DNA from: Armatimonadota bacterium
GTDB taxonomy: Bacteria; Armatimonadota; HRBIN16
Assembly (NCBI GenBank): GCA_963677485.1
Contig: OY781964.1
Coordinates: forward strand, 4,544,001 to 4,608,000
Length of the DNA: 64,000 nt
Direction: 5' to 3'
Position 1 is the first letter of the stretch, and the number at the start of each line of letters is the position of its first letter. Shown here piece by piece: positions 1-64,000 of the stretch. A program made the position numbers and the translations under genes. The notes beneath the pieces were generated by a model. That model ran no database searches. It saw only the letters and a list, made by a program, of their open reading frames with translations, and was not told where the DNA came from.

Positions 1-16
1 CTGGTTTAAACTATCT

Positions 17-146
17 ACCCACGAACGTGGGTCGGTTGCTGTGACCATCAGGTGCGACCCACTTCGGGGTATGACTGATACTGCATGAACCACGGGTTAC
101 GCTGACGCTCACCCGTGGCTATAAGAATCTTACCCACTTCGTGGGT
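17..146. repeat. Cluster of REP-like short palindromes
   Basis: Four related hairpins: ACCCACG-AA-CGTGGGT (17-32), ACCC-ACTTCG-GGGT (57-70), CCACGGGT-N13-ACCCGTGG (90-118) and ACCCAC-TTC-GTGGGT (132-146). Intergenic. Confidence 0.6.
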
Positions 147-187
147 GCCCGGAAGGTATCTATCCGTCCAATCCGTCCGATTCGCGC

Positions 188-222
188 AAAACGGCCCCGC
201 CAGATATAACCTGGCGGGGCCG
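188..222 (-). terminator. Intrinsic terminator downstream of ptb
   Basis: Perfect 12-bp GC stem CGGCCCCGCCAG/CTGGCGGGGCCG (192-222), followed by TTTT on the minus strand (AAAA at 188-191), 18 nt after the stop. Confidence 0.8.
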
Positions 223-240
223 ATGGTTTGCCGGTCTGTC

Positions 241-1137
241 TTACTTGCTGGCTAACAGCGCAACCGCGATGGAGAGCATCTTCGACTCGGCGGTGTCGGC
301 GCGGCTGGTGAGAACCACCGGGGCGGCGGCACCCATCAATACGCCGGCGATGCGCTTACCACTGGTGTGAGCAAATATCTTTACCAACGCGTTGCCCACA
401 TGGATATCAGGGCAGACGCAGATGTCCGCTTTACCGGCCACTGGTCCGGTGATGCCCTTCAGCTTGGCGGCCTCTTCGCTCAGGATGTTGTCCATCTGGA
501 AGGGGCCATCCACGATGCAGCCCTTGATCTGACCACGGTCAGCCATTTTGGACAGGATGGCGGCGTCCAGTGTGCAGGGCATATCATAGTTGACGCTCTC
601 CACTGCTGCCAGGATAGCCACCTTGGGCACTTTGACATCAAGTGCTTTCACGAGTGCCACTGCGTTGACGATGAGCTGCTCTTTTTGCTTCAGGTCGGGG
701 TAGGGCAGCATGGCAGCGTCGGTGACGGTCAGTAGGCGGTCATCCAGCTCCAGAATGAAGGAGTGGGTCATCAGCTTACCTGCGCGCAGTCCGATCTCTT
801 TGTCCAGGATGGCGCGGAGCAGGTCGGCGGTGTGGATCTGACCCTTCATGAGAGCTGAGCAGTCGCCGGACTTCACGAGTGCAACGGTGGCTTTAGCAGC
901 GGCGAGGTCGCTGGGCTGATCAACGATCTGGTCGTCGGCGATTGCGTAACCGATCTCTGCGGCTAAAGCTTTGATCTCCGCTGCTTTACCGACACAGATA
1001 GGGGTGCAAAGGCCGCCCTCCTGTGCCAGTTTGAGTGCTTCCATGACGGAAAGCTCGTGCGCGCAGCACACCGCGATGCGGTTGCCAGAGAGGCTTTTAG
1101 CCGCAGCTAGAACCTCGTCGAAATTGGTATATGCCAT
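241..1137 (-). CDS. ptb: Phosphate butyryl/acetyltransferase (PTA_PTB family)
   Basis: 298 aa with motifs LMKGQIHTADLL, PKVAILAAVESVN, DGPFQMDN, GKADI and PVVLTSRAD. AGGAG SD upstream. Confidence 0.85.
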   Translation of the reverse strand: MAYTNFDEVLAAAKSLSGNRIAVCCAHELSVMEALKLAQEGGLCTPICVGKAAEIKALAAEIGYAIADDQIVDQPSDLAAAKATVALVKSGDCSALMKGQIHTADLLRAILDKEIGLRAGKLMTHSFILELDDRLLTVTDAAMLPYPDLKQKEQLIVNAVALVKALDVKVPKVAILAAVESVNYDMPCTLDAAILSKMADRGQIKGCIVDGPFQMDNILSEEAAKLKGITGPVAGKADICVCPDIHVGNALVKIFAHTSGKRIAGVLMGAAAPVVLTSRADTAESKMLSIAVALLASK

Positions 1138-1178
1138 ATCTTTTTATAGACTCCTTATTCTGCGATGGGGTACATTCC

Positions 1179-1221
1179 AAAACACAGTGTAGCACCGCTA
1201 TCCAAAGGATGCTACACTGTG
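1179..1221 (-). terminator. Intrinsic terminator after the beta-helix gene triplet
   Basis: 12-bp inverted repeat CACAGTGTAGCA (1183-1194) / TGCTACACTGTG (1210-1221), then TTTT on the minus strand. Confidence 0.65.
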
Positions 1222-1228
1222 ATTAAAT

Positions 1229-2920
1229 TCACAAGCTGTTAGGGAATCCGGTGTTGCCACTGAGTGTGATCTCGGACTTCTGCTGAAACTCTCCCAGATG
1301 CAAGCTGGCTTTGCAGCCTTTCGCCTGTTCTGAGAGCACCACGCGGTTACCGGTGATCGTGACGTGGCTGGAGCCATCGATCTCCAATGCATACACGCCT
1401 CGAGCGACGGTGGGCATGATGCAGGCGTTGCGGATGGTGTTGTTTTTGACGACGGCATTTTCCGTGCCGGAGACCAGGATGCCGATGTTATCGCAGCCAT
1501 CGATGGTATTGCCTTCAAACACGATGTTCTTGAACACACCGGGTTTGGGCGGGTTTTTCCAGGAGGGCATGATGGCGTAGCTGCCCAGCACGCAATCCAT
1601 GGGGTGGTAGACGGCGACATTCTTGAATGTGCAGTTGCGCACCGTGACGTTGTGCGGCGCGATCGATTCGTAGAAGGCCACCACTTCATTGAATACCCAG
1701 ATGCCTCCGCCAGTGGAGTGCTCGACATGGCAATCATCAATCGTAGTGTTGCGGTTTTGGATCAGCATCCCGCGGGCGCGGTTGTTCTTCACTGTGACTC
1801 GTCGGATGGTCGCCTTGCAGCCCCGGGTGACATTGCCGAATATGTGGGTGACTTTTACTTCTGAGGGAAGGTCACGGTCGAAAGTGACCTTATAGATATT
1901 GTCATCCATTACCTCAAACTTCGCGACGGCGGCGGTTCCGTAGGTGATCAGGTCTTCCTGAGTCATGAACTCCATCACATCACCGATATCTGGGTCGTCA
2001 CGCATCTTCATATTGTGCTGCGCCAACACGGTTCGGCTGTCGATCATCTCTTTGATGGTCAGGTACAAGCCGGTCTTCAAGTTCACGCCATCGTCGCCCA
2101 TACCTTCGAAGTAGCACTTGTCGATGAGGATATTTCCCCGACAACCGCCAAGGTGGATGCCGTCGGTACCAGCGCTTTGGAACTGAGACTCCCCTGGCCG
2201 TGGTTTTACAGTCAAATTGGTGAAGGCGCCATCGGTGCATTTACTGGCGATGAAGGCCATACCTGGCGATTTGTATACTGTGATATTATCCAGCTTGAGG
2301 TCTTTGTTCATATGTGTATAGATGACCACTCCATCATACACATAATGCCTCAGCATCACCCAGTTGCCCACCTTCATCCTGATCGGCACCTTTGTTAAGC
2401 ACCTTACCAGTGAAGGACTGAGAACCTGCATCTCAGAGACATTGTAGTAGTCGTCTTTACCGTGTTTCATGGGATGTTTGGTGGTAGGGTCGTATTCCAT
2501 GATCGCCACCACTTTCAGGCCTTGCTTCACGGAATAGCCAGGAAGCAGCTGCACATCGAAGTGGTCGTCCGTCGATTCCATCACCGCTCCCATGCTGTGG
2601 GTAGGGGTGGTATAGTCGATGACCATGTTTTTTAACGTGACATTGGTGCTGCCGGTCACGTTGATGAAATTCATGATGCCATGCAGCATCATTTCTGAAC
2701 CCGATCCATCGATCACAAGTCCGTTCATATTCTCAACGCTGAGTACAACACCAGCTTTTGGCCGTTCTGGCTGATAGAAATCATACTTGCCTTTTTTGAA
2801 GACAAGCTGACAGTTACCCTGTTTTTTGCACTCAGCGAGGGCCTTCTGAAAAGCGGGTGTGGCATCTTTGCCGCTGTTGGGCACAGCACCAAACTGGTTT
2901 ATGGTGATCACTTTAGGCAC
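1229..2920 (-). CDS. Right-handed parallel beta-helix glycoside hydrolase, GH110 (alpha-1,3-galactosidase)-like, paralogue 3
   Basis: FGAVPNSGKDATPAF N-terminus, DGIH...EGMGDDGVN acidic motif, NNRARGMLI, NVTVRNCTF repeats. Start moved to GTG 2920: GGAGGA SD, and the N-terminus then aligns with the other two paralogues. Confidence 0.75.
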   Translation of the reverse strand: MPKVITINQFGAVPNSGKDATPAFQKALAECKKQGNCQLVFKKGKYDFYQPERPKAGVVLSVENMNGLVIDGSGSEMMLHGIMNFINVTGSTNVTLKNMVIDYTTPTHSMGAVMESTDDHFDVQLLPGYSVKQGLKVVAIMEYDPTTKHPMKHGKDDYYNVSEMQVLSPSLVRCLTKVPIRMKVGNWVMLRHYVYDGVVIYTHMNKDLKLDNITVYKSPGMAFIASKCTDGAFTNLTVKPRPGESQFQSAGTDGIHLGGCRGNILIDKCYFEGMGDDGVNLKTGLYLTIKEMIDSRTVLAQHNMKMRDDPDIGDVMEFMTQEDLITYGTAAVAKFEVMDDNIYKVTFDRDLPSEVKVTHIFGNVTRGCKATIRRVTVKNNRARGMLIQNRNTTIDDCHVEHSTGGGIWVFNEVVAFYESIAPHNVTVRNCTFKNVAVYHPMDCVLGSYAIMPSWKNPPKPGVFKNIVFEGNTIDGCDNIGILVSGTENAVVKNNTIRNACIMPTVARGVYALEIDGSSHVTITGNRVVLSEQAKGCKASLHLGEFQQKSEITLSGNTGFPNSL

Positions 2921-2969
2921 TAATGAATCCTCCAGGTTATCATCCGTTATATCTGTCATGTCCAGCTCA

Positions 2970-4643
2970 CTAGAATCCGTTGTTATCGCGGATATCAAGC
3001 TTCTCTTTTTGATATGCACCAAGATGGAAGCTGGCCTGGCACTTCTCCGACTGCTGTGATTTCACCGATGTGTTACCAGTGATCTTCACATCACTGCAGG
3101 CCTCTACCTCAAATGCATAGGCGCCGCGAGGGGTTGTCGGCATGATGCAGGCATTGCGTATGGAGTTGTTTTTCACTTCGCCGTCTGTGGTTCCGGTCAC
3201 CAGTATGCCGCAGTTATCGCATCCGTCAATCACATTGTTCTCGATCACGATATGCTGGAATACACCCGGCTTCTTGGGTGATTCCCATCGCGGCATCATC
3301 GCGTAGGTGCCGAGGATGCAGTCTGACGGATGGTATATCCCCACATTGCTGAACTTGCAGTTTCGCACGGTGACATAATGTGGGGCGATGGATTCAAAGA
3401 AGTAAGTCACTTCGTTGAAAATCCAAACGCCACCCATCGTGCAGTGTGCAAACTCACAATCCTCCACCAGGGTGTGGCGGTTTTGAATCAGCATCCCGCG
3501 AGCACGGTTATTCAGAACCTTGACCCTGCGGATCGTGGCATTGCAACAGCGGCTGATATTGCCGATCAGATGGTTTACCGCCATCTGAACGGGCATTGTG
3601 TGCTCAAAGCTGACCTTAACCATGTTGTCTGGCAGTACTTCCACCTTCGCGACCTTAGTGGAGGCGTAAGTGATCAGATCCTCTTGGTCCATCAACTCCA
3701 CGGTATCACCCACATCAGGGGTATCCAGCATCTTTAGGTTGTGCTGTGCGAGCACGGTTTTGGAATCGACGATCTCTTTCACTGTCAGGTAGAGGCCCGT
3801 CTTGAGGTTGACCCCATCATCCCCCATGCCCTCGAAGTGGCAGTGGTCGAGCAGGATGTCTCCAGAACAGCCGCCGAAATGAATCCCGTCAGCTCCGGCA
3901 CTTTGATACTGCGAGGCACCCGGGCGGGGTTTGACGACCAATCGGGTGAATTGGCCCGTGTGACATTTGCCTACCGTAAAGGCCATGCCGGGAGAGTTAT
4001 AGACTGTGATGTTATCAAGGCAGATGTTTTTGTTGTCATGAGAGCCAATCACCACGGCATCATACACGTGGTGCCGCAACATGACCCAGTTTCCGGCCTT
4101 CATAATGGTAGGGGTCTTCAACAGGCATCGTACCTGCTGGGGGCCGGTGTGCTGCAACTCCGAAACCTGGTAGTACTCGTCGGCACCGTGTTTCACTGGC
4201 CGTTTTGTGGCTGGGTCATACTCCATCACAGCGGTGACTTTCGTCTGCCTTGCGACGGGATACTCGGGGTGAACCAGTGCATCGAAGTATGTGGGGGTGA
4301 CCGCCGTGATGGTAGCCATGCTGTGCGTCATCTCTTCGTAGTCGACCACCATGTTCTTAATGGTGACCCGTTCACACTTGCCGATACCGATGAAGTTGCA
4401 TATGCCATGCAGCATCATCTCAGAACCGGCACCGTCGACCACTAGATCGTTGATGTTATCAAGGGAAGCAATTGGGATGTTAGGCCCAGGGGCTGGATAG
4501 AAGTCATATTTCCCTTTAGCGAACACCAATCTGTTTGCACCAGACTTCTTACACTCAGCGATCGCCTCTCGAAAGGCCGGGGTGGCGTCTTTCCCACTGT
4601 TGGCAATGGCTCCGAACTGGTTAACGGATATCTTCTTATTCAT
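2970..4643 (-). CDS. GH110-like beta-helix glycoside hydrolase, paralogue 2
   Basis: 557 aa with the same motifs (ADGIH, EGMGDDGVNLKTGLYLT, NNRARGMLIQN). No signal peptide. Confidence 0.75.
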   Translation of the reverse strand: MNKKISVNQFGAIANSGKDATPAFREAIAECKKSGANRLVFAKGKYDFYPAPGPNIPIASLDNINDLVVDGAGSEMMLHGICNFIGIGKCERVTIKNMVVDYEEMTHSMATITAVTPTYFDALVHPEYPVARQTKVTAVMEYDPATKRPVKHGADEYYQVSELQHTGPQQVRCLLKTPTIMKAGNWVMLRHHVYDAVVIGSHDNKNICLDNITVYNSPGMAFTVGKCHTGQFTRLVVKPRPGASQYQSAGADGIHFGGCSGDILLDHCHFEGMGDDGVNLKTGLYLTVKEIVDSKTVLAQHNLKMLDTPDVGDTVELMDQEDLITYASTKVAKVEVLPDNMVKVSFEHTMPVQMAVNHLIGNISRCCNATIRRVKVLNNRARGMLIQNRHTLVEDCEFAHCTMGGVWIFNEVTYFFESIAPHYVTVRNCKFSNVGIYHPSDCILGTYAMMPRWESPKKPGVFQHIVIENNVIDGCDNCGILVTGTTDGEVKNNSIRNACIMPTTPRGAYAFEVEACSDVKITGNTSVKSQQSEKCQASFHLGAYQKEKLDIRDNNGF

Positions 4644-4696
4644 GGCGGGCTCCTCTGTGATGCAGACTATTCACTGCTGTATGGCGACGATGGTTT

Positions 4697-6379
4697 CTAA
4701 AATCCATGGTTCTTCGATGAACTCAGATCAGCGATCTTTTGATACTGCCCATGGTGAAGGCTCTCTTTACAACCAGTAGCCTGCTTCTGCTTGACGACGG
4801 TGTTGCCGGTGAGTGTGACCTGGCTGCTGGCGTCTACTTCAATGGCGTAAGAACCTCTGGGCACGGTAGGGGAGACGCAACAGTTGGTGATGGTGTTATT
4901 GGTCACGGTCACGTTGGCTCCTCCTGCGATGAGTATCCCGCAGTTGTCTGTGCCGTCGATGCTGTTATGATCAAACACGATGTTGTTGAACACCCCGGGC
5001 TTCTTTGGCGTGGAGATGCCGTTCATCTGCGCCCAGCAACCCAGCACACAGTCATTGGAGTGAACCAGCCCGATGTTTTTGAACTTGCAGTTCTTCACGA
5101 TGACGTTGCGCGGGGCGATAGACTCGTAGAAATAGTAAATCTCGTTAAATATCCACACACCGCCCATCGTGCAGTTTTCGAACCGGCAGTCTTCTACCAC
5201 GGTGTCGTGGTTTTGGATCAGCATACCTCTGGCACGGTTGTTTTTTACGGTCGTGCGACGTATGGTGGCCTTGCAGCAGCGGCTGACATTGCCCAATAGT
5301 TGTCCAACAGCAGTTTGTGAGGGCATCTCCGTTTCAAAACTCACACGATGCATACCGTCTTCCAGCAGTTTAGCATCAGCGACCTTCATAGCGCCGATCT
5401 TGATCAAATCTTCTTGTGGCAGTAGTTCCATGGTGTCACCGGGATCGGGTACATCGGCGAACTTCAGGTTGTGTTGAGCGAGCACAGTCTTACTGTCGAT
5501 GATCTCTTTAATGGTCAGATAGAGCCCAGTTTTTAAGTTCACCCCATCGTCGCCCATGCCTTCCAGGTGGCAGCGATCGACCAGCAACTCACCGGTATTT
5601 CCCGACAGATGCAGGCCATCGGCACCGGAACTCTGGTAAGGTGAGGCCCCTTTACGAGGCTTCACTGTCAGCCGAGTCAGTTTGACATCCTTGCTGTTCG
5701 AAACAATGAAGTTCATACCTGGTGCGCGGTAGATGGTGAGGTTGTGCAGATGCATGTTCGTGTTGCCGTGCGAGTAGAAGACCACACCCTCACGGGCCCG
5801 CTGACGAAGCAGCACCCAACTACCGACCTTCATCACGGTCTTCCACTTTGTGAAGCAGCGGAGCTGTCTGCCGCCAAGGTGCTGAACTCTTAATCCGATG
5901 CCGTTTTCGTCAGAGCCGTGCTTCAATGGCCGTTTCGTGGCCGGATCATACTCCATGACTGCAGCAAGCTGGGTGATGTATTTCATGTCATAGCTAGGAT
6001 GCACAGTGCATTCGAAGGAGTCCGCATTCACCGCCGTCACGGTGGCCATGCTGTGCATCTCTTCCTCGAAATCAATCACCATATTCTTGATGGTCACATT
6101 GGTAGACATATACAGAATGATGAAGTTTGAGATACCGTGAATCATCATCTCCGAACCGCGGCCATCGATGGTGAAGTCTTTATAACCCTCCACGCTGACC
6201 ACTCTGCGATCAAATGGCGGCTCTGAGCTGCTAAAGAAGTCGTAGCGTCCGGGCTCGAAAACTAACCGGCAGTTGGGGTGCTTCTTGCATTCGGCCACTG
6301 CCTTTCTAAATGACTCGGTCGCATCGAGTCCGCTGTTGGGTTTCGCGCCAAATTGAGCGATGGAGATTGTCGTGGGCAC
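4697..6379 (-). CDS. GH110-like beta-helix glycoside hydrolase, paralogue 1
   Basis: 560 aa with ADGLH and EGMGDDGVNLKTGLYLT. GTG start with GGAGGA SD. No signal peptide. Confidence 0.75.
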   Translation of the reverse strand: MPTTISIAQFGAKPNSGLDATESFRKAVAECKKHPNCRLVFEPGRYDFFSSSEPPFDRRVVSVEGYKDFTIDGRGSEMMIHGISNFIILYMSTNVTIKNMVIDFEEEMHSMATVTAVNADSFECTVHPSYDMKYITQLAAVMEYDPATKRPLKHGSDENGIGLRVQHLGGRQLRCFTKWKTVMKVGSWVLLRQRAREGVVFYSHGNTNMHLHNLTIYRAPGMNFIVSNSKDVKLTRLTVKPRKGASPYQSSGADGLHLSGNTGELLVDRCHLEGMGDDGVNLKTGLYLTIKEIIDSKTVLAQHNLKFADVPDPGDTMELLPQEDLIKIGAMKVADAKLLEDGMHRVSFETEMPSQTAVGQLLGNVSRCCKATIRRTTVKNNRARGMLIQNHDTVVEDCRFENCTMGGVWIFNEIYYFYESIAPRNVIVKNCKFKNIGLVHSNDCVLGCWAQMNGISTPKKPGVFNNIVFDHNSIDGTDNCGILIAGGANVTVTNNTITNCCVSPTVPRGSYAIEVDASSQVTLTGNTVVKQKQATGCKESLHHGQYQKIADLSSSKNHGF

Positions 6380-6508
6380 TTAGGATCCTCCATAAATCTG
6401 TCTAGTTATCAATTCATTATCGCAACAGGCGATTCCTGCCATTTCATACAAGGGGAAGGCGTTGTATTATGAATTGACACACAAACACAAATATTGAGGT
6501 TCTCAAGA

Positions 6509-7534
6509 ATGATATTCGCATTAATAATCTTAGCTCTGTTGATTATGGGCGCATCACCGGTATTTGCCATGGCCAAAGCAAACAAGCCAACCAAGTCAGA
6601 CAAGACGTTCATACCCGGTGCCATCTGGCCAGATGACAACGGCGTGCATATCAACGCGCACGGCGGAGGGATGCTGCAGGTCGGCAAGGTAACTTACTGG
6701 TTTGGTGAGCACAAGATTGCTGGTGATGCCGGTAATGTGGCTCACGTGGGCGTGCATTGTTATTCCTCTGACGGCTTGTATGACTGGACCGATGAGGGTA
6801 TTGCGCTTGAGGTCTCCGATGACCCCAAGAGTGAAATCACCCGAGGCTGTGTGCTCGAACGTCCTAAAGTGATCTACAACAAGAAAACCCGCAAATACGT
6901 GATGTGGTTCCATCTGGAAGAGAAGGGGAACGGCTACGCTTCCGCGATGGTCGGTGTGGCGACGTCAGATAAGGTGACCGGGCCATATGAATATCTGCAC
7001 TGTTTCCGCCCAGATGGCGAGGAGTCACGGGATATGACGCTGTTTGCCGACGATGACGGCAAGGCGTATCTCTTCCACTCCTCTGAGAACAACGCTACGA
7101 TGCATGTCTCGCCCTTGACCGATGACTACCTTGATACCACCGGTAAGTTCGTGAAGATATTTGAGGGTCGTTCGATGGAAGCGCCCGCCGTGTTCAAACA
7201 CCGTCGGAAATACTACTTCATTGGATCAGGCTGCACCGGCTGGGCACCCAACGCCGCGCGATGCGCCGTTGCTGACCGCATCACTGGTCCCTGGATAGAG
7301 CTGGGTAACCCTTGTGATGGCAACCCGAAGCAGATCGAGACCACTTTTGAGTCGCAGTCCACATACGTGCTGCCGGTACCCGGCAAGCATGATGCGTTCA
7401 TATTCATGGCTGACCGCTGGTGCCCGGAGAACGCGATCGATGGGCGCTACATCTGGCTGCCGATACAGTTTGAGGGCAACCGTCCGGTCATTAAGTGGAT
7501 GAACGTGTGGGATCTGGGTGTTTTCGGCAGATAG
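6509..7534 (+). CDS. Secreted glycoside hydrolase family 43 (GH43_24-like exo-beta-1,3-galactanase)
   Basis: PGAIWPDDNGVHINAHGGG, ERPKVIYNKKT, SRDMTLF, EAPA and SQST motifs. Hydrophobic signal peptide. ATG 6509 follows a GAGGT SD. Confidence 0.85.
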   Translation: MIFALIILALLIMGASPVFAMAKANKPTKSDKTFIPGAIWPDDNGVHINAHGGGMLQVGKVTYWFGEHKIAGDAGNVAHVGVHCYSSDGLYDWTDEGIALEVSDDPKSEITRGCVLERPKVIYNKKTRKYVMWFHLEEKGNGYASAMVGVATSDKVTGPYEYLHCFRPDGEESRDMTLFADDDGKAYLFHSSENNATMHVSPLTDDYLDTTGKFVKIFEGRSMEAPAVFKHRRKYYFIGSGCTGWAPNAARCAVADRITGPWIELGNPCDGNPKQIETTFESQSTYVLPVPGKHDAFIFMADRWCPENAIDGRYIWLPIQFEGNRPVIKWMNVWDLGVFGR

Positions 7535-7565
7535 GTTGTAACACATAGTTTACATCTTATCATTG

Positions 7566-7597
7566 ATGGGGATTAGGGCAAAAGCCCTAATCCCCAT
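7566..7597. terminator. Hairpin between convergent genes (probable terminator)
   Basis: Perfect 14-bp stem ATGGGGATTAGGGC-AAAA-GCCCTAATCCCCAT. U-tract weak on both strands. Confidence 0.65.
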
Positions 7598-7637
7598 TCC
7601 GGTTTCTAAGAAGTCTTAGCGATCGTTTACCAAGGTT

Positions 7638-8024
7638 TCAGATACCCCATTGGCGCAGCTCTATCGTGAGACCGTCCGGGTCGCATATCTCCGCCCGTAT
7701 TGAGCTACCCAGCGAAATGGGGCCCCAAGTGATATCCACATCTTTGCTTTTTAGGTATGCCACGCATTCGTCCATATTCTCAACTTCAAGCGCAATTCCC
7801 TTGTAGCCGACATAGATCGGGTTCGCGGGAGTTGATGCCGCATCAACCGCAGCGATCAACTCCATCATTGTGTCGCCGAGTATTAGAAATGCGATTTCCT
7901 TGAGCGGAGGCGAATCAATCGCCATCCGCTCGCTCAACGTGAAGCCCAACACCTCAGTGTAGAACCTGATTGTCTTATCGATATCACTGACGATGGCCTC
8001 TGAATGATCGATTCTCTTGAACAC
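7638..8024 (-). CDS. VOC/glyoxalase family protein
   Basis: IDH..IVSDIDKTIRFYTEVLGF and DPDGLTIEL motifs. GTG 8024 with GGAGG SD. Confidence 0.85.
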   Translation of the reverse strand: MFKRIDHSEAIVSDIDKTIRFYTEVLGFTLSERMAIDSPPLKEIAFLILGDTMMELIAAVDAASTPANPIYVGYKGIALEVENMDECVAYLKSKDVDITWGPISLGSSIRAEICDPDGLTIELRQWGI

Positions 8025-8152
8025 GATGTGCCTCCTGGTCGTATTGTGCGCCATGCACACTACGGTTGAAATGTATGAGCAGTACCTGCTCTGGATAGTT
8101 TGTACCTGTTTCCATCGGGGTTGTCAAGCACGAAAGCCCGATGATGGCGTCT

Positions 8153-10461
8153 CTATTTCCTAACAAACACGATCTTGTCGTAGTGAACTCTGTCCTCTGA
8201 TGCGTTTGTACCGAATGTGGGTCCTTCGAATTTTAGTGAGACATAGACGTCATAAAGTTGGTTTGGAGATGCCCTGTTGAAGGCTTCCACGCATTTTCTG
8301 TCGATCATGTCGCCCATATAAAGATAACAGTCTGAAGTCAACACGCTTGTGCCCAGGTAATACAGGTTATAGCCGTTGCGCTTAATGTCGGCTGAGGTTA
8401 GTCTCACCTCAAGCAGTCCTTTTTGAGTTGTGTTGTCGAAGAGACCAATGACATACGGAGGCGCAGACTTCCGTAATCCTGCCCAGCCAAGGGTAGCGTC
8501 CGGGTCCGGCACCGAAATGTCCTTGGAGGGGTATATCTGAACTGTTCCTGGCTTGACTGGAACCTGCGCAATCTTTCCTCGTTCCTCCAGAGTTAACAGG
8601 ATGCTTTTGCGCTGCCCTTTTCTGCACCCTTCGGAAAGCGTCGGAGAAGAGAGCTTTCAAGGATCGCCTGGGCACGTGTAGCAATGGTCTCCGCCGATGG
8701 GAAGCCTGCATGACTATCTGCAACTATTGCCTGATACTTGGTACCTAAACAGGCTAGATCGAGGCTGAAGCGCAGCATCTGAACATTCCCCAGAGTTCTC
8801 TGATTCCCAGCGCAGAGCGTCACCATCTTGTCGAACCGATGCTGCTGGGTCCTAAGCCACTCAGGGGTTAAATAGCTCAACATGCCTTCACCAGCGTCAA
8901 AGGGTATCCTGTCTTGCAGTCCTTTCCTGCCGCGTTCTAGTTCAGTCAGATAAGCTCTGGCTTCATGCGCTGCCGCACCATAGTAATAGTCGGTGAATTC
9001 CTTGATCAAAGCAGGCACATCAGCGTTGACATCGGAATAGATATTGTCGAGTACATAAGTGTACAAATCTGCGAAGTTGGCGTCGTAGAACACTCCCGGA
9101 GCGTCATGTTCATAAGTGGTCCCCATGACACCGGCTCCCTTCATCAAGCGGGTATCTGCGACCACTCTATCCAGCAATCCAGATGGGAGCGCAGTGTTAT
9201 ACAGCATCGGGTAATACCAGACGATGACCTTATCGGAGAGCCTGCACCAGTTCTTCAGGTTGTTGTAAGTCTCTGCGTTCTCAGGACTGTTGAAACACTT
9301 GCGGAAGTCGTCATCTATGGGAGCGAAGACAATCGCCAGATTATCTGGTAGTTTACCCGAGATAATGGGCGGCTTTTCCATCTGGACCTTACGGTAAGCC
9401 AGCGTTGAAAGGCCCGCCTTTGGGTATTTTTGCTTGATGGCCGCACAAACCTCAATGAGGTAATCGATGAGTGGTCCGCCGGGCGTTTGGTATTTCGCTT
9501 CGAGTGCTTTACAGCCTTGGCAATAACAGAAGCTGCCCCCACAGTCCATGGCTGACAGATTGTAAAAGCCTCGTCCGCCTTCCCTTCCGATATTTTCAAG
9601 TAACCGATCCGTCAACTGCTTTCGCAGCCCGGGGTTGCTGAAGCAGAGCTGCATCGACATGACGCGCTTGCCGGTGGCATCCAGGGAGAAATACTCCGGG
9701 TGTGCTTCGAAAAAGTAGCCGGGCTTATTCCATGGCCAACCCATGATGTCATAACCATACGCCGGCGGAATATAGTGGAAGAGGGTATGGCAGGCAGGGC
9801 CAGGCAACTCAAAATCCTTCAGATTGCCATTCTTCGCCAAATCTGGATAGATGGAACTCGTAAATCCTGGTGCAGAGCTGTTGAGCCCATTCCTAAAAAG
9901 GTACAACCCTTTAGCCGGATGCCCATAAGCATAATCGACCATATGGTTACGATAGGCAAATGACGGTATGAAGTGGTCGTTGAGCGCAGGAACCAGCAGC
10001 TTTCTGTGCTGGGGGACGAGTTCATCGCCATATGGTGTAAACCATCGGCAGCCAAGCTGACTTTTCAAAAATCGGTAGACTGCCTGACAGGTTCCGTGGG
10101 TGCCTTGCCCAGCCAGTAGCATGTCGTGACCCTGGGTGAGTTGCAAAGACTCTTGCTGCTTAAGATTACCTAGAATTTTTCTTCCAAATAGCTTCTTTGC
10201 GAAAGCGCCATCTCCGACCACGATCCGCTTCGGATACCTGCCGGCATCCGGTGCATTCACCAATGTAAACTTTATGCCTGTCGATTTACCAAGGTAGGTG
10301 CTCAGTTCCTGAACGGCGATGGCATCCAACGCGCCGCCTGTATCTGGTCTGACGATCACGTAGTCGCTTTTACCATTGTTGGCAATCACCAGTTTACCCG
10401 CCGAGACGGTGATGGGGGAGAGACCCGCCAGAAGACACATCATTATGCCTATTTTGTTCAT
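8153..10461 (-). pseudogene. Secreted DUF4838-domain protein, split by an apparent 1-nt frameshift near 8620
   Basis: ORF 8593-10461 has a signal peptide, AVQELSTYLGKSTG, HTLF, QLCFSNP and CYCQGC. The frame of ORF 8153-8512 stays open up to ~8656 and overlaps it. Adding one base to the T4 run at 8618-8621 joins them into ~769 aa. Confidence 0.65.
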
Positions 10462-10597
10462 GGGGCGCCAGCTTTCTGTATCGCACCCACTTGTATGGAT
10501 ACGGGATAGTATTTCTATGAATCACTTAGCATCGATTTATGGTAATTGACGAGTGTTAATACGCTTAACAAACACCAACGTTGAATACACTGGCCTC

Positions 10598-13474
10598 CTA
10601 TGTCGTGCCAAGCAGCACGGTGGCGATGCCGTGAGCAGGCAGATCGACCATGAGCACGTCACCATCGATCCTTGCGGACGAGTTCGCCAGCGGTTGTTCG
10701 AGCAGATCGACTTCCGTGCAGGAAGAGCCAGAGGTCGCTATACAATTGAGGCGGACTTGAGCGGTTGTTTCCTTACCAGCCGTCTCGTACAGCCTTAGGA
10801 TGATACCATGATGCTCTTCAGACCGCTTCAGAGCGGAGATTGAGATATTGTGCGACAACACCTCAATAGCGCTGAAGCTAGACGGCAGATCACCCTCGTG
10901 GATATCGGTGCCCACAACGCACAGGGGTTGGTTCCATGCTTCCGCTAAGCGTGTCGCTTTTGCGGTTTCACATGGACCTGCATGAGGGATCAGGCCAAAG
11001 CGCATCTCGTGCCGTCCCAATTCGGGAAAAGCATCCGGGTCGTATGTGGATCGCAACAGCGTGGCTCGGATCGTGTTACGGTCTGCGCTGAATCCGTATT
11101 TGCAGTCGTTGATGAGAGTGGCTCCGCATTCTGAACTCGAGAGATCCACCCAGCGCTGAGCAGGCACTTCCTTGCCGTCCGTCGGCCGATTTTGGCTGCC
11201 GAAGGGTATCTCCGTTGTAAACTTGGGCTCAGATACATTTAAAGGCAACGCGAGCTTGAGCATGGGCACTCCGACATCCGCACTTCCTATTTCGCGCCAA
11301 TCGGCCGTGACAGATATCTGAACCGTTGGGCTTCCTGCGCTCAATGAAACCTCAGTGATCACACGAGAGTTGTTTATCTTGTGTAGTGTCCGGTAATCCA
11401 CCCTCTGCGGGCCAAGTTCTCGCTGGCGGACGGAATAGACCATACCAAGCGAATCGCCTACCCGAGAGTCCCGAAGGTCGGTTTCGTCGACCGCGATGCC
11501 TTCGTTGAGCACACGCTTCTCTGCAATGGTGCCGATATCCCAGGCTGTCATGATATGAGGTTCTTCCCGATATAGCTCCAAAACACCCAGCAGTCCATTC
11601 ACTGGCACCAAGTCACAGCCTGTGGATTTGTCGATCAGATGTTTGATTCCGCCGGTCGAAGGGTCAATATCTAGCCGGTAGAACTCATTCTCCATCTGGT
11701 TTGGTGCGGGAATGGCCACACCCTCGCCACTCACAGCCTTTTCTCCCACTCGCAGGTTATATGTTCTATAGCCCATCGCGGGTATATCGCTGGCGGGAAA
11801 TAACACGTTGATGGCCTGGTGACCGACATCGAAACTGGTTCCGACCACCTGACCTGGCGTCTCGTAGCCTTGATCGTCCACCACCACAAGCCGGTCTTGT
11901 GGCCAGTCGCGGCCCCAAACCTTCATCATGACCATCTCAGACCGAGCATACGGCAGGGTGTTGAACACCACCAACGGCTCAACATCAAGCATTCCAGGAC
12001 AGCATGTTGAGACCTTTCCCGGGAGCCGCACATCGCCCGCTCCACGCCCGAAGTTGGATGCATAGGCTTCTGGTGTGTTCGCTGGTGCCGAATATCCAGT
12101 AGCCCGTGCGGTGTTGATCCGCGATGCAATTTTCCGTAGTGCCCTCGTCTTGATGGAGCCGGTGATCGCCTCTATCTGCTGGAACCGGACGCAAGCCTCT
12201 TCCATGGCGTCATGACCGCTGGAACCGGCTAGGATGTCGTGGAATTGGTTGAACAGAGCGTGCTCCCATGCGGTATGAAGTTGCTCAGTGGGGTAGTCGA
12301 AACCGACAAGTGCATTGGCTTGCACAGAGATTGTCTCGGCTTCCGGGATGATCGCTTCTGCAAGCCTGTTGACGCGCTTGATGCGGCTTTGGGATGTATA
12401 GCATCCTTCGAATACCGAATTAGTGTCGGCATCCTGAACCGGCAGCTCTGACGCGAACGGCTCGATGGCTTTGAAATAGGTTTCGATGCTGGAGAGCTTG
12501 ACTTTGGGGAACACCGGCCACGAATCCAGCTCTCTGGCGGCTACTAGATGCCCCTTAGTGACCCCGCCGCCATGGTCTCCAACTCCATAGACCCACAAAA
12601 AGTCTTTAAGCCCATTCTCGTGCTCATAATCAATGAAGTGTTTCGTTAAGAGTTCGGCAGTGATCTCCGCGTTATACCAGCCCTTGTCCCTGAACGAAAG
12701 CACCCGGCTGCCATCAGGCCCCTGCCATTGGTTGAGCCACGGACCGCTTTCGGGCCTGCAGCGATAATAGTATTTGATCCCACCGCGGGACAATATGGAG
12801 GGTAGTGACCATGGGTGACCGAATGTGTCTGGCAGCCAGTCGATTTGAACTTTGTCAAAAGGGAGGCCAAGATTCTCATGCAGCCAGCGCTTGGAATACA
12901 GAATGTGCCTGCACAGGCTTTCACCTGAGGCCATGTTCTTATCACCCTCGACCCATGATCCTGCGGTCACCTGCCACAGTCCTTCGTCGATCCGCCTGCG
13001 GATTATGTCCCAGACCTCTGGGCAGTATTCCTTCATCATTTGGTGGATGGATATCTGGCTCTGTCCGAATTTGAGGTCGGGGTAGAACCCCATCAGTCGG
13101 TCCAGCGTCGTGAATGTGTCGTGAGCCGTGGCGACCGTCTCGACAAGCGGCCAGGTCCAGTTCATATCTATATGTGCATGACCGCAGCAGTGGATGGTGT
13201 ATTGCTTTGCCGCCTGGCCTATTGGTGCAAGCATAGCCTCTATCTTGGTCACCAGACTTCCAAGCTCACCGGACGAGGCTTGCAGTGTTTCCCTTACATA
13301 CTCAGCAGCGCGAACGATCAGTTGGTGCCACTCATCCTTGTGCTCAGGATGCAGCTCCGCGAATGAAGTGGCGAACTCCAGCTCAGCCAGTAAACGCACC
13401 ATATGGTGGGATGTATGGTATTGAGAAGCCTTGATCTGCTGCAATATCGTGTCAACTATGCGGCGATGATCCAT
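10598..13474 (-). CDS. Alpha-mannosidase, GH38
   Basis: GHAHIDMNWTWP, WLPDTFGH, YGVGDHGGG, QFHDILAGSS, EIPFG and LLRS motifs. ATG 13474 follows GAGGA. No signal peptide. Confidence 0.9.
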   Translation of the reverse strand: MDHRRIVDTILQQIKASQYHTSHHMVRLLAELEFATSFAELHPEHKDEWHQLIVRAAEYVRETLQASSGELGSLVTKIEAMLAPIGQAAKQYTIHCCGHAHIDMNWTWPLVETVATAHDTFTTLDRLMGFYPDLKFGQSQISIHQMMKEYCPEVWDIIRRRIDEGLWQVTAGSWVEGDKNMASGESLCRHILYSKRWLHENLGLPFDKVQIDWLPDTFGHPWSLPSILSRGGIKYYYRCRPESGPWLNQWQGPDGSRVLSFRDKGWYNAEITAELLTKHFIDYEHENGLKDFLWVYGVGDHGGGVTKGHLVAARELDSWPVFPKVKLSSIETYFKAIEPFASELPVQDADTNSVFEGCYTSQSRIKRVNRLAEAIIPEAETISVQANALVGFDYPTEQLHTAWEHALFNQFHDILAGSSGHDAMEEACVRFQQIEAITGSIKTRALRKIASRINTARATGYSAPANTPEAYASNFGRGAGDVRLPGKVSTCCPGMLDVEPLVVFNTLPYARSEMVMMKVWGRDWPQDRLVVVDDQGYETPGQVVGTSFDVGHQAINVLFPASDIPAMGYRTYNLRVGEKAVSGEGVAIPAPNQMENEFYRLDIDPSTGGIKHLIDKSTGCDLVPVNGLLGVLELYREEPHIMTAWDIGTIAEKRVLNEGIAVDETDLRDSRVGDSLGMVYSVRQRELGPQRVDYRTLHKINNSRVITEVSLSAGSPTVQISVTADWREIGSADVGVPMLKLALPLNVSEPKFTTEIPFGSQNRPTDGKEVPAQRWVDLSSSECGATLINDCKYGFSADRNTIRATLLRSTYDPDAFPELGRHEMRFGLIPHAGPCETAKATRLAEAWNQPLCVVGTDIHEGDLPSSFSAIEVLSHNISISALKRSEEHHGIILRLYETAGKETTAQVRLNCIATSGSSCTEVDLLEQPLANSSARIDGDVLMVDLPAHGIATVLLGTT

Positions 13475-13594
13475 GAATTTCCTCTTCACTATGAGTTTAG
13501 ATATTGATAGCCTGAAAGCTACCTAATGGCCTTCTGCGGGCCATGATCTTCGGACGCTATTTGAAGCCTGGTATTTCTGTGTGTGTTGACGGTA

Positions 13595-15010
13595 TCATTC
13601 CGGGAAGGAATCATCGCTTTGGTTGGTACTGAGATTCGGGTTGTTCCATGTTCCATGCTCAGAGATAAGTTCATCGGCTTCCTTAGGGCCCCAACTGTCA
13701 GGCTCATATGGATGACACTGGTTGTGGTTATTGAGAACAGGTTCGACCGCCTCCCAGGCAGCTTCAACGGCATCTTCTCGTGTGAAAAGCGCTCCCTCAC
13801 CAGCCATGGCGTCACTTAACAACCGCTTATAAGGCAGCTCTTCTGTGTGGTATTCCTCCAGAAGGTAAAGCTCCCGCTGATTGCCTACAAACTCTTTCCC
13901 CGCACGCTTGACGCGTGCCGCAAGAGCTACGGCGGAACAAGGAGAAATCCGAAATCGCAGATAGTTGGATCGGCTGTTTGTTTGCACTGAGTCGGCAAAC
14001 AACTCCTGTGGTGGCGGCTTCAACTCTACCAGAACCTCATGGACCGTTTCGGCCATGCATTTGCCGGATCGTAAGTACCAGGGCACACCCTTCCAACGCC
14101 AAGAGTCGATGAAAAGTCGTATAGCACAGAAGGTTTCGACGTCAGAGTCAGGCGCCACATTCGCTTCATTACGATATCCATCATATTGCCCACGCACCAC
14201 ATCCTCCGGCCTGAGAGGACGCATGGCTTGAAACACCTTAGTCTTCTCAGTATGCACGGCTCCAAAGCCCCTCATGGCTGGTGCCTCCATGGCCAACAGC
14301 GCGACAACCTGGAATAGGTGGTTTTGGATCACATCGCGTAAGCAACCGGCGGATTCATAGAAAGCGCCGCGGTTCCCAACGCCGATGTTTTCGGCCAGGG
14401 TAATCTGCACACTTGCCACGTAGTTGCGGTTCCAGATAGGCTCCAGGAATGAGTTGGCGAAGCGAAAATACAGGATATTCATGATCGCTTCTTTGCCGAG
14501 GAAGTGATCGATGCGGAAAATTGAGTCCTCCGGAAACACCGATCGCGCGATGCTGTTGAGCTCTCGGGCAGAATCCAAGTCGCGGCCAAAGGGCTTTTCA
14601 ACGATAACACGAGCATTGTTCGCCAAGCCGGCTAGGCCAAGCCCAGTGATCACGGTGGGGAAGAGCGCGGGTGGAATCGCGAGATAGTGCGCAGGGCGTT
14701 GTGCACCGTGTAGTGCTTTTTTGATCTTCCTAAAAGTAGCCCGGTCGTTATAATCCCCACCCACATAACTCATGAGTGACAGCATATGATCAAGGGCAGC
14801 TTGGTCGTCGACTCCTCCGGTTGATTGAATGCTGTCGATCACGCGTTTCCGTAATTCGGTGGCGTGCCAGTCAGGAAACGCGACACCTATGATAGGGACC
14901 TTCAGATCACCACGTTTGGCCATCGAATAAAGAGCAGGAAATATCTTCTTGTGGGCCAGGTCACCTGTTACTCCAAACAAAACCAGCGCGTCTGAGTGTG
15001 GATCACTCAT
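13595..15010 (-). CDS. zwf: Glucose-6-phosphate 1-dehydrogenase
   Basis: FGVTGDLA, EKPFG, RIDHFLGKE and RDVIQNHL motifs. 4-nt overlap with gnd. Confidence 0.95.
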   Translation of the reverse strand: MSDPHSDALVLFGVTGDLAHKKIFPALYSMAKRGDLKVPIIGVAFPDWHATELRKRVIDSIQSTGGVDDQAALDHMLSLMSYVGGDYNDRATFRKIKKALHGAQRPAHYLAIPPALFPTVITGLGLAGLANNARVIVEKPFGRDLDSARELNSIARSVFPEDSIFRIDHFLGKEAIMNILYFRFANSFLEPIWNRNYVASVQITLAENIGVGNRGAFYESAGCLRDVIQNHLFQVVALLAMEAPAMRGFGAVHTEKTKVFQAMRPLRPEDVVRGQYDGYRNEANVAPDSDVETFCAIRLFIDSWRWKGVPWYLRSGKCMAETVHEVLVELKPPPQELFADSVQTNSRSNYLRFRISPCSAVALAARVKRAGKEFVGNQRELYLLEEYHTEELPYKRLLSDAMAGEGALFTREDAVEAAWEAVEPVLNNHNQCHPYEPDSWGPKEADELISEHGTWNNPNLSTNQSDDSFPE

Positions 15011-16041
15011 TGGATGTCACCACCAGATTTTTGAGACTTCTCTACATGACCACCGAAGGCGTAACGCATGGCAGACAGAACCTTATCAGCAAAGTCAGAC
15101 TCTCCACGCGAGCTGAAACGATCGTATAGTGCGGCACTGATCACCGGGATAGGTACGGATTCATCAATCGCCGTTAAGACTGTCCAACGGCCTTCTCCTG
15201 AATCCGATACATGGCCTGAGTAGTTCACGAGGTTTTGGTCATCTTGGAGTGCCAGAGCTGTCAAGTCCAATAACCATGACGAGATCACACTGCCACGACG
15301 CCATACCTCGGTGATATCGGCAAGGTTCAGGTCATATTGATAATGCTCAGGATGCCGCATGGGGGAAGTTTCAGCGTCAGAAGACTGCTGGTTCTTGCCG
15401 GCGTTCGCATGGTGTAGAATGTTCAGCCCTTCAGAATAGGCGGCCATGATGCCATATTCGATGCCGTTATGCACCATCTTCACAAAGTGACCAGCACCGG
15501 CTGGTCCACAATGCAGGAAGCCGTGATCTGCCGTACTGCGTGCGGCATCCCGCCCCTGCGTACACAAGGCCGAATCGACACCAGGTGCCAGCGATTCAAA
15601 GATCGGGTTGAGGCGTCGGACAGCGGTCATATCACCGCCGATCATCAGGCAGTATCCTCGTTCCATTCCCCATACACCACCACTGGTTCCTACATCCACG
15701 TAGTGAATGCCTTTTGGTTTCAGCTCTTCGCTGCGGCGTATGTCGTCATGGTAAAAGGAGTTACCACCGTCGATGATCACATCATCTTCATCAAGATAGG
15801 GCATGAGCTCATTGATCGTGTGGTCTACCACCGCTGCCGGAACCATGACCCACACGGCTCGTGGCTGCGTCATTTTCTGTGATAAATCTTCAAGCGAAGT
15901 CGCTCCAGTGGCTCCCTCATCCACCAGTGCCTTGACCGCCTCTGGTTGGACATCATATACGATACAGTGGTGTCCAGCGCGCAGAAGGCGTCGTACCATA
16001 CTCGATCCCATCCGGCCCAGTCCGATCATGCCGATTTCCAT
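15007..16041 (-). CDS. gnd: 6-phosphogluconate dehydrogenase (decarboxylating, short-chain type)
   Basis: GLGRMG, IDGGNS, DVGTSGG, GHFVKMVHNGIEYG, SGEGRWT and FGGH motifs. Confidence 0.93.
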   Translation of the reverse strand: MEIGMIGLGRMGSSMVRRLLRAGHHCIVYDVQPEAVKALVDEGATGATSLEDLSQKMTQPRAVWVMVPAAVVDHTINELMPYLDEDDVIIDGGNSFYHDDIRRSEELKPKGIHYVDVGTSGGVWGMERGYCLMIGGDMTAVRRLNPIFESLAPGVDSALCTQGRDAARSTADHGFLHCGPAGAGHFVKMVHNGIEYGIMAAYSEGLNILHHANAGKNQQSSDAETSPMRHPEHYQYDLNLADITEVWRRGSVISSWLLDLTALALQDDQNLVNYSGHVSDSGEGRWTVLTAIDESVPIPVISAALYDRFSSRGESDFADKVLSAMRYAFGGHVEKSQKSGGDIQ

Positions 16042-16305
16042 GTATAGCTCCTTCGTCCCTATGTCACACCGAATTGTTTGTGCGAAAGCCTAGGCGATAT
16101 AACCAGCGATGCCGATTGCTGCACCGCATATTTGCTGTCATTCACACTGAGTATGACACACTTACTCGGAAACATTGCATGATATATGATGGATATGCCT
16201 TTCACCATATAACGTTACCTACTAATTGTAGATGCCATTTAGTTGACTGGTATTTGCAGCACCATCTCCTGATCAACTTTTGCATGTAGATATGAGGTTT
16301 TGCCC

Positions 16306-19300
16306 TTACTCAGGTATCACCTCAATCGCATTGAACAGCCGCGCACTGGGGTCTATGCCGTCTTTTTGCGTGCAACCGATCTCCAGCACGTTCCCTTTGA
16401 CTAGGATGCCCTTGAATGTTTTGATGGCCACATTCTGCACATTCTCACCGCAGAGGGCATACATATCGACGTTCTCCAGCACTTTCTGGCCGGCGATCGT
16501 GAAGGACAGAATATTCGCACCGGTTTTCTGTGCAGGGGGATAACCTATACGCAGATAAAGCACCACCGTATATCGGCCTGGCTTCACTGTGAATTTGTAA
16601 CCTGAGAGATCGTATGCCTCGGTCTCAAACAGTTTCGGATCGTCTACACCGCGCAGTGCGGAAACATCTCTCGTGACCCCGCTGCGCTTTTCGATGTAGC
16701 CGTATCCGCCGGGTGCGAACGGACGGTCATCGGGGAAAAACAACGTGCCATTTTTCGCCGTGTAATATTGGTCAGAACCGCAGTTGATGGCGTATCGGCT
16801 TGCTCTGACCATCGCTGCCTGCTTTGAAAGGTAGCCGGTTTCCGCGGCGGCAGCTAGTTTTGGTATCTCTCCATCGATCATCTTCGAAAACAGCAGACGG
16901 TGTGCTTCCGCGAGCCGTCCCGACGCCACAGCGTTGGTGATGGAATTAAGCCGATTGGTGAGAGCTGGGATGGCTATTCCTTTGTCCGTGAGCCTTTGAA
17001 CATCCGTAGCCACCGCTTTGACTTTCGCACGATACCAGTTCGTTGTCGCGGCTTCCACATGACAGCTTATCGAAACGGGCAGCGTGCCCCGATTGATTCG
17101 GTATGATTTGAGTTCATACGGCTTCAACTCTATCGTGAGCGTCGTCGAATTGACGTTGGTCTTTGTATTGCTTGACAGCTCGATTACACCGTCCAGCTTG
17201 CGGTTGAATGTGATGGTGGCCGTAGCGTTGGTCCATAGCCTGTTCACGGCGTAGACATAAACACCTTCCGGTGTGGTGAGATAACGAGCACAGACCGGAT
17301 CCTGCGCGCCGTGGATGTCCTTAAAGGGTTTGGCGGGCAAAGCACGAAAGGCTGCGGCAAACTCGCGTGTTTCCTCGTCGCGGCCAGCGCTGCCGAGTGG
17401 TTGTCCGCCGACCAGCATAATCGACGGGTCGGCAGTCGCAAGGTTGAACGCGAATTCCCGCAGGAAATGCCGGCCGTTCGGCTTAACGTCAGCGTTCTGA
17501 AACATCGATTTATACACATCATTGGACAGCGAGCCATTAAATGATTCGAAGTAGATGTTGTAACTAGAGGTCAGCCCAGGTTTCGATGGATGATGGAACA
17601 GCAAACCAAACGCATCACTGAACAGGAACTCGTCATCAAAGGAGTCACTGTTGTCCCAATGCTTCTTCCAGGCACCAGTATTGGTTCGCCTTAGTGGCGT
17701 CGTGACGATGTCATTTCGTTTCTCCAGCGCAGACATATCTAGACCGAATTGCTCGTAGTAGAATTTCGAAGCGTCAAGAGTTTCACTCTCAGAAGGCGTC
17801 GTCATCTTGTCTTCTGGTTGGACGATGGACACATAGGTGAGACAGCCTTTTTTCGCAGAGCTCACCACCGCAGCCACTTGATACAGGAACGAGCTGACTT
17901 TTGAAGCGCGCCAGGCAAGCCACTCTTTGCGCTTTTTGCCGGTCAGGAACGCATATCGCTCGGTGAACCGGTCCTTGCCGGTGGATGTGGCTACGTGAAT
18001 GCCAGTCTCCTTTTCGAAAAGAGAGACGCTGTAGTCATCGTATCCTTGCTCAAGCGAACTGAATTGAATCGGCAGGTGCCAGATATTGAGCCCTGCGAAC
18101 GCCGGACTTTTGGAGAACCGGCGCACGACCTCTTGAACGTGTTTCAAAACCATGGCTCGGACGACAGGATGAACAGGATTTGGCTGATTGACCGTCTTGC
18201 CATTACGATCCGCTATGAAATAGCCCTTCTTCTCATACTCCCTGAAGCGGTCTGAGGGGCCATTGAGCTCAGGCAGGTGGTAGAAATTCGCGATCGCGAT
18301 GTACTTTTTTCCGCGGGCGGCCAGCATGTCCATCATGAGCGATGGCACACCGTATCCACCTAACAGGCTGTATCGGCTAAACGCCGAACCCGGAAGTGCA
18401 TACTGCACTCCGCTGTAGCGAAGAATGGGATACGAAATTACATCCTGACCGGTGGTGTCCAGGTAGTCCACAAGCTTCTGTGTGGCGTCCACCAGATCGG
18501 TCAGGCCTGCACCCAAAGGCAGGTCGCGGAAGGAACCGGTGAGGTAGTCGAACGACTGATCTTCATCGACATGACCGAACATACGGTGCTCTGCCGGTAT
18601 ATTGGTCGGTAGGCTGAGCTTCGGAAGATGATCTGGTGCCGTGAGTAACCGAACTGAGGCGACGGCTGCGTTTCGGCCCGGAGCCATCGTCCTGGCCTCA
18701 AAAAGGTAGCTGGACACCCACGGGTAGATGATATAACGGACGGTTTTCATCTCCCCACTATTTGGGTTGACGCCGCCAGCCAGAATACCGCCTTCCAACC
18801 TGTCACGGTCGTTCGCCCAGTCGCTTTTGGGATACAGGTAGAGCCCCATGTTGCGAATCTTGTCGTCCGGCCATGTGATTTCCAATACCATTGGACGTCC
18901 GTTCCTGTATTGCTGTGGGATATCAATGGGGAACGAGAGGCGGTCCATCTTGTGTTCACCGACCTCCAGGTACGGTTCACCGCTCTTGAGTTGGCAGGCG
19001 ATGACCCCACCCGAATTGAGCAGGCCGGTCGTATTCAGGTTGACGGGGATGGCAGCAACCAGCGACTCCTTCACGGCTTTTGTGGACACACCAGGGGATA
19101 TCTGGGAGTAAGCCATGATAGGGAATGACCTCACGTTGACAATGCCGCCAATGGAAGTGGTGCATGTGAGCCGGTAGTTACCCGCAGGCAGTGAGCTGAT
19201 CGGCAGATCCATGGCTTCGAATTTCTTCTGTATGGCAATGGGCTTGGTCAGGGATATGAGTGGTTTCGAAGCATTGTCAGCCTGGAGGGTCATCTTGACA

Positions 19301-20787
19301 GTGCCGGTCACTGTGGATTTGGCCATACCAGGAGAACAGGGGAGCTCTCCTGCCGGATGCAACTCAACTGTGAGCTGCTCCTTCTTGTTTGCTGGGATGA
19401 GTGTTCTTTCGACTACGATATCTACTGGCATTCCGCGGCGATACGCGGCCACCACTTCGTCCACTGACACGGGATGTGATGCGACTGTTACTTCATCTAG
19501 CGTGCAATCTCGGGGTGCATTGTCCAGACTGCCAACCACGATAGAATCTGCGTCTGATAGATCAAATGCATTAGGTTTCATCGACGACCTTGGTTCCGGC
19601 GAACCTGAGCCGTTCGTGCTGAAAGCCATCGATATATCGGTTGGGGAGTATAGCATCCCGTCGAGATAGAGCTTACTCATACCGTTAGGGTCCACAACCA
19701 GAGCCACATGATGCCAGTCGCCGCGACCTAACGAACCCACGGCCCGATTCTCAAAATAGAATAGTGAGTCGGTATAGCGGTCCTTGACCTCAGCACGGAC
19801 GCTCCAGTCGTTCAGACTGAGGCGGATGATGGGTTGACCCTTGCTGTCCAGCACGCTCAGAATGTCGCCCAGTCTTTTGCCCTTTGGTGCCCAGTAATCA
19901 AAGTCTGGTTTGATCCAAAACATCACACCGGCACCCTTTGATAGCATCCCCTTCGCAGGATAACGCGGTGACTGATTCTGTTCTGCTGAGGAAAGAGCTC
20001 CAAGGTACAGCCCTCGTCCTTTTAGCCCAGTCCCACTGTGGATGGTCGGTGGATTAGTTTTTATATCATTGTTATCAAACGTTAAGTGCAGTTCATCGTG
20101 CATTTTCTTTACTCCAGTCGGACTACTATTTTGTGAAATGGTCTCATTCGGAATCAGCGGTGTGACGGTGATATTATCTAACTCAATGTCAAGGTTGTAG
20201 GAATAGATGCTCAGCGAGCCGCTCCGTGGAGCAACTTCATTTATAGTCGAGACAAACTGGTTGTTGGCATAAATGTGTATAAGTGGGCCAATGCAGACAT
20301 AGCGGAAGTGTATGAACTTAGCTTCAGCTCCCACCGTTGGTGCCTCCGGTAAAGAACCAGTTCCAATATTCCGACCGGCCTCATTCGGTACTGTTTCGAG
20401 GTATCCTAAGGCACCGGATGGCCAGCAGTAGAGCTTCCCGCTAGATTGCTTGCCCTCAATGGAGGAGGAGCGAAGGTCGACACCATAATGGCCGGAGCCA
20501 TTCACTTTCACAATCCGCGCATCGTAGTCAAGTGTGAAATCTGATATCTCTTTACAAAGGCTAAGAGAAACCACCCCGATGTTGTTGCTGGCAGATTTCA
20601 GTATTCCGCCTTCCACCCGCCATTGTGCTGGGTCCATTCCCATGTGTTGGATGGCGGTAGTTGAGTCTTCAAAAGTCTCCGATAATACTGGGTTTGCGGG
20701 AGCAGCCTGTAATTGCATGCATACCGCTAAAGATGCCAGAAACATCAGTGTCCATGCGGATTTCAGCTTATAGGATAAGTGCTTCAT
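16306..20787 (-). CDS. Large secreted multidomain carbohydrate-active protein (ConA/DUF1080-like + LamG + GH-like TIM barrel + malectin)
   Basis: Signal peptide from ATG 20787 (GAGGA SD). WHHVALV..KLYLDG (LamG); NPVHPVVR..EVVRRF..FAG and GYDDYSVSLFEKETG (GHL10/DUF187-like); C-terminal YAINCG..LFETE..YTVVLY..NAIEV (malectin). Confidence 0.65.
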   Translation of the reverse strand: MKHLSYKLKSAWTLMFLASLAVCMQLQAAPANPVLSETFEDSTTAIQHMGMDPAQWRVEGGILKSASNNIGVVSLSLCKEISDFTLDYDARIVKVNGSGHYGVDLRSSSIEGKQSSGKLYCWPSGALGYLETVPNEAGRNIGTGSLPEAPTVGAEAKFIHFRYVCIGPLIHIYANNQFVSTINEVAPRSGSLSIYSYNLDIELDNITVTPLIPNETISQNSSPTGVKKMHDELHLTFDNNDIKTNPPTIHSGTGLKGRGLYLGALSSAEQNQSPRYPAKGMLSKGAGVMFWIKPDFDYWAPKGKRLGDILSVLDSKGQPIIRLSLNDWSVRAEVKDRYTDSLFYFENRAVGSLGRGDWHHVALVVDPNGMSKLYLDGMLYSPTDISMAFSTNGSGSPEPRSSMKPNAFDLSDADSIVVGSLDNAPRDCTLDEVTVASHPVSVDEVVAAYRRGMPVDIVVERTLIPANKKEQLTVELHPAGELPCSPGMAKSTVTGTVKMTLQADNASKPLISLTKPIAIQKKFEAMDLPISSLPAGNYRLTCTTSIGGIVNVRSFPIMAYSQISPGVSTKAVKESLVAAIPVNLNTTGLLNSGGVIACQLKSGEPYLEVGEHKMDRLSFPIDIPQQYRNGRPMVLEITWPDDKIRNMGLYLYPKSDWANDRDRLEGGILAGGVNPNSGEMKTVRYIIYPWVSSYLFEARTMAPGRNAAVASVRLLTAPDHLPKLSLPTNIPAEHRMFGHVDEDQSFDYLTGSFRDLPLGAGLTDLVDATQKLVDYLDTTGQDVISYPILRYSGVQYALPGSAFSRYSLLGGYGVPSLMMDMLAARGKKYIAIANFYHLPELNGPSDRFREYEKKGYFIADRNGKTVNQPNPVHPVVRAMVLKHVQEVVRRFSKSPAFAGLNIWHLPIQFSSLEQGYDDYSVSLFEKETGIHVATSTGKDRFTERYAFLTGKKRKEWLAWRASKVSSFLYQVAAVVSSAKKGCLTYVSIVQPEDKMTTPSESETLDASKFYYEQFGLDMSALEKRNDIVTTPLRRTNTGAWKKHWDNSDSFDDEFLFSDAFGLLFHHPSKPGLTSSYNIYFESFNGSLSNDVYKSMFQNADVKPNGRHFLREFAFNLATADPSIMLVGGQPLGSAGRDEETREFAAAFRALPAKPFKDIHGAQDPVCARYLTTPEGVYVYAVNRLWTNATATITFNRKLDGVIELSSNTKTNVNSTTLTIELKPYELKSYRINRGTLPVSISCHVEAATTNWYRAKVKAVATDVQRLTDKGIAIPALTNRLNSITNAVASGRLAEAHRLLFSKMIDGEIPKLAAAAETGYLSKQAAMVRASRYAINCGSDQYYTAKNGTLFFPDDRPFAPGGYGYIEKRSGVTRDVSALRGVDDPKLFETEAYDLSGYKFTVKPGRYTVVLYLRIGYPPAQKTGANILSFTIAGQKVLENVDMYALCGENVQNVAIKTFKGILVKGNVLEIGCTQKDGIDPSARLFNAIEVIPE

Positions 20788-20882
20788 CGGATTCCTCTGT
20801 AGTATAGAATACGTCGTGATTGTCACCGGATATGAAATCACTCTTCAGCTAATGCCATTGTATCTGAGCGGAATAACTTCGA

Positions 20883-23597
20883 CTATAGCTCAGCCACCGA
20901 ATTGATCAGCACGTTGTCTAGCTTGCCTGCGAACATATGACCCGATCCATCGCCACCTATGTATATGCGCAGGTTGCCATACTCTCTGGCGGGATTACCC
21001 GATGCGGTGGTGGGTCGACTGTTGTTGACCGATATTTGAACTCGCTGTTCATCGAATTTCACCTCAACATGAGACCATACCCCCACGGGTAACGGCGCAT
21101 CGCTCGTAGCCAATATGTTGAATTTCGATGATTCAACAGACTTGGACATTTCCCGCCCGGCTTGAATTCTACCATCAGCCATGATGCGCAGCACGGGGCA
21201 AGATTGCCACCCCGTGTGGCTGATGATGGATTGTTCTTGTCCGACTGCGGTTGGAAAGATATCCATGTTGATGGTGAAAGCTCCGATGGGGAACTGGCGA
21301 ATCGGGATTTCTGCAATGTCATCAATACCGTCAAATTGAACACAGAAGCCAGGACGATCTAGACGTGGAACAACAGCCGGTGTGCGCGTTTGATCCTGTG
21401 CGTAATTCGGCACATTTACACCACTACCTGGATGCAGGGCGTTCCTACCTGCGGTGTCAGCCCACGGGTCACGACCATCAAATGTCCATTTCATCTGCTG
21501 CACCATCGCCGGATGCACTTTCACCTTCACGGTTTTAGGTGTGGTGAACGGTGGCTTGGTAAAGTATGCGTCATACCCGCCGCCGCCAACGGCCCCTCCG
21601 TCCAGCGTTTCTGCAGTTTGCAGAAGGGTAGTGGGTACCAAGGCTAAGTCGGTGCTGAATGGTGCAACCGTGTTCGAGAAGAAGAAACGTCCGTCCACCG
21701 TCTCGCATCGGACGCTGAACAGGTCATTTGTGAACATGTTGCCCACATACCACCGGCCATTCAGGTTCGCTTTTAATAAGTTGAGGCTTGGAGCCGTGAC
21801 AGAGGTGCTGTCAACCTCTGAAATGAAGAGACGACAGGTCGGCTGACCATTTGCTGCGAATAGCTCCACAGCTCCCTGCTTCAGTTTCGCCAGAACGACT
21901 ATCTGCGGAATACCACCATCAACTGTTATTCTAAGTGCCATGTTGTCATGATCCATCAGCTCAGCAGCCAGGTATCGGTAGCGGCCAAAACGAACCGATA
22001 AGGATGTCGGTGACCACTTCAGCTCGGGTTTTGTGATTGAATCTAAGGCATAATAGGCGTTCAGAAACTCACCGCCAGATGCGGTGATTTGTAGTTGTGT
22101 GTCCTGAATGTGAGTAAAACCAAGCTGATACCTCGTCCCTACTTGGCTGTTCACACCGAATGATCCGATAGGCCGGTCGTTACCATAGAGTGTGGCACTG
22201 CGCAGTTTGACTGGGGAGTTGACCGATACAGAAGCCAGAATGGCGTCTGATGATACCTTCGTCACTGTAAGTTTGGCTTGTCCATCTGACATCTCATGAA
22301 CAGGCACTCGTATGCTTGATTTGTTGGCAATCCAGCCTGTCCGCAACACAAATAACGGGAGTCGTCTTGAATATCGGCTGCTGCCTGACTGCACGTGCAA
22401 TACTGGTTCCACGACCGGGGTTTGAGCAAATGCTGCGGTGGGTATGGCCCAATCAAGCCGTTCCGCTTTGGTTCCTGAGAAGGTGCGGGAGGGCATCGTC
22501 ATTAACGTCTTGCCGGTCATAGAACGCAGCTCGAGGCGAACCGTGACCGATTTGGCGATGCTGGGAAGGGAGATGAGTTCTATGCGTTGCACGGTGCCGA
22601 TGATCTGCTCACGCTGATAAGCCAGATACAAGCGCGGCTTACTTGCTGGTTTATCGGTACCCTTCCAGCGCGATATCCACTGTTTTGTGAGTTCAGGATA
22701 GGCATGGAATTGGTAGGTCATCGGCTGAAGCGGGGTTTCGTCAAGGTCGTTCCATGTCGTCAAATGGATCCAGTTCGCCTGTTCTTTTTTGGCTTCCTCA
22801 AGGTTGTTCCAGAACTGGTCAAACCCGCGGAATCCGCTGTAGTAGTCGTTACGTCCAGAGAAAGGCCACGATCCGATGTATCCCGGCCCAAGACCTGCCA
22901 TCCAGCGGCCCGATGTAGTCAGGACGGCTCCTTTACGCAGAATAGGATAGTGCGTAGACGCTTCAGAAGGGGTCCTATCGAGTGCGTTGAAACAATAAAG
23001 CATATCGAAACAACCGGGGTAATCCTCCGGGGATTGGACATCAGCCACCAGGAATATCTCTAAACCCCGTTTTAATAACTCCTGTCTGAACGACTTCCAG
23101 TAGTCTGCCGGTCTACGGTCACCAGCATAGGTTGCTAATAGCGGCTTATCATCGATGCGAGCCAGGTTGGGCTTCTTTTCAGCCTGTTTTAGGAAGACCG
23201 CAACTTTTTCGGCGAGCGCCGGCGTGGGATCATCAAAGCCGTCAAGGCAGACCGACACCATGAAGGGGGTACCCGACGCAGCATCAAGCAGTTGAAGCGT
23301 CTGCTCAAGGAATACCGAGCCATCTACCAGGTCAACAAGGAAGCCATCGATACCCATGTTGATCGCGGCGTCTATCTCCTGGCGATAATCCATCCGTTGG
23401 TCTCCAGTAGGGTGAGCCAGAGGGAAGTCATAGTAGTTGGTTATCGCACTCGGTGTTCTATTCCAGTCAAACCATGCGACATAATGGCACCAAACAAGCC
23501 GGTCGTTCACCGACACAGGCCTCGCTTGTGAGACTGCTGTGAGCAGAAGGCACAAGATGATGAAAACTAGGCCATTTCTCCAGCGGATTCCCTTCAT
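20883..23597 (-). CDS. Secreted GH71/GH99-like (alpha-1,3-glucanase-like) enzyme with C-terminal LamG domain
   Basis: LVWCHYVAW, EIDAAINMGIDGFLVD and TTWNDLDET motifs. C-terminal QFDGIDD, WSHV and FAGKLDNV. Signal peptide. Confidence 0.7.
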   Translation of the reverse strand: MKGIRWRNGLVFIILCLLLTAVSQARPVSVNDRLVWCHYVAWFDWNRTPSAITNYYDFPLAHPTGDQRMDYRQEIDAAINMGIDGFLVDLVDGSVFLEQTLQLLDAASGTPFMVSVCLDGFDDPTPALAEKVAVFLKQAEKKPNLARIDDKPLLATYAGDRRPADYWKSFRQELLKRGLEIFLVADVQSPEDYPGCFDMLYCFNALDRTPSEASTHYPILRKGAVLTTSGRWMAGLGPGYIGSWPFSGRNDYYSGFRGFDQFWNNLEEAKKEQANWIHLTTWNDLDETPLQPMTYQFHAYPELTKQWISRWKGTDKPASKPRLYLAYQREQIIGTVQRIELISLPSIAKSVTVRLELRSMTGKTLMTMPSRTFSGTKAERLDWAIPTAAFAQTPVVEPVLHVQSGSSRYSRRLPLFVLRTGWIANKSSIRVPVHEMSDGQAKLTVTKVSSDAILASVSVNSPVKLRSATLYGNDRPIGSFGVNSQVGTRYQLGFTHIQDTQLQITASGGEFLNAYYALDSITKPELKWSPTSLSVRFGRYRYLAAELMDHDNMALRITVDGGIPQIVVLAKLKQGAVELFAANGQPTCRLFISEVDSTSVTAPSLNLLKANLNGRWYVGNMFTNDLFSVRCETVDGRFFFSNTVAPFSTDLALVPTTLLQTAETLDGGAVGGGGYDAYFTKPPFTTPKTVKVKVHPAMVQQMKWTFDGRDPWADTAGRNALHPGSGVNVPNYAQDQTRTPAVVPRLDRPGFCVQFDGIDDIAEIPIRQFPIGAFTINMDIFPTAVGQEQSIISHTGWQSCPVLRIMADGRIQAGREMSKSVESSKFNILATSDAPLPVGVWSHVEVKFDEQRVQISVNNSRPTTASGNPAREYGNLRIYIGGDGSGHMFAGKLDNVLINSVAEL

Positions 23598-23773
23598 ACA
23601 GCTCCTCGATATTCATTAGTTATTTAGTATGATATCAAGAAGTAGCATTACTCTCTGCAGATGCTGTATAAAATATCATAACCCTTGCGGCTTTTAACGC
23701 AGCATGGGGCACTTACGGTCGAATGCGTTAGAATATCACATAGAACACTCCGCATGACTTTTTGGAGACAGAC

Positions 23774-24793
23774 TTGGTTAATTCATCGAAATGGAAACAG
23801 ATCGGGTTCAAAACCCTAAAACTTCTGGGCGATGCCCGTGGGGTGGCTGCACTCATTGCTGTATTTTTGTTGGGTGCGATCTTCAGCCCCAAAGCGGTAG
23901 ACGGCTTCCCGATATTTCTTAAGCTAAACACTCAGTTCGATATTTTGTTCGAGTATGCCGAATATGGCATACTGGCGACAGGCATGACATTGGTGATTCT
24001 GACCGGGGGAATAGACCTTTCGGTTGGGTCAGTGCTTGGTTTTTCGGCGGTTATGTTTTCGTTGCTCACAGTGGGATATGGTTGGAGCCCGCTCGCGGCC
24101 ACTGGGGTGACGCTTTTGTCTGGCGCCTGTGTGGGGTTTGTGAATGGCACGCTGGTTTCCCGCTTCAAAATGCAGCCATTTGTAGCCACATTGGCCATGA
24201 TGGTCGCAGCCAGAGGAATGGCCAAGTGGTTGTCTGGCGGTATCAAGGTGCAGCCCGGTGCCAAAGAGTGGTATGCGGTTCAGACCGGCACCCCGGCGTT
24301 TCAAAGCTGGATGACTACCAAACTGCCCTATATCGGCCTGCAGCCCACGACATTGATCTTCTTGCTGGTGATACTTGTGATGATTGTGGTGGTGCGCTAC
24401 ACACGGTTTGGCCGATATCTGTATGCCATCGGGGGCAATGAAGAGGCCACTCGGCTTTCGGGCATCAAGGTTCAGTCTGTCAAGACATGGGCATATGTGA
24501 TATGCGGCATGATGGCGGCATTGGGCGGTATTTCCAACTCATCCCGACTGGAGCTGGGCGACCCAGAGGCCGGTTTCACGTATGAGTTAGACGCAGTGGC
24601 TGCGGTCGTGATTGGCGGAAGCAGTCTGCTTGGCGGACGGGGAGGCATGTTGTTTACGCTGATCGGTGTGCTGATCGTGGGGTATATCAATAAGATTCTG
24701 AGTATCAACAACGTCGATGAATCGGTCCGATTGATGGCGAAAGGTCTCATCATCGTAGGCGCGGTTCTCATACAACAACGCAAGAGCGACTGA
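23774..24793 (+). CDS. Sugar ABC transporter permease (RbsC-like, CUT2)
   Basis: GMTLVILTGGIDLSVGS, FGRYLYAIGGNEEATRLSGI and YELDAVAAVVIGGSSL motifs. TTG 23774 follows GGAG. Confidence 0.92.
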   Translation: MVNSSKWKQIGFKTLKLLGDARGVAALIAVFLLGAIFSPKAVDGFPIFLKLNTQFDILFEYAEYGILATGMTLVILTGGIDLSVGSVLGFSAVMFSLLTVGYGWSPLAATGVTLLSGACVGFVNGTLVSRFKMQPFVATLAMMVAARGMAKWLSGGIKVQPGAKEWYAVQTGTPAFQSWMTTKLPYIGLQPTTLIFLLVILVMIVVVRYTRFGRYLYAIGGNEEATRLSGIKVQSVKTWAYVICGMMAALGGISNSSRLELGDPEAGFTYELDAVAAVVIGGSSLLGGRGGMLFTLIGVLIVGYINKILSINNVDESVRLMAKGLIIVGAVLIQQRKSD

Positions 24794-24812
24794 ATTACCA
24801 GGAGGCTATCTT

Positions 24813-25742
24813 ATGGTTTCTAGAAAATCAATCGTGCTGATCGTTGCTGCGTTCGCAGCATTGACAGTGAGCGGCTGTTCTAACAAGCCGCAAACCTCAG
24901 CTAAGGGTACACCTGAAAACCCCTACGTGATAGGTATGAGCCAATGCAACCTTGGCGAACCGTGGCGTGTGCAGATGAACGCAGACCTGAAGGCTGCTGC
25001 TGCCAAACGACCTGAGATCAAGATGCTGTTCAAAGATGCTCAGAACGACACGCCTACTCAACAGAGCCAGGTCCGCGAGTTTATCGCTCAAGGTGTCGAT
25101 CTGTTGATTATCAGCCCGAAGGAATCGCGTCCCTTGACAAAACCTGTGGCTGAAGCGATGGACGCGGGCATCCCCGTGATCGTACTCGACCGCCGCGTGG
25201 AAGGTGACAAGTTCACCACTTTCATCGGTGGAGACAACATCGAAATCGGGCGTGAAGTGGGCAAGCACTTAGTGAAGGTGCTGAACGGCAAGGGCAACGT
25301 CGTCATGCTTCGTGGTCTCAGTACCACCAGCGGTGGCATCGAGCGCACGGACGGCTTCAAAGAGGGCATTAAGGGTTCGAGCTTGAAAGTGATCTTCGAT
25401 GCAGACTGCAAGTGGCTGGAGCCAAATGCCCAGGCTGAGATGAAGTCCGCTTTGTCTCGATATCCTCAGATTGATGCGGTATACGGCCAGAACGACCCCA
25501 TGGCGCATGGTGCCTATCTTGCTGCTAAGCAAGAGGGCAAAGGCCGTGAGAAGACGATCAAGTTTGTCGGCGTCGATGGCCTTCCTCATGAGGGTGCATC
25601 CTATGTCAAACAGGGTATCCTGTCTGCCACTTTCGTCTACCAGACCGGTGGGGAAGAGGCGATCGTGAATGCTCTGAAGATACTCAAAAAGGAGACCGTC
25701 GCGAAAGAGCAGATCCTTAAGACGAAAGCGATCACCAAGTAG
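24813..25742 (+). CDS. Sugar ABC transporter substrate-binding lipoprotein (RbsB-like)
   Basis: Lipobox VSGC; GVDLLIISP, GIPVIVLDR, QNDPMAHGA and FVGVDG motifs. AGGAGG SD. Confidence 0.92.
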   Translation: MVSRKSIVLIVAAFAALTVSGCSNKPQTSAKGTPENPYVIGMSQCNLGEPWRVQMNADLKAAAAKRPEIKMLFKDAQNDTPTQQSQVREFIAQGVDLLIISPKESRPLTKPVAEAMDAGIPVIVLDRRVEGDKFTTFIGGDNIEIGREVGKHLVKVLNGKGNVVMLRGLSTTSGGIERTDGFKEGIKGSSLKVIFDADCKWLEPNAQAEMKSALSRYPQIDAVYGQNDPMAHGAYLAAKQEGKGREKTIKFVGVDGLPHEGASYVKQGILSATFVYQTGGEEAIVNALKILKKETVAKEQILKTKAITK

Positions 25743-25753
25743 GGAGCTATATC

Positions 25754-27286
25754 ATGCCATCAGGGGATGTCATCAAAACCGAATACGTGCTGGAAATGCG
25801 GGGGATTAACAAAGAGTTCCCTGGTGTGAAGGCACTTCAGGATGTCAGTCTCAGCCTGCGTGCAGGCGAGGTACACGCTCTGATCGGTGAGAACGGTGCT
25901 GGAAAATCGACACTCATCAAGATACTGGCGGGTGCTCTACACGCCACATCGGGTGAGATTGTGATGAACGGCCATCCTGTTCATATTGAATCCCCTGTCG
26001 ACGCCATGCAGATGGGTATCAGCGTGATCTATCAAGAGCTGATGCTGATACCCCATATGACGGTTGCCGAAAACATCTATCTTGGCAGGGAACCCAAAAC
26101 CAGGCTGGGTACTGTCGATTTTTCAGAGATGCGCCAGCAGGCACAAAAGCATCTAGACAGGCTGAGTGCTGGCTTTTCTGCGAATAGGTTGGTGGCTGAC
26201 CTTAATATCGCGCAGCAGCAGATCGTGGAGATAGCGAAAGCGGTCTCTCACGAAGTTTCTGTGCTGGTAATGGACGAACCGACGGCGTCGCTGACCGATC
26301 GCGAGATCGTGAAGCTGTTTGAACTGATCGCCGACCTGAAATCGCAGGGCGTGAGTATCGTGTATATCTCGCACCGCATGGAGGAGATATTCCAGATCGC
26401 TTCAGTAGTGACTGTCATGCGTGACGGGCAACACATCGGTACAGAACCAATGGAACAAATCACCATGGACCAACTGGTAAATATGATGGTGGGGCGTGAG
26501 CTTATATCGGGAGCTAACATACGCGATGTTGGCAGCCGTCCTGTAAGTTTGGAGTTGAAGTCCGTGTGCAGCGATAAGGTGAAGAATATCTCCTTGAAAC
26601 TTGGCAAAGGCGAAATACTGGGACTGGCGGGGTTGGTAGGTGCGGGGCGAAGTGAGGTGGCCCGAGCGATATTCGGCGCCGATGCGATGACTAGCGGAGA
26701 GATACTGGTAGACGGAGTGCCAGTGCAGATCAAGTGTCCGTCAGATGCGATCGAACACGGCATCGGGTTTGTGACCGAAGACCGTAAATCGCTGGGGCTA
26801 GTTTTACCGATGTCTGTGCGTGAAAATACCACACTCGCCAATCTGGGGAGATACACCAAAGGGTTGTTTGTTAATCGGGCGAAGGAGACCAAAGACTCGC
26901 AGGAGCTTGCCGAATCACTGCGAACGAAAATCACCGGCGTGGAGATGGAGACCGGGCACCTGAGCGGAGGCAACCAGCAAAAGGTAGTGCTGGCAAAGTG
27001 GCTTTGCCGTCAGTGTCAGATTTTGATTTTCGATGAGCCGACCCGCGGGATCGACGTGGCAGCGAAGGCGGAAATCTATGAGCTGATCAGGCATCTGGCC
27101 GATACCGGTGTGAGTATACTTGTGATTTCGTCGGAGCTGCCTGAGGTGCTGCTGCTATGTGAACGCATCATCGTGATGCACGAGGGCAAGATCACTGGTG
27201 AGCTGAGCAGACAGGAAGCCACTCAGGAGAAAATATTGTCGCTGGCTATGAACCTGGAAAATCAGGTGTTTTCTGCAGGTGTATAA
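25754..27286 (+). CDS. Sugar ABC transporter ATP-binding protein (RbsA-like, tandem NBDs)
   Basis: GENGAGKS, DEPT, LSGGNQQKV and DEPTRGIDV motifs. Confidence 0.95.
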   Translation: MPSGDVIKTEYVLEMRGINKEFPGVKALQDVSLSLRAGEVHALIGENGAGKSTLIKILAGALHATSGEIVMNGHPVHIESPVDAMQMGISVIYQELMLIPHMTVAENIYLGREPKTRLGTVDFSEMRQQAQKHLDRLSAGFSANRLVADLNIAQQQIVEIAKAVSHEVSVLVMDEPTASLTDREIVKLFELIADLKSQGVSIVYISHRMEEIFQIASVVTVMRDGQHIGTEPMEQITMDQLVNMMVGRELISGANIRDVGSRPVSLELKSVCSDKVKNISLKLGKGEILGLAGLVGAGRSEVARAIFGADAMTSGEILVDGVPVQIKCPSDAIEHGIGFVTEDRKSLGLVLPMSVRENTTLANLGRYTKGLFVNRAKETKDSQELAESLRTKITGVEMETGHLSGGNQQKVVLAKWLCRQCQILIFDEPTRGIDVAAKAEIYELIRHLADTGVSILVISSELPEVLLLCERIIVMHEGKITGELSRQEATQEKILSLAMNLENQVFSAGV

Positions 27287-27327
27287 TGAAGTTGATGCTG
27301 CTTCCAGGCAGCACAACGGAGTATCTC

Positions 27328-28695
27328 GTGATTTTGTATTCGCTTGTGTTGCTTGTGGCCGCCGTTCCAGTCGTGATCAAGCCGCACCTACCACAACCAC
27401 CTAAAGTCCAAGCACCGAAGACAGTTGTATCTGACCAAATTACATTTGGCGAAACTCGCGCGGTTTATGGGCGGTATGGCTTGCGCTCCTCTCTTGATGG
27501 GACGACTCTATTACACTCCGAAACACGCGCAACTCTTAACAACAGCGTAGAATTCGTCAGGGGCCGTAGTTTACCTCGCTTTGACAATGTCTGGGATAAT
27601 GGTGCCGTCGACCTGGTGGAGCGTGATTTTACTGGTTTGCGATGGAATGCTGCCCCCAGCAAGGCGAACAGTTATAGCGTTAACGCATACACGGCGTGCG
27701 ACGATTATAAAGAAGGCAAGTATCTCAAATCGAACGAATACCAGTACGCCTCCCTCACCACGAATAACCGACTTAGCAATACCCTCAGCTTGTCCACCGA
27801 TCACGCTTACACAAGCTACCGCATGAGCAAAAACACCACCAAAGCAAAGAGCAACGGTGTGGCTATGCGGTATCTGCTCACCCAGGCAACCAAGACAGGC
27901 GGCTGGAGCCTCGAATACGAGCGTGTGGATCCCAGCTTTTCATCCAAACTGGGTAACACCATCTCGGATAGGGAACGATACCGTGCCTCTCGCGAACTGA
28001 CTAGTGTGAACTCGACATGGGCACTAAGCGGAGTGTATTACCATAATAACGTCGGGAACGGTAAATCCAACACCATACATGACTACACAGTAGAGCTCCG
28101 AAAAGATCAAAAGTCGCTGTTCAAACGTCCTAATTCGGTTGGCAGTATCACGCTGCGTCATCATACATACAACGGTCCGGCAAGCCTGGATGAAACATCC
28201 ATTTCGACTGTATGGAAAGATAAGCTGGGCGATACGACTATTCAAGCCGTCGTATCAGGTCTCCTGTATGCGCCTGGACAAGAGACTCAGAAGCTGACGA
28301 CCACAACGAGTATCACCGCTTCATCTGTACTGCTGAAAAAGGGATGGAGATGGCGTCCCGCAGTCACCTTTGGCAACCGCCAGAACCGAAATGATCTATA
28401 TGAATCCAATGACGTGATCTCGAATTACGCTGTGAGCATTGGGGCCGATCATATCAAATCCGGCTGGACCGCTGATGTGGCCGTGGGTTACCGAACTCGC
28501 GATCGAGCGGCGTATGATCAGAACGACCAACATCAATATGCGAACATCGCGGTCAGCTATAAACCGACATGGATGCTTTTTGGTGGTAAAGCGGCGTTTA
28601 GTGTCAAGTGGTTGACGAACAACTATGAGTTACCAAGCCTAAAAATGCAGACGGATCAAGAGCTGTGGATCAGCAGCCTGACGTTAAAGTTCTAG
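27328..28695 (+). CDS. Hypothetical exported protein, probable outer-membrane beta-barrel
   Basis: Hydrophobic N-terminus from GTG 27328 (GGAG SD; an alternative ATG at 27286 overlaps the ATPase stop). Pro-rich linker, many amphipathic strands rich in Y/W/S/T, C-terminal LTLKF. Confidence 0.55.
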   Translation: MILYSLVLLVAAVPVVIKPHLPQPPKVQAPKTVVSDQITFGETRAVYGRYGLRSSLDGTTLLHSETRATLNNSVEFVRGRSLPRFDNVWDNGAVDLVERDFTGLRWNAAPSKANSYSVNAYTACDDYKEGKYLKSNEYQYASLTTNNRLSNTLSLSTDHAYTSYRMSKNTTKAKSNGVAMRYLLTQATKTGGWSLEYERVDPSFSSKLGNTISDRERYRASRELTSVNSTWALSGVYYHNNVGNGKSNTIHDYTVELRKDQKSLFKRPNSVGSITLRHHTYNGPASLDETSISTVWKDKLGDTTIQAVVSGLLYAPGQETQKLTTTTSITASSVLLKKGWRWRPAVTFGNRQNRNDLYESNDVISNYAVSIGADHIKSGWTADVAVGYRTRDRAAYDQNDQHQYANIAVSYKPTWMLFGGKAAFSVKWLTNNYELPSLKMQTDQELWISSLTLKF

Positions 28696-29828
28696 CTGCC
28701 GCTCGAATATGTCTCGGCAATCACTCCGCCACCCAGGCAATCGTCACCTCGGTAGATGACCATGCCCTGCCCAGGTACCACCAGAGCTACGGGTTGGCCA
28801 AACTGGACCATATCACCTGCCACACTCACTTCAAACATGCGGCCGTGATAGCGTGCGCATGCCATCAGCTGCTCCGAACCATCAGGGGGTGATCCGCCGA
28901 TCCAGTTGATATCTGTCAACCGGCACGATGTGACCGGTGAAGGTCCGTCAGGACCTAAAACCAGCGTGTTGGAATCGAGATACTTGCCGACCACAAAAAG
29001 TGCTTCGCCACTGGCCACACCCAGTCCACGCCTCTGGCCAATTGTGTAGTTCCATAACCCTTCGTGTTTACCCAGAACCGTGCCATCTACATGCTTGATG
29101 GGGCCTGAACTGGTCTGGTTGCCTGTCTGGCGTTGGAGGAACCTTCGGTAGTCACCGTCGCTGATGAAACACAGCTCTTGCGAATCGGGTTTACGGCTGA
29201 TCGGAACTCCATGTTCCGATGCCCAGTGACGGACATCCGCTTTCTTCCAGGTGCCTAGAGGGAACAGTATCGACTTGAGCTGAGCCTGGTTCAATCCATA
29301 CAGCATGTAGCTTTGGTCTTTACTTGTATCAACCGCACGCAGCATATGGATGCAATAATCGTGCATTTCGAGACGAACATAGTGCCCTGAGGCCAGGAAG
29401 TCGGCCTGAAGCGCCTCTTTGACTTGAAGCAGCTTAGGGAAGCGCACCAGAGCATTACACCGCAGGCATGGGCTGGGCGTGGTTGAGTTTAGGTAACTTG
29501 CCACGAAAGGCTGAACAACCTTCTCCAAGAACGGCTCTTCGCTGTTGATCAAATAGAAGGGCACATTCAAAGCATGGCATAGCGAGCGGGCGTCATCCAC
29601 CGCGGATTCCGTGCAGCATCGGTTATCTGCTGGACTGTCACTGTCCAAAGCGGCTTCACTCCAGAACTTCAACATAACGCCGATGACCGCGTATCCCTGC
29701 TGCTTTAGCAGACAGGCGGCCACTGCGCTGTCGATCCCGCCGGACAACGCCACAACCACACTCTGGCCATTTGGCGGCTCGCAATCTAGCTTAAACTGGC
29801 TCCAGTCGGTTAGCGTGCAGCACTCCAT
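28692..29828 (-). CDS. mnmA: tRNA 2-thiouridine(34) synthase
   Basis: SGGIDS PP-loop, PCLRCN, SGHY, KDQSY, DSQELCF, YTIGQRRGLG and PGQ motifs. ATG 29828 overlaps the upstream TAA. Confidence 0.92.
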   Translation of the reverse strand: MECCTLTDWSQFKLDCEPPNGQSVVVALSGGIDSAVAACLLKQQGYAVIGVMLKFWSEAALDSDSPADNRCCTESAVDDARSLCHALNVPFYLINSEEPFLEKVVQPFVASYLNSTTPSPCLRCNALVRFPKLLQVKEALQADFLASGHYVRLEMHDYCIHMLRAVDTSKDQSYMLYGLNQAQLKSILFPLGTWKKADVRHWASEHGVPISRKPDSQELCFISDGDYRRFLQRQTGNQTSSGPIKHVDGTVLGKHEGLWNYTIGQRRGLGVASGEALFVVGKYLDSNTLVLGPDGPSPVTSCRLTDINWIGGSPPDGSEQLMACARYHGRMFEVSVAGDMVQFGQPVALVVPGQGMVIYRGDDCLGGGVIAETYSSGS

Positions 29829-30955
29829 TAGCGAAGTGCAGCCAGTCGACGTAGAGTCGACGAAATGACAGGCAGTGCCAACTCGAACTGCTGGTCTGTG
29901 AGGTATTCCCCAAAACTGAAACGCAGCGCGCCGGATGCTTGCGATGCCGATAAGCCCATAGCAAGATGCACCGCCGACGGGTTGCCCTGTCCGCTGGAGC
30001 AGGCACTGCCGCTTCCGGCGCATATTCCGACACCATCGAGTGCAGCCAGAGCGATATCCGCCTGTACGCCGTTCACTACACAGGAGACGTGGCCTGGCAA
30101 GCGCTGGTTAAGGTCGCCGGTCAACTTCACTTCAGATATTTCAGACAAGAGTTTGCTAAGAGTATGTCGCATTGAGATGAGCCGATCATTCTTGGCTGTT
30201 CGGTCGTGCAAGGCGTCGGCCAGAGCGGCCGTCATCCCTGCGATGCCCGGCACGTTCACGGTGCCAGAGCGGCGGCCAGCCTCCTGTCCACCTCCTGTCG
30301 ATGGGGAGCGAAAGGGGGTGCCTCTTCGAATATAGAGAAACCCCACACCGATAGGGCCACCGAATTTATGGGCTGATGCTGCCATGATGTCAATTCCGCT
30401 CGTGTTGACATCCATAGGAAGATGGCCCATGGTTTGCACAGCATCCACAAACAACCGCATGTTGTTCTGTCGGGCTATATCGCGTGCATATGCCAGATCG
30501 CTTATTGTTCCCACTTCGTTATTGGCTTCCATGACACAAAGCAGCCCACCAGATGGCATGGTACTGGGTACCAACACCGGTGCGGCGGTCGATGTGACAG
30601 CTAAGGGATGATAGGTCCAGAAATCCCCAGCTTTGGCGGTCTTGTTGACAGCGGGGTGCTCAGCGATGGAAGCGGCTACATGCTGGCTCTCAGCCTCCAT
30701 GGCCGCGACTGCGCCATGTATGGCCAGTTGGCAGCTTTCGGTGCCTCCTGAGGTGAATACTATTTCGTCTGGGTAGCAGCCTATCAGTTCCGAGGTGATG
30801 CGACGGTACTGTTCAAGCGCATTCTTAGCAGTCTGCCCATAGGCATGCAGACTGCTGCTGTTGCCGGTGATCCCCTGAAACCATGGGCGCATGGCCTGAT
30901 ACGCACAAGCACGCATCGGGTAGGTTGCAGAGGCATCGAAGTAGTACCTCTCCAT
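29828..30955 (-). CDS. iscS: Cysteine desulfurase (IscS/NifS, class V PLP enzyme)
   Basis: YFDASAT, FTSGGTE, ANNEVG, DAVQ, SAHKFGGP, RSGTVN and SGSACSS motifs. Confidence 0.9.
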   Translation of the reverse strand: MERYYFDASATYPMRACAYQAMRPWFQGITGNSSSLHAYGQTAKNALEQYRRITSELIGCYPDEIVFTSGGTESCQLAIHGAVAAMEAESQHVAASIAEHPAVNKTAKAGDFWTYHPLAVTSTAAPVLVPSTMPSGGLLCVMEANNEVGTISDLAYARDIARQNNMRLFVDAVQTMGHLPMDVNTSGIDIMAASAHKFGGPIGVGFLYIRRGTPFRSPSTGGGQEAGRRSGTVNVPGIAGMTAALADALHDRTAKNDRLISMRHTLSKLLSEISEVKLTGDLNQRLPGHVSCVVNGVQADIALAALDGVGICAGSGSACSSGQGNPSAVHLAMGLSASQASGALRFSFGEYLTDQQFELALPVISSTLRRLAALR

Positions 30956-30958
30956 ACG

Positions 30959-31981
30959 CTATCCGATGTTGATCATGCGTTCAACTGCAGTATATGCGCG
31001 AAGCCGAATCTCTTCTGGCACCACAATATCAACCTGTTCGGTTTGCAGGCATTTGAGGGTATCTTCCAGCGTAATCATGTTCATATGAGGGCAACGGATG
31101 GAGCAGTAGCGCACCATCTCCTTGTCGGGGTTCTCAGCAGCGATGTTATCGCCCATGCTGCATTCGGTCAGCAAAAGGTACCGTGGAGCTTTCGTCTTGC
31201 GAACATATTCCACCATCTCATTCGTGCTTCCACTAAAGTCGCTGGCATCGCACACATCGGCGGGGCACTCTGGGTGAGCCAAAACAACTACACCTTCGAA
31301 CTGCTTTCGCGCATTGATGATGTCTTCTACCGTAAATTTCTCGTGGACCTCGCAAGCTCCATTCCAGCCTATAATGTCGCCTTTACCGATAAACTCGAAC
31401 TTCCCCCCACCGTGGGGCAAGATGATGCTTTTACCGGTCTGTTTGGCCACGTTAGTAGCCAGGTATTTGTCAGGTAAGAAGATGATGGTGTCAGTGTTTA
31501 ACGACCTGACCACCGCAGCGGCGTTGCCGGATGTGCAGCAGACATCGGATTCGGCTTTCACGTCAGCATATGTGTTCACGTAGGTGACGACGGGTACTCC
31601 CGGGAACAGCACACGAAGATTACGCACGTCTTCAGCGGTGATGCTTTCAGCAAGAGAGCATCCAGCTTTTTCTGCCGGAAGCAAGACCTTCTTGGTGGGG
31701 TTGAGTATCTTGGCGGTTTCCGCCATAAACTTCACGCCGCAGAAAACAATGATGTCTGCTTCTACTTTTGCGGCATCGCGCGATAGACCAAGTGAGTCAC
31801 CGGTGTAGTCGGGAATCGAATAGTATAACGCGGGTTCCATATAGTTATGTGCCAGGATCACTGCGTTTTTTTCGGCCTTAACCCGCATGATCTCTTCCGC
31901 AATTTCAGACTTATATACTAACTCCGCATCCGGTACGATCCCGGTTAATTTGCTGCGAAGGCGTTCAAGCATAGTGGCCAT
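30959..31981 (-). CDS. nadA: Quinolinate synthase
   Basis: ILAHNY, GDSLGL, FCGVKFMAETAK, GCSLA, YVNT, AHPEC and CPHM motifs. ATG 31981 follows AGGAG. Confidence 0.95.
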   Translation of the reverse strand: MATMLERLRSKLTGIVPDAELVYKSEIAEEIMRVKAEKNAVILAHNYMEPALYYSIPDYTGDSLGLSRDAAKVEADIIVFCGVKFMAETAKILNPTKKVLLPAEKAGCSLAESITAEDVRNLRVLFPGVPVVTYVNTYADVKAESDVCCTSGNAAAVVRSLNTDTIIFLPDKYLATNVAKQTGKSIILPHGGGKFEFIGKGDIIGWNGACEVHEKFTVEDIINARKQFEGVVVLAHPECPADVCDASDFSGSTNEMVEYVRKTKAPRYLLLTECSMGDNIAAENPDKEMVRYCSIRCPHMNMITLEDTLKCLQTEQVDIVVPEEIRLRAYTAVERMINIG

Positions 31982-32079
31982 TGGGCACTCCTGTAGGTGT
32001 TCATCTATCTTCATTGTACTGCAATTGGGCAGATACCTTAGAAATAGCCCATGGTTTTGTACTGCGATCACTGAGTAAA

Positions 32080-32108
32080 TTGACACTGAAGGGCAGTGTA
32101 GATAGACT
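32080..32108 (+). promoter_or_regulatory. Sigma70-type promoter for the sulfatase, with an overlapping inverted repeat
   Basis: TTGACA (32080-32085), 17-nt spacer, TAGACT (32103-32108). Palindrome ACACTG-N5-CAGTGT at 32083-32099. Confidence 0.5.
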
Positions 32109-32161
32109 TTATACATACGCGAAGGAACCTGTGAATATACAATCCTGGGGGTTGACGACCG

Positions 32162-33502
32162 ATGCGGATGAATCGACGAGAGTTTTTAGCTAAGACCGGT
32201 TTGACGACTCTAGCTGTTTTAGCGGGTTCACAACATGCACAAGCTGCTCGTGAATCCACAAATGTCGTGTTTATCCTATGTGATGATTTAGCATATGGTG
32301 ATTTGGGCTGTTATGGACAGAAGCTCATCCGTTCACCGAACATTGATCAGCTTGCGTCAGACGGGCTACGGTTTACCCATGGATACGCCTCTGCATCCTG
32401 GTGCGCGCCATCACGCTGCAGCTTACTGACCGGTCTTCATCAGGGCCATGCCCGGGTACGCAATTCTGGCGGCAACCTCACTGCCCCAGACCTTTGTTTT
32501 CCAACCCAGCTGAAGAGCGCCGGGTACACCACAGCCCACATCGGAAAATGGGGTTTAGGGGTGCCTAATGCGGAACAGGGGAATTTGCCCGCTGATAAGG
32601 GTTGTGATTATTTCATCGGGTTCACTGATCATATCCACGCCCATGATAACTTCCCGGATTTTGTGTGGCAGCAGCAGGGGAGCAGCCCAGCTCAACCTGT
32701 GTCCTTGCCCAAAGGAACATATGTGAACCGGTTGTTTGCCGATGAAGCATTCAAGTGGATTTCGGCGCAAGTTTCGGACAACAAGCCGTTCTTCCTAAAC
32801 CTGAACTTTACCATTCCCCATGCTCATGCGGAGCTTAAGGATATCGGATGTCAGGCGCCTGGGCAAGGTCAGTATGCATCACTGAATCTGCCAGAAACTG
32901 AGAAGAATTACGCAGCATCCATCACAGAACTGGATAAATACATCGGTGAACTGCGCACGCTTCTAATCAAACTTAACATCGAACGCAATACATTAATCAT
33001 CTTTACCAGCGATAATGGAGCCCATCAGGCCGGAGGGCATAAATATACCACCTTCCGCAGCACCGGTGATCTCACGGGTATGAAGTTTCAGATACGCGAC
33101 GGTGGTATCCGAGTGCCTTTAATCGCATGTTGGCCGGGAGTCATCAAGGCAGGCCGTGTCAGCACAGAGTTGGTGGCTAACTACGATGTCGCCGCGACCA
33201 TACTGGATGTCACCGGTTCTCCAGCTATGCCGGTGACTGATGGTGTCAGCTTGAAAGATGAGTTGTTGGGAACCCGCAGCCGAAGCCGAGAATATCTCTA
33301 TTTCGAACAAGATACGGGTGTTTTACAGCAGGCTGTGAAGTTGGGGCGATGGAAAGGCTACAGGGAAGGCGTCACCGGAACAATGGAGCTGTATGATATG
33401 TGGGCCAGTCCAAAAGAAGAGCCCTCGTTTAATATGGCTGACGGTAATTCCTCTGTGGTTCAACAGATTCAGGCCATCATGCAGCAAGAGCATAAATCAT
33501 GA
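32162..33502 (+). CDS. Tat-exported Cys-type arylsulfatase (S1 family)
   Basis: Twin-arginine NRREFL; NVVFILCDDLAYGDLG, CAPSRCSLLTG (CxPxR), GKWGLG and FTSDNG motifs. The start may be ATG 32168. Confidence 0.92.
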   Translation: MRMNRREFLAKTGLTTLAVLAGSQHAQAARESTNVVFILCDDLAYGDLGCYGQKLIRSPNIDQLASDGLRFTHGYASASWCAPSRCSLLTGLHQGHARVRNSGGNLTAPDLCFPTQLKSAGYTTAHIGKWGLGVPNAEQGNLPADKGCDYFIGFTDHIHAHDNFPDFVWQQQGSSPAQPVSLPKGTYVNRLFADEAFKWISAQVSDNKPFFLNLNFTIPHAHAELKDIGCQAPGQGQYASLNLPETEKNYAASITELDKYIGELRTLLIKLNIERNTLIIFTSDNGAHQAGGHKYTTFRSTGDLTGMKFQIRDGGIRVPLIACWPGVIKAGRVSTELVANYDVAATILDVTGSPAMPVTDGVSLKDELLGTRSRSREYLYFEQDTGVLQQAVKLGRWKGYREGVTGTMELYDMWASPKEEPSFNMADGNSSVVQQIQAIMQQEHKS

Positions 33503-34725
33503 TACCTCGCTTCACGCTAACGGTGGGGTTATGCGTTGCAGTCTTATGTGTTGGCCGATTCGGCGATAGATGTCTGGCGGCAGATGCTGTGTTCTCGAAT
33601 GTGAAGGCCGTCTACATCCCAAAACAAGCCAGGTTGGTGGTCGGATTCCAACTGACAGCTCCGTCACGCAGAACCATCAGGCTCCGTATATCCCGTGATG
33701 GTGGTAAGCGGTTCTTGCTGGCACCGGAGGTGTTCGGCGCGACAGCAACGACCACAGTGCTGCCGAACAGCAAACGCACGGAACTGAGCTGGAATGGCTT
33801 GAATTCTTATATAGGAAATAGCCCTTCTAAGCTTGTCATCGAGTTGACTGCATCGGAGGACAGATATCCTGGCTCTTTAGTGTATCTACCCAAAGGCGAG
33901 TTCATGATGGGTAACGCTGGTGTTGGTGATGACGCTGCCTGGAACTTCGCCAATGAAAAACCCGCCCATCGCGTCATGGTACCCGATCTGTATATCGCCA
34001 GGTTTGAGGTGCCCAGAGGCGCATACCGGGAGTTTATTCAGATGGGTGGCTATCAGCAGCAGGCCAACTGGAGTGAAGAGGGTTGGAAATGGCTGCAGAC
34101 AACCCGCCGAACCCAACCAGACCGCTGGAGCGAAGATCAGAACTTTGGCCGTGGTCGATTTACGCAGACCGATAGTCATCCGGTCATCGGTATTAGCTTC
34201 TACGAAGCCGAGGCATATAGCAAGTGGGCAGGGGTGCGGCTGCCGACGGAACCGGAGTGGGAAAAGGCGGCCAGATGGAATGGCAGCACGACCATGGTAT
34301 ATCCCTGGGGTAACACATGGAAGCCGATTGTGGATGATCCTAATAACCCTGAACGTAACTACTGCAACTGGCTTTACCAGACCGCCTCAACCGACTTCAA
34401 TACATTTGAGACTACACGGGCTGGCTGGTTTCCTAAGGATACATCGTACTATGGCTGCGTCGATATGTGCGGCAACGCCCTGGAGTGGGTATCCGATAGT
34501 TACCACGCGTATCCTGGTGGACAGGTGAGCGCGCCAGCTGGCGATAGGGTTCTGAAAGGCGGAAGCATCTACACCCAGCAGCCTGCGAGTGTCCGGTGCG
34601 CCGTCCGTGGGTTCATGAAGCCATCCGGTAACAGCTGGTATTTTTATACAGGATTTCGTGTGGCCGTCGATGCTGCCAAGGTAACACGAATCACGGCACC
34701 TGTGCTGGTGTCGGATACCAGGTAA
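33499..34725 (+). CDS. Secreted FGE-sulfatase (SUMF1-fold) domain protein
   Basis: FMMG, HPVIGISFYEA, RLPTEPEWEKAAR, YPWG, DMCGNALEW, KGGS and GFRV motifs. Signal peptide. ATGA overlap with the sulfatase. Confidence 0.88.
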   Translation: MIPRFTLTVGLCVAVLCVGRFGDRCLAADAVFSNVKAVYIPKQARLVVGFQLTAPSRRTIRLRISRDGGKRFLLAPEVFGATATTTVLPNSKRTELSWNGLNSYIGNSPSKLVIELTASEDRYPGSLVYLPKGEFMMGNAGVGDDAAWNFANEKPAHRVMVPDLYIARFEVPRGAYREFIQMGGYQQQANWSEEGWKWLQTTRRTQPDRWSEDQNFGRGRFTQTDSHPVIGISFYEAEAYSKWAGVRLPTEPEWEKAARWNGSTTMVYPWGNTWKPIVDDPNNPERNYCNWLYQTASTDFNTFETTRAGWFPKDTSYYGCVDMCGNALEWVSDSYHAYPGGQVSAPAGDRVLKGGSIYTQQPASVRCAVRGFMKPSGNSWYFYTGFRVAVDAAKVTRITAPVLVSDTR

Positions 34726-34960
34726 TCGCTTGGCGGCTCATCGAGGTAACAAGGAATCCTGACCACTACCTGCTCTACTGACTCTTTGGCTTATCGACGG
34801 TTACGAACACATCTGGCCTACCTTGTGAAACGACAGCCTTGGACTCATCTATGGTTGACTCAATCTGGACGATCTTGTAACGGTATACCGGCATTAGTGG
34901 TTCCTATACTGGTAAAATGAATCTAGCTAACCACCCAAAAAAGAAGGACTTCAACTCAGA

Positions 34961-36196
34961 ATGCGAGCATTCGATAATATAGATACCGCACTTCAGGCGA
35001 TCAAACAGGGGCGATTTATTGTCGTCGTAGACGATGTCGATCGCGAAAACGAAGGCGACCTGCTGATGGCTGCCGAAAAGGTCACACCAGATTCGATCAA
35101 TTTCATGGCCATGCACGCACGCGGACTGGTCTGTCTGGCGGCGACCGCGAAACGACTGGATGAACTTCAGATCGGACCGATCGCACGCAACAATACCACA
35201 CGCCATGGCACGGCATTTATGGAGCCAATTGATGTTCATGCCGGCACCTCAACCGGTATTTCGGCATTTGATCGGGCCAAGACGGTCAACTGGTTCATTG
35301 ATCCTGCCGCGAAAGCTAACGACTTCGAACGCCCGGGGCACATCTTTCCACTGAAGGCGGTTGAGGGCGGTGTGCTGAAGCGAGCCGGTCATACCGAAGC
35401 GACAGTAGATTTTTGCCGTCTCGCCGGGCTGAAACCGGCTGGCGTGATCTGCGAGATCATGAGTGCTAACGGCTCGATGGCGCGCGTGCCCGAATTGCTT
35501 GAATTTGCCGAAACCCATGATTTGCCGATCGTCACAGTGGCTGATTTAATTCGCTACCGGCGCCAGAATGAGCGGCTGATCAATAAGGTCGCGAAGGTTA
35601 AGCTGCAAACATGCTATGGTGACTTTGAGGTTCATGCGTTTGAGAGCAGTGTGGACAGCAATCCGTATATCGCACTAGTCATGGGCGATGTGACAACGGA
35701 AGAACCAGTGCTAGTGAGGGTGCATAGCAGTTGTTTGACCGGTGATGTACTAAGCTCGTTAAGGTGCGACTGTGGTAACCAACTCCATAACGCCCTGAGT
35801 ACCATTTCAAAAGAGGGACGCGGTGTGCTTCTCTATATTCAGCAAGAAGGGCGCGGTATCGGCCTATTGAATAAGCTGAAAGCCTACGAGCTGCAGCAAA
35901 ACGAGGGCTTGGACACCGTCGATGCTAATATCGAACTTGGTTTTCGTCCCGATGAGCGCGATTATGGCATCGGAGCGCAGGTGCTGGTTGACCTAGGAAT
36001 ACGCCATATCCGCTTGTTGAGCAATAATCCGACCAAGCGTGTAGGCTTGCAGGCGTATGGCCTTGAGATCGCTGAGGTGGTGCCTCTGCTGGTGGCTCCG
36101 AACGAGTACAACGAGTTTTATCTGCACACCAAACAGCAGAAAATGGGTCATGACATGCCGGATATGATGTTCCAAACAAACGAAGAGGAAGAATAA
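34961..36196 (+). CDS. ribBA: Bifunctional DHBP synthase / GTP cyclohydrolase II
   Basis: [41 protein letters not shown] and QEGRGIGL motifs. Confidence 0.97.
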
Positions 36197-36197
36197 T

Positions 36198-36665
36198 ATG
36201 CCTAAGGTATTAGAAGGACAACTCACAGCTCAGGGTTTGAAGGTCGGTATCGTGATAAGCCGCTTTAACGAGTTCATCACAAGCAGGCTGCTTGGGGGAG
36301 CTATCGATTGCTTAAGCCGGCATGGCGCTGATGTTGAAAATGATGTGACGGTTGCGTGGGTACCAGGTGCCTGGGAGATACCTCTCATCGCCAAAAAAAT
36401 GGCTAAAAGTGGCGAGTTCGATGCGGTCATCTGTCTGGGGTGCCTTATACGTGGTACCACCGCGCACTTCGATTATATCGCAGCAGAAGCCAGCAAGGGT
36501 ATAGGCCACGCGGCGTTGGAGAGCGAAGTTCCAGTTGTGTTCGGGGTGCTGACGACCGAAAACATCGAACAGGCCATCGAGCGCGCTGGCACCAAAGCGG
36601 GCAACAAGGGTTCAGACGCTGCCATGACAGCCATGGAAATGGCTAACCTGTTAAAACTTCTATAA
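36198..36665 (+). CDS. ribH: 6,7-dimethyl-8-ribityllumazine synthase
   Basis: [26 protein letters not shown] and FGVLT motifs. Confidence 0.97.
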
Positions 36666-36687
36666 ATACTGACTATTAGGTGCCCAC

Positions 36688-37122
36688 ATGGAAAATGATA
36701 AGAAGACTCTGGAAGCCGTAGAGACACTTTTAAAACTCGCTGACAGATACCAGTTGAAGCAACTGGATTGGAGCGATGGCGAGTTGGCTGTCGAGATCGA
36801 ACGTCCTGATGGCGATCTAGTGGTAGCACCGATATCTGTGGCGGGGCTGGATGCGATGAGCGAAGACAGTCTCATCACGGTCGAATCGCCGATCGCGGGA
36901 CTGTTCTACAGGGCTGGGTCGCCTGAAGACCGCCCATATGTGGACATCGGTGATGAAGTGAGTGTCGGACAGATTGTGGCTCTTATCGAGGCGATGAAAG
37001 TGTTCAACGAAATCGCATCTGAAGTGAGCGGCGAAGTGGTCACTGTCTGTGTAGAGAACGGTCAGATGGTTCGTTCAGGCGATCCGTTGTACAAGTTGAA
37101 ACCGGTGGAGGGAAAATCGTGA
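36688..37122 (+). CDS. accB: Biotin carboxyl carrier protein
   Basis: SPIAGLFY and the biotinyl-lysine motif IEAMKVFNEI. Confidence 0.85.
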   Translation: MENDKKTLEAVETLLKLADRYQLKQLDWSDGELAVEIERPDGDLVVAPISVAGLDAMSEDSLITVESPIAGLFYRAGSPEDRPYVDIGDEVSVGQIVALIEAMKVFNEIASEVSGEVVTVCVENGQMVRSGDPLYKLKPVEGKS

Positions 37123-38429
37123 ATAGAAAGCAGATAAATGTAGGCCTTATCGGTATGGGCATCGTCGGCACTGGAGCAGCTAAAGTTCTAGTGGAAAATG
37201 CCGATTTGATTACCGCCAAAGTCGGTATACCAGTCAAACTGACCAAAGTGGCCGATAAAGATATCGTCACGAAGCGTCCTGTGGAATTGGACCCGTCTGT
37301 TTTCACAACAGATGCCAATGAGTTGCTTAACGATCCTGATATCGACATCGTCATCGAACTGATTGGCGGCGTGCATCCTGCGAAGGAGTTCGTACATACC
37401 GCCTTAGCCAACGGGAAGCATGTGGTCACCGCTAACAAAGAGTTGATTGCTAAAGATGGTCATGAACTCATGGATATGGCTGACCAAAATAAACTCGACT
37501 TTATGTTTGAAGGTGCTGTCGGCGGAGGGATCCCGATCATTGGCCCTATGAAGACGGTTCTGGCTGCGAACCGGATCAAACGGGTGATGGGAATTGTCAA
37601 CGGAACGACCAACTTCATTCTCACGAAGATGGCGGAAGATGGTGCCGACTTTGACAGCGTGCTGAAAGAAGCACAGGCGATGGGATATGCCGAGGCCAAC
37701 CCAACTGCTGATGTCGAAGGATATGATGCTAAGTACAAAATCGCGATTCTGGCTTCGATAGGGTTTGTCTGTCGCGTGAATGTGGATGACGTCTACTGCG
37801 AGGGCATTACGAAGATAGCTGCCGATGAAATGCGATGGGCGAAAGAACTTGGATATGTCATCAAGCTGGTGGCGATCGCGTCTGCCTCCGATGACGGCAA
37901 GATGGCGATCCGTGTCCATCCAGTGATGCTGCATGAGACGCACCCACTAGCAAGCGTGCGTGGTGTCTCTAACGCCATCATGGTGAACGGTGATGCTGTC
38001 GGGGATGTGATGTTCTTCGGTCCTGGTGCTGGCAGTATGCCGACGGGCAGCGTAGTGGCCGGTGATGTGGTTGATATCGCACGAAACATGGTTAAGAATG
38101 CCAATGGACGCGTGGGATGCACCTGCTTTGAACACCGTGATGTCACTCCGATGGATCAGGTGGTCTCGAGCCACTACCTGCGGATGCGCGTCATCGATCG
38201 TCCCAATGTCCTTGCTCAAGTAGCCGGGGTGCTTGGAGCCAATGACATCAGTGTGCGTACGGTCGTGCAGCGCCAGCGTCTGGATGAATTTGCCGAGATA
38301 GTATGGATCACCCATCCCGCCACCGAGGGCGATTTCCGCAGAGCCGTTTCTGAGCTGAAGAGGGTACCTGTGGTGACGAGTGTATGTGCCACGATGCATG
38401 TGGAGTTTCCTGCAGGATCCAAATACTAA
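37119..38429 (+). CDS. hom: Homoserine dehydrogenase with C-terminal ACT domain
   Basis: GMGIVGTG, HVVTANK, FEGAVGGGIP, NGTTNFIL, GYAEANPTADVEG and GPGAG motifs. Confidence 0.96.
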   Translation: MNRKQINVGLIGMGIVGTGAAKVLVENADLITAKVGIPVKLTKVADKDIVTKRPVELDPSVFTTDANELLNDPDIDIVIELIGGVHPAKEFVHTALANGKHVVTANKELIAKDGHELMDMADQNKLDFMFEGAVGGGIPIIGPMKTVLAANRIKRVMGIVNGTTNFILTKMAEDGADFDSVLKEAQAMGYAEANPTADVEGYDAKYKIAILASIGFVCRVNVDDVYCEGITKIAADEMRWAKELGYVIKLVAIASASDDGKMAIRVHPVMLHETHPLASVRGVSNAIMVNGDAVGDVMFFGPGAGSMPTGSVVAGDVVDIARNMVKNANGRVGCTCFEHRDVTPMDQVVSSHYLRMRVIDRPNVLAQVAGVLGANDISVRTVVQRQRLDEFAEIVWITHPATEGDFRRAVSELKRVPVVTSVCATMHVEFPAGSKY

Positions 38430-38448
38430 TTATTAGCTAGGTGGCCTC

Positions 38449-39525
38449 TTGAGGCTCAAACTTGTAGACCGTTTAGTTCTGAGTGAGCTGGTGGTGCCAT
38501 TTCTGGTCGGCACAGCCGCCGTCACCATGATGCTAATCGGTAATATGCTGTTCTACTATGCGGAACCTCTTTTTGCTAAAGGGGTTCCGATATTAGCTGT
38601 GCTGCAGCTTATTGTTTACCATACGCCCTCTCTTCTTGTTCTCACACTTCCAGTTGGCACGGCTGTAGCCGTCAGCCTGGCCATCAACAGGCTTCAACGT
38701 GATTCAGAGCTGACGGTCATCCGCGGTACAGGGATCAGCCTTAGACGCGTATTCGTGCCAATATTAATGGTAGGGATATTGATTGGAGCGATGAATCTGG
38801 TGCTGAGCGAGCTGGTTGTGCCTAAAGCGGAAGGTGCCTTCAGACGGCTTCGGGACCGCATTTACATGATGCAGACCTCACCCCTTCTCCGCCAAAATGT
38901 TGTGTTTCGGATGCAGAACTACACGTTCTACATCGGCGAAATCTACCGCAACGATGAGAAGGTCACCGAAGTGGGCAATGTCATGATCATTCAGGACGGC
39001 CTACCATACCCACGGACTGTAGTGGCACCGCGCGCTGACTATAGAGACGGTGTGTGGGTGCTGCACAAAGCGGTCGTGCATATCTACGGTGAGGATGGCA
39101 CCGCCATTGATGCCGTGGCCAAAGGCCTGATGAAAATAAACCTTCGGGTGGCCATATCCGATATCGTCTCGCCCCCTGCTCCCGAGGAAACCAGCGCAAT
39201 GGATTTGCGCAAGCAAGCCGTCATTGCTCAGAACTCCGGCATTGATGCCACCCGTTTATGGGTCAGCTATCACTTCAAGCTAGCGGTGCCATTTGCGTGC
39301 GTCGTGTTCGCTCTGTGCAGCATGCCGTTGGCCCTTAAATTTGCCAGAGCAGGCAGCTTTATGGGCGTGCTTTTGGCTATCGTGCTGGTCTTCGTCTTCT
39401 GGAACACGCTGCTGTTGTTCAAACTATTTGGTAACCAGGGATTGGTACCGCCTGTGGTGGCCGCCTGGATACCCAACTCGTTTTTCGGCATCATAGGGCT
39501 GTGGTTGCTTGCCAAATCAGATTAG
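38449..39525 (+). CDS. LptF/LptG (YjgP/YjgQ) family permease
   Basis: DSELTVIRGTGISL motif, 3+3 transmembrane layout around a periplasmic beta-jellyroll, AAWIPN. Confidence 0.88.
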   Translation: MRLKLVDRLVLSELVVPFLVGTAAVTMMLIGNMLFYYAEPLFAKGVPILAVLQLIVYHTPSLLVLTLPVGTAVAVSLAINRLQRDSELTVIRGTGISLRRVFVPILMVGILIGAMNLVLSELVVPKAEGAFRRLRDRIYMMQTSPLLRQNVVFRMQNYTFYIGEIYRNDEKVTEVGNVMIIQDGLPYPRTVVAPRADYRDGVWVLHKAVVHIYGEDGTAIDAVAKGLMKINLRVAISDIVSPPAPEETSAMDLRKQAVIAQNSGIDATRLWVSYHFKLAVPFACVVFALCSMPLALKFARAGSFMGVLLAIVLVFVFWNTLLLFKLFGNQGLVPPVVAAWIPNSFFGIIGLWLLAKSD

Positions 39526-39652
39526 CTTTGGCGGCTACCTGGTTATGTGTGAGCACCTGCTCGTGCTGACACTGCAGCCCAGGCTGTAACTGATACAAGG
39601 GGCGCCCCTACGACCGGGTACATGCAAGCGACGTGATTCATAGGAGGTTGGT

Positions 39653-42310
39653 ATGACAATACAGGACGGGATGAGTGGCTATAACGCTCGACAAGAGATA
39701 CTGCCGCATATGGTCATCTCAGCGGAGTGGCTGGGTGAACTACGGCGTTGTGAAACCGCGATATCGGTCGGGCAGTGGTTAGCGCAATATCGTAGTAAGG
39801 TGATGGAAACAAGCCAGGAGCTGCCTGGCGGATTATCGCTTTGCCGCATTTTCACCGCGCTAGTCGATTCCTGTATCAGCCGTCTCTACGACTTGGCGAT
39901 CAGTGAAGCTGGGATAGACCAAGCCCCTCAGATGTGTGTCGTCGCAACCGGCGGATACGGAAGGCTGGATCTGTGTGCGCATAGCGATATCGATGTGACC
40001 TTCATCCCGGCCAGTGATGCGGAGAGTTCGTGTGAGCGTGTGATCCGCAGCATGTACCGCATGTTGATCATCGCCTTCATGGACCAGGCCAAAATGACGA
40101 TCGGATATGCGTATCGATTAATTGATGACTGCGGCAGCCTTGACCATGGTACGCAGACAAATCTGGTTGATGCGCGGATCATTACCGGTTCAAGGCATGT
40201 TTTTGCCTTATTTCTGCAGGAATACTGGAGCCAGTTCAACGCTGCCGACTTTGTGTTTCGAAAAATCGCCGAACGCAATGAGGTCATCAAGAAGTTCGGT
40301 ATAAGCCTTTATAGCGTCGAACCTCACTTAAAAGAGGCCGTAGGTGGGTTACGCGACATACACATGATCCGCTGGCTTGGAGCCGGCAAGGCATGTCTGA
40401 CGACCGGCGGTGACTGGGCTAATGTGGCAGGGCAGGGGTTGATCGACCCCGAGGATGTAGACACATTGGTAGCCGCCCATGAGTTTATTACGACGGTGCG
40501 GAACCATCTGCATATACTGGCTGGTGAAGAACGTGACATACTCACTGCCGAAAAGCAGGATGCCATCTGCCAGCGAATGGGCTACCAAACGCAGAATGAA
40601 ACTCCGGCAGTTGAGTTGTTCATGCGCGAGTTCTATACACATTCAGCCCATGTTTCCCGTATCAGCCGCAAGGCGCAAATGCGGGCCAAGAAGGCCAAGT
40701 ATCTGGTGGGGCTCGGTCTGGATGTGGAGAATGAAGAACTCATACCCAATATCCCCCTGTTACAGATGCAGGACTTGAGCTGGATGATCCAAGCTGTCAG
40801 CATCGCCCAAGAATACGAGTTGAACCTCAGTGAGCGGCTTATCGCAATCATTCGTAAGATGGTGGTAGAAAACCCAGATATCCGGAGTATCGCGGATGTA
40901 GCGGATGAATTTTTCAACATGTTGCGAAGACCCCATTCGGTGTGCCGTTCGATGCGGATGTTGTCAGATACCGGGTTGCTGGGATGGATTCTGCCCGAGT
41001 TCGAATATACGATGGCGTTGATACCGTATGATCCTTCGCACGAGTTTACAGTGGGCGAACACAGCTTGCGAGTGCTAGAAAACATCGAAAAGTTCCATGA
41101 CATTTCGGACCACAACTACATGGACTACCGTCGCATACTGCAAGAGATTCCCAACCAGGAGGCTATCTATATGGCCGCCTTGTTGCATGATATCGGCAAA
41201 GCCAGGATGGGGGATCACTGCGTCAATGGTGTGTTGATGTGTCGCGATGTCTGCGCCAGGCTGCTTGTATCTGAAGAGGTACAGAGTGATATTGAGTTTA
41301 TCATCGATAACCACTTACTGATGGCCGAAACTTCGCGGATGTTTGACCTAAACTTGGATGAGACGATCGCGACCTTCTGCAAAAATATCGAGACCGTGGA
41401 CCGGTTGAACCTACTATATCTTTTCACGTATGCTGATGAGAAAGCCGTGGCACCCGGATTATGGAGCGAAATCAAAGCCAACTACCAGCGTGATCTTTAT
41501 AAGAAATCCGTGAACTACCTGACCGAAGGGATGAATGAGGAGAGCGGTCCTCAGGATATCGGCAGATACTATAGGCGGCTGGTGAAAGATCTACAGTTGG
41601 AGAAGTTTGATGAAAACCAGGTGAAACTTCACTTGGAAGAGATGTCTGCGGCGTATCTTCTCAACACCCCTCAGGAAGTGGTGGCGCTACACATCAAGAT
41701 GGCCTCTGCCGTGGCCGATGGACGCCCGCAAATCGCCTTTCATACACAGCCTGGTAGTGATACGACCGAAGTGATCATCTGTGCTCCTGATGATCCGCTG
41801 CCGGGACTGATGGCCAAAATCGCAGGTGTGTTTTACGCGGCAGGCTGTGTGGTGCATAATGCCACGGTATACACCCGGATTGGGGCCGTGAACATTGCGA
41901 TCGATACATTCGTCATTGATTACCGAGGCCGGGCTATTCAGACCAGTAAACGATCTGAGTTAGAACAGAACCTGACGGATGTGCTCACTGGCGCCAAATC
42001 CGTGGAGGAGCTAATCAAACAGCACCGCCGACGTAACGCTGTCTGGCCAGAGTTGAATTCTGTCACGATACGTCATGACCTGGCTAAAGAGTTTAGTGTA
42101 GTGGAGATCCGTGCCAGCGATACCCCTGGAATCTTGTTCTGGGCCAGCAGAGGGGTTAGTCAGCTAGGATGGAATATCTACAGTGCTAAGCTCAGTATGT
42201 GGGCAGGAAATGCCGTGGTGGTGTTCTATGTTCAGGATCTGTCCGATATGAAGGGCAATGAGGCATCAGAACGGTTGCGTCCTATACTGATCGACCGTGA
42301 CATTCTGTAG
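39653..42310 (+). CDS. glnD: PII uridylyltransferase / uridylyl-removing enzyme
   Basis: ATGGYGR..HSDID (nucleotidyltransferase), EPHLKEAVGGLRD, HEFTVGEH and LLHDIGK (HD domain), two C-terminal ACT-like domains. GGAGG SD. Confidence 0.9.
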   Translation: MTIQDGMSGYNARQEILPHMVISAEWLGELRRCETAISVGQWLAQYRSKVMETSQELPGGLSLCRIFTALVDSCISRLYDLAISEAGIDQAPQMCVVATGGYGRLDLCAHSDIDVTFIPASDAESSCERVIRSMYRMLIIAFMDQAKMTIGYAYRLIDDCGSLDHGTQTNLVDARIITGSRHVFALFLQEYWSQFNAADFVFRKIAERNEVIKKFGISLYSVEPHLKEAVGGLRDIHMIRWLGAGKACLTTGGDWANVAGQGLIDPEDVDTLVAAHEFITTVRNHLHILAGEERDILTAEKQDAICQRMGYQTQNETPAVELFMREFYTHSAHVSRISRKAQMRAKKAKYLVGLGLDVENEELIPNIPLLQMQDLSWMIQAVSIAQEYELNLSERLIAIIRKMVVENPDIRSIADVADEFFNMLRRPHSVCRSMRMLSDTGLLGWILPEFEYTMALIPYDPSHEFTVGEHSLRVLENIEKFHDISDHNYMDYRRILQEIPNQEAIYMAALLHDIGKARMGDHCVNGVLMCRDVCARLLVSEEVQSDIEFIIDNHLLMAETSRMFDLNLDETIATFCKNIETVDRLNLLYLFTYADEKAVAPGLWSEIKANYQRDLYKKSVNYLTEGMNEESGPQDIGRYYRRLVKDLQLEKFDENQVKLHLEEMSAAYLLNTPQEVVALHIKMASAVADGRPQIAFHTQPGSDTTEVIICAPDDPLPGLMAKIAGVFYAAGCVVHNATVYTRIGAVNIAIDTFVIDYRGRAIQTSKRSELEQNLTDVLTGAKSVEELIKQHRRRNAVWPELNSVTIRHDLAKEFSVVEIRASDTPGILFWASRGVSQLGWNIYSAKLSMWAGNAVVVFYVQDLSDMKGNEASERLRPILIDRDIL

Positions 42311-42313
42311 GCG

Positions 42314-42859
42314 TTAGCCCTGCCATTCGGCCTCGTTGTGCTCGGCTACATGGTTCAGATATCGGCTGAGCACAAAAAGAAAGTCGCTAAGCCGGTTCAT
42401 ATATGCTGTGACCGTGGAGATGCCTGTGGTGTTTACTTGCGCGGTATGGATTGCGATTTCTGCACGACGGCATACTGTCCTGCAGACGTGAGTTTGGCTG
42501 GCGGCTGGCGTGCCTCCGGGGAGGATGAAATGCACGAGTGGGGGAAGCTGCAGCTCCATATCATCGATGTTCTTCTCAAGACGGCTTGCGTCGATTTTGT
42601 CCAGGTATTGCGTGTTGCTGGTGCTCAAGTTATGTGAGCTTGAAACCCAGGCTCCGATGCTGAATAAGTCAGACTGACAAAGATGCAGAGAGATCCGCGC
42701 CACATCTGGAATATCAGGCATGCTCAACAGCAATCCGAGGTGTGCGTTGAGTTCGTCCAGACAGCCGCAGGCGGCGATCCGAGCATCAGATTTCGGCACG
42801 CGGAGGCCTGATTGCAGACTGGTGGTTCCGGTGTCGCCTTTACGAGTGTATATTTTCAC
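42314..42859 (-). CDS. ATP:cob(I)alamin adenosyltransferase, PduO type
   Basis: KIYTRKGDTGTT, DELNAHLG, FILPGG, RTVCRRAE and NRLSDFLF motifs. GTG 42859 follows AGGAGA. Confidence 0.92.
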   Translation of the reverse strand: MKIYTRKGDTGTTSLQSGLRVPKSDARIAACGCLDELNAHLGLLLSMPDIPDVARISLHLCQSDLFSIGAWVSSSHNLSTSNTQYLDKIDASRLEKNIDDMELQLPPLVHFILPGGTPAASQTHVCRTVCRRAEIAIHTAQVNTTGISTVTAYMNRLSDFLFVLSRYLNHVAEHNEAEWQG

Positions 42860-43055
42860 AGTTGTTCTCCTGAGGTGTATACGCATAGTGTATGGAAAAA
42901 CGGGGTAGATGACAACAAACAAGCAGGAATCGGCGTCTATAATATAGAATGATACTGAGAATGGATGGCTTAAGTACATCACATTCATTTGCTGCTTGTG
43001 TTGCATTCGCACTCGGATACAATAAGAATAGCAGACCGCTACTATCGGAGGAGTT

Positions 43056-44609
43056 ATGATTACTAACCGGCGTTTGGTTTACATTGCAGCCGTTGCATGT
43101 ATGATTGCAGCCCTGAGCAGCCTTAGTGCAGCGCAGGATGTTACTGGATATCGTGGAGGAGTAGAGCACAACAGCTACTACGGAAACTCTGTAAAACTAC
43201 CACTTATACCTGTGTGGGCTGTGACCAGTACCTACACGCCCTCAAACACATCCACTCCTGTGATGGCCGGTGGTGCCACATATCTTGTGGCGAAAGATCG
43301 ACTTATTGCAGTAGATACCGCCAGCGGAGCGGAGTTGTGGAAATTCCTTGGGCCTACCGATACCAAAGTGCAGCTCAGCGGCACTCCAACAGTGGCTGGA
43401 GACCGTATCTACATCGGATCAGCCAGGGGCACACTGTATGCCATTGCGACCTCCGGTGAGAACATGGGAAATATGCTGTGGGGCTTCAAAACTCAAGGCT
43501 CTATTCCTGGCCACATTTCGGCCTACGCTGGGAACCTGTATTTTGGATCTACCGATGGTTTCCTGTATTCGGTTGATGGAGCGTCCGGTACGGCCTCTTG
43601 GAAACAGCCTTGCGAAATCGGTGATGCTATCATCGGTGGTGTCGTGGCGACAGAAGACAAACTCTTCTTTGTGGCTGAGAACCAGAACATATACGGTGTC
43701 ACCCGTGCCTCAGGTAGTGTTCGTTGGAAAAGCGTGGTGACTGGCGTGCAGAGCGGGGTCACACCTGCTTATGCCGATGGTAACCTGTATGTTACGATGG
43801 ATGACTCTATCGTAGCTCTTCACCCTGAAACTGGTAGATTGAAGTGGAGAAAGTCCGCTGCCAATATATTGGTCGGTAATGTCGCCGCAGGCAACAACAA
43901 AGCCGTGGTAGTTGACGAATTGGGAAATGTCACCTGCTGGGACGCTAACGGCGTAAGGTTGTGGACAACACCGAAGCCTGTGTTTAACACAAAACCAGCC
44001 TCTGGTGCCACCATCATGGGTGATTACGTGCTTGTTGCCGGTTCTCAAGGTGGGATAATTGCCCTCAACTCCGATACAGGTGAGCGAGTATGGCAGTTCC
44101 GTATGATCAACCAGCCCACCGGCCAAAAAGTCACGGGTGAAGTAAATATGGGCTTTACAGCCAGCCCTGTGATATCGAATGGCACTATGGTCGTCGCTAC
44201 CGATTTCGGTGGTGGCGTAGCCTTCAGGACAGACGGTACCGATTCGGTTGCCCCAGTGGTTAAAGAGCTGGCACCAACACGAGGTGCTGTTGTGTCAGGC
44301 CTCACGGAATTGAAGATCAAGGCTACCGTGTGGGACATGATATCTGGCGTGAATCCACAAAGCATAAAACTGACCATCGATGACCAGTCTGTCGAATATG
44401 ACTATGACGACATCACGGGCATACTGACATATCCCGCTAAGCCGAAGGACAACTCGAGCGCAGGCAAACCTGCTAAGGCTGAGGCTGCTAAAACGGTGAA
44501 AGCGGTGTCAGCGGGTCGGCATAACATCATCGTCTCTGTCAAAGACTGGGCGGGTAATCTCGAAGATTATTCCTGGGGTTACTTCGTGAGCAACACCTCT
44601 GCAAAATGA
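43056..44609 (+). CDS. Secreted PQQ-like (BamB-like) beta-propeller protein with C-terminal Ig-like domain
   Basis: Signal peptide, repeated AVDxxSGxxLW / ALxxxTGxxxW blades, C-terminal HNIIVSVKDWAGN. Confidence 0.8.
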   Translation: MITNRRLVYIAAVACMIAALSSLSAAQDVTGYRGGVEHNSYYGNSVKLPLIPVWAVTSTYTPSNTSTPVMAGGATYLVAKDRLIAVDTASGAELWKFLGPTDTKVQLSGTPTVAGDRIYIGSARGTLYAIATSGENMGNMLWGFKTQGSIPGHISAYAGNLYFGSTDGFLYSVDGASGTASWKQPCEIGDAIIGGVVATEDKLFFVAENQNIYGVTRASGSVRWKSVVTGVQSGVTPAYADGNLYVTMDDSIVALHPETGRLKWRKSAANILVGNVAAGNNKAVVVDELGNVTCWDANGVRLWTTPKPVFNTKPASGATIMGDYVLVAGSQGGIIALNSDTGERVWQFRMINQPTGQKVTGEVNMGFTASPVISNGTMVVATDFGGGVAFRTDGTDSVAPVVKELAPTRGAVVSGLTELKIKATVWDMISGVNPQSIKLTIDDQSVEYDYDDITGILTYPAKPKDNSSAGKPAKAEAAKTVKAVSAGRHNIIVSVKDWAGNLEDYSWGYFVSNTSAK

Positions 44610-45706
44610 GCACGCTCGAATTTGAGCTAGATGAGCGCACCAACGTGCTGCTCCGGCTCAGTAGTTGCGAGCTGCCATCAAGACGTGCGGCGGACCTCAT
44701 GCGGAGGTTCGCCGCCGATTTATCGGGTATCTTCACTGCGGGTGATGAAGAACTTCAACCTGATGAAGGCCGTCTTCCATCCGCAGTCCTCGATCGCATC
44801 CGAAGCAGCAAGTGGCCTGATGAAGCCATGCAGCGGCGGTTCATCCACAGCGGTGCGAAGATCGTCACCTTCATGGATTCTGCCTATCCCAAGCGTCTGC
44901 TCGATACTTACGATTACCCACCTATACTCTATGTCAGGGGTGATATTTCCGATAACGACCGGTTTAGTATCGCCGTGGTTGGAACACGTAAGGGCAGCAG
45001 TTACGGTAAAGCTGTGTCAGAGAATCTCTGTAGAGAGCTGGCTCATCATGGATTGACCATTATCAGCGGAGGTGCGCGTGGGATTGACATCGCAGGGCAT
45101 ATCGGCGCGCTGCGTGGCGGGGGTAGAACCATCTGTGTTCTTGGTTGTGGTGTTGATGTGGCCTACCCACTGGAAGCCGAACCACTATTTGACCAGATCG
45201 CATCCCAAGGCGCATTGGTATCTGAGTATATTCCCGGAACGAAGCCTGATGCCTGGCGGTTTCCGGCTCGCAACCGCATTGTGGCTGGCATGGCGATGGG
45301 AGTGCTGGTTATAGAGGCCCCAGAGGCCAGTGGGGCTATGATTACAGTAAACTACGCAGCCGAACAGGGGAAGCAAGTCTTTGCAGTGCCTGGGAGCATT
45401 CAAAGTGCAAATAGCAAGGGCTGCCATAAACTGCTGAAGGATGGAGCCACTTTGGTGGACAGTGCTGATGACGTGCTGCAGGCATACGGTATCAACAGTA
45501 ACATCAACAAGCAAGACCAACCTAAAAGCTTGAACGAACGCCAAAGCACAATCTGCAGCCAACTCAGCCTGGAACCCGTGCATATAGATCAGCTTGCCAC
45601 TTTATGCAATATGGATGTGTCGGACTTAATGGCCGAGTTACTGATGATGGAAGTGAACAATCTGGTTCGGAGACAGCCCGGTAACACCTACGTGATCGTG
45701 CCGTAG
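44606..45706 (+). CDS. dprA: DNA-processing protein DprA
   Basis: AVVGTR, ISGGARGID, FPARNRIVAG, VIEA and FAVPG motifs, plus a C-terminal wHTH. Confidence 0.93.
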   Translation: MSTLEFELDERTNVLLRLSSCELPSRRAADLMRRFAADLSGIFTAGDEELQPDEGRLPSAVLDRIRSSKWPDEAMQRRFIHSGAKIVTFMDSAYPKRLLDTYDYPPILYVRGDISDNDRFSIAVVGTRKGSSYGKAVSENLCRELAHHGLTIISGGARGIDIAGHIGALRGGGRTICVLGCGVDVAYPLEAEPLFDQIASQGALVSEYIPGTKPDAWRFPARNRIVAGMAMGVLVIEAPEASGAMITVNYAAEQGKQVFAVPGSIQSANSKGCHKLLKDGATLVDSADDVLQAYGINSNINKQDQPKSLNERQSTICSQLSLEPVHIDQLATLCNMDVSDLMAELLMMEVNNLVRRQPGNTYVIVP

Positions 45707-45710
45707 TCGA

Positions 45711-46031
45711 CTAGAATTTCAACAAGATATCATGCGGCAGGTAGTAGTGCGCCGAAAACTCAGCGGGTTTGACTACGATGAGTGCAGGCGGAATATTTTC
45801 AAAGAACATGTCCGCAATCCGCTTTGCATCTAGGATATCTATTGTCGATCCATCTAGTCGGACGATTTCGAGATGCAGAAGGTCATCTTCACCCTCGAAT
45901 TGCACCTTGAAGTCTCCAATAGTGGTGGCATAACGATCCGACCCATCCAGCCGAATCATGATGTTTTTCACCGTATCGTCGCGCAGGTTCTGCAATATCC
46001 GCGACACCTCGAGATTGGTATTATCTGTCAT
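45711..46031 (-). CDS. Hypothetical protein (106 aa)
   Basis: GGAG SD, 11-nt overlap with the birA end, globular-looking sequence. No motif recognised. Confidence 0.7.
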   Translation of the reverse strand: MTDNTNLEVSRILQNLRDDTVKNIMIRLDGSDRYATTIGDFKVQFEGEDDLLHLEIVRLDGSTIDILDAKRIADMFFENIPPALIVVKPAEFSAHYYLPHDILLKF

Positions 46032-46785
46032 AGGAATCTCCTGTCTCTTGATCTATGTTTTGTATGGTAACCCATGATTTATGCAATGGTACGGCAGAGC
46101 TGATAGCTTCAAGTCTTCCTGACCTTTGTATTAGCAGGTGACCGTGGTGGTCAACACCTGTCGCTGCGACCATCTCGCCGCCTGGCAATGTGTATTGAAC
46201 CCCTGATGTGCAACTGAAGCTGCTCCAGGATTCGATTACCTGGGATAGCGATATGCGTCTGGCCCAGAGAATACGCTGCAGAAGGGCAGATGACATAGCA
46301 TGAACCGCTATTATGATATCATATGGCATACGATAACCTAATTGGCTGAGAGACACTGCACGCTGATTCAACCCCAAAGGCCATTCCGTTTGTTGAAGGT
46401 TGACACCAATTCCTATGCAATAACTCCCGCGGGCGATTTGCTCGATGAGTATACCCGCCAGTTTTCGATGGCCGACAATGACATCATTTGGCCACAGAAA
46501 TCCACATCTCAGGCCACACATATTATGTATGAAGTCACCTACTGCCAATGCAGAAGCGAAGGGAAGCTTATGCATCAGACTGCTATCTCCATCGGCAGGA
46601 ACGCTTAGCATGAGGCTGTCCCCAACTGCGGATATCCATTTGTTTCCATAGCGTCCTCGGCCTGAAGTTTGCTCAAGGCAACATACCGCAGCTGGAGGGA
46701 GCCCCAACGCACTGCGCTGTTTCATTACGTCCATTGTGGATGTTGCCGATGGGAGCAGAATCAAAGGCAGCGGCGATTTATCCAT
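46021..46785 (-). CDS. birA: Biotin-[acetyl-CoA-carboxylase] ligase (no N-terminal HTH)
   Basis: STMD, EQTSGRGRYGNKW, WPND, KLAGILIE and IGIGVN motifs. Confidence 0.9.
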   Translation of the reverse strand: MDKSPLPLILLPSATSTMDVMKQRSALGLPPAAVCCLEQTSGRGRYGNKWISAVGDSLMLSVPADGDSSLMHKLPFASALAVGDFIHNMCGLRCGFLWPNDVIVGHRKLAGILIEQIARGSYCIGIGVNLQQTEWPLGLNQRAVSLSQLGYRMPYDIIIAVHAMSSALLQRILWARRISLSQVIESWSSFSCTSGVQYTLPGGEMVAATGVDHHGHLLIQRSGRLEAISSAVPLHKSWVTIQNIDQETGDSYDR

Positions 46786-47971
46786 CTTTCGCCGGTTGAC
46801 GATTTATGAGGTACTGTCCATACATCATTGCTGTGGCAATGATTAGCAGATAGTCATACGGTGCTCGAAACCGCAAACGGGGGAAAAACAGACTATGGAA
46901 GACCGCTGCTAGAAGATAGACCGCTATCAGCATTTTTGTTTCAGAGGTGAGGTCTCTTTTCATAAACAATAGGGCGACGCACGTTAATAGAAGCACATAG
47001 TAAGATATGGCGACTGCGACCGAAGCTAGCTTCTGTGATTTGACCTTAGTGTATAAGTCGTCACGGAAAGAAAAGAACTGAAGGAATTTGCCTGCAGTTA
47101 GGGTAGCGTAACGCTTATAGTCTGATCTGACATAGTTCAAGGCCCGGCGTCCAAACGCTCGGTCAACTTCAACCTCATTTAGCCTTCTATTGGACCCGAG
47201 TGCAGCATACTGACGCTTCATATCAACATTCGTGCCTGTCCTTGGCGTGGCGTCAGGAACCACACCGATCAAGAAGTTAACCCCACCGTTTGTCGATATG
47301 GCTGGTGCATGAAACACAACCGTGTTACGAATGATCCATGGACTGATAGCCAGCAAGCAGATCAGGCATGATAGATATACTTTAGGCCTTTCAGAGCGTG
47401 ACTTGTACCATATCCATAGCATGAAACATGCAGGGACCAACGCCATACCCGGAACAGTTAATATGAGCAGCGCAGAGAAAAGCCCAAACCAAATGCTGTT
47501 TCTGAAAGAGATTTTTCGCATCGCGATATATAAGAGAGCGAGAAGGTAGGTCGCACTGATGGCTTGCGGATACAAAAACAGGCTCGTGGTGACTATCAGC
47601 GGGTAGATAGCAGCATATATGCCTGCAGCTTGGGCGATCTTGGTGGTATACTTCAGAATAACGATTTTCATGACAAGAACCACATTGATGATACATAACA
47701 GTGCATTGCACCATCGGCATAACATGATGCTGAGCCCCGCACTGCGCAACAATGATAAAAACAGTGGGTATCCGATGGGGCGGTAGGCTGTGAGGTTCAC
47801 ACCATCGCTTGAATAGATACCTTTGTGAATCAGATTGTCAGCCAGAGCGATATAGATCTTCTCATCAAAAAACATTGGCTGATGCAACAGTAATAACCCT
47901 AATATCACTATCGATATCATGCACAAGACAACAGGCAATAACAATTGTTTTTTACTGATCATATTCGGCAC
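46778..47971 (-). CDS. ArnT/PMT-like (GT-C fold) integral membrane glycosyltransferase
   Basis: FDE after TM1, TAYRPIGYPLFL, PWIIRN, STNGGVNF and RFRAP motifs; multiple TM helices. Confidence 0.75.
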   Translation of the reverse strand: MPNMISKKQLLLPVVLCMISIVILGLLLLHQPMFFDEKIYIALADNLIHKGIYSSDGVNLTAYRPIGYPLFLSLLRSAGLSIMLCRWCNALLCIINVVLVMKIVILKYTTKIAQAAGIYAAIYPLIVTTSLFLYPQAISATYLLALLYIAMRKISFRNSIWFGLFSALLILTVPGMALVPACFMLWIWYKSRSERPKVYLSCLICLLAISPWIIRNTVVFHAPAISTNGGVNFLIGVVPDATPRTGTNVDMKRQYAALGSNRRLNEVEVDRAFGRRALNYVRSDYKRYATLTAGKFLQFFSFRDDLYTKVKSQKLASVAVAISYYVLLLTCVALLFMKRDLTSETKMLIAVYLLAAVFHSLFFPRLRFRAPYDYLLIIATAMMYGQYLINRQPAKDG

Positions 47972-48075
47972 TATACACCCGGTTTTGTTGGGATTTGATC
48001 ATTTGTATCATAATGCATATTGTGACACAATGCAAATGGATTATGTGTGGTCGTAAGTGGAGGATGATTCGATTT

Positions 48076-49143
48076 ATGAGGAGTTTAGCTCTTCCAAAAT
48101 TGGTGTGGGCGGGTATGATATACGTTGCGATTATTGTATCTCTGTTGTTTGTGGCCAGAGGTATGAATGGATATGAACGAGCAAACTTCGGGGATCTGGT
48201 GTATGGACGCTCATGGAAGCCGTATTGTTATCGCACTCTAGTGCCTCTAGTCGTAAGGTCTATCACCTCAGCCATCCCTGCATCGGTGAGACAAAGCATA
48301 GAGCGCAGGGCGAATGACCGGCTGAACCAGCTACATCGAAGCCAGAGGGTCCGGCTTTGGTTCGAAGGCCTCCAGTGGGACCGGCACTACATAGTCGAGC
48401 ACTTTGTGAGTGTGTTTGTGGTTTTCTGCTGCGTTTTAGCATATATGATTCTTATACTGAAAATATGTGACTATTGGATTGATATGGACCAAACAGTCAG
48501 ATGCATTACGCCCGTTCTAGCGGGATTACTGCTGCCCTTGCATTTCAACTACTATAGTTACCTGTATGACCCCGGAACCTGGGTGGTCTTTCCTTTGGCT
48601 GTGTTATTTATCAGCCGTAAACAATGGTGGCCTCTGTTGTTGTTGTTCCCAATTGCTGTGCTTCAAAAAGAAACAGCCATATTGCTTGTTTTGTTGTGGA
48701 TGATCCGGGTACGCAGTATTCAGCAACCACTTAAGGTGAGCGGAGCGCAGGTTGCGGTGATGCTCTGCGTGTACATAGCTGTAAAAGCTGTGATCACCCA
48801 TATCTTTATCCATAATAGGGGATCATTTGTTGAGGTTCACCTGTTTGATCACAGTTTACCAATGGTCGTTCATCAACCTGTTGTGTTTTTGAGCGTTGTG
48901 GCTGGTATCGCGGTAATAGTAGCCCTAATTCGTTCGTTACGTTTCGAAGCACCTGGTTTCTTGCTATTAGGGTTTGGTCTCTGCTTCGCTGCCCAATTTG
49001 GATTGGCCATCTTTTTAGGGTTTGTTGATGAACTTCGAGGTTACTACGAGTTGCTGCCACTCATAATGCCCTTAGTGGTGGTGGTCATTGTGAGAAGCAT
49101 GGGGCTAAAAGCGAATTTCAAGGTTAGTAAAATGGCTGGCTAG
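48076..49143 (+). CDS. Polytopic membrane protein, probable GT-C glycosyltransferase
   Basis: PYCYRTLVP, YLYD, QKET and ELR motifs with multiple TM segments. Start uncertain (47995-48076). Confidence 0.55.
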   Translation: MRSLALPKLVWAGMIYVAIIVSLLFVARGMNGYERANFGDLVYGRSWKPYCYRTLVPLVVRSITSAIPASVRQSIERRANDRLNQLHRSQRVRLWFEGLQWDRHYIVEHFVSVFVVFCCVLAYMILILKICDYWIDMDQTVRCITPVLAGLLLPLHFNYYSYLYDPGTWVVFPLAVLFISRKQWWPLLLLFPIAVLQKETAILLVLLWMIRVRSIQQPLKVSGAQVAVMLCVYIAVKAVITHIFIHNRGSFVEVHLFDHSLPMVVHQPVVFLSVVAGIAVIVALIRSLRFEAPGFLLLGFGLCFAAQFGLAIFLGFVDELRGYYELLPLIMPLVVVVIVRSMGLKANFKVSKMAG

Positions 49144-49210
49144 CCATTATAATAGTGGATGTGAATAGAATAATGACCGATCACCTGACCTCAACCACAC
49201 GGAGGCTAAG

Positions 49211-50077
49211 ATGACCGCTACGATAGTTAGTTGGATCCGCAAAAATAGGTATTACACGCTGTCGGCTGTCGTGGTGCTGTTGCTGGTCTGGTTCTCATAC
49301 GACAACACATTTAGATATTGGTGGCGTATATGGGGCGATAAAGACGGATACTACAGTCATGGGTATCTCGTACCGTTTTTAGCAGGATACATCATCTATC
49401 TATGCAAAGACAAGCTCACAACAACCAACATGAAACCCAGTTTATGGGGGCTGCCATGGGTCATCGTTGCGGTTGGCTTAGTGGCTATATCTAAGCTTTC
49501 GCATTCATCGGCCATCGCCTCTCTCTCTATGCTGTTTTTAGCCACAGGATCAGTGTTGATGCTGTTTGGACGAAAATGGATGCGGATACTCTGGTTCCCA
49601 ATCCTATACTGCGGATTGATGGTACCGCTGCCCAACACCTTGTTTGATGAAGTCTCCTATCCTATCCAACAACTGTCGACAGAGGTTGCTGCCCGTATTT
49701 TAAGTGTAATATACGACGTGACACGTCAGGGGATACTCATATCTCTACCCGGATATGAGCTACTGGTGGGGGCACCCTGCAGCGGTTTCAAAATCGGCAT
49801 CTCAATGCTCACTTTCGCTACATTCTTTGCTATATATACAGGTTTGCCTAAATGGAAGCAGCTGATGCTGGTAGTCATTAGTCAGCCATTGGCGTTGCTT
49901 ATTAACGGCATCCGTATAGCTGCTATCGGCGTGGCCGGCGTAAAGTGGGGAAGCGATGTAGCTGATCAAGTGCATAACTATGGTGGATATGTGGTGATCA
50001 TTCTGGCATTAGCTGTGTTATTTGTGATTGGGAGGTGGTTTGGATGGCAGAACGAAGTATCACCGAAAAAGGGTTAA
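49211..50077 (+). CDS. Exosortase (EpsH/Xrt family)
   Basis: YYSHGYLVP and a Cys-Arg-His triad in APCSG / NGIRI / QVHN; multiple TM helices. GGAGG SD. Confidence 0.9.
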   Translation: MTATIVSWIRKNRYYTLSAVVVLLLVWFSYDNTFRYWWRIWGDKDGYYSHGYLVPFLAGYIIYLCKDKLTTTNMKPSLWGLPWVIVAVGLVAISKLSHSSAIASLSMLFLATGSVLMLFGRKWMRILWFPILYCGLMVPLPNTLFDEVSYPIQQLSTEVAARILSVIYDVTRQGILISLPGYELLVGAPCSGFKIGISMLTFATFFAIYTGLPKWKQLMLVVISQPLALLINGIRIAAIGVAGVKWGSDVADQVHNYGGYVVIILALAVLFVIGRWFGWQNEVSPKKG

Positions 50078-50712
50078 GACGTAATCTTGTCGTATTATTG
50101 GTTTGCTTGATATCTGCGATGTTATTCAACAAGCTGCTGCCTTCATGGCAGTCTGTCAAGGTCGATAGTATTAAGCCTGAGCTATTCCCGGTCATTGTGG
50201 GCGATTGGGTGGGGCACGACACTGATATTCCAGATGATGTGATGAAGTGGTTGAACCCGGATGCGGTTCTCTCACGACGCTATATCAACTCCGCAGGCGA
50301 CACTGTGGATTTCATGGTCATCGCTGGCAGCAGTATGGAATCATTCCATGATCCGCACCTTTGCTTCCCCTCACAAGGGTTTACCATTTTCAGTGAAGAT
50401 CCCATCAAGTATAACGTGATGGCTGATCATCCCGTCAGTGCTTTCGAACTGCAATTTACTAACCGCAGTGAAGGTGTACATGGACGCAGTATCTACTGGT
50501 ACCGTACCCCGTATGGCACGACTCGTTCCATAGGTCTGCTGCGTGTTAGCCTGGGTGCCAGCCGGTTGTTCGGCACCGCTCAAAAGCAAGGATTCTTCAT
50601 CCGGATGATCTCTATGGCGCCCATTGATCAACCTCTGCCGCAAAAGTCTATAGATGAGTTGACTGAGGCCTTTTTCTCGGTCGTTCAGAAAAAGATGCCG
50701 GAGATATTCTAG
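50044..50712 (+). CDS. epsI: Exosortase-associated EpsI-family protein
   Basis: FPVIVGDWVG, LSRRY, HDPHLCFPSQG and YWY motifs. ATG 50044 follows GGGAGG. Confidence 0.85.
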   Translation: MAERSITEKGLRRNLVVLLVCLISAMLFNKLLPSWQSVKVDSIKPELFPVIVGDWVGHDTDIPDDVMKWLNPDAVLSRRYINSAGDTVDFMVIAGSSMESFHDPHLCFPSQGFTIFSEDPIKYNVMADHPVSAFELQFTNRSEGVHGRSIYWYRTPYGTTRSIGLLRVSLGASRLFGTAQKQGFFIRMISMAPIDQPLPQKSIDELTEAFFSVVQKKMPEIF

Positions 50713-50717
50713 AGGCG

Positions 50718-51800
50718 ATGCAGATCGCCTTTGTGTTACCGAAACTAGCTGTCGGTGGAGCGGAACGGGTCACCCTTTCGCTCATGAACATGCTGGCCGC
50801 TCGAGGGCATGATGTCTCGGTCATCACATTCTGGTCGTCTGGGTCATTGGCCACACTGCTGGATCCAAGGGTCAAGACCGTTGCGCTAGAAGTGAAGCGC
50901 AGCTATCAAGCCTCCAGCATGCTGGCTCAGGCATGGAAGGCGATAGCCCCTGATATAGTGCTGTCTGCTCTGAATACCGCCAACGCGGTCTGCTGTCACG
51001 CAAAGACTACCCACCGGCTCGAAACACCGCTGATCTGCGCCATTCATGCCAGGCTGTATGGAGAGGTGACAGGGCTCCCAGTGATCAGGCAGCGGATATG
51101 GGCTCAGATTACTCGTCGATACATTAAAGCTGCTGATATTATCACAACCCCATCGGAGGGAGTGACCGAGGAAGCCCGCCGATATTTCAAGGGTGCTGAT
51201 GTGCGGACGATGCATAACGCCGTGATCTCACGAGAGAAATCAAAAGAGCCGCCTCACCGCCGCGATCGCAAACAGATTCTGTGGCTTGGGCGCCTTACTC
51301 CGCCTAAAAACCCCCAATTAGTCATCAACGCATTCGCTCAATATGCCCGCCAACTAGACTGGAGGCTACAGATAGCGGGAGATGGTCCGTTGAAGGGCTC
51401 ACTGGTCAACCTCGTGGCAAAGCTGGGGGTTAGCGACAGAGTGTCAATGCTGGGCGAAGTGGCTGATCCTGGTGATTTGCTGTCAAAGGCTGGTTGTTTG
51501 GTGTTTGCTTCCCGCTCTGAAGCATTGCCAACCGTGATCATAGAGGCGATACAGTGCGGTATTCCGGTCGTGGCGACGGATACGCCTTGTGGGGTCAAAG
51601 AGCTGTTAATAGGGGCCAACTATGGATATCTGGTGCCTTTGAACGACCCAGGCACAATGGCGGATGCCATCAAGCGGGCCTTGCCAACCAACCCAGCCGT
51701 TCCAAATGCATTTCTGTCCCGATATGAGCCAGAGACGGTGTGCCGCCGGTATGAAGAACTATTTGACGAGGTTGTGAAAAAAAAGGCTTCAGGAGTTTGA
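50718..51800 (+). CDS. Glycosyltransferase family 4
   Basis: GGAERV, GRLTPPKN, IAGDG and EALPTVIIEA motifs. Confidence 0.9.
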   Translation: MQIAFVLPKLAVGGAERVTLSLMNMLAARGHDVSVITFWSSGSLATLLDPRVKTVALEVKRSYQASSMLAQAWKAIAPDIVLSALNTANAVCCHAKTTHRLETPLICAIHARLYGEVTGLPVIRQRIWAQITRRYIKAADIITTPSEGVTEEARRYFKGADVRTMHNAVISREKSKEPPHRRDRKQILWLGRLTPPKNPQLVINAFAQYARQLDWRLQIAGDGPLKGSLVNLVAKLGVSDRVSMLGEVADPGDLLSKAGCLVFASRSEALPTVIIEAIQCGIPVVATDTPCGVKELLIGANYGYLVPLNDPGTMADAIKRALPTNPAVPNAFLSRYEPETVCRRYEELFDEVVKKKASGV

Positions 51801-51832
51801 ACTTCTGAAGCCGAAGAGTAAGACAGACTGGT

Positions 51833-52723
51833 TTACCAGCCTCGTTTTGCCAGCCGTTCATTTTCTGGGATGTCTGAGCAGTTAATACCCACCATAGGCT
51901 CACCAAGGTCTTCCGATATTTCAACCAAAATCTTGGGGTCATTGTAGTGTGTGACTGCCTGAACGATGGCCTTAGCCCGTTTCAGTGGATCGCCCGACTT
52001 GAAGATGCCTGATCCGACAAATACAGCTTGTGCACCAAGCTTCATCATCAGAGCAGCATCTGCAGGTGTAGCTACGCCACCGGCTGAGAAGTTAGGTACG
52101 GGCAGTTTACCGGTTTTGTGTACCTCGAGAACCAGCTCGTACGGAGCCTGCAAATCTTTAGCGGCGGTCATGAGCTCTTCAATCCGCATCCCCTGGATAC
52201 GCCTGATATCGCCCATCACAGTGCGCATATGGCGGACTGCCTCAATCACATCACCGGTGCCTGCTTCACCCTTAGTTCGAATCATGGCAGCACCTTCACC
52301 ACAACGGCGGAGTGCTTCACCAAGGTTGCGGCAACCGCAGACAAAGGGCACTTTGAAATCATGTTTGTAAATGTGATACTGCTCATCTGCGGGGGTGAGA
52401 ACTTCGGATTCATCCACGAAGTCAACGCCGAGTTGCTGCAGAATTTCAGCCTCTACGAAATGCCCAATACGACACTTCGCCATCACAGGAATTGAAGCGA
52501 CCTTCATGATCGACTTGATGATTTTGGGATCCGTCATGCGAGCTACGCCGCCTTGGACACGGATGTCGGCGGGAACTCTTTCCAGCGCCATCACTGCGGA
52601 TGCGCCAGCTTCTTCGGCGATGGCCGCCTGCTCAGCATTCGTGACGTCCATAATGACCCCACCTTTGAGCATTTCTGCCAGTCCGATTTTCGTACGCCAG
52701 GTTGAAGTTTGTGTATCGCTCAT
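51833..52723 (-). CDS. pdxS: Pyridoxal 5'-phosphate synthase lyase subunit
   Basis: [38 protein letters not shown] and [10 protein letters not shown] motifs. Confidence 0.97.
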
Positions 52724-52770
52724 GCTTATCATTGCCTCTGTATTCTTGTCAATCGGTGTCGTTCAATTCC

Positions 52771-52799
52771 ATTATACTTTGCTTATCAATTTGAGGCAA
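52771..52799 (-). promoter_or_regulatory. Sigma70-type promoter of pdxS
   Basis: On the minus strand: TTGCCT (52799-52794), 17-nt spacer, TATAAT (52776-52771). Confidence 0.6.
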
Positions 52800-52826
52800 A
52801 ATCATGGGTTGATGCCAGCAGCGAGT

Positions 52827-52849
52827 GGGGTGTCCTTACGAGACACCCC
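52827..52849 (-). terminator. Hairpin downstream of the metalloprotease gene
   Basis: GGGGTGTC-N7-GACACCCC stem about 20 nt past the stop. No U-tract. Confidence 0.4.
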
Positions 52850-52868
52850 TTCACCCCTCATTGATCGA

Positions 52869-55800
52869 TTACAACTCCATTTTGACGCTGTTAAGAGATT
52901 TACTTATCTTGTCGATCGTTTCTAGTATGTGCATTTTCGTGAAGGCGTTCAGAGGAGCTTGGTTGATCGCCTTGAGTGCGCTGAGTATCTCCTTGAGCTT
53001 GGCTCTGCAGATGATCCGGCTGTCGACCGTCAAGCCGGTGGTTTCCTTGCTGGCTAGTGCAATAAGTCTGCCAAACCAGGCTTGTTGGAGCATGGCCCGC
53101 AGTTCAGTTACATTTCGTCCAGCGCGAAGCTCAGTGCATATATTGTTGTCAAGTGTGGTGATCAGTTCCATCACGTTGAATACATTCGCCTTAGGTGCTT
53201 GCTTGAAAGCATTATTGGATATCTTGCTGAGCACATCCGGTTGGGTCATCGCATTCAACACGGTGATCTGTGTGCTGCTAAGCTGGTCACGAACAGGCTG
53301 ATCCCACCTGTATGCGGGCGTCGTCGCCACTTCAATGTCCACGAACGGGTTAGGTGCCAGTTTTTGGTAGATGCTAGACGGGATGAAGTCGTAGGCGTCA
53401 GCAGCCAGGCAGCCTTTGGTTATTAGCGACACAACCCTGCGCTGATCGAGGTCAGAGACTTGAGTGAGGCTGGGCTTAGAGTCCATATCCCCCTTATAGT
53501 CCCGATAGGTATGACTACCGCCCAGGAAACCGGCCAGGCTGTAAAACTGGCTGTTGTAGATGCGCAGGAAGCTAATAAACTTGCGTGTCAGTTGGTAGTA
53601 ACTCTGACCCGGCAATATCGCACTGGTCTGTAGTTTCGGGATGGTCTTCTTGCAGATCGACATCATGGTGGAATAGAAATCGATGGGGTTCTTGGCCAGG
53701 TCGAATCTGACTATATGCGGGTCCAGGTTGTCGGCCATTTCATCGCCCTGCCACTGCAAACCCGGCTTTGATGCTTCGGCCGCTATCGCCTTGAGATAGG
53801 GCAATTCGTCTGTTGGATTTTTTGCATCGTTGAATGAATAGCCATACTTGATGGCAAACATATCATATTCCCCGATGTTGTCGCTCCAATACATAGAGTT
53901 CTTGCTTATTAACGCACCGATGTTGAACGGTGTGTAGTCCATGACACTGCTTGTGATGCCGTGTATTTTCAGCCACTCAATGTCTTTGAGCTGCGTCATG
54001 GTGGGGTTAGTGGATGCAATGAAATTGTGTCGTAAACCAAGAGAGTGTCCAAACTCATGCGCCACAATGCTGCGGATATATTGCTGTACATAAGCGTCAC
54101 GGCTGATAGGTGTGGCACCATCAGCCATCATCAACTCTGAGAACTCGCTGCCCATCCAGGCGTTGAACGCACTATCATGCTGATAGCAGCAGCCATATGG
54201 ATTTCCGGTCTGTTTTGGCATGGGACTCAGTTTGGGGTCGGTGGGGACGGCACTCCCAGCGATCATGACATCAAATTCGGTGCCTGTAAATCTAACCATA
54301 TTGGCATCAATGCATATGCCTGCATTCAGTACCTCGCCGGTAATCGGATTACGCCTGAACAGCGATATGGCGTATGCCGCTTCGGGCGATGCCACCCAGC
54401 GCACGATATTGTAGCGCATATCTGCATAATCCCAGTCTGCATTATCAGGCATCTGGTTCACCACTATGGCGTCTTTGATACCGACCTGTTCAAATGCGCG
54501 GTTCCACCACTTCAAACCGGATGCTATGCTCTCACGGTATTCTGAGGGTATCGCATTATCAAGCCACCAGACAATTGGTTTAACGGGTTCACTGATGGCG
54601 GCACTGGGATCTTTCTTTTTAAGGTCCCATCGAGAGATATACCTGACCATGGCATCATCCGTGCGGCGGTTTAAGTCCTGGTATTGCGTGAAGAAATAGC
54701 CGACTCGTCCATCTGCAATTCTAGGAGTATAGTTGCTCTCTGCTAAAAAGAAGAGGTTCCAGCAAATATTGATCGGTATGCTTCGCGGATCATATAGCGG
54801 GTTGCTGTTATATCCACTCATTGAACTAGTTTCCGGACCATCTTTCGACAGCTTCTGCATGTTGATGAGTGATTCCGCCACTATATTGTCAGGAAACACT
54901 TTCAGGTTCTTGATGTAACTCTTCTCACGGTCGATGCTGTAAGCACCTTGATTCAAGCTGGCGGTGGAACTTGTGATATCCGCTAAATCCGACAGAAATA
55001 TGTCCGATATGTTGATCAATAAAGTTTTACGTTCGTCGCTCTTTGCTTCTATCTTGAACGACTGGATGTAGGATCCGGGGAAGGCTCGATCGGCTGCTTT
55101 TGCCAATGGCAACGAGGGATCGACGCGGAATTTCAGATTCGGCACCACCCATACCAGCTTGTCATCTCCCAGCTTTTGCATTTCGAACATGATGTCATCT
55201 ACTGGGTAGCCTGCGACAAGAGATCCTCCGCCAGCACCGCTGCTTAGGGTGCACTGCAGGAGCAGATTCTTTCCGAGCTTCGCCTCCGGCACTTCCAGGT
55301 ATATGGTGTCTTTGTTTCCGGTCTCTGTCTTGCGATAAAGAGTCATGGCCCCATCTAGCTTTTTGAAATCCTTAGTGATCTCTTCGATGGTTTTGTCTTT
55401 TTTCTTTTCGTCAGCAGCGGTCGCAAGTTTAGCGTCGGTGCGTTCCCATTTCAACTTGGCATCCGCGACCGCGTCTCCACCCATGGGGAAGTTCGTGATC
55501 ACCACATCAAGCTTGATGATATCGCCACTTGATGCTTCGATGACCATGTCACCCTGGTAGCTGATGGGTTTGTTGCCAGATTCCGTGTATTTATACTTCA
55601 GTTGTACCGCTGGGATATCTCCCTGCTTCGCGGTATCAACGACTTCATACTCCGATGTGGCGGCCACTGAACCAGGCAGCAGACCGGCCTTGAGTTCCTT
55701 TTTCCACTTCAACCCCTTCACAATAGGTTTATCTGTAAAAATCGGCTGAAGGGCTAGTGCCTTGCGGGCTTGGATGGCCTTAGCCTGGTCGTTCATATCG

Positions 55801-56234
55801 CCGTAGCCTTCCCAGCTGGCCGAGACGAAGGTTCCATCGCGTTTGATGACAGTCATCGCCTTCTGCACCGGTGCATCGTCCTTCTGGGGTACCTTTTCGC
55901 CATTGACAGTCATCTGCACATTTTCGGATGTCGTCGTCCTGCTGATATCTCCGCCTTCGGCGACCGCCGTGACCAGGCGCACGATATCGTAGTGGTTCTC
56001 AATCGTGGCTTTGCCCTCAGGTGTATCTTGCGTGATCGTCAGCTCTGTCTTATACACCGTGCGCCAATTCGGTGCGTACTTATGGATCAACACAAGCGAG
56101 GTGGGCTGATCAGGCTTAGCATCTTTTGTGGCAGCCACCGGTTTAGCAGGTGCCGCCGGTTTAGGTGCCGGTTTGGCGGATACCAGGGAGCAGGCCATCA
56201 CGATGGCACAGGAGACGGCGAAAAGTGACTTCAT
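52869..56234 (-). CDS. Secreted zinc metalloprotease (DUF5117/DUF4953, metzincin-like) with an extra N-terminal domain
   Basis: HEFGHSLGLRHNF zinc motif, Met-turn SSVMDY, PRIADGRVGYF, WNRAFE and NPITGEVL. Signal peptide. Confidence 0.88.
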   Translation of the reverse strand: MKSLFAVSCAIVMACSLVSAKPAPKPAAPAKPVAATKDAKPDQPTSLVLIHKYAPNWRTVYKTELTITQDTPEGKATIENHYDIVRLVTAVAEGGDISRTTTSENVQMTVNGEKVPQKDDAPVQKAMTVIKRDGTFVSASWEGYGDMNDQAKAIQARKALALQPIFTDKPIVKGLKWKKELKAGLLPGSVAATSEYEVVDTAKQGDIPAVQLKYKYTESGNKPISYQGDMVIEASSGDIIKLDVVITNFPMGGDAVADAKLKWERTDAKLATAADEKKKDKTIEEITKDFKKLDGAMTLYRKTETGNKDTIYLEVPEAKLGKNLLLQCTLSSGAGGGSLVAGYPVDDIMFEMQKLGDDKLVWVVPNLKFRVDPSLPLAKAADRAFPGSYIQSFKIEAKSDERKTLLINISDIFLSDLADITSSTASLNQGAYSIDREKSYIKNLKVFPDNIVAESLINMQKLSKDGPETSSMSGYNSNPLYDPRSIPINICWNLFFLAESNYTPRIADGRVGYFFTQYQDLNRRTDDAMVRYISRWDLKKKDPSAAISEPVKPIVWWLDNAIPSEYRESIASGLKWWNRAFEQVGIKDAIVVNQMPDNADWDYADMRYNIVRWVASPEAAYAISLFRRNPITGEVLNAGICIDANMVRFTGTEFDVMIAGSAVPTDPKLSPMPKQTGNPYGCCYQHDSAFNAWMGSEFSELMMADGATPISRDAYVQQYIRSIVAHEFGHSLGLRHNFIASTNPTMTQLKDIEWLKIHGITSSVMDYTPFNIGALISKNSMYWSDNIGEYDMFAIKYGYSFNDAKNPTDELPYLKAIAAEASKPGLQWQGDEMADNLDPHIVRFDLAKNPIDFYSTMMSICKKTIPKLQTSAILPGQSYYQLTRKFISFLRIYNSQFYSLAGFLGGSHTYRDYKGDMDSKPSLTQVSDLDQRRVVSLITKGCLAADAYDFIPSSIYQKLAPNPFVDIEVATTPAYRWDQPVRDQLSSTQITVLNAMTQPDVLSKISNNAFKQAPKANVFNVMELITTLDNNICTELRAGRNVTELRAMLQQAWFGRLIALASKETTGLTVDSRIICRAKLKEILSALKAINQAPLNAFTKMHILETIDKISKSLNSVKMEL

Positions 56235-56337
56235 CTAGAAACCCCTCAATATGAGTTTGGGTGAATTGTTACATAGAAATGCTCTGTGCTTTATGTTACC
56301 GCGGAGAGGTGTTTGTAGACAACATGCCACGTCCAGG

Positions 56338-57366
56338 CTATACCTGATCGGTGTGCTGCCTTCGAAGTTGCCCACAGGCCGCGGCGATATCTGCACCACG
56401 CTCCTGCCGGATAGTGGTTGGGATGCCATGCGACTGCAGGTTTAACTGGAAGCTTAATGCCGATTTGGCTGACGGACTTCGAAACTGCGACATGCTGTCC
56501 ACAGTATTCCACGGGATGATATTCACATTGCCTATCCATCCGTGCAGCCGTCTGGCCAGTTGGTCTGCTTGCTGAGGGGAGTTGTTCACTCCATCGATTA
56601 GTAGGTATTCAATGGTCACCTTACGGCCGGTCTGTTCAGTGTAGTATCGTCCAGCATCCAGAACCTCAGATATGCTCCAACGTTTCGCTATCGGTATGAT
56701 TTCAGCCCGGGTCGCATCATCGGGAGCATGTAGAGAGATGGCCAAAGTAAATCGAGGCGACATATCTGCCAGCTCCCGCATCACAGGCACTATACCAACG
56801 GTGCTGACCGTGATGGAACGCTCACTGATGCCGACCTGCTGGTTCAGTATTTCAATGCTTGCTAATACTGCAGATAAGTTCCAAAGCGGTTCGCCCATGC
56901 CCATATAGACGACGTGAGAGATGCGTTCACCGGTGATCTGCTGTATCGACAGAACTTGATCAATGATCTCTCCCTGTGTCAGATTTCGGAGAAATCCCGA
57001 CTGGCCTGTTGCGCAGAAACGACAACCGGCGGCACATCCCACTTGTGTGCTGACGCAAACTGAGTGCCGGTCGTGATAGGGGAGGTAGACCGATTCGACA
57101 TTCGCCTTGTCCGCCAACCCAAATAGAAACTTGCGTGTTCCGTCGGTGGCTTGCTGGCTGTCGATCACCTGCAGCCTGTCGATGGAGGCGGTCTGTTTGA
57201 GTTTCTGTCGTAGTAATGCAGGAAGGTTAGTCATCGCATCAAAGTCACTAACCTGGCCGTTGTATATCCACTGGGCGAGTTGTTTGGCGCGGTACGCTGG
57301 CTCAGCAAGCTGTAAGCAAAACTCGCTAAGCTGGTTGAGTGAGTATCCGAAGAGGTTGTATTGCAT
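56338..57366 (-). CDS. rlmN: 23S rRNA m2A2503 / tRNA methyltransferase (radical SAM)
   Basis: CVSTQVGCAAGCRFCATG, MGMGEP, SLHA and DIAAACGQL motifs. Confidence 0.95.
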   Translation of the reverse strand: MQYNLFGYSLNQLSEFCLQLAEPAYRAKQLAQWIYNGQVSDFDAMTNLPALLRQKLKQTASIDRLQVIDSQQATDGTRKFLFGLADKANVESVYLPYHDRHSVCVSTQVGCAAGCRFCATGQSGFLRNLTQGEIIDQVLSIQQITGERISHVVYMGMGEPLWNLSAVLASIEILNQQVGISERSITVSTVGIVPVMRELADMSPRFTLAISLHAPDDATRAEIIPIAKRWSISEVLDAGRYYTEQTGRKVTIEYLLIDGVNNSPQQADQLARRLHGWIGNVNIIPWNTVDSMSQFRSPSAKSALSFQLNLQSHGIPTTIRQERGADIAAACGQLRRQHTDQV

Positions 57367-57410
57367 CAGAAAGGTGAGGTGCCTGCGTTCAAACACCTCA
57401 CCGTAAATAC

Positions 57411-58049
57411 CTACTTGGCTGGAGTGTTCAGTCTTTTTAATACGGGGTCAGTGATATCAATAGCCCCGTAAACTACGTTTTGAGGGTTCATGCTGAAGAC
57501 TAAGTTAATCTTTTGCTCTTTTGCGACAGAAGCAACTGCTACTTTAATGTCAGCAATCAGTGCGAGTCTTTTCTCATCTCGCATGCGAAGAATCGACTGG
57601 TTGGCGTCAGTCATCATTTGTTTGAAGGTGTTTTCATTGTTCGCAGCCTGAGCCCGCATCGTATCGAACTTCGTCTTTTCGTCGGCTGTCATCGCCTGAC
57701 CCTTCGCGGCCAGTACGTTGAAATCAGCAACAAACTGCGTGGCTTTTGCTTCAAGCTCGGTAGATCGCTTTTTCTGAGCGTCATCCTTAGTGGCGGATGT
57801 GACGATCTTGGCGTATTCATCAATCTCTTCGGGAGTGAGCACCAATACTTTTTGCAATGAGTCGAAATTGGCAGTGACCTGATCGTTTTTAGCCTTCAGT
57901 TCCGCCTCCATCGTCTCGCGTTTGGAATATCCATTGATAGCTTTTTCCATATCAATGACGCCGAATACTGCCGATTGGGCAAAACTGGGGATTGAAATCG
58001 CCATCAAAGCGACAGCGATTAGGAGAGCGTGACGCATCATGCGGATCAT
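57411..58049 (-). CDS. OmpH/Skp family periplasmic chaperone
   Basis: Signal peptide, FGVIDMEKA, long coiled coil, VAKEQKINLVF..DITDPVLKRLN. ATG 58049 follows GGAGG. Confidence 0.85.
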   Translation of the reverse strand: MIRMMRHALLIAVALMAISIPSFAQSAVFGVIDMEKAINGYSKRETMEAELKAKNDQVTANFDSLQKVLVLTPEEIDEYAKIVTSATKDDAQKKRSTELEAKATQFVADFNVLAAKGQAMTADEKTKFDTMRAQAANNENTFKQMMTDANQSILRMRDEKRLALIADIKVAVASVAKEQKINLVFSMNPQNVVYGAIDITDPVLKRLNTPAK

Positions 58050-58139
58050 ACAGGTTCCTCCAAATGTCATTACCGGTGCATGTTACCATTCACCATAATA
58101 CGTGACAGATGGCAATATAACAAGGTTACGCGGGGTTTC

Positions 58140-58168
58140 TTGACTTTGCTTACCATAGAAAGTATTAT
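58140..58168 (+). promoter_or_regulatory. Near-consensus sigma70 promoter of the small basic ORF
   Basis: TTGACT (58140-58145), 17-nt spacer, TATTAT (58163-58168). Confidence 0.7.
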
Positions 58169-58211
58169 AGATAGTGTCAGATACGCATGATCACACCGGA
58201 TGGAGTCAGTA

Positions 58212-58328
58212 ATGCAGGGTAAAACCAAAATTCTTCGTGTCCGTCACAAACGGCAACTGGAGATTCAGAAGGCTCGCAAGCGTGCAGGTACCATCGCCAA
58301 AAAGGCAATGAACAAGCACCTGAAGTAG
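58212..58328 (+). CDS. Unannotated 38-aa highly basic small protein MQGKTKILRVRHKRQLEIQKARKRAGTIAKKAMNKHLK
   Basis: GGAG SD (58202-58205) 6 nt before the ATG, own promoter and own terminator. 9 Lys + 5 Arg against 1 Glu. Confidence 0.75.
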   Translation: MQGKTKILRVRHKRQLEIQKARKRAGTIAKKAMNKHLK

Positions 58329-58336
58329 CAGAATTT

Positions 58337-58373
58337 GGGGAGGCGATGTTAATTCATCGCCTCCCCGGTTTTT
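58337..58373 (+). terminator. Intrinsic terminator of the small ORF
   Basis: Perfect 12-bp stem GGGGAGGCGATG/CATCGCCTCCCC followed by GGTTTTT. The U-tract is on the + strand only. Confidence 0.8.
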
Positions 58374-59233
58374 CAAGCTATCCGAAGGTCAAGCCCGATA
58401 TCGCAAGCTATTGCAGAGTGGGTGAGAGCCCCAACTGAAATGATGTCTACCCCAGTTTCAGCAATGGACCACACCGTCTTCAGATTCACACCGCCAGATG
58501 CCTCCAGCTTGCAGCGTCCGTTCACGTATGCCACACACGCCTTCATCTGCGGGAGGCTCATGTTGTCCAGCATGATGATATCGGCCTTTGAGCTTAGCGC
58601 CTCAGTCACCTGATCAAATGTGTCACACTCCACCTCGATGGTCATCGTATGGGGTATGTTTTCTTTTGCACGATTGACCGCGGCGGTGATGCTGCCGGCG
58701 GCAACTATGTGGTTGTCTTTGATCATCACTGCGTCATACAAAGCCATTCGATGGTTGCTTGCCCCGCCAACGCGCACAGCGTATTTTTCAAGGTTGCGCA
58801 ACCCGGGAGTGGTCTTGCGGGTATCACAAATCTGAGCATTTGTGGAAGCCACGGCCTGAACGTATTGCTGCGTCATGCTGCTGATGCCGCTTAACCGCTG
58901 CATGAAATTCAATGAGACTCGCTCACCAGTCAGCAGGCTGCGCGCCCTTCCTGAGATCCGAGCCAATACTGCACCTTTATAAAACACCGCACCGTCTGAC
59001 AGAACTGCTTCTACCAACACATCCGGGTCGATTTGCTTAAACACTTCGTGGACAAGGGGAATGCCACATAGTATGCCGGATTGTTTGGCAATGTAAATGC
59101 CTTCAGCCATAGTATCTTCATCTACTGTAGTGAGTGTGCTGATATCACCAGGCCCAACATCTTCAAGAAGGGCTAAACTTACTATCCGAGAAACTTCAAA
59201 TTGACCAGGCGGAATAATCCAAGCCCTACTCAT
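58373..59233 (-). CDS. nadC: Nicotinate-nucleotide pyrophosphorylase (carboxylating)
   Basis: ALLEDVGPGD, DTRKTTPGLR, MIKDNH, IEVEC, IMLDN and EASGG motifs. ATG 59233 forms an ATGA overlap with mgtC. Confidence 0.96.
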   Translation of the reverse strand: MSRAWIIPPGQFEVSRIVSLALLEDVGPGDISTLTTVDEDTMAEGIYIAKQSGILCGIPLVHEVFKQIDPDVLVEAVLSDGAVFYKGAVLARISGRARSLLTGERVSLNFMQRLSGISSMTQQYVQAVASTNAQICDTRKTTPGLRNLEKYAVRVGGASNHRMALYDAVMIKDNHIVAAGSITAAVNRAKENIPHTMTIEVECDTFDQVTEALSSKADIIMLDNMSLPQMKACVAYVNGRCKLEASGGVNLKTVWSIAETGVDIISVGALTHSAIACDIGLDLRIA

Positions 59234-59868
59234 GATCGGGTGACCTCCAAGATGCCATCTATAGCGATTAATAATGGGAAAGGATCTGAAACATGGGGCG
59301 GGATATCCAGTGATAGCCGATATTGGGCATGACCATCTGGAAGACGGTTCAGTTGTTTCCACGACTGTACATGAAATCCTATGGCCTTCAGTTGGTCATT
59401 CATATCTTGCAGTGAGCCAACGACGTCGACGACAACCACCACATCAGCATGGTTTGTTTTGAGAATCCTTCGCTCAAGAATAGTCGCACTTGTCAGTGTT
59501 CCGACTGCCAATACAGAGCCGACTAGAGCAAATAGGTAATAATGAGTGCCAAATCCACAGGCTAGGCCCACGGCAGCACTCACCCACATACTGGCGGCAG
59601 TGGTAAGTCCTCTGACTTCCACACCCTGGTGTATGATGGTGCCAGCACCGAGGAAGCCGATACCAGTTACAACTTGCGCAGCGATGCGAGTGGGGTCAGC
59701 AGCCGATCCAGCCGCTTCATGGGACACAGTCGCAAACATCGCTGCACCCAGCGCCAATAGGATGTGAGTGCGTAAACCGGCAGGGCGATTGGTCAGCTCT
59801 CGATTGAGACCGATCATGCCACCTAATAGCGCAGCCACGAATAAGTTGACTAAGTTCATTTCGTCCAT
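59230..59868 (-). CDS. MgtC/SapB family membrane protein
   Basis: IGLNRE, PAGLRTH, DPTRIAAQVVTGIGFLGAG and GLTTAA motifs. Start uncertain (59859-59898). Confidence 0.9.
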   Translation of the reverse strand: MDEMNLVNLFVAALLGGMIGLNRELTNRPAGLRTHILLALGAAMFATVSHEAAGSAADPTRIAAQVVTGIGFLGAGTIIHQGVEVRGLTTAASMWVSAAVGLACGFGTHYYLFALVGSVLAVGTLTSATILERRILKTNHADVVVVVDVVGSLQDMNDQLKAIGFHVQSWKQLNRLPDGHAQYRLSLDIPPHVSDPFPLLIAIDGILEVTRS

Positions 59869-59980
59869 AAATACATAGTACCTCTGACCTACTGCCATTG
59901 TGTAGATACAAAGGGTAAACTGAATTGCTGACCGTAAATAATGGCTGTATAAGCAAAATACTGGGTTTTACGCATACCAC

Positions 59981-60010
59981 TTGACAAAACCCCCTGATGC
60001 AGGATACAGT
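59981..60010 (+). promoter_or_regulatory. Candidate promoter for era-topA
   Basis: TTGACA (59981-59986), 18-nt spacer, TACAGT (60005-60010). A second -10-like TACAAT lies at 60045-60050. Confidence 0.4.
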
Positions 60011-60061
60011 TTATGGCGGTCTCTATCAGTTTCGGCTGGATAGATACAATAGACATAAGAG

Positions 60062-60988
60062 GTGGAATTCATAGCAGCAGCATCCAAAAATAGTGTTCCA
60101 ACGCGGTGTGGTTTTGCCACGATCGTTGGAAAGCCCAACGTAGGCAAATCTACGCTCATCAATGCACTCATGGGCATCAAAGTGGCACCGACGACCAATC
60201 GTCCGCAAACAACCCGTCGATCTGTCAGAGGTATACTTACTGATGGCACCCAACAGGTGATCTTTGTGGATACGCCCGGATGGAGTCGACCTACTGATCT
60301 TCTCGGCAGCTATATGAGAGGGCAGATCACAGAGTCGATTCAAGATGTCGATGCGCTACTATGGGTGGTTGATTTGCGAAAACCTCCAGGTGAAGAAGAT
60401 GCCGCTGTGGCACAAATGCTGCAGCACATGATTGAAAATGTGCTGATTGTTGGGAACAAACTGGACGCTGCAAAACGGCCGATGGATGCAGAAGCCGCTT
60501 ATCGGGCACTCATGCCTGATACGGTGCCTTATATCGCCATTTCTGCTTTGAAAGACGCCAAGTCGGTCAATAGGCTAAAAGCGATGGTCTTTGGGTTGAT
60601 GCCTGAAGGGCCGCTGCTCTACCCTGACGACATGAAATCGGACCAGAGCCGCACAGACTGGGCTGAGGACATCATCCGTGAGCGTCTGATGACTAACCTG
60701 GACGACGAATTACCATATTCAGTGGCCGTCAAGATCGCTGAATGGACAGAACGTGAAAATGGCATGCAGTTCATCGATGCTGTCGTCATTGTAGAACGCG
60801 AAACACACAAGGGCATCGTGGTTGGAAAACACGGTCAGATGTTGAAAGTGGTGGGTTCTGAAGCCAGAGAGCAACTGGAAATCATGCTGAATACTCGCAT
60901 CTTCCTTCAGCTTGAGGTGATGGTGATGGATGACTGGCGTCGTGATGAACGAAGCATGGGAAAACTGGGATACGGCCTTTCCGAATAG
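60062..60988 (+). CDS. era: GTPase Era
   Basis: GKPNVGKS, QTTR, DTPG and NKLD motifs; KH domain GIVVGKHG. Confidence 0.96.
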   Translation: MEFIAAASKNSVPTRCGFATIVGKPNVGKSTLINALMGIKVAPTTNRPQTTRRSVRGILTDGTQQVIFVDTPGWSRPTDLLGSYMRGQITESIQDVDALLWVVDLRKPPGEEDAAVAQMLQHMIENVLIVGNKLDAAKRPMDAEAAYRALMPDTVPYIAISALKDAKSVNRLKAMVFGLMPEGPLLYPDDMKSDQSRTDWAEDIIRERLMTNLDDELPYSVAVKIAEWTERENGMQFIDAVVIVERETHKGIVVGKHGQMLKVVGSEAREQLEIMLNTRIFLQLEVMVMDDWRRDERSMGKLGYGLSE

Positions 60989-61011
60989 ATAACAACGGAG
61001 AGTTTACATAT

Positions 61012-63246
61012 ATGGCTAAGAAACTGATAATCGTGGAATCGCCTGCCAAGACGAAAACACTCAAGAATTTCCTTTCAGACGAGTATGTCGTGGAAGCCTC
61101 AATGGGGCATGTCCGTGACCTGCCGGAGAAGCGGCTGGGAGTTGATGTAGAGAACAACTTCGAGGCGGAATATGAGAACCTTGATAGTCGATCGACTGTT
61201 CTGACCACTTTACGACGTGCCGTCAAAGGTGCTGACGAAGTCTTCCTGGCAAGCGACCCTGACCGTGAAGGTGAGGCGATTGCCTGGCACCTCCAGCAGG
61301 CATTGAAGCTAAAATCGCCCAAGCGCATTGAGTTTAATGAGATCACACGCAGTGCGGTGATCTCCGCACTTGAGAACCCTCGTGAGATCAATATGGACCG
61401 CGTCGACGCTCAGCAGGCCCGGCGTATCCTAGACCGGATCGTGGGTTATAAACTCAGCCCTTTGCTTTGGAAAAAGGCGCGACGGAATAACCTCTCGGCA
61501 GGCCGAGTTCAGAGCGTAGCCGTGAAGCTGGTGGTCATCAGGGAACGCGAAATCCAGGCATTCGTGCCCCAGGAATACTGGTCGGTAACTGCTAAGCTTA
61601 GCCCAGATGGAGAGACCCAAACATTTGATGCTCACCTGCGTATGTATCGCGGTGAGAAGCTTGAACTCGTCAGCCAGGAGCAGACTGACAAAGTATTGTC
61701 CGACCTGCACGATGCAGAATACCGTGTAGCCGAAATCCGCAAGTCTCAGCGCAAGCGAAAACCGAGTGCTCCCTTCATCACCAGCACGTTGCAACAGGAA
61801 GCGGCCCGCAAACTGGGTTACAGTGCGCGCCGCACGATGCAGATAGCTCAACAGCTGTATGAAGGAATCGAACTGGGCGCGCAGGGTTCGGTTGGTATGA
61901 TCACTTATATGAGAACTGACTCCACACGTGTCAGTAATGAAGCTCAGGTTCAAGCACGGGAGTATATTAAAAGCACATTTGGTGCCCAATATATGCCGAA
62001 GACGGCTCCGATATACAAAACCAAAGCCTCTGCGCAGGACGCGCACGAAGCGGTTCGTCCGACGAGTGTATTGCGTACACCCGATGAAGTAAAGCAGTAT
62101 ATGAATGCTGAGCAGATGAAGCTTTATCGGTTGATTTGGATGCGGTTCCTGGCCAGCCAGATGTCCGAATCGATCATGGATGTTGTGTCGGTTGACATAC
62201 TAGCCAATGAATATCTTTTCCGTGCCACCGGCAGCACGATGAAGTTTGAAGGCTTCATGAAAGTGTATATCGAAGGCACTGACAACAACGATAAAAATGA
62301 AGATGACGGTCCCGCATTACCGGAACTCAGCGAGAAGCAGCTACTGCAGCTTCTGACACTGCTGCCTGTACAGCATTTTACTGAACCACCGCCCCGATAT
62401 AGTGAGGCCACTTTGGTGAAGGCACTAGAGGAAAACGGGATAGGACGGCCCAGCACCTACGCCAGCATTTTGGGTGCGATCGTCGACCGAAAGTATGTCA
62501 CCCTGGCCCAAAAGCGGTTCACTCCGACGGCACTCGGCGACGCGGTGACCGACTATCTCGGCATGTTCTTTTTAGATGTGATGGATATTCAGTTCACCGC
62601 TAATATCGAGAAGGAGCTTGACAATGTAGAGATCGGTCAGCAGAGCTGGCGGTCTGTATTGGCTTCTTTCTACGGACCTTTTGAGACACATCTAAAAGAG
62701 TGCGAAGAGAGCCCGGAGAGGGTTCGGATTATCCCCAAGGAAACCCCGTACATCTGCCCGAATTGCGGCGGTAAAATGCTGCTGCGTGAAGGCCGATTTG
62801 GACCATTCCTGGGATGCGAGAAATATCCCGAGTGCACAACCATCATGAAAGTGACCGCAACGGGGGAACCGGCTCCGCCCGACCGCCCAAGCGATCAGGT
62901 TTGTGAAAAGTGCGGTTCGCCGATGGTGATCCGTTATGGTAAATACGGCGACTTCCTTGCCTGCAGTGCCACAGGATGCCGGACACGCCGACCACTCGAC
63001 TCTGGGATTGAAGTGCCCTGTCCGAAGTGCGGAAAAGGCCATATCGTTAGAAAACGCAGCAAGCGTGGCCGCTACCTTTACGGTTGCGATACCTACCCGG
63101 ATTGTGAATTCGTGGTATGGAGCAAGCCGACGGGGGATATGTGTCCAAACTGCAACTCGCTGCTGGTTGAGAAAACCGCCAGAGGACAGGCGCCTACAAT
63201 CATCTGCAGCAATGCTGAGTGCGGATACGAAAAAGAGACCGAATAG
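61012..63246 (+). CDS. topA: DNA topoisomerase I with C-terminal zinc ribbons
   Basis: IVESPAK, DPDREGE, SAGRVQS, ITYMRTDS and GIGRPSTY motifs; several CxxC zinc fingers. Confidence 0.98.
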   Translation: MAKKLIIVESPAKTKTLKNFLSDEYVVEASMGHVRDLPEKRLGVDVENNFEAEYENLDSRSTVLTTLRRAVKGADEVFLASDPDREGEAIAWHLQQALKLKSPKRIEFNEITRSAVISALENPREINMDRVDAQQARRILDRIVGYKLSPLLWKKARRNNLSAGRVQSVAVKLVVIREREIQAFVPQEYWSVTAKLSPDGETQTFDAHLRMYRGEKLELVSQEQTDKVLSDLHDAEYRVAEIRKSQRKRKPSAPFITSTLQQEAARKLGYSARRTMQIAQQLYEGIELGAQGSVGMITYMRTDSTRVSNEAQVQAREYIKSTFGAQYMPKTAPIYKTKASAQDAHEAVRPTSVLRTPDEVKQYMNAEQMKLYRLIWMRFLASQMSESIMDVVSVDILANEYLFRATGSTMKFEGFMKVYIEGTDNNDKNEDDGPALPELSEKQLLQLLTLLPVQHFTEPPPRYSEATLVKALEENGIGRPSTYASILGAIVDRKYVTLAQKRFTPTALGDAVTDYLGMFFLDVMDIQFTANIEKELDNVEIGQQSWRSVLASFYGPFETHLKECEESPERVRIIPKETPYICPNCGGKMLLREGRFGPFLGCEKYPECTTIMKVTATGEPAPPDRPSDQVCEKCGSPMVIRYGKYGDFLACSATGCRTRRPLDSGIEVPCPKCGKGHIVRKRSKRGRYLYGCDTYPDCEFVVWSKPTGDMCPNCNSLLVEKTARGQAPTIICSNAECGYEKETE

Positions 63247-63267
63247 TCACACTGCAGTCAATCGAAT

Positions 63268-63304
63268 AATGCCTGGCACATGCACTGTGTCAGGCATTTC
63301 TTTT
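63268..63304 (+). terminator. Intrinsic terminator after topA
   Basis: AATGCCTGGCACA-N5-TGTGTCAGGCATT stem followed by TCTTTT. Confidence 0.75.
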
Positions 63305-63360
63305 ATTGGCAGCATTAGCGTGGTATCTTAGCATTGGCGTAATATTCTGGAGGTGTCTGA

Positions 63361-63678
63361 ATGGCTAACGTGAGCGTACAAGCAGGGATATGTGGATTTG
63401 TAACCAAGATTAAGGCGACATGTGATGAAGAGCAGATGGTGTCTTTCACCATAGTGAGTGACTGCCCCAATATCCAAAAGCTGGCTGAAGCGATGCCATC
63501 GGTTGATGCATACGACGAAATCGGTGCAGGCTATGATGGTGAACTATTGAAAACCACCAGGATCTATTGCAAAGGATGCTGCAGCGCCTGCGTGGTGCCC
63601 AATGCGATATTCAAAGCGATGCAGGTGGTCGGTGGACTGGCTCTGCCAGCACCGATTATGATTAACCTCATCAAATAG
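63361..63678 (+). CDS. Small Cys-rich conserved hypothetical protein (DUF6951-like)
   Basis: GICGF, SDCPNI, CxxCCxxCVVP and GLALP pattern. GGAGG SD. Confidence 0.7.
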   Translation: MANVSVQAGICGFVTKIKATCDEEQMVSFTIVSDCPNIQKLAEAMPSVDAYDEIGAGYDGELLKTTRIYCKGCCSACVVPNAIFKAMQVVGGLALPAPIMINLIK

Positions 63679-63740
63679 CAGACACAGCCTATAACTTATA
63701 TGCCCAGTTGAGTTTCAAATCATCGCATGGAGACGGCATC

Positions 63741-64000
63741 ATGAAGGCCATCGCAATCTTGCTCATCTTAGCGTTGTTTGGCAGCGTTGTATGCATGGCT
63801 GCAGCACCACCAGTAGCCAGTTATACCCCGGCTGTTCATGTCGGAATCGATGTAGTCGATAGTGCTGATGGACGGTATATCCGAGGCGTATACGAAGGCC
63901 AAGACTCGTTGTCGCTAACAGACGGTGTCACGCCCCTGAGTTCATTTATATACTTCAAACTGACGGATGATGTCCGGCGAATGGTTGGCAGCCACTGTTT
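63741..64000 (+). CDS. Secreted protein, 5' part only (runs off the window)
   Basis: GGAG SD, signal peptide MKAIAILLILALFGSVVCMAA. The frame is open to the window end. Confidence 0.7.
   Translation, partial: MKAIAILLILALFGSVVCMAAAPPVASYTPAVHVGIDVVDSADGRYIRGVYEGQDSLSLTDGVTPLSSFIYFKLTDDVRRMVGSHC

Follow-up and report, generated by a model that had tools for sequence, protein, structure and literature searches.

A previously unnamed family of small basic proteins in Armatimonadota, encoded by a stand-alone gene

A compact gene between ompH and nadC

We analysed a 64,000-nt stretch of an Armatimonadota genome (the window; genome G000). Near the 3' end of the window, an OmpH-family gene and nadC flank a short unit that a sequence-only reading had described as a complete monocistronic gene for a very basic microprotein, with a TTGACT/TATTAT promoter, a GGAG Shine-Dalgarno (SD) sequence, an ATG-to-TAG frame and a 12-bp terminator. 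The whole unit was in place, T-run included, with each of these elements at the position listed in Table 1. The frame translates as MQGKTKILRVRHKRQLEIQKARKRAGTIAKKAMNKHLK followed by TAG, and the peptide contains nine lysines, five arginines and a single glutamate.

Table 1. Coordinates of the microprotein gene and its neighbors in the window
Feature	Position	Strand	Details
OmpH-family gene	57411-58070	-	divergent to microprotein ORF
Sigma-70-type promoter-like site (putative promoter)	58140-58168	+	TTGACT 58140-58145, 17 nt, TATTAT 58163-58168
Shine-Dalgarno core GGAG	58202-58205	+	6 nt 5' of ATG 58212
CDS, 38-aa basic microprotein	58212-58328	+	TAG stop 58326-58328; residues 1-26 = conserved family core
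Intrinsic-terminator-like hairpin and T-run	58335-58373	+	perfect 12-bp stem 58337-58348 / 58355-58366
NadC (QRPTase_N + QRPTase_C)	58373-59233	-	convergent to microprotein ORF

The promoter-like site agrees with the consensus at 10 of 12 positions and ranks first among seven such sites between 57000 and 59500, a region for which shuffled sequences gave a mean of 2.7. Its -35 hexamer is kept in two other species of the genus (G001 and G002), and the -10 hexamer reads TAATAT in G002. At the other end of the unit, the hairpin closes on a TTAATT loop (58349-58354) and is followed by TTTTT at 58369-58373. This T-run is present on the + strand only and shares one base with the stop codon of the convergent nadC. 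A hairpin is found at the same place in G002, built from other sequence.

A 42-aa form starting from an in-frame ATG at 58200 was considered and rejected. This codon is ACG in G002, a sister species, and the relatives all share a later start, at the M of an MQ or MR pair; we therefore place the start at 58212. Across the whole 5.22-Mb genome, a K/R content of 33% or more together with an SD core occurs in just 21 frames of 25-80 aa, bL36 among them, and only the ORF at 58212 is followed by a perfect-stem terminator. The description of a separately expressed-looking gene was thus borne out, as the ORF has its own promoter-like site, SD and terminator and is conserved across species.

Traces of the unit were also found in RNA data. 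Four metatranscriptome runs hold small parts of a 2-kb stretch around the gene, in contigs of 95-99% identity that come from related strains. The unit is overlapped by contigs in two of the four runs (58160-58310 in X13 and 58227-58441 in X19), at a low depth that could include DNA, while ompH is covered in all four. Such contigs show neither transcript ends nor transcript levels, and the uncovered parts, including most of nadC, carry no information. We regard this as a weak indication of transcription across the unit. Apart from these contigs, the strong expression that the sequence-only reading proposed is suggested by consensus signals only. The X19 contig has two extra T in the terminator T-run, at window positions 58368-58369. 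Elsewhere in the window, at 52869-56234 (-), lies an ORF of 1121 aa whose start resembles a signal peptide and which contains an HEFGH zinc-metalloprotease motif.

Conservation in the genus and class

The frame is retained in G001 and G002, the two other species of the genus, at 97% and 84% amino acid identity respectively, together with the SD, the -35 and -10 hexamers and a hairpin. Beyond these, searches with the single sequence or with a genus profile recovered relatives within the genus only, all other matches falling at E > 0.007; individual searches gave one hit or two loci, and a library of 1.84 billion representatives yielded one relative. Because the single-sequence searches saw nothing beyond the genus, we checked what lies downstream of nadC in each of the 18 genomes that make up the window genome's family. 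This family equals the whole class as sampled, and nadC is present in all 18 genomes. The impression of a genus-restricted orphan proved wrong, as synteny with nadC exposed diverged relatives that those searches had missed.

Seventeen of the 18 loci carry a 32-33-aa ORF behind AGGAG(G) and convergent to nadC, reading MRIRQKELRQRRKRKEEKQKAARREARMRAKRV or a close variant; across these syntenic loci the homologous ORF is preceded by GGAG or AGGAGG. The exception is G003, in which an unrelated stretch follows nadC (L049) and the microprotein ORF lies at a contig end (G003:C78:60-158), pointing to an insertion at the locus or a break in the assembly. A profile search found exactly one copy per genome in 18/18 class genomes. 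The conservation of ORF, SD and synteny that the sequence-only reading had proposed as a check was therefore observed, and so was its expected dN/dS below 1. This ratio was 0.05 between G000 and G001, 0.10 between G000 and G002, and 0.03 between G004 and G006. Within a further genus (g2, 66 pairs), the ratio of nonsynonymous to synonymous differences per site was 0.085.

With frame, SD, both promoter hexamers and hairpin conserved across species, and dN/dS at 0.05-0.10, the conservation is far above chance, and 58212-58328 is almost certainly a real protein-coding gene. The opposing explanation, that the frame is open by chance, with or without a non-coding RNA around it, could appeal to its shortness and to its absence from most gene callers and databases. 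However, synonymous change far exceeds nonsynonymous change, and start, frame and SD are kept across the phylum (see below) while the DNA diverges. Rfam likewise gave no family over 57900-58600, the sole match being a plant miRNA model that aligned below threshold to the terminator hairpin, which we regard as a chance hit. Conservation, the phylum scan and dN/dS together refute this explanation, and we consider it extremely improbable.

Distribution across Armatimonadota

To follow the family through the phylum, we used two profiles: A3, the class profile (11 members), and A6, an N-terminal profile made from 26 diverse members and covering the first 30 residues. A3 found matches in 60 of 401 phylum genomes at E <= 0.003, with every alignment starting from query position 1 or 2. 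Twelve loci from this search all contain an ORF of 38-100 aa, 11 with an ATG and one with a GTG start. A family ORF was also present in all of 20 further regions (15 by the first pattern and five confirmed on inspection), and with five more loci the tally of inspected loci carrying a small family ORF came to 37 of 37 (12 + 20 + 5). Of these ORFs, 34 start with ATG and one with GTG, and many have an SD; those of G021 and G099 possibly have non-ATG starts.

A6 reached further: at E <= 0.005 it matched 208 of 401 genomes, in almost every case once. Every sampled genome matched in families f1 (17/17), f10 (47/47), f26 (20/20) and f25 (6/6), and a majority did so in f28 (28/29), f18 (9/11), f7 (23/32), f21 (20/28), f13 (16/24) and f5 (4/6). 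Matches were in the minority in f6 (2/7) and f4 (9/27). With this profile and among the sampled genomes, the family was not found in f17 (0/12), f19 (0/11), f23 (0/13), f24 (0/15), f15 (0/6), f16 (0/5) or f9 (0/4). The window peptide itself matches A6 at E 1.6e-10 over positions 1-30. On this sequence evidence, the gene belongs to a previously unnamed, single-copy microprotein family that was detected in roughly half of the 401 Armatimonadota genomes.

The shared part of the family is its N-terminal core, which runs from the initiator Met with the consensus M-R-[IV]-R-x-K-E-L-R-x-x-R-K-R-K-E-E-x-x-K. M1 and R14 are invariant; R2, K6, E7, R9 and K20 are conserved in at least 90% of members, and L8, R4 and E16 in at least 80%. 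The conserved positions include acidic residues (E7 at 96%, E16 at 85% and E17 at 73%). Genus g1 deviates from the consensus at seven core positions, which in the window peptide are 2-5 (QGKT), 7 (I) and 15-16 (QL). Past residue 26 the sequence is variable, with a short basic end in the window's class and Ala/Lys/Pro-rich (AKP) tails elsewhere. Queried against three f10 genomes, the AKP tail recovered only itself, a result that is uninformative about other tailed proteins.

When the family alignment was run against 5.8 billion proteins in a word-indexed search, 72 hits came back, and wherever a source gave a name it was "hypothetical protein". Their organism labels are Armatimonadetes, Armatimonadota, Fimbriimonadaceae or Fimbriimonas (the last two on f10 hits), save for one hit that is assigned to Cytophagales by one source and to "Armatim..." by another. 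On the basis of these labels, we place the family in the phylum Armatimonadota. The suspicion of a lineage-restricted protein, raised from the window alone, was thereby upheld, at the level of a phylum.

Gene neighbors vary by family. They include DAO and HD genes, a BioB-like gene, PfkB, GlnA with an XPB-like helicase, and sigma-70 with a 2-hydroxyacid dehydrogenase. Since these neighbors differ between families, we conclude that the microprotein gene stands alone.

Relation to named families and to bS22

No named family was recognized. Pfam and NCBIfam gave no family at E <= 10 for the window peptide or for the 11 A3 members, and PDB profile searches with A3 and A6 returned only chance matches at E ~1, with no bS22 chain among them. 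This agrees with the sequence-only reading, which had recognized no family either. In a protein atlas, the nearest neighbors are unnamed clusters of 33-39 aa only. One atlas lead, DUF6800 (PF20607; 0.86), was rejected, as it is unmatched at the locus and its sole hit in G000 lies elsewhere, a below-cut-off chance match (E 5.8, 10.3 bits). A diverged copy of bL36, bL34 or bS21 was rejected too, because G000 has all three canonical genes elsewhere; PF00444, PF00468 and PF01165 each have one over-cut-off match away from the locus. The literature searched yielded no ribosome structure or small-protein study for Armatimonadota.

The known protein closest in kind is bS22 (Bacteroidota/Borrelia type, 7jil chain 5; mycobacterial/mitochondrial type, PF08213). 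Like the window protein, it is a very basic helical peptide of 30-38 aa, monocistronic, preceded by a strong SD, missed by annotation and patchily distributed among lineages. The window protein could accordingly be a highly diverged bS22 orthologue, of the AURKAIP1/COX24 or the Bacteroidota/Borrelia type, in the same h44/h45 pocket. Size, basic character, predicted helix and a monocistronic, often unannotated gene would all fit. A COX24_C-bearing cluster also appears in the atlas; its score of 0.78 is under lead level, and it was not borne out. Further, we detected no bS22 in the window genome with PF08213 (E <= 10), with a profile of bS22-type peptides described below (A5; E <= 10) or in a scan for hyper-basic ORFs.

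A six-frame search of the whole G000 genome with PF08213 (COX24_C; 23-bit cut-off) gave no match at E <= 10. As a control, the same model scored over its cut-off in one of 14 named genomes, and its sole control hit at E <= 0.01 was Corynebacterium glutamicum. Among 151 phylum genomes, none passed the cut-off and there was one sub-threshold hit, a 32-33-aa ORF in f4 (MLSSDKKKHRRKVKTHW...) that lies just 5' of a TP_methylase-family gene. This peptide, used as query, found matches in 42 of 401 genomes: f4 (27/27), f9 (4/4), f15 (6/6), f11 (1/1) and four others. These copies mostly have a TTG start behind an SD. The profile built from them (A5, "type B") had as its best PDB hit 7jil_5, named ribosomal protein S22, over positions 1-30 of 30. 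The score was modest (E 0.02, 18.3 bits), and the alignment is colinear with a common K-V-x-T-H-x-K-K-R motif. Given this best hit, the colinearity and the motif, we take the type B peptide to be the probable Armatimonadota bS22. One unannotated example, a gene for a bS22-type peptide of 30-33 aa (MSSDKKKHRRKVKTHW...), is found at L089:1495-1596 (+) in G072 of f4, where it directly precedes a TP_methylase-family gene that we take to be RsmI-like; more copies lie at L090-L119.

By contrast with these peptides, the window family showed no sequence or profile similarity to bS22. Compared with A5 by hhalign, A3 reached a probability of 1.9% and A6 of 0.2%, and the family matches neither PF08213 nor PDB bS22 chains. 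Moreover, all five f4 genomes examined hold a window-family ORF of 32-33 aa (for example MARIRQQEIKRRRKRLEERQK...) with its own GGAGG, away from the bS22 locus, and three of these five loci also have a terminator-like hairpin and T-run. An early impression that the two families do not overlap, and that one might replace the other, was undone by A6 and by this direct inspection. From the hhalign values and the presence of both genes in f4 genomes, we conclude that the window family is neither a diverged bS22 nor its replacement. The window family is not bS22, and the bS22/mS38 relationship toward which the sequence-only reading had pointed was not supported. Co-occurrence at separate loci largely refutes the orthologue explanation, which we consider very improbable.

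The two families also differ in character. The window family has conserved glutamates and a conserved leucine, a lower share of K/R, and in many members a long AKP tail, whereas the bS22-type peptides found here have no tails.

Predicted structure and proposed role

AlphaFold2, run with a 54-sequence alignment, modelled the window peptide as one helix over residues 2-37 with a mean pLDDT of 87.5. Foldseek found no match to this one-helix model in the PDB, which is unsurprising when a fold consists of a single helix. Measured around the helix, conservation has a moment of just 0.036 of the total, meaning that it extends over every face. Such a low moment implies constraint on all sides, the pattern that a peptide enclosed by a partner should show. 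In the predicted helix, this even conservation fits enclosure better than it fits a one-sided contact.

From these features we propose the following mode of action. The functional unit would be the N-terminal ~26 residues, forming one continuous Arg/Lys-rich alpha-helix conserved on all faces, and the variable sequence after it would be dispensable. The helix may lodge in a groove or pocket of some conserved and abundant nucleic acid, most probably rRNA. It would then be a lineage-specific ribosomal or ribosome-associated protein that acts beside bS22 rather than replacing it. We rank rRNA first by analogy with unannotated basic helical peptides of the bS22/eL41 type that sit in rRNA pockets, and by that analogy we tentatively favor a ribosome- or rRNA-binding microprotein, with confidence that falls short of even. 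The narrower proposal, of a phylum-specific ribosomal protein that occupies an rRNA pocket in most Armatimonadota, beside bS22 where bS22 exists and with lineage-specific AKP tails reaching outward, we regard as possible and a little more doubtful.

The analogy draws on the bS22 report (10.1101/2023.04.16.537070), which describes bS22 in Borrelia as an unannotated helical peptide with 61% K/R in a 16S/23S rRNA pocket, formed between 16S h2/h27/h44/h45 and 23S H68. The report also treats eL41 and mS38 as its eukaryotic and mitochondrial analogues, presents the latest bacterial ribosomal proteins found (bS22, bL37 and bL38) as tiny, basic and discovered via cryo-EM only, and states that more such proteins are expected (10.1101/2023.04.16.537070). 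eL41 and mS38 are short basic helices inside an rRNA pocket, the mode that we propose the window core helix may share. They differ in that PF08213, to which the homology comparison was limited, is unmatched by the window family. Also in favor of a ribosomal role are the single copy, the deep retention and the stand-alone gene with its own SD and terminator amid variable neighbors, a combination that looks housekeeping-like at the sequence level.

Several observations speak against a ribosomal role. The core has conserved glutamates, and the window peptide contains only 37% K/R, in contrast to the almost purely basic peptides of the bS22/eL41 type. Many members have long Ala/Lys/Pro tails reminiscent of those with which histone-H1-like proteins bind DNA. 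The family is also not a universal component, as it was not found in the sampled genomes of f17, f19, f23, f24 or f15.

Genome-scale measures were no more favorable. By cumulative GC skew, replication would start near 2.14 Mb and end near 4.74 Mb. The gene lies at 4.60 Mb, on the leading strand and close to the terminus, a position that does not argue for high dosage. Its codon adaptation index of 0.80 falls at the 85th percentile of random windows of 38 codons, whether these are drawn from long ORFs or from ribosomal genes. Codon adaptation is uninformative here because the reference median (0.736) is barely off the background (0.722), and the gene is adapted like average genes in a weakly biased genome.

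The AKP tails enter into a different explanation, in which the protein is a small DNA-binding, nucleoid- or transcription-associated protein. Its helix, and in other families its H1-like tail, would cover or bend DNA or hold a partner on it. In f10, f13 and f26, PAAKK/AAPKK-type tails of 10 to ~130 residues follow the core. They share their repetitive AKP composition with HC2 (PF07382) histone-H1-like proteins, and one database hit, P0073, itself carries PF07382 (HC2, histone H1-like nucleoprotein). Another, P0049 (149 aa), joins the family core through an AKP linker to a HARE-HTH domain (PF05066), a fusion that points towards DNA or transcription. The variable genomic context, with no linkage to ribosomal genes, would also be compatible with such a role.

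Yet the conserved part of the family is the 26-residue N-terminal helix, not the tail. HC2 proteins have no such helix, and AKP tails are absent from the window protein and its whole class as well as from f28 and f4. The HARE-HTH fusion is one of 72 hits and lies on a 999-nt contig, and no fused longer form scored among proteins of 176-2000 aa, although this is weak evidence. Finally, conservation is position-specific, includes acidic residues and extends to all faces, which suggests a defined pocket rather than non-specific coating. We consider a DNA-associated role unlikely, yet the chief competitor of the rRNA reading.

Alternatively, the protein may be a regulator that binds a non-ribosomal RNA or a protein, either as an arginine-rich-motif helix on an RNA hairpin or as a modulator of RNA polymerase or an enzyme. 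Arginine-rich-motif RNA-binding peptides are known from phage antiterminators and retroviral regulators. The window family resembles them in having an N-terminal Arg/Lys/Glu-rich helix of ~20 residues with a variable remainder, a likeness of composition only. One charged helix in which E, L and R positions are conserved, encoded by a stand-alone gene, would suit a regulator. In one lineage, spoVG lies immediately upstream, and in P0068 the SpoVG ORF is read through into the microprotein.

Unlike the arginine-rich-motif peptides, the window family is cellular, phylum-wide and single-copy, and no cognate RNA hairpin was found by Rfam in the region searched around the gene. There is also no conserved neighbor or partner gene across families, and broad single-copy retention is more typical of a component of core machinery. 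A regulatory role is in our view rather improbable.

Implications

The phylum-wide family described here is new, and its general kind is familiar. It has gone unseen by every curated profile library and is under strong purifying selection in over half of the species sampled from a poorly studied phylum. If ribosomal, it would add a component to the bacterial ribosome and provide a marker for Armatimonadota; if instead it acts as a nucleoid protein or RNA regulator, it would represent a new minimal nucleic-acid-binding module. Either way, annotators gain a concrete profile, and for experimenters a 33-aa peptide is easily synthesized. Gene callers systematically miss tiny basic proteins. A genome-wide scan for basic small ORFs also returned, outside the window at G000:C1:4496377 (+), a 37-aa Lys-rich ORF (MGEKSPKKEVKSPKK...) with an SD core.
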